From positions 192,829 to 216,828 of the forward strand of contig JAEWCQ010000033.1 of the NCBI GenBank assembly GCA_023390555.1: a stretch of DNA of 24,000 bases. Reading direction: 5' to 3'. This DNA is from Bacillota bacterium. Its GTDB lineage: Bacteria > Bacillota > Clostridia > Lachnospirales > Lachnospiraceae. Each line of letters begins with the position of its first letter. Position 1 is the first letter of the stretch. The notes under the pieces are model-generated. The model was given only the letters and a program-made list of their open reading frames with translations. It had not been told where the DNA came from and ran no database searches. Of the stretch, positions 1-24,000 are shown piece after piece. The translations under genes were made by a program, and so were the position numbers.

Positions 1-237
1 TTTGATGCTAGCAGGATGAAAAACAGTTACAATGATTAAATGCACGCAAAGCATAAAAGAATATCCGCAGATTGTAAGACAGTGAAGTATTTCCTTAAAA
101 TTTAGGTGAGAAATATAAGATATATGCAGCGGGTTATTTTAAACTCTATAGGATATTTTTGACAAAAAATAAATTGATTTATCATCTATTCTGACAATTT
201 TTAAGTGATAATGCATGAATAGTCTTTATATTTCAAA

Positions 238-245
238 TGTATAAT
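238..245 (+). promoter_or_regulatory. candidate extended -10 promoter element upstream of the GH3 gene
   Basis: TGTATAAT at 238-245, about 120 nt upstream of the ATG at 364. The -35 region (217-222, GAATAG) is poor. Confidence 0.3.
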
Positions 246-363
246 TGCATATTATTGCCAATAGGAGTAAAATTATTGAAATAATGAATCGTTACTGGAT
301 TTGTACAAGATGTAATGGCGGGTTAGATTGATTTTTCTGAAAAATATCATTAATGGGGGTTTA

Positions 364-2217
364 ATGATGAGAAGAAGATTAACAGGGGTACTGTTGACAT
401 TTGTACTGGTTCTGTCAGGCTGCAGCGGGAAACAGTCTGCCAGCGTGGAGCATACGAGCGAGAATACGGCTGATACATCCAATGACGGGGGAAGCAGTGC
501 TTCTGTGGATGATATTCTTGCACGATTAACCTTGGATCAAAAGGCTGCGCAGATGGTGCAGGGAGCAGTGTACAACGTATCTGAAAGCAGTATGCAGAAG
601 AACTGCTATGGCAGCATTCTTTCTACTTTTGGTGAGAATTCCCTGAATGCATCGGAATGGAAGAATCTGATTCTGAAATATCAGAAAGCTGCGGTCAGTT
701 CGGAGGCAGGCATTCCTTACCTATATGGAAATGATGCGGTTCACGGCGTGAGTACCTGCGAAGAAGCGGTCATATTTCCGCATAATATAGGTATCGGTGC
801 TGCGAATGATGAGGAGCTGACCTATCAGATGGGATTAGCTGTAGCAAATGAAGCGAAGTTAACAGGCATGTTGTGGAGTTTTTCTCCGTGCTTATCCGCG
901 GCGCAGGATCCGCGCTGGGGACGCACCTATGAAAGTTATTCCTCGGAGACAGATCTTGTTACGGAGCTTGGTACGTCGTTTTCGAAGGGGATGATCGATG
1001 GCGGCATCCTTCCCTGTGCAAAACATTTCTTTGCAGACGGCAATGTTTTGTATGGAACAGGGGAAACACTGGATGGGGAAAAAAGACTGATTGACCGCGG
1101 TGATTCTCAGCTGTCAGATGAAGAGATTCAGGATTTATTGAAGGTATATCAGGCTGCGATTGATGCAGGGGTTAAGACCATCATGATCAGTCACAGCAGT
1201 TTAAACGGAACGAAGATGCATGCGAATGAGAAATATATCTCGATGTTAAAAAACGACATGGGATTTGAGGGCTTTATCGTAAGTGATTGGGACTCTATAC
1301 ATAATATACCGGGTGATAACCTGAAAGATCAGACGATTACGGCTATTAACGCCGGGATTGATATGCTGATGGAGGATTCTGACTATGAGGAATGCCGGAA
1401 ATATATTGTGGAAGCAGTAAATGAAGGCGATATCTCCAAGGATCGCGTGGATGATGCTGTGAAACGAATCCTCACAGTAAAGAAAGAGATGGGGATTCTG
1501 GATGATCCGATGATGGAGAAGGTAACATCCAAAGAGAGCAGTGTAGGGTCGCAGGAATACCGGGATTTGGCAAAAACGCTGGTAGAAGAGAGTCTTGTAC
1601 TGTTAAAGAATGATAATTCGATACTGCCAATTCAGGAAGGAACGAAGATATTCGTGACAGGGCCAGCCGCTAATGATGTCGGGGTTCAGTGCGGGGGCTG
1701 GACGATTACCTGGCTTGGCAGTACGGATGCAGATAACAACGGTCATAAGTGGATACCGGAAGGGAAGACGATACTGGACGGCCTGAATGAACTTGCGGAC
1801 GAATATGATCTGACGATCATTACGGATCAGGAGCAGGCAGCGGATGCTGATCTGACATTATTGTGTCTGGGAGAAAAGACCTATGCCGAATGGAAAGGTG
1901 ACAGTGCAGATATCAGTATTACCGGTGAACTTGGTCTCGATGGCAATGCCGAAGCAATTGACCTGGCCAAAAGTCTGGGGCATCCGACCGTGGCCTGCCT
2001 TGTAGCAGGAAGAAATGTGATCATCAGCGATTATATGGAGCAGTGGGACGGTATCGTTATGTGCTATCTGCCTGGAAGTGAAGGCGACGGCATCGCGAAT
2101 GTACTCACAGGAAAGAGCAGTTTTCAGGGAACTTTACCGATGCCATACTACGCAAAGGTGGAAGATATCAGAACAGATAATATCCTGTTTCCGGTGGGCT
2201 ATGGATTAAAGTATTAG
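364..2217 (+). CDS. glycoside hydrolase family 3 (beta-glucosidase / beta-hexosaminidase-like) lipoprotein
   Basis: ORF 328..2217. The likely start is MMRRRL at 364, after GGGGG. Signal peptide with lipobox LVLSGC. GH3 motifs AKHFFADGN and GFIVSDWDS (nucleophile Asp region). Two-domain length is typical of GH3. Confidence 0.85.
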   Translation: MMRRRLTGVLLTFVLVLSGCSGKQSASVEHTSENTADTSNDGGSSASVDDILARLTLDQKAAQMVQGAVYNVSESSMQKNCYGSILSTFGENSLNASEWKNLILKYQKAAVSSEAGIPYLYGNDAVHGVSTCEEAVIFPHNIGIGAANDEELTYQMGLAVANEAKLTGMLWSFSPCLSAAQDPRWGRTYESYSSETDLVTELGTSFSKGMIDGGILPCAKHFFADGNVLYGTGETLDGEKRLIDRGDSQLSDEEIQDLLKVYQAAIDAGVKTIMISHSSLNGTKMHANEKYISMLKNDMGFEGFIVSDWDSIHNIPGDNLKDQTITAINAGIDMLMEDSDYEECRKYIVEAVNEGDISKDRVDDAVKRILTVKKEMGILDDPMMEKVTSKESSVGSQEYRDLAKTLVEESLVLLKNDNSILPIQEGTKIFVTGPAANDVGVQCGGWTITWLGSTDADNNGHKWIPEGKTILDGLNELADEYDLTIITDQEQAADADLTLLCLGEKTYAEWKGDSADISITGELGLDGNAEAIDLAKSLGHPTVACLVAGRNVIISDYMEQWDGIVMCYLPGSEGDGIANVLTGKSSFQGTLPMPYYAKVEDIRTDNILFPVGYGLKY

Positions 2218-2251
2218 AAACAGCCGGACAATTGATGATGTTTATTAGAAA

Positions 2252-2285
2252 GAAGGAGGGAATACATCCCTCCTTCATCTTAGTT
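2252..2285 (+). terminator. intrinsic terminator after the GH3 gene
   Basis: Perfect 10-bp GC-rich stem GAAGGAGGGA (2252-2261) / TCCCTCCTTC (2267-2276) with 5-nt loop. The downstream tract is only moderately T-rich. Confidence 0.6.
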
Positions 2286-2447
2286 TCAGGATACTCCACG
2301 GAGGCGTGCATACAGGTAATACAGGGCACCTGCATAACGATATCAGGTTTTAACGTTCCACAGGTCTATGCCGCTGCAATAATATACTATATGACTTTTA
2401 GTTTGAGGTGTATGATTTATAAAAATACTTCCAAAGGAGCTATTTTT

Positions 2448-3044
2448 ATGAATATGACATCTTTTTTTCTATACTGTGTGATTGTTACAGTTACACCAGG
2501 ACCTACCAATATTGTAATACTGTCTGCCGTGAATAAATTCGGTGCCAAAAAGGCAAGGGAGTATACTTATGGAGCAACGGCAGCGTTTGGTTTATTACTT
2601 GTTATATCAGCATTGTTAAATACGGTACTTATGGCGGTAATACCCAAAATACTGCCTGTGATGCAAGTGATCGGGAGCCTTTATATTGTCTATCTCGCTT
2701 ATCAAATATTGAGAATGGATACATCAAAAGATACGGTAAAACAAACTGCCACCTTTCTGTCCGGGTTCCTGATGCAGTTTATCAATCCCAAGGTCGTATT
2801 GTTCACCATGACAGTCATTCCAAGTTTTGTCATGCCATATTATACGGCATTGCCTACTTTGATGATATTTGTTGCATGTATAACAATTATTGGGTTTTTG
2901 GCATTTTTTACATGGATTATTTTTGGGACAATCTTTAAAGAATTTCTGCAGAAATATCAAAAGGCTGTTAATATAATTATGGCAGTATTTTTAGTTTATT
3001 CTGCAATCATGGTATCCGGTGTTATGGATCTGGTTAAGAGGTGA
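2448..3044 (+). CDS. LysE/RhtB family amino-acid (or metabolite) exporter
   Basis: Internal ATG at 2448 preceded by AAAGGAG (2433-2439). N-terminus MNMTSFFLYCVIVTVTPGPTN matches the LysE-family TPGP motif. About 6 hydrophobic segments. The upstream part of ORF 2232.. has no RBS and covers the terminator. Confidence 0.8.
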   Translation: MNMTSFFLYCVIVTVTPGPTNIVILSAVNKFGAKKAREYTYGATAAFGLLLVISALLNTVLMAVIPKILPVMQVIGSLYIVYLAYQILRMDTSKDTVKQTATFLSGFLMQFINPKVVLFTMTVIPSFVMPYYTALPTLMIFVACITIIGFLAFFTWIIFGTIFKEFLQKYQKAVNIIMAVFLVYSAIMVSGVMDLVKR

Positions 3045-3049
3045 TTTCT

Positions 3050-3826
3050 ATGGATCAGTTTATCTATAAAAAATGTGCAGGTGTTACTGCACTGTCGGCA
3101 AGTTTTACCGATTTTAAATACAAAAAACATTCTCATAAGGAATATGCAATGGGTGTAACCTTACGTGGTATTCAGCAGTATAACCTCGAAGGAAGCTTTC
3201 AATCATCCTATAAAAATGGTGTAATGCTGTTCCATCCGGAACAACCACATGATGGGATGGCACATGATAAATCTGGTATTGATTATGTGATGCTGTATAT
3301 TGAGCCGGCATTATTTTTGGAGATTCTGGAAAAAAAGAGCAGGATCCTGTTTTCTTCTCCCATTGTGTATAATTATAGACTTGAACAACAAATACTAAAG
3401 CTTTCGAATGCAATATTAAGAGAAGAGGATGAAGCCTTTTGCAGCGAATTACTTTTATCGCTTGCAGATCGCTTTGCGGAAACGAATCTTTATGAAAGCT
3501 GCGGGAAAGATAACACGCTGATTATGAAAGCAAAGGAAATGATTTGTTGCAGCACAAAAGGTGTATTAAGCCTTGATGATATTTGTAAAGAACTTGATAT
3601 GTCAAAGTTTAAGTTGATAAGGGTATTTAAAACGAATACCGGAATCTCGCCATACCAGTATTTTCTAAACTACAAGGTAGAGCGTGCTAAGAAGTTAATA
3701 GAGAAAAATAAAGATGTTTATTCCGCGGTGGCAGAATGTGGATTTGTGGATTTGACACATCTAAATAAATATTTTAAAAGCATCTATGGAATAACAGCAT
3801 TTGAATATATGTCTCACTTAAATTGA
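3050..3826 (+). CDS. AraC family transcriptional regulator (N-terminal cupin-like sensor, C-terminal HTH)
   Basis: C-terminal AraC-type double HTH (ISPYQYFLNYKVERAKKLI ... GFVDLTHLNKYFKSIYGITAFEY). ATG at 3050 after AAGAGG. Overlaps or abuts the LysE stop. Confidence 0.85.
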   Translation: MDQFIYKKCAGVTALSASFTDFKYKKHSHKEYAMGVTLRGIQQYNLEGSFQSSYKNGVMLFHPEQPHDGMAHDKSGIDYVMLYIEPALFLEILEKKSRILFSSPIVYNYRLEQQILKLSNAILREEDEAFCSELLLSLADRFAETNLYESCGKDNTLIMKAKEMICCSTKGVLSLDDICKELDMSKFKLIRVFKTNTGISPYQYFLNYKVERAKKLIEKNKDVYSAVAECGFVDLTHLNKYFKSIYGITAFEYMSHLN

Positions 3827-3841
3827 GGAGGAGTGTTTAAG

Positions 3842-4249
3842 ATGGAATTTGCGAATAAGATCGTAATCATAATTAGAGGGGATCTTTTTGTATGGCAAAA
3901 ACTAAATGTTACAGCATTTTTAATGAGCGGGATTGGCGGGACTCAAAGTATTATTGGAGAACCTTATGTCGATGGGGACGGTATGACTTATCTGCCGATG
4001 TCACAGCAGCCCATCATGATTTATTCCGCAAGTGGCACGGAGTTGAATGCGGTACTGAAAAAGGCTCTTACAAAAGAAGTTAAGATGACGATTTATACCG
4101 AAGAAATTTTCAAGACATATAATGATATGGACAATCGTGCAAAAATTGCAGAATATAAAACGGATGAGCTAAACCTTGTAGGTATCGGCATGATAGGCAA
4201 GAAGAATCACGTTGACAGACTGACAAAAGGTCTTAAACTGCACGATTAG
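3842..4249 (+). CDS. DUF2000 family protein (function unknown)
   Basis: ATG at 3842 after GGAGGAG (3826-3832). About 135 aa. The pattern KIVIIIRGDL..WQKLNVTAFL ... LVGIGMIGKKNHVDRLTKGLKL resembles DUF2000, recalled from memory. Confidence 0.65.
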   Translation: MEFANKIVIIIRGDLFVWQKLNVTAFLMSGIGGTQSIIGEPYVDGDGMTYLPMSQQPIMIYSASGTELNAVLKKALTKEVKMTIYTEEIFKTYNDMDNRAKIAEYKTDELNLVGIGMIGKKNHVDRLTKGLKLHD

Positions 4250-4337
4250 ATCTGTAGAGCATTACAGTATGAAATGTACTTATCAGCGATTATCAGGTAA
4301 ATGCGATAGAAATAATAAAAATTTCACAGAAGTAAAG

Positions 4338-4380
4338 CAAAAGGCATTGGAATTCAAAATTCCGGTGCCTTTTGTATATG
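4338..4380 (+). terminator. intrinsic terminator after the DUF2000 gene
   Basis: About 17-bp stem CAAAAGGCATTGGAATT / AATTCCGGTGCCTTTTG (two G.U pairs) with a short loop, ending in TTTTG TATAT. Confidence 0.75.
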
Positions 4381-4526
4381 GATTTAATTTTAGGGGCAAT
4401 ATTTTTGTGAGATTCAGTCATTCGCATCGTGTCTGTGAAAATAAATATTTGCACGGTTAGGGTGCAACTAATTATTCGAAATGGATAAGGGAGTTCGATA
4501 TAATGTGGTTACATAGAAAGGAGGAT

Positions 4527-4826
4527 ATGCAGCATGAAAAATTAAGAGTTCTTTTGGTATGCGGGTCAGGCGCTTCCAGCGGATTCATGGCAGCAAATAT
4601 CAGAAAAGCGGCAAAAGAAAAAGGGATAGAAATGGACGTACAGGCAAGAAGCGATTCTGAAATTGATAATTACATAGAAGATGTGGATCTGATTATGGTT
4701 GGCCCGCATCTTGAGTATGTAATGGGTAAACTGTCACTCTTTGTTGCGTTCCTAGTACCATTTAATTACTGTGAGGAGAAGAAGCTGCGTAAACAGAGAC
4801 TGATAGCTTTACAGATCGTGTCATGA
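4527..4826 (+). pseudogene. PTS EIIB (lactose/cellobiose family), truncated or fused remnant
   Basis: ATG at 4527 after AAAGGAGG. The first ~66 aa (KLRVLLVCGSGASSGFMAANIRKAAKEKGIEMDV...VDLIMVGPHLEYV) match EIIB-cellobiose with the catalytic Cys. The remaining ~33 aa (GKLSLFVAFLVPFNYCEEKKLRKQRL...) do not resemble the conserved EIIB C-terminus. Confidence 0.55.
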
Positions 4827-5353
4827 GCATAGATGTCATTAAAAATATTTATCCCTGTTACGATCTGGAATTGTTACAAAAGATCATCGAAACGAATTGT
4901 GAGGAATATCATTAATTCATAAATGAATATGCTTTCATGAATCTAATCTTGGATTTGGTTATCGGCATTGACCGAATGAAAAAAGAAAGGACATTCGAAA
5001 TTGAAAAGCATTTCCATGTGACCTATAGCGTAACCAAATTTGAAGAATTAACGAATCTTGATTTGTCAGAGGATGAAATAGGTTACATTGCGCTTCATAT
5101 CGGTGGAAATCTGGAAACACAAAAGTCCAAAAGAAAGGTGATCAGCTGTGTGATCCTGTTTCCACAATATTATGATTTCTCAAATAAAATGATGGATGAA
5201 TTAAAAAATCATTATCAGGAACAATTAGAAATAAAAACAGTCATTACGTCATCAGATGAGATTAAGATGCTGGATAAATCAAATGCAGGTAAGGTTGCAA
5301 AGAGTGCTACGTATATAGATTTTATCGAAGCGGTGATTGGATGTTTCAATTAG
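4826..5353 (+). pseudogene. remnant of a PRD-domain PTS regulator (LicR/MtlR-like PRD plus EIIB-like segment) with an in-frame stop
   Basis: Single frame reads ...SIDVIKNIYPCYDLELLQKIIETNCEEYH*FINEYAFMNLILDLVIGIDRMKK...EDEIGYIALHIGG, which is PRD-like. TAA at 4913-4915 interrupts it. No N-terminal HTH and no EIIA domain is present. Confidence 0.5.
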
Positions 5354-5367
5354 AAAGGAAAGGGAAG

Positions 5368-5625
5368 ATGAAAAAATTTGATTATATCATTACGGATCCG
5401 GCAGGAATTCATGCAAGGCCGGCAGGTATGCTTGCAAAGGCAGCCTCTGTCTATAAGAGTTCCATTACGATAGAAAGAGATGGCAAGGTGGCCAATGTAA
5501 AGAGAATCCTGGAATTAATGGCACTTGGGGTCGAACGTGATGAAAAAGTATCTTTTACTATTGAAGGTGCGGATGAAGATCTCGCAGTGGAAGAATTAGA
5601 TACATTATGCAAAGAAAATCTATAA
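5368..5625 (+). CDS. HPr-family phosphocarrier protein (His15 present, Ser46-equivalent absent)
   Basis: MKKFDYIITDPAGIHARPAG carries the HPr active-site GIHARPA. 85 aa. RBS GAAAGGAAAGGGAAG. The region aligning to HPr K-S46-I-M reads KRILELMALG, so the HprK target Ser is not conserved. Confidence 0.85.
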   Translation: MKKFDYIITDPAGIHARPAGMLAKAASVYKSSITIERDGKVANVKRILELMALGVERDEKVSFTIEGADEDLAVEELDTLCKENL

Positions 5626-5779
5626 ATTCCGGAGCATCATTATGGATAAGTATATTGAAAAGATCCGTATAGTGAAAGGCGTTTGAACTCCGTTAAAATA
5701 CATGGTATATTAATATCTATGCCAAGATGAATTTCAATAAGATTGATTTTGTGCTGTTTCGAAATAGGGAGGGATTTTT

Positions 5780-6355
5780 ATGTTTGAAAGCACGAGGTTG
5801 GTATATAGAACATTGAACGAAGCAGATTTTGATTTGTTTTATGAATTAAATTCGGATGAAGAAGTAATGAAATATACGTACTTAGACAGACTCAGTTCAC
5901 GAGAAGATGCAATGAAAGCTTTTCAGGATATCCTGCTGGATCAGAGGAATCCGGAAAAAGGCACCCAATATGTTGTCAGTTTAAAGGGAACAAATATTCC
6001 AATCGGATTCGTCGATTATGAGGTTGTTTTGAATCATGCGCAAGGCGGAATATTTGAAATCGGATATTTTATGAAACCAAGGTATTGGGGTCAGGGGTTT
6101 GGCACAGAAATGGGAAGGGCTTTCATCGATTATCTGTTTGGGAACTTCCCTATACATAAAGTGATTGCCAGTGTTAATTCAAAAAATAGCAAGTCAGAAG
6201 GTGTAATCGTAAAATTAGGTATGACAAAAGAAGGCGTGTTTAAAAAAGTAAGATATAAAGATGGCCGCTGGGATGATGAGCTGAACTATGGATTGCTCAA
6301 AGAAGAGTGGATGATACGCCAGATCGAGGGCGCGTCAGCAAACTCTTCATCTTAA
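5780..6355 (+). CDS. GNAT family N-acetyltransferase (RimJ/RimL-like)
   Basis: RBS GGGAGGG before the ATG at 5780. Acetyl-CoA binding motif RYWGQGFGTEMGRAF. Size and layout are typical of GNAT_3/RimL-type enzymes. Confidence 0.8.
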   Translation: MFESTRLVYRTLNEADFDLFYELNSDEEVMKYTYLDRLSSREDAMKAFQDILLDQRNPEKGTQYVVSLKGTNIPIGFVDYEVVLNHAQGGIFEIGYFMKPRYWGQGFGTEMGRAFIDYLFGNFPIHKVIASVNSKNSKSEGVIVKLGMTKEGVFKKVRYKDGRWDDELNYGLLKEEWMIRQIEGASANSSS

Positions 6356-6522
6356 AATGGCGGCGGTACAAGAAGTAACTGAAGGAAAACGATTCAGTGC
6401 TTTTCCTCGGCTGTTGTAAAATCAAAGCAAATCCAGCCGGTTACTTCTGTAAATGAGCAATCTTTCGTAGGATTGAGCAGATTACGATTGCAGGAATCGT
6501 TTAAAGACAAGGAGAAATGAAA

Positions 6523-7317
6523 ATGAGTTTCATCACAGTAAGTCATGAAAAATGTATAAAGTGCGGGATATGCGTCGAGGTATGTCCGGAAAATGTATTT
6601 AAACTTGGGGAAGACGGCCCTGAGGCAGTTTGTGCCGATGAGTGTATTGCCTGCGGCCACTGTGTTGCGGTATGTCCAAAGGAAGCAATGGATCATGTAC
6701 GAACACCCTTAGGCAATCAGATCAGCGCAAAAAAATTTCCCAAATTAAGTCCGGATGAGGCTGAAAATTTTCTTCGTTCAAGGCGTTCCATTCGATCCTA
6801 TAAAGAGAAGCCTGTTCCGAGAGAAAAACTAATCGCACTGGTCAATGCCGCGCATTACGCACCAAGCGGACATAATCTGCAAGGCATATCGTATGCAATC
6901 ATCGATGATCGGAACCTGCTTGATCAGGCGGTTAAACTTGTAATTGAAGAATATGAAAAAGATCATGTATCCGGAAGCTTTATAAAAGGATATCGTGAGA
7001 ACGGAACTGATACCATCTTACGTGGAGCATCCAGCCTTGTCCTTGCGATTGCGGATGCAGACTTTCCGCGGGGAAGAGAAAATTCGATTTTTTCACTCAC
7101 CTATTTGGAGTTATATGCACCGACTTTGGGATTGGGTTCCTGTTGGGCAGGAATATTTGAAAGAATTGCCATGAAGGAGAATTCCCCGTTGACCGGCTTG
7201 TTTCAGATTCCTGCCAATAAGAAAATTACCGGTGCCGTTATGGTTGGATATCCAAAATATAGCTTTGCAAGAGTCGTTGACAGAAATCCATTGGAGTATA
7301 CCTTTATAGAACCGTAA
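6523..7317 (+). CDS. nitroreductase family protein with N-terminal 2x[4Fe-4S] ferredoxin domain
   Basis: Two CxxCxxCxxxCP motifs (CIKCGICVEVCP, CIACGHCVAVCP) followed by the nitroreductase signature RRSIRSYK...HYAPSGHN. AAGGAG at 6508-6513. The start could be 6517 or 6523. Confidence 0.85.
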   Translation: MSFITVSHEKCIKCGICVEVCPENVFKLGEDGPEAVCADECIACGHCVAVCPKEAMDHVRTPLGNQISAKKFPKLSPDEAENFLRSRRSIRSYKEKPVPREKLIALVNAAHYAPSGHNLQGISYAIIDDRNLLDQAVKLVIEEYEKDHVSGSFIKGYRENGTDTILRGASSLVLAIADADFPRGRENSIFSLTYLELYAPTLGLGSCWAGIFERIAMKENSPLTGLFQIPANKKITGAVMVGYPKYSFARVVDRNPLEYTFIEP

Positions 7318-7579
7318 TACCACGCCGATTTTGAATGAAGTACACGGGTATTACTCCAGGCACGGAATCTTTTCAAGGATTCGACCACTCAGACTGCAGC
7401 GGGAGTCAGAAAGTCCATATAAAAGTGTAGATTGGAAGACGATAATACAGGGGGAATTCGGAAAATTATCATAAAATTTAATCCGATTGCATAGAAACCT
7501 GCACAGAATCATTTTCAATCGAATAAACTTAACTGAGAATAAAAATGCGTTGCAATTCAAGCAGTTAACAGGAGTTTAT

Positions 7580-9379
7580 ATGGACAATATCAGTTATAGT
7601 AATGACGCAACGGCAAATGCTGGATTACCTTACAATGATATAAACTGGTATAATGTGGAAGGCCAGCCTTTCGGTCCTGCTTCCAAATTCAATGTTATTG
7701 TATTTAACGATGCCAATAACATTGTAGATGTGGGAGGACCAATGGCTGTAGGCGGAAGTTTTTACAGCCCAAGAGGTTTGAGTGTTGCCTTTGGCGGAGA
7801 CAGCGGAAACGAAGAAATTGGTTATTCACCGGACTTAGTACGCTTTTTAATTGGCGGCAATGTATCGATGGGCGGCCCATTGGTTGTTAAGGGGCATGTG
7901 GTTGTTGACGGCGGATTTCGGGCAGCCAAGGGAAGCACCTACTTAATTGGAAAAGATGGTACGACGGATGGGATACCGGAACTGAAGTTTTTGTATCAGG
8001 CCAATGGAGGCAGCCAATATTGGACACCAACGGATAAGGGCGATCACTATGTGGTTCCCAGTTATGATGTACCAAGATATATACCTGCAAGCAGAATCGG
8101 TGCTAACGTACCAAGATTTTTTAACGATGCGAGAGAAGGAATCGGGTACTACAAAAACTGCATCGAAGCGTTTGCACCAAATGGAACAGTCGTGGATAAT
8201 AATTACGAGTGGATTTTAAGGGGCAGTGACCCGGTACAGAATGTATTCCTTATCGATGTAAGACCTAATGGTTTGATCAACAAGGGAATACGTGCCGAAG
8301 TTCCGCAGGGCAGTACCGTTATTGTAAGGCTGAGAACAGGTCCGAATGCCCACTTGCAATACGGTGTCTATGGGGAAAGAAGTAGAGCCAACGAGACATT
8401 GTATGTGTTTGAGGATGCAACGAATATTTATATGGAAAAATCCTCGGATATCTGGGGAAGTATACTGGCACCGCAGGCTATGTTTCATGCACATGCGACA
8501 GGCGGCCATGTAAGCGGCAATGCTGCTTTGGGATCGTTTGCCGTAAATGCTGACAGCGGCTTTGAATTTCATTTTTATCCCTTTGCTGGAAGAGTGATCT
8601 GTCAATCCGTCGCACCAGCCCCGGTAACACCGGCACCGGAAGCACCGCAGGTAACACCAGCACCGGAAGTACCGCAGGTAACACCGGCACCGGAAGTACC
8701 GCAGGTGTCACCTGGAACAGAGGAACAGCCCGCTCAGGTGTGCCCGACATGCCCGACCTGCCCTGCACCGGAACCATGCCCGACGTGTCCGGAACCTACA
8801 CCTTGTCCGACACCAGAACCATGCCCGACGTGTCCGGAACCAGTACCTTGCCCTACGCCGGAACCGTGCCCGGTGTGTCCGACGTGTCCGGAACCTACAC
8901 CTTGTCCTGTACCGGAACCATGCCCGGTGTGTCCGACCTGCCCGACGTGTCCGGAACCTACACCTTGTCCTGTGCCAGAGCCATGCCCGGTGTGTCCGAC
9001 CTGCCCGGAATGCCCGCCGCAGGAAAAGGAATATATCACGATTCCAATACCAGTTCCGGTAGAGTGCCCTGCGCCGCAGCCATGCCCTGTTTGTGAGGAA
9101 TGCATGATTAAACCAGGTATTATTATGGGATGTATCTGGGGATGCAATTGCTGTAACTCCCACGAATGGGATGTAAAATTATACGAGAGGGGCGACGATT
9201 GCGATACGTTACTGTTCTGTGTACAGATTTGCGATTCTGGCTACTTTGAATTTAAAGTTCCTTTTGATGGCTGTTATGTCTTAAAGGTAAGGGCGTCCAG
9301 AAACTGTTGCATCACATTCCGGTGCAGACCGATTGTCACTTTGAAAAATATTGGCGTATCTAATTTTATTATGGAATAA
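7580..9379 (+). CDS. large Cys/Pro-rich protein: choice-of-anchor-A-like N-terminal domain, proline-rich repeats, CPxCP array, Cys-rich C-terminal domain; no signal peptide or anchor
   Basis: ATG at 7580 after AGGAG (7571-7575). Residues ~1-344 carry choice-of-anchor-A-like motifs (FNVIVFNDANN.VDVGGPMAVGG, SDIWGSILAPQAMFHA, GFEFHFYPFAG). These are followed by 3x PAPE(A/V)PQVT and about 22 CP dipeptides in CPTCP/PEPCP repeats. The Cys-rich tail ends with a GYFEFKVPFDGCYVLKV beta-sandwich-like motif. The N-terminus MDNISYSNDATANAG is hydrophilic. Confidence 0.8.
   Translation: MDNISYSNDATANAGLPYNDINWYNVEGQPFGPASKFNVIVFNDANNIVDVGGPMAVGGSFYSPRGLSVAFGGDSGNEEIGYSPDLVRFLIGGNVSMGGPLVVKGHVVVDGGFRAAKGSTYLIGKDGTTDGIPELKFLYQANGGSQYWTPTDKGDHYVVPSYDVPRYIPASRIGANVPRFFNDAREGIGYYKNCIEAFAPNGTVVDNNYEWILRGSDPVQNVFLIDVRPNGLINKGIRAEVPQGSTVIVRLRTGPNAHLQYGVYGERSRANETLYVFEDATNIYMEKSSDIWGSILAPQAMFHAHATGGHVSGNAALGSFAVNADSGFEFHFYPFAGRVICQSVAPAPVTPAPEAPQVTPAPEVPQVTPAPEVPQVSPGTEEQPAQVCPTCPTCPAPEPCPTCPEPTPCPTPEPCPTCPEPVPCPTPEPCPVCPTCPEPTPCPVPEPCPVCPTCPTCPEPTPCPVPEPCPVCPTCPECPPQEKEYITIPIPVPVECPAPQPCPVCEECMIKPGIIMGCIWGCNCCNSHEWDVKLYERGDDCDTLLFCVQICDSGYFEFKVPFDGCYVLKVRASRNCCITFRCRPIVTLKNIGVSNFIME
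8633..8713 (+). repeat. 27-bp in-frame tandem repeat x3 (encodes APEAPQVTP-type units)
   Basis: GCACCGGAAG(C/T)ACCGCAGGT(A/G)(A/T)CACC(A/G/T) at 8633-8659, 8660-8686 and 8687-8713, preceded by a partial copy at 8612-8632. Confidence 0.9.
8741..9019 (+). repeat. in-frame degenerate tandem repeats of 45-63 bp encoding PEPCP(T/V)CP(TCP)nEP(T/V)PCP(T/V)
   Basis: Five successive units share the core CC(A/G)TGCCCG(A/G)(C/T)GTGTCCG...GGAACCTACACCTTGTCC. Unit length differs by 9-bp (CPT) insertions. Confidence 0.9.
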
Positions 9380-9416
9380 TCTGATATCTATTTGCCATGG
9401 ATTAATTTTTAGAAAG

Positions 9417-9457
9417 GCTGCTGCAAGCGGGGTATTCCCTTAATGCAGCAGTTTTTT
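9417..9457 (+). terminator. intrinsic terminator after the Cys/Pro-rich protein gene
   Basis: Stem CTGCTGCA (9418-9425) / TGCAGCAG (9444-9451) followed by TTTTTT (9452-9457). Confidence 0.75.
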
Positions 9458-9488
9458 ATGCAGGTAATTTCGATAACAAAATCGTTTG

Positions 9489-9938
9489 TTATAAATCCTG
9501 GGATTCTAATATGTCATTCAGATGATACAGCAATTTTTTGTAGAGCTCAAACATAAACGATAATTCAGGTTCGTCCATTTTTAGAAATGCACTTTCTTCG
9601 AATTCATAAAGATCTTTCAATATAGAACCGGCATACTTCAATCCGGTTTTGGTAAAAACGATATTCTTGCTTCGTTTATCGGTCGCACAGGAAATTCTTT
9701 CTATATAACCTGCATGTTCAAGAGAATTTAATATGGCGTTGACTGTTTGCTTCGGTAATTGAAGTTTTTCGCATATTAGTTGCTGAGAGCAATTGTCTGG
9801 AGTGTTGTAAATTACCCAAAGCGTGAATAAGGAGTTTGAGGAAATATGATGCTTTTTTGCCCATCGATCATAGATGGAATTCGAGAATATCCAAGTATCA
9901 TAATATGCATTAATTTGTTCCTTTGTGGAATGCTTCAT
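9489..9938 (-). CDS. MarR family transcriptional regulator
   Basis: 149 aa. Winged-HTH region QLICEKLQLPKQTVNAILNSLEHAGYIERISCATDKRSKNIVFTKTG is typical of MarR. AGGAGG RBS upstream on the minus strand. Confidence 0.85.
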   Translation of the reverse strand: MKHSTKEQINAYYDTWIFSNSIYDRWAKKHHISSNSLFTLWVIYNTPDNCSQQLICEKLQLPKQTVNAILNSLEHAGYIERISCATDKRSKNIVFTKTGLKYAGSILKDLYEFEESAFLKMDEPELSFMFELYKKLLYHLNDILESQDL

Positions 9939-9986
9939 CTTTTCCTCCTGATTACATGAAAGCAGTACGTTATAGCGGTTAACGTT

Positions 9987-10310
9987 CTAGTGATGTGCAC
10001 CACTTAGATTTAATCCGATAACCCCCAGCACAATAAATACAATAGAAATCACTTTGATAAGACTGATACTTTCTTTAAAGAATAGGATACCAATTACCGT
10101 CATAACCGTGATACCAACAGCTCCCCAAATGGCATAAGCAACACCAAGATCTATTTTCTTTAAGGCCATTGAAAAAAAGGTAAAACATAAAATGTACCCG
10201 ATCAAAGTTCCGGCAGCAGGTAATGGTTTGGTAAAACCGGTTGATAATTTCAATAATGTCGTAGCAATAATTTCAAAGAATACTGCCAATGCTAAAAATA
10301 GCCAATACAT
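9987..10310 (-). CDS. SMR family multidrug efflux transporter (EmrE/Qac-like subtype)
   Basis: 107 aa with 4 TM segments. The essential Glu lies in TM1 (AVFFEIIATTLLKLSTGFT). The AYAIWGAVG motif is present. Lies 48 nt upstream of, and co-directional with, the MarR gene. Confidence 0.85.
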   Translation of the reverse strand: MYWLFLALAVFFEIIATTLLKLSTGFTKPLPAAGTLIGYILCFTFFSMALKKIDLGVAYAIWGAVGITVMTVIGILFFKESISLIKVISIVFIVLGVIGLNLSGAHH

Positions 10311-10334
10311 AAAGACACCTCTTCTGATAGAATT

Positions 10335-10348
10335 GTCCCAAATGGGAC
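10335..10348. promoter_or_regulatory. inverted repeat GTCCCA-AA-TGGGAC in the SMR leader (candidate operator)
   Basis: Perfect 6-bp arms with a 2-bp spacer, just downstream of the predicted -10 and upstream of the RBS of the SMR-MarR operon. Confidence 0.35.
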
Positions 10349-10354
10349 TAATTC

Positions 10355-10383
10355 AGTCTAAAACAGATTCGGCAGAATGTCAA
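10355..10383 (-). promoter_or_regulatory. sigma-A-type promoter of the SMR-MarR operon
   Basis: Minus strand TTGACA (10383-10378), 17 nt spacer, TAGACT (10360-10355), about 45 nt upstream of the SMR ATG. Confidence 0.5.
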
Positions 10384-10507
10384 GAAAATCTTGCTAGGGG
10401 CATACGTTTAAAACGATTGCAATTTCATACAGGGGTCTGAAAGATGAGAATACAATATAGGAGTTACTTGTCAGATATTGGGATAGATGGGTTACAGTGA
10501 AACAACT

Positions 10508-10660
10508 TCAAGGAAGTAACAATTCAGATATTATTCTTTCACTGCAGCATAATTCCTTCAACGTCTGCATAGTGAAAGGCACAACCGTTACCCCCTTGGC
10601 TATCAAATTTTTGCACATGGGAACTACATCGTGGCTGCCCGCTATGAAGCTTTGAATCAT
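10508..10660 (-). CDS. small ORF (50 aa) overlapping the GSDH-like gene stop via ATGA; possibly a gene fragment
   Basis: Hand translation gives MIQSFIAGSHDVVPMCKNLIAKGVTVVPFTMQTLKELCCSERIISELLLP. Its ATG (10660-10658) overlaps the TGA (10659-10657) of the upstream gene. It is below the ORF-track length cutoff and I recognise no family. Confidence 0.3.
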   Translation of the reverse strand: MIQSFIAGSHDVVPMCKNLIAKGVTVVPFTMQTLKELCCSERIISELLLP

Positions 10661-12072
10661 GGAATCATTTCAAAAATAATCCCCTGATTAAAATCCTTCA
10701 CTTTCATGGAGCCATAGACTCCTACATATAGTTTTGTTTGATTCAGATTCGTTCCCAAGCTTACATAATAAGATGATTTCGATCCGAAATCATAGGTTGT
10801 TTCAATGACGCCAAACTCATTCAGTTTACAATTTGTTCTTGCCCTGGTATAAGCCAAAACACCTCTGTGAGGCGGCGAAGCGTTTTCATCCCGTGACAGT
10901 TCCGTAAATAAAATACTTCCCGTCAAATCGGCAATTTCATCGCCCATATATGGCTGGACTCCGGTAAGTGCGGTTGCTCCAAACTTATCGGGGCGGGGAT
11001 CTTCATGAAAATAACTGATCAGAGGCTGAAGATGCTGGGTGGAAGTTTCGACCGCTTCATCATAATAAGCAATTATTTTCTCATTTAAAGTCGGATTTGC
11101 AGAGCAGCTTCTTATGATCGAAGTGGGAAAAGCTCCTTCCCATCCTCGCCAGCCAAGGTTAACAAATTCATCCTGAATGGCTTCAGTTTCCATAAAAGAA
11201 GAATCTGTAAGTTCGGTAACAGGTATCGGTTTATAATCTACGAAGGAAAAAATTGATTCTACCAGATCCTGTCCGACATTGCCTACATATTTGATATACT
11301 GATCAAAAATCTTTTGAAAAGAAATGCCCGGTATATTGCGGACCCCTTTGGCAATTACTGTAAGAGTCTCCTGAATAGGTGCAGGAAGTTCATCAAAACG
11401 TGTGACAACGGGTGGATTATCACGGTATGTATTCTCAGCTACATCAATTTCAATAATTTTGCCGGCAATTTCCATGTAATCCTGGCTTAAATTAAAGGGA
11501 TCATAGCCTGATCCGCCGTCTCCGGTTGTTAGAACGAGTTTTCCAGTTTCGGGTGAGAAATTTAGGCTATTGACACCATTATGATTTAAAAACGGTCTTC
11601 TTATATTAAGCAGCGTCCGTTCTTTTTGCGTTTCGAAATTTGAAGTTACAACCCATTCTTCCACAGTATCAATATGGTCATATTGCGTTTCTCGATTTAG
11701 CCATTTCAGATTTAAGGTTGTTGGGTCACATGGGTTTGGTGTAAAGGATTTTGGAAGAGCGCCCAGACCTTGTGTTCCGGCAACTGAATAATGAAGATAA
11801 AACAGACCATTATCAGAAAACTCCGGATGAAACGCCAGACCCAGTAATCCACGTTCATCGTATCCGCCAGATGAATTACCTAATTCCAGGACTTGAGGCC
11901 GGATATCTAAAAAGGTCTCGATCGAGTCGTCTTCCAGGTAAAAAATCTCTCCAATCTGGGTTGCAATAAATAATCGTTCGGTTGTTTCGCCCGGAAGTAT
12001 AGTTGTTTTTAAAACTGTGGGTAAATTTATATTGTCTACTAAGGGCAGTAAATTAGCTTTCACGTTTTCCAA
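10657..12072 (-). CDS. glucose/sorbosone dehydrogenase (GSDH)-like beta-propeller protein, no signal peptide
   Basis: 471 aa. Motifs ERGLLGLAFHPEFSDNGLFYLHY, HNGVNSLNFSPETGKLVLTTGDGGSGYDP, VRNIPGISF and LGWRGWEG match the soluble PQQ-type aldose dehydrogenase fold family. TTG start with GAGGA RBS. The N-terminus is hydrophilic. Confidence 0.75.
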   Translation of the reverse strand: MENVKANLLPLVDNINLPTVLKTTILPGETTERLFIATQIGEIFYLEDDSIETFLDIRPQVLELGNSSGGYDERGLLGLAFHPEFSDNGLFYLHYSVAGTQGLGALPKSFTPNPCDPTTLNLKWLNRETQYDHIDTVEEWVVTSNFETQKERTLLNIRRPFLNHNGVNSLNFSPETGKLVLTTGDGGSGYDPFNLSQDYMEIAGKIIEIDVAENTYRDNPPVVTRFDELPAPIQETLTVIAKGVRNIPGISFQKIFDQYIKYVGNVGQDLVESIFSFVDYKPIPVTELTDSSFMETEAIQDEFVNLGWRGWEGAFPTSIIRSCSANPTLNEKIIAYYDEAVETSTQHLQPLISYFHEDPRPDKFGATALTGVQPYMGDEIADLTGSILFTELSRDENASPPHRGVLAYTRARTNCKLNEFGVIETTYDFGSKSSYYVSLGTNLNQTKLYVGVYGSMKVKDFNQGIIFEMIP

Positions 12073-12239
12073 TGTCTTTTCCTCATTTTTATCAATTCTT
12101 CTTTAAAAAGTATGATTCGAATGATTCTATTAGTACCAAATTAAGAAGCGTAAACGGCGGGGATTGATAAGAAGCAGGGTGACTGCTTGCCTGATGGTGA
12201 CTGCGAACTATATATAGATAAGCTGCGAAAAAAAAAGAA

Positions 12240-12268
12240 TTGACAGTTGAAAAAAGGTAATATATTAT
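12240..12268 (+). promoter_or_regulatory. sigma-A-type promoter for the MarR / membrane protein pair
   Basis: TTGACA (12240-12245), 17 nt spacer, TATTAT (12263-12268). The 10-bp AT palindrome TAATATATTA overlaps the -10. Confidence 0.5.
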
Positions 12269-12315
12269 CTAAATGAGTAATGTGTTATATTAATTAATGA
12301 AAACAGGTGAGGAAG

Positions 12316-12804
12316 ATGAATAAACTTGAATTGATGAAAGATCAGCAGTATTTGTTTGGGTCTATTTTTGTGGCTGCCAACAGGATGGATACCCTGCTTG
12401 AAAGAGAATTTAAAAAGTTTGATATTACTACAAAACAGTGGCTTTTATCCGTAGTTATAGACAACCTGTTTGATGAGCCGCCGACATTAAAAGAAGCGGC
12501 AAGGGAGATGGGAAGTTCGCATCAGAATATCAAGCAGGTCGCATTAAAGCTGGAACAAAAAGGATTCTTAGTTCTGGAAAAGGATGAAAAGGATGCCCGG
12601 GCAACCAGACTTAAGTTGTCAGAGCATAGTTTTAACTTTTGGAAGAAATTAAGAGAGGAAGGCTCCGTATTTAGGGAGGCGTTGTTTCAAGGCATCCATG
12701 AAGATGAGATGGTAGTGGCAAGAAGCGTAATGGAGAAAATATTGTCAAATATTGTTGAGATAGACAAAAAAAATGATGGGAGTACGGAAAATGACCAATC
12801 ATAA
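12316..12804 (+). CDS. MarR family transcriptional regulator
   Basis: ATG at 12316 after AGGTGAGGA. MarR-like wHTH PTLKEAAREMGSSHQNIKQVALKLEQKGFLVLEKDEKDARATRLKLS. Confidence 0.8.
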   Translation: MNKLELMKDQQYLFGSIFVAANRMDTLLEREFKKFDITTKQWLLSVVIDNLFDEPPTLKEAAREMGSSHQNIKQVALKLEQKGFLVLEKDEKDARATRLKLSEHSFNFWKKLREEGSVFREALFQGIHEDEMVVARSVMEKILSNIVEIDKKNDGSTENDQS

Positions 12805-13639
12805 TTTAGAAACCAAAACGGATAAAGTCCTTTTCTGCTTTACTGTTCCGGTAGTGATTCTTATCGTGATTTGCAGCAGTACAGGAATCTGGTATCAAAA
12901 ATTGTATGCAAGGGAAACGATGGACTTATTGTCACAATGTATTGGACAGGACATTTCCAATCTGTTTTTTGTAGCACCCATACTTCTGATAGCCGCTTTT
13001 TTCGTTTTACAGAGAAACAGAATAGCCAAGATGATCTGGCTTGGGACAATGATTACCAATATATACGCTTATATGATCTATTGCTTTGCTGTTCATTTTA
13101 ACTTTTTGTTTCATGTATATTGTGTGATATTAGGCTTATCTATTTATTCCGTTATTTATTTTTTTATGACGCATATGAAGGAAGATTTTCGAAACTGGTA
13201 TACAGAAAAAGTACCTGTAAGAACAATAGGAACGTTCTTGATGATAATAGCTGCCCTGTTCGTTTTTTTGTGGCTGTCTCAATCATTGCCTGCAGCCATA
13301 GCCAATACTGTACCGGAGAGCGTTCTGGATGATGGTTTGCTTACAAATCCGGTTCATGTTTTAGACTTTTCCTTTTATTTGCCGCTGATGTTTATCTCCG
13401 CAGTCATGCTGATGAAAAAGAAAGCGCTGGGCTATCTTTTGGCTCCAATGATGCTAATTTTTGCTGTTATTACCAATCTCAATATCATATCTTTGACGTT
13501 TGTTACAATGGAAAAGACATCTTCGAATAATCTGCCGTTGATTATTTGTTTCAGTATATTTACAATTGTATGTGTGGGATTTTTGTGGTTAATGCTTAAA
13601 AACATTTTAAAATCTACGATAAAAGAAGTAGTGGATTAA
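12791..13639 (+). CDS. polytopic membrane protein (~8 TM), unknown function
   Basis: ATG at 12791 after GGGAG, overlapping the MarR 3' end by 14 nt. About eight hydrophobic segments. I recognise no family. Confidence 0.65.
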   Translation: MTNHNLETKTDKVLFCFTVPVVILIVICSSTGIWYQKLYARETMDLLSQCIGQDISNLFFVAPILLIAAFFVLQRNRIAKMIWLGTMITNIYAYMIYCFAVHFNFLFHVYCVILGLSIYSVIYFFMTHMKEDFRNWYTEKVPVRTIGTFLMIIAALFVFLWLSQSLPAAIANTVPESVLDDGLLTNPVHVLDFSFYLPLMFISAVMLMKKKALGYLLAPMMLIFAVITNLNIISLTFVTMEKTSSNNLPLIICFSIFTIVCVGFLWLMLKNILKSTIKEVVD

Positions 13640-13667
13640 ACAAAGGAATCAATGGGGGAAAAATCAA

Positions 13668-14498
13668 TTGCTAAGAATCGGTGAGTTTTCAGCATTGTCA
13701 TCTATCAGTATCAATATGCTCAGGCACTATGACAAAATTGGATTATTGGTGCCGGATCATGTGGATCCGATAAGCGGATATCGATATTATGACAAAGAGC
13801 AGCTGGTACAATCCAATAAGATCGTAGCATGGAAGGCAATGGGTTTTGGTCTGGAAGAAATCAAAGAAGCGGAATCCATGAATCAGTCAGAGATCAGGCA
13901 TTTGTTCCAAAATAAGCTGCAGAGAAAACAGGAAGAGGCAAGGCTGATACAGAATCAGATACGGAGAATCGACCAGGCAATGCAGATGAATCCGGAAGAG
14001 GAAGAATATGCATTGTCCATTGTTACGAAGTACATGCCTGAAATGTTGGTAGTAAGCTTTCGCGGGAAAATTAATGATTATCCGCAGGAAGGCATATTAT
14101 GGAAAACACTTATGGAGGAATGTGAGAAGCAGAAAATAAAGGTATCAAGGTCTGCACTGGCCATGGCGATAAATTACGGAATCAATGATGCAGATAACGA
14201 TATGGAGGTAGAAGTGCTGTTATCTGTTGAAAAAGAGCAGGAATGCCACGGAAACATAAAACTATATAAGTTACCGGAATGCAGAGCCGCTTCCGTTATA
14301 TTTCAGGGGAGCTATGCAAAAATCAGTTCCATCAATTCATTTGTTGCAAGATGGATGGAGAATAACGGGTTTGAGATAGCGGGACAAGTGTTTTCTGTTT
14401 ATCATAATTCTCCCCGTGAAAGCAGACTGGATGAAAATTTTGTTACGGAGCTCTGCTTTCCGATTTCAAAAACAAGTATTGACTCTCGTACAGTGTAA
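13668..14498 (+). CDS. MerR family transcriptional regulator with C-terminal GyrI-like effector-binding domain (BmrR-like)
   Basis: TTG start. N-terminus LRIGEFSALSSISINMLRHYDKIGLLVPDHVDPISGYRYY is the canonical MerR HTH. A coiled-coil linker follows, then a ~150-aa GyrI-like C-terminal domain. Confidence 0.85.
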   Translation: MLRIGEFSALSSISINMLRHYDKIGLLVPDHVDPISGYRYYDKEQLVQSNKIVAWKAMGFGLEEIKEAESMNQSEIRHLFQNKLQRKQEEARLIQNQIRRIDQAMQMNPEEEEYALSIVTKYMPEMLVVSFRGKINDYPQEGILWKTLMEECEKQKIKVSRSALAMAINYGINDADNDMEVEVLLSVEKEQECHGNIKLYKLPECRAASVIFQGSYAKISSINSFVARWMENNGFEIAGQVFSVYHNSPRESRLDENFVTELCFPISKTSIDSRTV

Positions 14499-14562
14499 GG
14501 GTTTATCCTTTTCTTATGGTGACCAGATTAATTTGGATAGAAAGCTTTCAGGAAAGGAATCT

Positions 14563-15609
14563 ATGAGTAAAAAGATAATTGAAATAAGACATCATCTGAG
14601 TGATGGCTGCTGTATGTGGAATGGAATAGAAGATCTCTATGTCACAAAAAGCGGGGAGGATGTGCCGGAGGCATTTTTCTTTGCGCTTAGCAGCTACGGT
14701 GAGAATGTTTATCTGAAGTCCCGGAATCCGGCTCGGCCGGTCATGCTCAGTGTCTGTGATGGCAGGACGAAAAGGACTTACGAGAAGATAAAAGATGAAC
14801 TCGGTCTTCAATATAAGATTTCAGGAGGAAGGACACTGGAATACGCTTTCCGGTCAGTGAAACGTGAAATTGATAAGGGGTGCCCGGTTATATTAGGTCC
14901 GCTTGATATGTATCATTTGCCATATTTGAAGATGTATCATAAGTGTCATATTCCGATGCATTATGTTTTAATGGTCGGATATGATGAGGAACGTATCTAT
15001 CTGTATGATTGCGGAAGAGCAGATATCCAGACATTATTGTATGAAGAACTGCAAAAAGCATGGCAGATAGAAAAGAATATTGTGGGAGATCAGAATGGAT
15101 TTATTCGTTTTTCGTTACCCGATCAGCTGCCGGATGCATTTGAACTTGCAAAAGCCTGCCTTCAGCGGAAGGCACAAGAGCAATTGCGGGAAAAACCGGG
15201 ATTTGTCGGAGTGAGCGCAATCCGTAAAATAGCACTCGATTTTCCCGGTTGGAAAGAAAACATGCCGGAAGATGTCTGGAAAAATGCTTTGATTGGACTG
15301 GTAGAGTTCTGGGGGATGGTTCCGAAGGTTCCCAATCGATTACTTGGGATACAAAGCGATGAAGATATCTGCTATCAGGGGAATTGTGATCGGCTTGGAA
15401 ATGTGCTCATTTGGTTAGGAAATCAATATAAAAGTAAAAATTGGGCTGATGCAGGATGTTTGTTCGTACAGGCAGGAGAAGTGTTTGAAAAAATTACATC
15501 ACATATTGTCGGCTGTTTATGTGATGGAGAGGAAACCTTGGAGTTGATTCCAGCGTTGTTTTTTGAGATTGCAGATTTAGAAGAACGTGCGTACAGACGG
15601 TTGCTATGA
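14563..15609 (+). CDS. BtrH-N-like (papain/C39-like fold) plus DUF4872-like protein, function unknown
   Basis: ATG at 14563 after AAAGGA. Candidate Cys (HHLSDGCCMWNGIEDLY) and His (PMHYVLMVGYDEERIYLYD) are arranged as in C39/BtrH_N-type domains. The family call is from memory. The ORF-track N-terminal extension (14416..) overlaps the MerR gene and is rejected. Confidence 0.5.
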   Translation: MSKKIIEIRHHLSDGCCMWNGIEDLYVTKSGEDVPEAFFFALSSYGENVYLKSRNPARPVMLSVCDGRTKRTYEKIKDELGLQYKISGGRTLEYAFRSVKREIDKGCPVILGPLDMYHLPYLKMYHKCHIPMHYVLMVGYDEERIYLYDCGRADIQTLLYEELQKAWQIEKNIVGDQNGFIRFSLPDQLPDAFELAKACLQRKAQEQLREKPGFVGVSAIRKIALDFPGWKENMPEDVWKNALIGLVEFWGMVPKVPNRLLGIQSDEDICYQGNCDRLGNVLIWLGNQYKSKNWADAGCLFVQAGEVFEKITSHIVGCLCDGEETLELIPALFFEIADLEERAYRRLL

Positions 15610-15691
15610 TGCATGCAGCGGTAAGAATCGGTTTTCAGTTCGAAAAGAATCATAACGAAATGGATCAAAATGAATTGTAAGGAATTGATAC

Positions 15692-15738
15692 TGAAATAAA
15701 AGAACCCGCAATTCCTTAAAAAGGATTGCGGGTTTCAC
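15692..15738 (-). terminator. intrinsic terminator (mainly for the minus-strand small-protein operon; may also stop the plus-strand gene)
   Basis: Stem AACCCGCAAT(T)CCTT / AAGGATTGCGGGTT at 15703-15735. On the minus strand it is followed by CTTTTATTTC. Confidence 0.75.
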
Positions 15739-15778
15739 CTCCAGTTTGCTTAAAATTCTTAAAAATCTGTGTTGAATA

Positions 15779-16018
15779 TTACTTCCAGCCGGAAAGCCAG
15801 CTTTTATCATTTGCAATAGCATTTACAATTTCCTGTCCGGATTTGAAATTATCAAAGGTTCCTTTGCCAATTTCGCTGATGGCTTCCCCTAACAGGTGTT
15901 CATAATAAGCTTCCGGTGTCAGCTCCGTGGTGGTCTGGCTGAAATGCTGCTGAGATTCAGAAGAGGCTAACCGTGCATATTCGTTTTTTACTTCTGTTAT
16001 GAGTTTATCACGATTCAT
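15779..16018 (-). CDS. small hypothetical protein (79 aa)
   Basis: ORF with AAAGGAG RBS. The acidic, helical-looking sequence MNRDKLITEVKNEYARLASSE... matches no family I recognise. A terminator lies downstream. Confidence 0.6.
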   Translation of the reverse strand: MNRDKLITEVKNEYARLASSESQQHFSQTTTELTPEAYYEHLLGEAISEIGKGTFDNFKSGQEIVNAIANDKSWLSGWK

Positions 16019-16047
16019 ATAAGTTGCTCCTTTGCATAAAAAAATTA

Positions 16048-16197
16048 TTATTTATCATTACCGGGTTTATGACGGCTGCCGGACTGTTTCTTGGTATTTC
16101 TGCTTTCCCCGTCCCATGCACTTTCAGCCATGGTAGGACCGCCATTTGATTTTTGCTTGCGAACCGATTTTGGATCGATTTGAGAATCTTTTGCCAT
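16048..16197 (-). CDS. small highly hydrophilic protein (49 aa), minor-SASP-like composition
   Basis: Hand translation gives MAKDSQIDPKSVRKQKSNGGPTMAESAWDGESRNTKKQSGSRHKPGNDK. Strong AAGGAG RBS (plus-strand CTCCTT at 16205-16210). Lies 29 nt upstream of the 79-aa gene. Below the ORF-track cutoff. Confidence 0.45.
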   Translation of the reverse strand: MAKDSQIDPKSVRKQKSNGGPTMAESAWDGESRNTKKQSGSRHKPGNDK

Positions 16198-16226
16198 AAT
16201 TACACTCCTTCATATATTCATAGAGT

Positions 16227-16256
16227 TATTATTTACAGGTAAAAAGATATTATGCA
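16227..16256 (-). promoter_or_regulatory. candidate forespore-type (sigma-F/G-like) promoter
   Basis: Minus strand TGCATA (16256-16251), 14 nt spacer, GTAAATAATA (16236-16227). This resembles the sigma-F pattern GCATA-N14/15-GGnnAnAnTA. It is a pattern match only. Confidence 0.25.
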
Positions 16257-16389
16257 GAAGTGTCCTGTAATCTACAGGCAGAAAGCGGACACACTTACTG
16301 TAAATAATCATGTGGTGCTGTCATAATTTTCAATATGTTATAATAAAACTGAAGAAGAATATTAGGAATCGTAGTTACCGGAGGCGGAA

Positions 16390-17007
16390 ATGGGAGGTGC
16401 AACAATGGGGAATACGGATCAATTTGATCGGATAGCGAATATATATGATACATCGGAACGAATCCAGATTGCTAACGTGTCATCGAATGCCATTCGTGAA
16501 TACCTGAATGATACGAAATCGAAAGATGCGATGGATTTTGGGTGTGGAACGGGTCTTGTCGGAATGAACTTGTTAAACGATTTTCATTCTGTTCTCTTTC
16601 TGGATTCATCCCAAAACATGATCGATCAGATCAAGCGGAAAATTGCGGGGCTTTCGATCCAGAATGCAGCTACAATGTGCTTTGATTTTGAAAAAGACAG
16701 TCTTTCGGATTTCCATGTGGACTATATTTTTATGTCACAGGTTTTGCTGCATATTAAGGACGTTGGAGCTGTTTTAACAAAATTGTATGAAGTTCTGAGA
16801 GAAAAGGGTCATTTGTTAATCATAGATTTTGATAAAAATGAAACGATAGTTTCGGATATGGTTCATCCTGGATTTGATCAGACTGCATTAACCGAGGTTC
16901 TATCAGAAATAGGATATCGAAATATCCAATCGAAAACCTTTTATACGGGAAGCAATCTATTTATGGGAAACGATGCATCTTTATTTATTCTCGATTCCCG
17001 GAAATAG
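16390..17007 (+). CDS. class I SAM-dependent methyltransferase
   Basis: Motif I AMDFGCGTGLVG and post-I LFLDSSQNM. About 200 aa. The start could be 16390 or 16405. Confidence 0.8.
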   Translation: MGGATMGNTDQFDRIANIYDTSERIQIANVSSNAIREYLNDTKSKDAMDFGCGTGLVGMNLLNDFHSVLFLDSSQNMIDQIKRKIAGLSIQNAATMCFDFEKDSLSDFHVDYIFMSQVLLHIKDVGAVLTKLYEVLREKGHLLIIDFDKNETIVSDMVHPGFDQTALTEVLSEIGYRNIQSKTFYTGSNLFMGNDASLFILDSRK

Positions 17008-17055
17008 GAATAGAAGATGAAAAAATGATCCGTCATTCTATCCAATAAACGGGAA

Positions 17056-17084
17056 TTGACGAATTGTGTAAATTAAGATATAAT
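17056..17084 (+). promoter_or_regulatory. sigma-A promoter driving the guanidine riboswitch and sugE
   Basis: TTGACG (17056-17061), 17 nt spacer, TATAAT (17079-17084). Confidence 0.7.
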
Positions 17085-17133
17085 TATGCCAGGTCTGAAA
17101 AAATATGATCTGAAGTAAAGTTCATAATTAAGT

Positions 17134-17250
17134 TTTCTAGGGTTCCGCAGCCTGGCTGGTCAGTGACCGAGAGAAAACTCGCAGTTTTATAACTGTGCCA
17201 CGGAAGGACAAAAGCCTGGGAGATATCAAGATGATATCTTTCAGGCTTAA
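17134..17250 (+). promoter_or_regulatory. guanidine-I (ykkC) riboswitch with terminator expression platform
   Basis: Conserved ykkC blocks CTAGGGTTCCG, GGTC...CGAGAG and ACGGAAGGACAAAAGCCTGGGAGA. The 3' GGGAGATATC pairs with GATATCTTTC (17233-17242) as a terminator-like hairpin. Located directly upstream of a SugE/Gdx gene. Confidence 0.85.
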
Positions 17251-17273
17251 TTTTATAGTTTGGAGGTGAAAAC

Positions 17274-17591
17274 ATGGCTTGGATATATTTGACGATAGCA
17301 GGATTATTTGAAGTTGTCTGGGCGGTCGGGCTTAAATATTCCAATGGGTTTACGAAATTAGTCCCATCCCTGATAACGATCGGAGGTATGGTGGTCAGCT
17401 TTTACTTATTGTCACTGGCAACGAAGGAACTGCCGATGGGGACAGCTTATGCGGTCTGGACAGGGATTGGTGCTGTCGGCACGGTTCTGCTTGGCATTTT
17501 TCTATTCAAGGAACCGGTTAATATTTTGCGGATTCTATTTCTCTGCTTCATTGTGACTGGAATTTTAGGATTAAAGTTTACTTCTGCCTGA
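17274..17591 (+). CDS. sugE: SMR family guanidinium exporter (SugE/Gdx subtype)
   Basis: 105 aa with 4 TM segments. [29 protein letters not shown] and [12 protein letters not shown] match the SugE subtype. GGAGGTG RBS. A guanidine-I riboswitch lies upstream. Confidence 0.9.
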
Positions 17592-17636
17592 TTACGCGGC
17601 AGTTGGATTTGTAAAGAGAAAGAAAGGAAATATGTG

Positions 17637-18125
17637 ATGTTCAGAGAAATGAGAAGAAACAAACAATTATTGTCGCAGGAAGATACATTAGCGGTAATGG
17701 ACAGAGGTACAAATGGCATCCTGGCATGTTTCGGGGATGATGACTATCCATATGCGGTTCCGTTAAGCTATGTATATTTAAACGGCAAAATCTATTTTCA
17801 TTCTGCGAAGGCCGGACATAAAATTGACGCCATTCACAGAGATTCGAAGGTATCTTTTACGGTGGTCGATGAGGATACGATTGTCAGCAAAGAATATACA
17901 AGTTATTTCCGGAGTGTGATTGCCTTTGGGAAAGCCCGGATTGTGGAAGGGGAAGAAAGGCTGGAGGGATTTATGGCTTTGGTAAATAAATATTCCGGAG
18001 ATCAGCCGAAAGAAGCCCGAAGCAAAGAAATCGCCGAATGCATGCAGGCTTACATTGTTGCAATCGATGTGGAACACATCACCGGTAAAGAAGCCATTGA
18101 ATTTGTAAAGCGAAGACAACAATAA
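17637..18125 (+). CDS. pyridoxamine 5'-phosphate oxidase family protein (Nim/5-nitroimidazole reductase-like)
   Basis: MFREMRRNKQLLSQEDTLAVMDRGTNGILACFGDDDYPYAVPLSYVYLNGKIYFHSAKAGHK is typical of the NimA-like split-barrel family. About 160 aa. Confidence 0.8.
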   Translation: MFREMRRNKQLLSQEDTLAVMDRGTNGILACFGDDDYPYAVPLSYVYLNGKIYFHSAKAGHKIDAIHRDSKVSFTVVDEDTIVSKEYTSYFRSVIAFGKARIVEGEERLEGFMALVNKYSGDQPKEARSKEIAECMQAYIVAIDVEHITGKEAIEFVKRRQQ

Positions 18126-18153
18126 TTTAACGAAACACGGAGGTAAAGAATAT

Positions 18154-18621
18154 ATGACGATTCTGCCGGCTCAGAGGGAGGATTTACAGGAAATACTGGA
18201 TCTGCAATACCTTGCATATCAAAGTGAGGCAAAACTTTGCAATAATCCGAATATTCCACCGCTCACACAAACACTGCGGGATATAGAACAGGAGTTTCAA
18301 ACAGGAATTGTTCTGAAATGTATGGATCACAATCACGTGATTGTGGCGTCTATACGTGGATATGCAGGGAACGGTTCTTTCTATATCGGAAAGCTGATAG
18401 TCAGACCGGATTTACAGGGTCAGGGTATCGGCACAAAGCTGCTGGAGGAGATAGAAAGGAATTATCCGTATAAAAGATATGAACTGTTTACGAGTTCAAA
18501 CAGTTTACGGAATATAAAGCTATATGAACGATTGGGATATGTGGTTTTTAAAGAACAGGAAGCAGCGCAAAATTTAAAGCTGATTTATTTGGAAAAACAA
18601 AACGGAAAAGTGGAGCATTGA
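18154..18621 (+). CDS. GNAT family N-acetyltransferase
   Basis: Acetyl-CoA motif VRPDLQGQGIGTKLLEEIE. 155 aa. GGAGG RBS. Confidence 0.8.
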   Translation: MTILPAQREDLQEILDLQYLAYQSEAKLCNNPNIPPLTQTLRDIEQEFQTGIVLKCMDHNHVIVASIRGYAGNGSFYIGKLIVRPDLQGQGIGTKLLEEIERNYPYKRYELFTSSNSLRNIKLYERLGYVVFKEQEAAQNLKLIYLEKQNGKVEH

Positions 18622-18782
18622 AGTGGAAAAATATAGAAAATAAATAGAATAAACGGCTTTGCTATGTTAGAATAAATTCAGTATATGTTACAGCAGATAA
18701 TTAGATAAGCTCTTTTTATTGTGCAGAAAAAGAGAGGAAAAACTATCTGAAATAGATTATTTTATTGTTAGGAGCTTAAGAT

Positions 18783-19637
18783 ATGGAATGGATCGAAAGA
18801 TTAAATAATGCTGTGCATTATATCGAAGAGAATCTGAGAGGAACGATAGACTTGGAAGAAGTCTCAAAAATAGCATGCTGCTCAACTTATCATTTCCAAA
18901 GAATGTTTTCTTATATGGCGAATATACCGTTATCGGAGTACATACGTCGTAGAAAAATGTCGCTGGCAGCTGTTGATTTACTGAGCGGGAATGAAAAAGT
19001 AATGGATGTTTCTCTGAACTATGGATATGATTCACCAACAGCGTTTAATCGGGCTTTTAAAAGTGTACATGGTTTCGCACCTTCACAGGTAAAAGAAAAT
19101 GGTGCGGTCGTAAAAGCATTTCCTCCTATCAGCTTCAAGATCACAATAAAAGGAGATTATGAAATGAATTACAGAATCGAAAAGAAAGAAGCATTTCGAA
19201 TTGTTGGTATTTCAGAAGCACTGGAAACAGAGATAGAAAAAAATTTTGAAGTTGTACCGAATATGTGGGGTACGGCGGCAATGAACGGGACCATAGCAAG
19301 GCTTTCCGGCATGATGGATGGAATGCCTGCGGGACTGCTCGGAGTAAGCTCCTGCAATGATGCAGAGCAGTGGAGATACTACATTGCAGTTGCAAGCAGT
19401 CAGCCAATCGAGGATGATCTGGAAGAATATACGGTTCCAGGCTCTCTGTGGGCCATATTTTCAGGAGAAGGAAAAAGTCAGTCCATACAGGAATTAGAAA
19501 GAAGAATCGTAGCGGAGTGGCTTCCGACTTCGGGGTATGAATATGGAAATGCACCGGATATCGAAGTATATTTAAATGCAGATCCGGAGAATGCCCGTTA
19601 TGAAGTATGGATTCCTGTCCGGAAAAAGGGGAACTAA
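18783..19637 (+). CDS. AraC family transcriptional regulator with C-terminal GyrI-like effector-binding domain
   Basis: N-terminal AraC HTH pair (LEEVSKIACCSTYHFQRMFS...YGYDSPTAFNRAFKSVHGFAPSQ) followed by a ~160-aa GyrI-like domain (FRIVGISEAL...EVWIPV). Confidence 0.85.
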   Translation: MEWIERLNNAVHYIEENLRGTIDLEEVSKIACCSTYHFQRMFSYMANIPLSEYIRRRKMSLAAVDLLSGNEKVMDVSLNYGYDSPTAFNRAFKSVHGFAPSQVKENGAVVKAFPPISFKITIKGDYEMNYRIEKKEAFRIVGISEALETEIEKNFEVVPNMWGTAAMNGTIARLSGMMDGMPAGLLGVSSCNDAEQWRYYIAVASSQPIEDDLEEYTVPGSLWAIFSGEGKSQSIQELERRIVAEWLPTSGYEYGNAPDIEVYLNADPENARYEVWIPVRKKGN

Positions 19638-19639
19638 GT

Positions 19640-20092
19640 ATGGTACATTTGGTATATTGTGATGATCGGGAAAAGGTCTTGGAAAAAATATTGAATGGTA
19701 CGAAAACTATGGTCATACGGGCGGCAGCCGGCAGGAAAATTCCCCACAGCAGAGTATTCGCCGGTGAGAAGCTGTATTTCATGAAAAAAGGAACGGCAAA
19801 AATAGCAGCTTCCGCGACAGTGAAATCTGTGCAGAACTTCGTAAAATTGTCGGAGAATGAGATAGTTAAGACATTGGCAGACAACCAGGATAAATTGAAC
19901 TTGTCAGAAAAACAACAGGAACGCTGGCATAAAAAATGTATGTGTCTGGTAGAATTCGAGAATATAAGCGAGATTCGGCCCCTTGACTTTGATCATCAGG
20001 GGAATATGGACGATTGGCTTATTGTAGAAAAAATAGAAGATGTTGTTGTCGGTACAAGCATTCCATATAACTATGACAAATCCAGATTTTAA
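19640..20092 (+). CDS. ASCH/PUA-like domain protein
   Basis: ATG at 19640, 2 nt after the AraC stop. ILNGTKTMVIR resembles the ASCH GxKTxExR motif. About 150 aa. Family call from memory. Confidence 0.5.
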   Translation: MVHLVYCDDREKVLEKILNGTKTMVIRAAAGRKIPHSRVFAGEKLYFMKKGTAKIAASATVKSVQNFVKLSENEIVKTLADNQDKLNLSEKQQERWHKKCMCLVEFENISEIRPLDFDHQGNMDDWLIVEKIEDVVVGTSIPYNYDKSRF

Positions 20093-20203
20093 GCGGCATT
20101 TTTATGGCAGGGAACGAGGCCGCGAAGCTGAGTCCGAAAAGTGTAATATTTAGAAGCGGAATGCAATAAAAAATAATACGGTATAGATGCGGGAGGAATT
20201 CGT

Positions 20204-20917
20204 ATGTCGGAAGCACTGGGAGGATTGTTTGGCTGGCTTTTGGTTTTGGCATTTGCCGGTACGGTATTGAATTATTGTTTAAAGTTTGTGAACAGGAGCC
20301 TTGGTAAGAAGATATCGGCTCATCCAGCCGGTAAGCAGGTCATGAAGGTGCTTATGACGATATTTGTGCGTAATCATAAATACTTTGGCTTTGCCACGGC
20401 TGCCTTTCTTCTGATTCATTTTATCGCTCAATTCTCCAGGTTTGGAATCAATGTAACGGGATGTATCGCAGCTGTCATTTTGATTGTTCAGGTTGGATTG
20501 GGAATCTATGCAACTGTGAAAAAGAAGCCGAGAAAAGGTGCATGGTACTGGGCGCATCGTATGATTGCGGTTTGCCTGATCCTGTTCATAGCACTGCATC
20601 TTATGATTCCGAATGCACTGAATACGGCACTCGCCAGAGAAAGTACCTACAGTTCCTCTGATTCTGTAGATGAATCGGAATTGCCGACATTTACGCTGGA
20701 GGAGTTGTCAAAATACAATGGGGAAAATGGAAATAAGGCTTATGTTGCTTACAAAGGACTGGTCTATGATGTTACGGATAGTCCGCAATGGAGCAATGGT
20801 AAGCATCAGGGGCATACGGCAGGAACCGATCTGACGAAGGAAATCAGCGGAGCGCCGCACGGAGATTCCGTTTTTAAGAATCTGAAAGTAGTCGGAAAAC
20901 TCGAGAGCACGACGTAA
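20204..20917 (+). CDS. membrane protein: 4-TM domain with paired His residues fused to a cytochrome b5-like heme/steroid-binding domain
   Basis: Four hydrophobic helices. His58/His72 and His118/His132 each lie 14 residues apart on predicted TM2 and TM4. The C-terminal FTLEELSKYNGENGNKAYVAYKGLVYDVT...HQGHTAGTDLT matches the cyt b5-like/MAPR-type domain. Confidence 0.75.
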   Translation: MSEALGGLFGWLLVLAFAGTVLNYCLKFVNRSLGKKISAHPAGKQVMKVLMTIFVRNHKYFGFATAAFLLIHFIAQFSRFGINVTGCIAAVILIVQVGLGIYATVKKKPRKGAWYWAHRMIAVCLILFIALHLMIPNALNTALARESTYSSSDSVDESELPTFTLEELSKYNGENGNKAYVAYKGLVYDVTDSPQWSNGKHQGHTAGTDLTKEISGAPHGDSVFKNLKVVGKLESTT

Positions 20918-20956
20918 GATATTTTTCCTTCAGGAAGCCAACAATCGCACACTCTT

Positions 20957-20986
20957 TTGCAATATCGGCATATGATGGTATTGCAA
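20957..20986. promoter_or_regulatory. 30-bp inverted repeat TTGCAATA-N14-TATTGCAA with central CATATG (candidate operator or weak hairpin)
   Basis: Perfect 8-bp arms at 20957-20964 and 20979-20986. Located 40 nt after the cyt b5-fusion stop, in the long ATPase upstream region. Confidence 0.3.
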
Positions 20987-21125
20987 AACAATCTCTTTGC
21001 ACTGCATTACATTTCGATATTGAAATGCGCGATCAACAGTACAAACTGAGCAGGCGATGAACCCTGGTTAAAGTCAGGGTCATGGGGCCGGGCCACTGAG
21101 CATGGCAGCAGATTGTAATTACTTA

Positions 21126-21168
21126 CACATCTGTGGGACAGTAGTATGTTCCATAGGTGTGTTTTTTT
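21126..21168 (+). terminator. intrinsic terminator / attenuator in the ATPase leader
   Basis: 11-bp stem CACATCTGTGG (21126-21136) / CCATAGGTGTG (21151-21161) with two G.U pairs and a 14-nt loop, followed by T7 (21162-21168). Lies 85 nt upstream of the ATPase ATG. Confidence 0.65.
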
Positions 21169-21252
21169 ATACCCATAGGAACATAGAAAGTTGCGTGGAG
21201 TGCCATAGAGCTATCAGTCAATTGCCGGAGAAGCGAAATGGAGGTAACTTTT

Positions 21253-23790
21253 ATGACAGATTACAACATGGACCGGATGGGACTAAGTTCTGCCGAAGCA
21301 GAAGAACTGCAGAAGAGATATGGAAGAAACGAGTTGGTACGGCAAAAAAAGGAGAACCTTGCGAAAAAAGTGCTCCATATTATTGGGGAGCCCATGTTCT
21401 TGCTGCTGCTTGCTGCCGCAGTAATCTATTTTCTGCTTGGAAAGCCGGGAGACGGTGCGGTAATGCTTATTTTTGTGATAGGTGTCATCAGCATCGATGT
21501 CATTCAGGAGTGGAAGACAGATAAAACGTTACATGCATTAAAAGACCTCTCGGCTCCTCACATTACGGTGATTCGCGATGGGAAAGAGACGGTGATAGCC
21601 AGTATCGGCCTGGTGCCCGGTGACTTGATGCTGATCTATGAGGGCGTAAAGATCCCTGCCGATGGGTTGGTGGTGAAATGCAATAATCTTTGCATTGACG
21701 AATCATCTTTGACCGGGGAGACCGGCGGGGTATGGAAATCAGCTGCGTGGAATGCGCAAAAGAAGGAAGAGATATGGAGAAAAGATTATTGTTATGCCGG
21801 CACCATGGTGATGCAGGGAACAGCGGCTGTGCTGGTCGATAAAATTGGAGCGGATACTGAATACGGAAAAATAGCGTCCGGCATTGCGACAGCACCGAAT
21901 GAAGATACCCCGCTTCAAAAACAGACGGACAGTCTGGTAAAGGTGTGTGCGGGGGTGGCAGGCATATTGTGTGTGCTCGCGGGAGCGGTTACGTACTGCA
22001 ATCTAGCGGATCATGCGTTCGTGCCGAGAATCATAGAGAGCATTTTATCCGGCATTACACTGACCATGGCAATGATACCGGAAGAATTTCCTGTTATTTT
22101 GACCGTGTTTCTTTCCATGGGGGCGTGGCGGCTTGCCAAGAAACACTCACTTGTCCGTAAGCTGCCGTCTGTGGAAACGTTGGGAGCAGTATCGGTTCTT
22201 TGCGTGGATAAGACCGGTACCGTCACAAGAAATCAGATGACAGTGCAGGAAGTCTGGGCATGGGGAGGAGACACAGATTCTCTGATCGAAACAATGGGAC
22301 TCGGGTGTGAACCGAATGCTTATGATCCTATGGAGCAGGCGATGCTAACCTGCTGTGCAGACTATGGATTCTCAAAGCAATCCTTATTCAGCGGTGAGCT
22401 GATTGCCGAATATGCTTTTACAAACGAGCAAAAAATGATGGGGCACGTCTGGCGCAGAAACGGTGAAATCCGAATTGCTGCCAAAGGATCTCCGGAACGG
22501 ATTCTGACCATCTGCAAGAATGTGGATAGGGAGCGCGAACTTGTGGAAAATAAAATTGCTGAAATGTCGCGACAGGGGCTTCGTGTCATTGCGGCAGCGG
22601 TCGGCAAACCTGCGAGTGATGCTGATATTCCAAAAGAAATTACGGAATGCTCGCTCACGTTTCTCGGACTGATCGGTCTTTCGGACCCACCGAGGGAAAA
22701 CGTGAAAAATGATATCGCCATGTGCAGCAGGGCGGGTATTCGCGTTGCCATGATCACGGGCGATCACGGGATGACTGCAGCTTCCATAGCCGGAAAAATC
22801 GAAATGCCGCATTGTGAAGAAGTCATTACCGGGGATATGTTAAATGCGATGAGTGACACAGAGCTGCGCGAAAAGGTATGGAATGTGAATATTTTTTCCC
22901 GGGTAGTTCCGGAGCATAAGATGCGTATCGTAAAAGCGTTGAAAGAAAACGGAGAAATTGTAGCGATGACCGGTGACGGCGTAAATGATGCACCGGCGTT
23001 GAAATATGCGGATATCGGGATTGCTATGGGAAAACGCGGTTGCGAGACGGCAAGGGAAGCTGCTGATTTTATTCTGCTGGATGACAACTTTACGACCATT
23101 GTTGAGACAGTAAAAGACGGAAGAAGAATTTATGATAATATACGGAAAGCAGTGGGGTATGTTTTCACGATTCATATCCCGATTGCTTTTGCATCCATCC
23201 TGGCTCCGTTGCTTGGAATAACACCGGAGGCGATATTCCTGCTTCCGATTCATATCGTATTACTGGAACTGATGATAGATCCGACCTGTTCGATTGTTTT
23301 AGAACGTCAGCCGGCAGAGGCGGATATCATGGAAAGGAAGCCAAGAGATGCGAAGGAAAATCTGCTGGATGTGCACCTTTTTCTGAAAAGCATGATACAG
23401 GGGCTTGTGATTTTTGCGGCATCTTTTTGCACTTATTTCAGTATGCTGGACGGCAAGGCTGAGAATGCACCGGCGGCGAGGGCAATGGGGCTTGTTATTC
23501 TTATGCTGTCAAACCTGTTATTGGTACAGGTAAATAGTTCTTCCTATGATTTTGCTTTCCGGTCGGTACGGAGACTGATCAAAGACAAAGTGATGTGGGC
23601 AGTTAATATTTTTACGTTACTGGGTATATTTATTGTATTATATACCCCTGTAAATCACTTGCTGAAATTTGAACCGCTGACATGCACGCAGCTTCTGCTG
23701 TCTGCAGGCATTGCAGGTGCTGCCGTTTTGTGGTACGAATTTGTCAAATTAATCAGACTCGCCAGAAAAAGCATTCGGCGAAAATTGTAA
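21253..23790 (+). CDS. cation-translocating P-type ATPase (type II, Ca2+/Mg2+-like; substrate not assignable)
   Basis: ATG at 21253 after GGAGG. P-type motifs LTGETG, CVDKTGTVT, MITGDH and TGDGVNDAPALK. TM4 motif IPEEFPV. About 10 TM segments. 845 aa. Confidence 0.9.
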   Translation: MTDYNMDRMGLSSAEAEELQKRYGRNELVRQKKENLAKKVLHIIGEPMFLLLLAAAVIYFLLGKPGDGAVMLIFVIGVISIDVIQEWKTDKTLHALKDLSAPHITVIRDGKETVIASIGLVPGDLMLIYEGVKIPADGLVVKCNNLCIDESSLTGETGGVWKSAAWNAQKKEEIWRKDYCYAGTMVMQGTAAVLVDKIGADTEYGKIASGIATAPNEDTPLQKQTDSLVKVCAGVAGILCVLAGAVTYCNLADHAFVPRIIESILSGITLTMAMIPEEFPVILTVFLSMGAWRLAKKHSLVRKLPSVETLGAVSVLCVDKTGTVTRNQMTVQEVWAWGGDTDSLIETMGLGCEPNAYDPMEQAMLTCCADYGFSKQSLFSGELIAEYAFTNEQKMMGHVWRRNGEIRIAAKGSPERILTICKNVDRERELVENKIAEMSRQGLRVIAAAVGKPASDADIPKEITECSLTFLGLIGLSDPPRENVKNDIAMCSRAGIRVAMITGDHGMTAASIAGKIEMPHCEEVITGDMLNAMSDTELREKVWNVNIFSRVVPEHKMRIVKALKENGEIVAMTGDGVNDAPALKYADIGIAMGKRGCETAREAADFILLDDNFTTIVETVKDGRRIYDNIRKAVGYVFTIHIPIAFASILAPLLGITPEAIFLLPIHIVLLELMIDPTCSIVLERQPAEADIMERKPRDAKENLLDVHLFLKSMIQGLVIFAASFCTYFSMLDGKAENAPAARAMGLVILMLSNLLLVQVNSSSYDFAFRSVRRLIKDKVMWAVNIFTLLGIFIVLYTPVNHLLKFEPLTCTQLLLSAGIAGAAVLWYEFVKLIRLARKSIRRKL

Positions 23791-23807
23791 AACAATAAAA
23801 GACTTTC

Positions 23808-23837
23808 TTGAAAAACGGGCAATTGCCGGCATATAAT
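23808..23837 (+). promoter_or_regulatory. sigma-A-type promoter for the downstream gene
   Basis: TTGAAA (23808-23813), 18 nt spacer, TATAAT (23832-23837). Confidence 0.55.
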
Positions 23838-23921
23838 AGAGCTAGCAATTGTTCGTTTTTACAGGTGGTACGATGAGAAGGAATTAACCGGCATTTTGAA
23901 AAATCAGGAGGACTGCGGACA

Positions 23922-24000
23922 ATGGACCTTGGAAAAAAATCAAAGAAATTCGTTCTGGCTTATTTTTCCGGAACGGGCTGCACAAAAGCGGTTTGTGACT
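23922..24000 (+). CDS. partial CDS (5' end), flavodoxin-like N-terminus
   Basis: ATG at 23922 after AGGAGG. MDLGKKSKKFVLAYFSGTGCTKAVCD resembles the YFSGTGNT phosphate-binding loop of the flavodoxin/EFR1 family. Truncated by the window edge. Confidence 0.5.
   Translation, partial: MDLGKKSKKFVLAYFSGTGCTKAVCD

Follow-up and report, generated by a model that had tools for sequence, protein, structure and literature searches.

A signal-less choice-of-anchor-A protein with a proline/cysteine-rich stalk: a candidate spore-surface protein of Lachnospiraceae

Introduction

The gene at positions 7580–9379 of the 24,000-nt stretch of Lachnospiraceae DNA analysed here (the window) raises the question of where a protein with an adhesin-type domain is made and placed when it carries no export signal. 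Its product joins a choice-of-anchor-A domain to a Cys-rich C-terminal domain through a long linker of proline and cysteine. The initial annotation considered a disulfide-cross-linked structural protein, such as a spore-surface protein, and alternatively a metal- or redox-buffering array. Here we describe the gene, its product and its upstream region, and weigh these explanations.

Results

Gene and transcription unit

The ORF and its translation bear out the predicted product of 599 residues. A longer reading of 630 residues from TTG-7487 was set aside, because all 120 inspected homologues start at the equivalent ATG (M-D-N...G(I/L)PYDDINW) with AGGAG 5–6 nt upstream. The apparent extension upstream of the ATG is in fact a conserved promoter, not coding sequence. 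The features of the transcript are as follows.

7550–7564, + strand: small hairpin in the 5'UTR, UUGC-AAUUCAA-GCAG, read by eye without a model
7570–7574, + strand: ribosome-binding site AGGAG, kept 5–6 nt before the ATG in nearly all loci
7580–9379, + strand: ORF, 599 codons and a stop codon, start fixed by the 120 homologues
9418–9457, + strand: intrinsic terminator, stem CTGCTGCA / TGCAGCAG followed by TTTTTT (inverted repeat I1)

At the position of the 5'UTR hairpin, distant members have GGAUU-loop-AAUCC, in which the pairing is kept with a different sequence; an Rfam search of the leader gave no match. The gene is monocistronic, with its own promoter, ribosome-binding site and terminator, and no gene neighbourhood is shared among the seven genomes inspected.

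Family and absence of export signals

More than 230 homologues have the identical domain order and the ATG start, and the architecture is therefore no chance feature. Their hosts belong to Lacrimispora, Anaerocolumna, Anaerosporobacter, Kineothrix, Herbinix and related Lachnospiraceae. The family is restricted to endospore-forming genera of Lachnospiraceae, where spore formation is confirmed from the literature for Lacrimispora only, whose species are described as endospore-forming.

The protein contains 39 Cys (6.5% Cys and 14% Pro). Neither a signal peptide nor a TM segment nor an anchor was found in the window protein or the 120 inspected homologues, and the window protein has no LPXTG motif. 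The Kyte-Doolittle mean over 15 residues reaches a maximum of 0.81 in the first 60 residues, and that over 19 residues a maximum of 1.15 in the whole protein, so that there is no hydrophobic segment anywhere. The maximum of 0.81 also holds for the upstream extension, and the lack of signal and anchor claimed in the initial annotation thus holds for all these sequences.

The view that this architecture had not been characterised also stands: no characterised family with the same domain order was found in Pfam, NCBIfam, PHROGs, the PDB or the full-text literature, a search of which found no published description of the head-linker-Cys-domain arrangement. Scans of the whole protein against Pfam (E up to 1) and NCBIfam detected the choice-of-anchor-A domain only, and PDB sequence searches with the single protein and with profiles gave only low-complexity matches to PT linkers.

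N-terminal segment and choice-of-anchor-A domain

The N-terminal part consists of two regions.

7580–7666, + strand: family-specific N-terminal segment, residues 1–29, outside the Pfam match
7667–8590, + strand: choice-of-anchor A / pAdhesive_15 beta-helix, residues 30–337, from HMM and AF2

In the short segment, G15, P17, Y18, W23 and G28 are invariant in an alignment of 30 sequences (A1), giving the pattern GxPYxxxxW; the AF2 pLDDT is 30 at residues 1–10 and 73 at residues 11–20. The following domain matches PF20597 pAdhesive_15 at residues 30–331 (E 6.4e-33; 115.2 bits against a cutoff of 23.8) and TIGR04215 choice_anch_A at residues 36–337 (E 2.2e-28; 99.7 bits against a cutoff of 29). Its AF2 model, with pLDDT mostly 85–96, has stacked short strands and a helix at residues 177–197. 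In the PDB, the model comes closest to the DUF3494 ice-binding proteins 6bg8, 6eio and 4nu2, by matches that are weak (E 1.6e-3 to 0.4; TM 0.43–0.48 on the target). The domain thus models as an ice-binding-protein-like right-handed beta-helix with a long flanking helix, and both HMM scores and the model agree with the choice-of-anchor-A assignment made initially.

This domain is the most conserved part of the protein, with 57–84% identity across genera. H106, D163, R166, R172, H258, E278-D279, E286, H305, E329 and H331 are invariant, and the invariant residues fall in the motifs FEDAxNIxME, HAHxTGGH and SGFEFH.

The fold and the flanking helix are shared with other choice-of-anchor A/pAdhesive_15 proteins (TIGR04215, PF20597), including the founder BA_0871 of B. 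anthracis, the Jonah lectins of Acanthamoeba and the Trailins of diatoms. In the outer cyst wall of Acanthamoeba and the adhesive trails of diatoms, such domains serve in adhesion or bind cellulose. The Jonah lectin, which binds cellulose, belongs to the wall of a dormant stage and so offers a parallel to the role proposed here. The known proteins, however, carry a signal peptide, to which bacterial members add an LPXTG, PEP-CTERM or T9SS anchor. Neither occurs in the present family; the family instead adds the N-terminal segment of 29 residues, the Cys/Pro stalk and a private C-terminal domain. The domain belongs to choice-of-anchor A, but the protein, with neither a hydrophobic N-terminus nor a C-terminal anchor, is an atypical "choice-of-anchor" surface protein.

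Proline/cysteine-rich stalk

The linker at residues 343–507 (165 residues) contains 61 Pro and 25 Cys and includes three distinct stretches.

8630–8710, + strand: three PAPE(A/V)PQV(T/S) units, residues 351–377 (PAPEAPQVT, PAPEVPQVT and PAPEVPQVS)
8741–9016, + strand: CP array, residues 388–479, 22 CP dipeptides arranged as CPxCP and PEPCP
9017–9100, + strand: second linker PQEKEYITIPIPVPVECPAPQPCPVCEE, residues 480–507, from the translation

The three PAPE units and the approximately 22 CP dipeptides noted at the outset are therefore present as described, the total being 24 CP dipeptides at residues 388–503 when those beyond the main array are counted. CPTCP occurs four times, CPVCP three times and CPECP once, and the linker has 13 CxxC motifs. 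At the DNA level, the linker is composed of degenerate tandem repeats with periods of 27, 45, 54 and 63, of which the PAPE units form the repeat of period 27 with 3.1 copies and 94% match. The CP array is predicted to be disordered (AF2 pLDDT 40–55).

The variability of this region should be noted. The array is polymorphic in length, with one extra TCP in the homologue P0001, and among orthologues the linker has 5–40 CP dipeptides and 19–57 Cys. A distant member, P0136, has a Cys-free Pro/Glu linker between the same end domains. The CPxCP array is thus no conserved requirement, because the CP content varies so widely and the linker of the distant member lacks Cys altogether. These observations weaken the proposal that a hinge-like disulfide ladder or a metal/redox array is the core function.

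In the IgG3 hinge, repeated CPxCP motifs in a polyproline context form parallel inter-chain disulfides. The likeness of the stalk to such a hinge (CPRCP repeats) lies in these motifs and their context, whereas the array of the family is much longer (22 CP), bacterial and varying in number across orthologues. Another likeness is to the PT linkers of glycoside hydrolases: the family profile aligns the linker to the (PT)n linker of 8zvk_A, which shows the same P-x periodicity, that of an extended spacer between domains. PT linkers have Thr where the stalk has Cys, and an O-glycosylatable spacer would correspondingly become a potentially cross-linkable one.

Cys-rich C-terminal domain

The last part of the protein is a compact domain.

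9101–9376, + strand: Cys-rich beta-sandwich, residues 508–599, AF2 pLDDT 93, seven strands

It has 12 Cys, including C518-x3-C522-x-C524-C525, and a GYFEFKVPFDGCYVLKV motif. C522, C524, H528, W530 and C582 are invariant, and C518 (91% of members) and C547 are nearly so. The AF2 model agrees with the beta-sandwich suggested initially. The further identification as a Cna-B or carboxypeptidase-regulatory domain was not supported, as residues 486–599 match no Pfam family at E up to 0.01, Cna-B (PF05738) and CarboxypepD_reg (PF13620) included. The predicted seven-strand beta-sandwich of approximately 90 residues recalls domains of these types, which are without its 12 Cys and invariant C-x-C-x3-H cluster. 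A motif dG-F-x-F-x-VP-x-G-x-Y-x-L is common with CarboxypepD_reg repeats; hhalign gives a probability of 44% over only 28 columns, a similarity at the level of the motif.

A PDB search with the sequence of the domain gave no significant match, with one weak hit to a "phage protein" (E 1.1), and Foldseek found nothing below E 0.1. An exhaustive phmmer search of 1.84 billion representatives and a profile search for the domain in other architectures returned family members and short fragments only. As judged from these searches, this is apparently a new domain confined to the family.

Upstream region

The scan upstream of 7580 for sigma-E/K promoters, which bears on the spore-related role considered in the initial annotation, found a site of each type.

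7469–7497, + strand: sigma-E-type promoter, -35 TCATAAA (7469–7475), 14-nt spacer, -10 CATAGAAA (7490–7497)
7501–7529, + strand: sigma-K-type promoter, -35 GCAC (7501–7504), -10 GAATAAACT (7521–7529)
7534–7541, + strand: conserved block TGAGAATA around the predicted transcription start (about 7535–7537)

The motif GCAC-N16/17-GAATAAACT is found in 74 of the 87 related loci, and within 619 kb every occurrence lies upstream of this gene; its chance expectation in the window is 0.08. The loci beyond the 74 retain the AC of the -35 element (TCAC, ACAC or AACA), and in locus L078 the -10 element is GCATAAATT, with CATA in place of AATA. Mapped sigma-K promoters of C. difficile read AC-N16-18-[C/A]ATAnnnT, AATA being present in roughly one third, as in CD1133 (CAC-N17-AATATACTA); the window site reads AC-N17-AATAAACT. 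The geometry of the family promoter is that of these experimentally mapped promoters, and its natural variants appear to retain exactly what sigma-K needs, tracking the sigma-K consensus. The sigma-K class is assigned by resemblance to promoters of Peptostreptococcaceae, another family than that of the host, and GAATAAACT occurs verbatim as the -10 element of the mapped C. difficile sigma-E promoters of CD3464 and CD1063. A PWM from 21 C. difficile sigma-K promoters ranks the window site among the best 0.11% of positions, against 0.25% for the median family site; such a score alone would be non-significant in a 260-nt region.

Mapped C. difficile sigma-E promoters served as the reference for the assignment of the sigma-E-type site. 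The expression [GT][AC]ATA[AT][AT]-N13-15-CATA has only 74 matches in 1.24 Mb, and in 19 loci including the window it lies upstream of the family motif at the fixed offset of -32, where 0.27 would be expected. Between Lacrimispora-type and Anaerocolumna-type loci the boxes are kept and the spacers are divergent. The two sites together show the mother-cell promoter pattern, namely a -35 element of AC with 16–18 nt for sigma-K or of ATA with 13–15 nt for sigma-E, and [C/A]ATAnnnT at -10, with an only moderate PWM score.

The start site at about 7535–7537 is placed from the distance of 4–7 nt between the -10 element and the start in C. difficile. Around it, positions +13 to +20 from the start of the -10 element are 73–94% conserved and lie outside the search pattern. 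This block, TGAGAATA, and the invariant G of GAATAAAC are unexplained by the sigma-K consensus, and another regulator may act here.

Other sigma classes were judged by established consensus sequences and the C. difficile Tables S6 and S7. A sigma-70 scan of the + strand of the intergenic region gave no promoter. For sigma-F/G, GAATA as the -35 and GAGAATAAA as the -10 element are spaced by 9 nt, not 13–15; for sigma-H, with GAAT at -10, no AGGA -35 element lies at the right spacing; and sigma-54, ECF-type, sigma-D and TcdR-type consensus sequences do not fit. The available transcription-start data for C. phytofermentans cover vegetative growth only.

Among the matches to mother-cell-type promoters in 620 kb of fetched loci there were no recognisable sporulation genes. 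No other gene with the family motif was found, and therefore no regulon is defined. Inspection by eye showed a sigma-E-type promoter at one LysM+GH18 (YaaH-like) gene.

Discussion

A beta-helix domain with a Cys/Pro stalk, no export signal and a mother-cell-type promoter together make a cross-linked spore-surface protein the most likely explanation. We consider it on balance probable that synthesis takes place late in the mother cell and that the protein becomes part of the outer layer of the spore, both its expression and its localization being predicted. The spore idea of the initial annotation thereby gains in silico support from the endospore-forming hosts, the family-wide sigma-K-type promoter and the sigma-E-type promoter in part of the family.

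On this spore-surface explanation, the gene would be a stand-alone sporulation gene transcribed in the mother cell, presumably from the sigma-K-type promoter throughout the family with a sigma-E-type promoter added in part of it. A signal peptide would not be needed, because synthesis would take place in the cytoplasm of the mother cell, around the forespore. The protein would then be placed in the outermost spore layer, either the coat or an exosporium-like layer. As the fixed end we favour the C-terminal beta-sandwich with its many Cys, along with the last CP motifs, which are conserved. The stalk of approximately 165 residues would be extended, up to approximately 50 nm if fully polyproline-II, to hold out the choice-of-anchor-A beta-helix as a putative adhesive or glycan-binding head. 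Once the reducing mother cell lyses, the many cysteines could form inter-chain disulfides and harden the layer.

Known proteins of spore outer layers offer partial parallels. CdeC and CdeM of C. difficile, CotY and CotZ of B. subtilis, and ExsY of the B. cereus group are likewise signal-less and Cys-rich and are made in the mother cell, as is predicted for the present family, and CdeC/CotY/ExsY-type proteins are thought to self-assemble through disulfides. The C. difficile genes cotA, cotE and sleC have mapped sigma-K promoters, and the family promoter is of the same type. No sequence homology to CdeC, CdeM, CotY or ExsY was found, however, the choice-of-anchor-A domain being the only one detected with Pfam and NCBIfam, and CdeC and CdeM are reported to be absent from Lachnospiraceae (PMC6101409). 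Proteins of the CdeC/CotY/ExsY type are compact lattice formers, whereas the present family has a head-stalk-tail design. The BclA nap glycoproteins follow the same logic as this design: a signal-less product of the mother cell whose two end domains are held apart by a long repetitive stalk, rich in Pro and polymorphic in length. The BclA stalk consists of collagen GXX triplets and that of the family of CPxCP/PEPCP; the C-terminal domain is not TNF/C1q-like (TNF-family matches with TM 0.28, rmsd ~13 Å and E above 0.1), and the N-terminal targeting motif of BclA is absent from the family protein. A literature search found no paper on Lacrimispora spore coats.

The comparison can be extended to a new type of spore "nap" fibre in plant-fibre- and gut-associated Lachnospiraceae, which we regard as possible but doubtful. 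Its Cys-rich foot would be locked in place, an O2-triggered, disulfide-zipped Cys/Pro stalk would replace the collagen of BclA, and the head would attach spores to plant particles or mucus by binding cellulose or host glycans; the fibre would be the counterpart of the CdeC/BclA systems that Lachnospiraceae lack.

Two features of the protein itself argue against a spore-surface fibre. The CP content varies from 5 to 40 per protein, and the N-terminal domain is unusually conserved for an exposed adhesin, which would also fit an enzyme or a factor for internal assembly. The latter leads to an alternative that we consider unlikely, in which the protein is a mother-cell sporulation protein but not a structural fibre, the beta-helix serving as a lectin or enzyme on spore glycan or in cortex or coat assembly, tethered by the Cys tail. 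This alternative shares the evidence of the promoter and the missing signal, and it agrees with the strong conservation and the many invariant His, Asp and Glu residues. No catalytic family with this fold is known, however, the relatives in Pfam, NCBIfam and the PDB being adhesins and ice-binding proteins only, and a stalk of approximately 165 residues suits display better than an enzyme inside the coat. A vegetative cell-surface or extracellular adhesin, leaving the cell by non-classical export and controlled at the upstream motif by some other regulator, appears rather improbable. Every characterised choice-of-anchor-A protein is extracellular, and the promoter class of the family gene is inferred only; 120 homologues over family-level divergence nevertheless lack a signal peptide or anchor, and the promoter variants track the sigma-K consensus. 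The copy in Anaeromicropila adjoins a type VII (WXG100/YukD) cluster, but this neighbourhood is confined to a single genome and not conserved, and the protein resembles neither WXG nor LXG proteins.

The 39 Cys of the protein and the 13 CxxC motifs of its linker also raise the idea of a cytoplasmic metal or redox buffer, a metallothionein-like array binding Zn, Cu or Cd or scavenging oxidants, and the C-x-C-x3-H cluster of the C-terminal domain (C522, C524 and H528, with C518 in 91%) could bind metal. This idea is very improbable. The number and spacing of Cys are conserved in metallothioneins but not here, as seen in the ranges of linker CP and Cys among orthologues and in the Cys-free linker of P0136 between the same end domains. 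Judged from metallothionein folds, Pro-flanked Cys in an extended stalk are poorly suited to wrap metal clusters; moreover, no metal-homeostasis genes are linked, and an adhesin-type domain would be out of place. Architectures of beta-helix and beta-sandwich occur in tail spikes, and with the weak match of the C-terminal domain to a "phage protein" this could suggest a prophage or phage tail-fibre-like receptor-binding protein, with the beta-helix and an Ig-like tip. That explanation is effectively refuted: PHROGs gave no match and BFVD no fold match below E 0.01, the window and seven other loci are free of phage genes, and the gene is chromosomal, with a location that differs from genome to genome among those examined across genera.

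Lachnospiraceae are major anaerobes of the gut and of plant biomass, and it is as spores that they pass from host to host. Very little is known of their spore surface, and the Cys-rich exosporium proteins of C. difficile are absent from the family (PMC6101409). The gene described here, with its defined promoter, provides a concrete candidate for an adhesin or structural protein of the spore surface. If the spore-surface explanation is true, the family would represent a new building plan for the spore outer layer, with an adhesin head, a disulfide-capable polyproline stalk and a private Cys-rich foot, and would give the choice-of-anchor-A domain a second role in the wall of a dormant stage, after the cyst lectin of Acanthamoeba. 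It would also provide a sigma-K-type promoter logo for Lachnospiraceae and a metagenome marker for the spore-forming members of this clade.

Architecture and translation start of the family protein

7469-7497: putative sigma-E-type promoter, TCATAAA-N14-CATAGAAA
7501-7529: putative sigma-K-type (main) promoter, AC at 7503-7504, N17 and AATAAACT at 7522-7529
7550-7564: small hairpin in the 5'UTR, read by eye
7580-9379 (+): family gene, 599 aa
9418-9457: terminator of the family gene, stem CTGCTGCA/TGCAGCAG followed by T6

The family protein contains 39 Cys and 84 Pro residues. The three-part architecture proposed in the initial annotation is borne out by the HMM matches at the N-terminus, the PAPExPQV units, the CP array and the Cys-rich C-terminus. 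Over residues 30-337 the N-domain (head) matches PF20597 (pAdhesive_15) at E 6.4e-33 and TIGR04215 (choice-of-anchor A) at E 2.2e-28. Both scores are well over the curated cutoffs and confirm the suggested choice-of-anchor-A-like domain. The AlphaFold2 model, built from a 30-sequence family alignment, likewise consists of three regions. The N-domain (residues ~12-342, pLDDT mostly 85-96) forms a beta-helix with a long flanking helix, and its closest PDB folds are the DUF3494 ice-binding proteins 6bg8, 6eio and 4nu2. The same likeness has been published for the choice-of-anchor-A domain family.

Two starts are available to the + strand ORF that ends at 9379, TTG 7487 (630 aa) and ATG 7580 (599 aa). 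ATG 7580 is the true one, because the equivalent Met (MDN...G[I/L]PYDDINW) opens 120/120 homologues examined and an AGGAG lies 5-6 nt upstream of the ATG in nearly all related loci. The supposed in-frame N-terminal extension is, by this assignment, promoter region. No segment of the whole protein reaches the hydrophobicity of a signal peptide or membrane helix on the Kyte-Doolittle scale (maxima of 0.81 for the 15-residue mean in the first 60 residues and 1.15 for the 19-residue mean throughout). Such signals are lacking family-wide.

The stalk (residues 343-507) is disordered in the model (pLDDT 40-55). It carries three PAPE(A/V)PQV(T/S) units (residues 351-377) and, between residues 388 and 503, 24 CP dipeptides, including four CPTCP, three CPVCP and one CPECP, with 13 CxxC motifs. 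Its DNA consists of degenerate tandem repeats with periods of 27, 45, 54 and 63. The stalk is the variable part of the family, with 5-40 CP and 19-57 Cys per protein, and the CP motifs are well conserved only for the last few ahead of the C-domain. P0001, a metagenomic homologue with 99% identity, has one more TCP unit after residue 476 (window 9008-9016 region), and the CP array is therefore length-polymorphic between close strains. P0136, a distant member, retains the two end domains joined by a Pro/Glu linker without Cys. The long ORFs at 8708-9163 (-), 8734-9147 (-) and 8740-9096 (+) run antisense to the CP array or out of frame with it, and their repeats are rich in Arg, Gly and His. They arise from the GC-rich repetitive codons and are not genes.

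The last 92 residues, the C-domain (foot), contain 12 Cys. Modelled alone, they form a seven-strand beta-sandwich (pLDDT 93), which is also confident in the full-length model. I515, G517, C522, C524, H528, W530, F556, Y566, C582, P584, N590, G592 and V593 are invariant, and C518 and C547 nearly so. The domain matches nothing in Pfam and has no sequence relative in the PDB, and its best Foldseek match, at E 0.15, is not significant. Of the Cna-B or carboxypeptidase-regulatory fold first guessed, only a weak echo is found: the motif dG-F-x-F-x-VP-x-G-x-Y-x-L aligns to CarboxypepD_reg repeats over 28 columns (hhalign probability 44%). A Cna-B assignment is not supported. An exhaustive search of 1.84 billion representatives gave 18 matches, which were members of the family, fragments and a few similarities at the level of a motif, and the matches of a profile search were all short fragments of split gene calls. 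In these searches the C-domain was confined to the family. Many "hypothetical proteins" of 84-150 aa (P0150-P0169 and P0121-P0133; e.g. P0152, on the contig of L045) are the C-domain alone, and look like gene-call or assembly breaks inside the repeat array rather than a separate small family.

Distribution and genomic context

The family is real, conserved and uncharacterised. More than 230 relatives were found among 5.8 billion proteins, and 175 loci when each GTDB species was represented by one genome. The 120 relatives listed are nearly all 511-675 aa long, with PF20597 as the sole Pfam domain. The named hosts are all Lachnospiraceae: Lacrimispora (many species, for which endospore formation has been described), Anaerocolumna, Anaerosporobacter, Kineothrix, Herbinix, Lachnotalea, Mobilisporobacter, Anaeromicropila, Velocimicrobium, [Clostridium] fimetarium and [C.] aerotolerans. 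L009, L014, L016, L050 and P0162 come from MAGs labelled Paenibacillaceae, Acetivibrio or Anaerolineaceae. Their loci are nearly identical to Lacrimispora ones, promoter included, and the contigs are probably mis-binned or mislabelled. Database names are limited to "choice-of-anchor A family protein" or "collagen-binding domain-containing protein", and a literature search found no publication on the head-stalk-C-domain architecture.

The gene is flanked in the window by a ferredoxin-nitroreductase gene on one side and a MarR gene, convergent with it, on the other, amid unrelated accessory functions. Its neighbours are all different in seven other genomes. With no shared neighbours and a terminator of its own, the gene forms a transcription unit by itself, the usual arrangement for genes of the spore coat. 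In Anaeromicropila herbilytica (L002, 10307-17905), it adjoins a cluster that resembles type VII secretion loci, with five WXG100 genes, YukD and FHA-VWA, a neighbourhood seen in no other genome examined.

Two other loci in the window should be noted. The ORFs at 4503-5353, a lone PTS-IIB one of 107 aa and another of 138 aa with a partial PRD domain, look like remnants of a sugar-PTS/antiterminator locus. The ORF at 10657-12072 (-) encodes a 471-aa glucose/sorbosone-dehydrogenase-like protein (PF07995) with a TTG start and no obvious signal peptide, which is unusual in this normally periplasmic or secreted beta-propeller family.

Putative mother-cell promoters

Alignment of 41 upstream regions revealed a block conserved far more than its flanks, and the putative promoter in it is the chief new evidence. 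The motif GCAC-N15/16-GAATA[AC]A occurs in 74/87 loci, always ~50 nt upstream of the gene start, and nowhere else in 619 kb on both strands (chance expectation in the window, 0.08). Conservation of 73-100% extends to downstream positions that the search pattern did not include (T +8, AA +10/11, T +13 and AGAA +15-18). A simple scan found no sigma-70 promoter on the same strand of the intergenic region, and Rfam gave no match there.

We compared the block with experimentally mapped C. difficile sporulation promoters (Saujet et al. 2013, PMC3789822, Tables S6 and S7). The sigma-K promoters in that set follow AC-N16-18-[C/A]ATAnnnT and start transcription 4-7 nt beyond it, and about a third have AATA in place of CATA, as in CD1133 (CAC-N17-AATATACTA), cotE, cotA, ytlC, CD1891 and CD3613. 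The window site has the modal geometry of this class. The motif's GAATAAACT is also present verbatim in mapped sigma-E promoters of the set, those of CD3464 (TGAATAAACTGAAGTA), CD1063 (TGAATAAACTTTATTG) and cotB (CGAATAAAGT). Loci without GCAC have TCAC, ACAC or AACA, which keep the AC, GCAT being found in two loci only, and L078 has the canonical CATA for AATA in its -10 box (GCATAAATT). A matrix was built from 21 sigma-K promoters of C. difficile, which belongs to a different family (Peptostreptococcaceae). Among 1.23 million background positions, it ranks the window site in the top 0.11% and the family's median site in the top 0.25%; for a 260-nt region this ranking is suggestive, not decisive. 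The case for sigma-K rests on how the site is conserved and which variants it permits, rather than on the matrix score. Recognition by forespore sigma-F/G (GnATA, 13-15 nt, GnnAAnAATA) was rejected: the GAATA-like blocks are 9 nt apart and the -35 position has no ATA.

The sigma-E-type promoter is found exactly 32 nt upstream of the GCAC in 19 loci, including the window and members of both the Lacrimispora and Anaerocolumna lineages. Its regular expression has 74 matches in 1.24 Mb, with 0.27 expected at the fixed offset against the 19 loci seen. The boxes are kept, and the spacers differ between lineages. Upstream of an Anaerocolumna xylanovorans LysM + GH18 (YaaH/SleL-like) gene (L087, 2166-3464 (-), upstream to ~3560), TAATACT-N15-CATATATT forms a canonical sigma-E-type promoter, a putative native example of the resemblance between the clade's mother-cell promoters and those of C. 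difficile.

Two features are left unexplained by the sigma-K consensus: the invariant G ahead of AATAAAC, and TGAGAATA, a block at 7534-7541 where the start site is predicted. The block is 73-94% conserved across the family and repeats GAATAAA 16 nt downstream of the first copy. Both features may be signs of a co-regulator, or of a constraint acting on the mRNA 5' end or initial transcribed sequence. The hairpin, ~15 nt past the predicted start, lies at the same place in L001, L067, L071, L019, L042 and others, as UUGC-loop-GCAG in Lacrimispora-type and GGAUU-loop-AAUCC in Anaerocolumna-type loci. The pairing is kept while the sequence differs, suggesting an mRNA-stabilising or translational element.

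Discussion

For a protein that is signal-less, Cys/Pro-rich, preceded by mother-cell-type promoters and found in endospore-former hosts, the best explanation is synthesis in the mother cell and then assembly on the surface of the forespore. The 165-residue stalk, as a fully extended polyproline, would reach up to ~50 nm (at ~0.31 nm/residue). The head-stalk-foot logic is similar to that of BclA-type nap fibres, and the Cys content to that of CdeC, CdeM, CotY and ExsY, of disulfide-stabilised layers; CdeC and CdeM are reported to be absent from Lachnospiraceae (PMC6101409). Only two biochemical activities are reported for choice-of-anchor-A domains: the Jonah lectin, from the outer wall of the Acanthamoeba cyst, binds cellulose (and some chitin), and in diatoms the domain has a role in adhesive trails. 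It is therefore plausible that gut bacteria and degraders of plant fibre carry spores with a head that is adhesive or binds glycans. We infer the anchored end, disulfide formation and the head ligand alike.

The strongest rival is a non-structural mother-cell lectin or enzyme, favoured by the N-domain, which is very conserved and has many invariant His, Asp and Glu residues. A vegetative adhesin exported by a non-classical route is possible, but both the promoter pattern and the family-wide absence of export signals must then be ignored. The variable stalk bears on two earlier proposals. A metal- or redox-buffering array, in the manner of metallothionein, is unlikely when the number of Cys is not conserved and the array can be absent, and an essential role for the CPxCP ladder is not supported, with CP numbers of 5-40 and the Cys-free linker of P0136. 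Phage origin is excluded for practical purposes, with no PHROG match and no BFVD fold match below E 0.01.

The spore-surface interpretation is strengthened but unproven. What is new is a putative spore outer-layer protein in which a Cys/Pro stalk joins an adhesin domain to a Cys-rich domain that is itself novel; the protein would provide a directly testable candidate on a poorly known spore surface.
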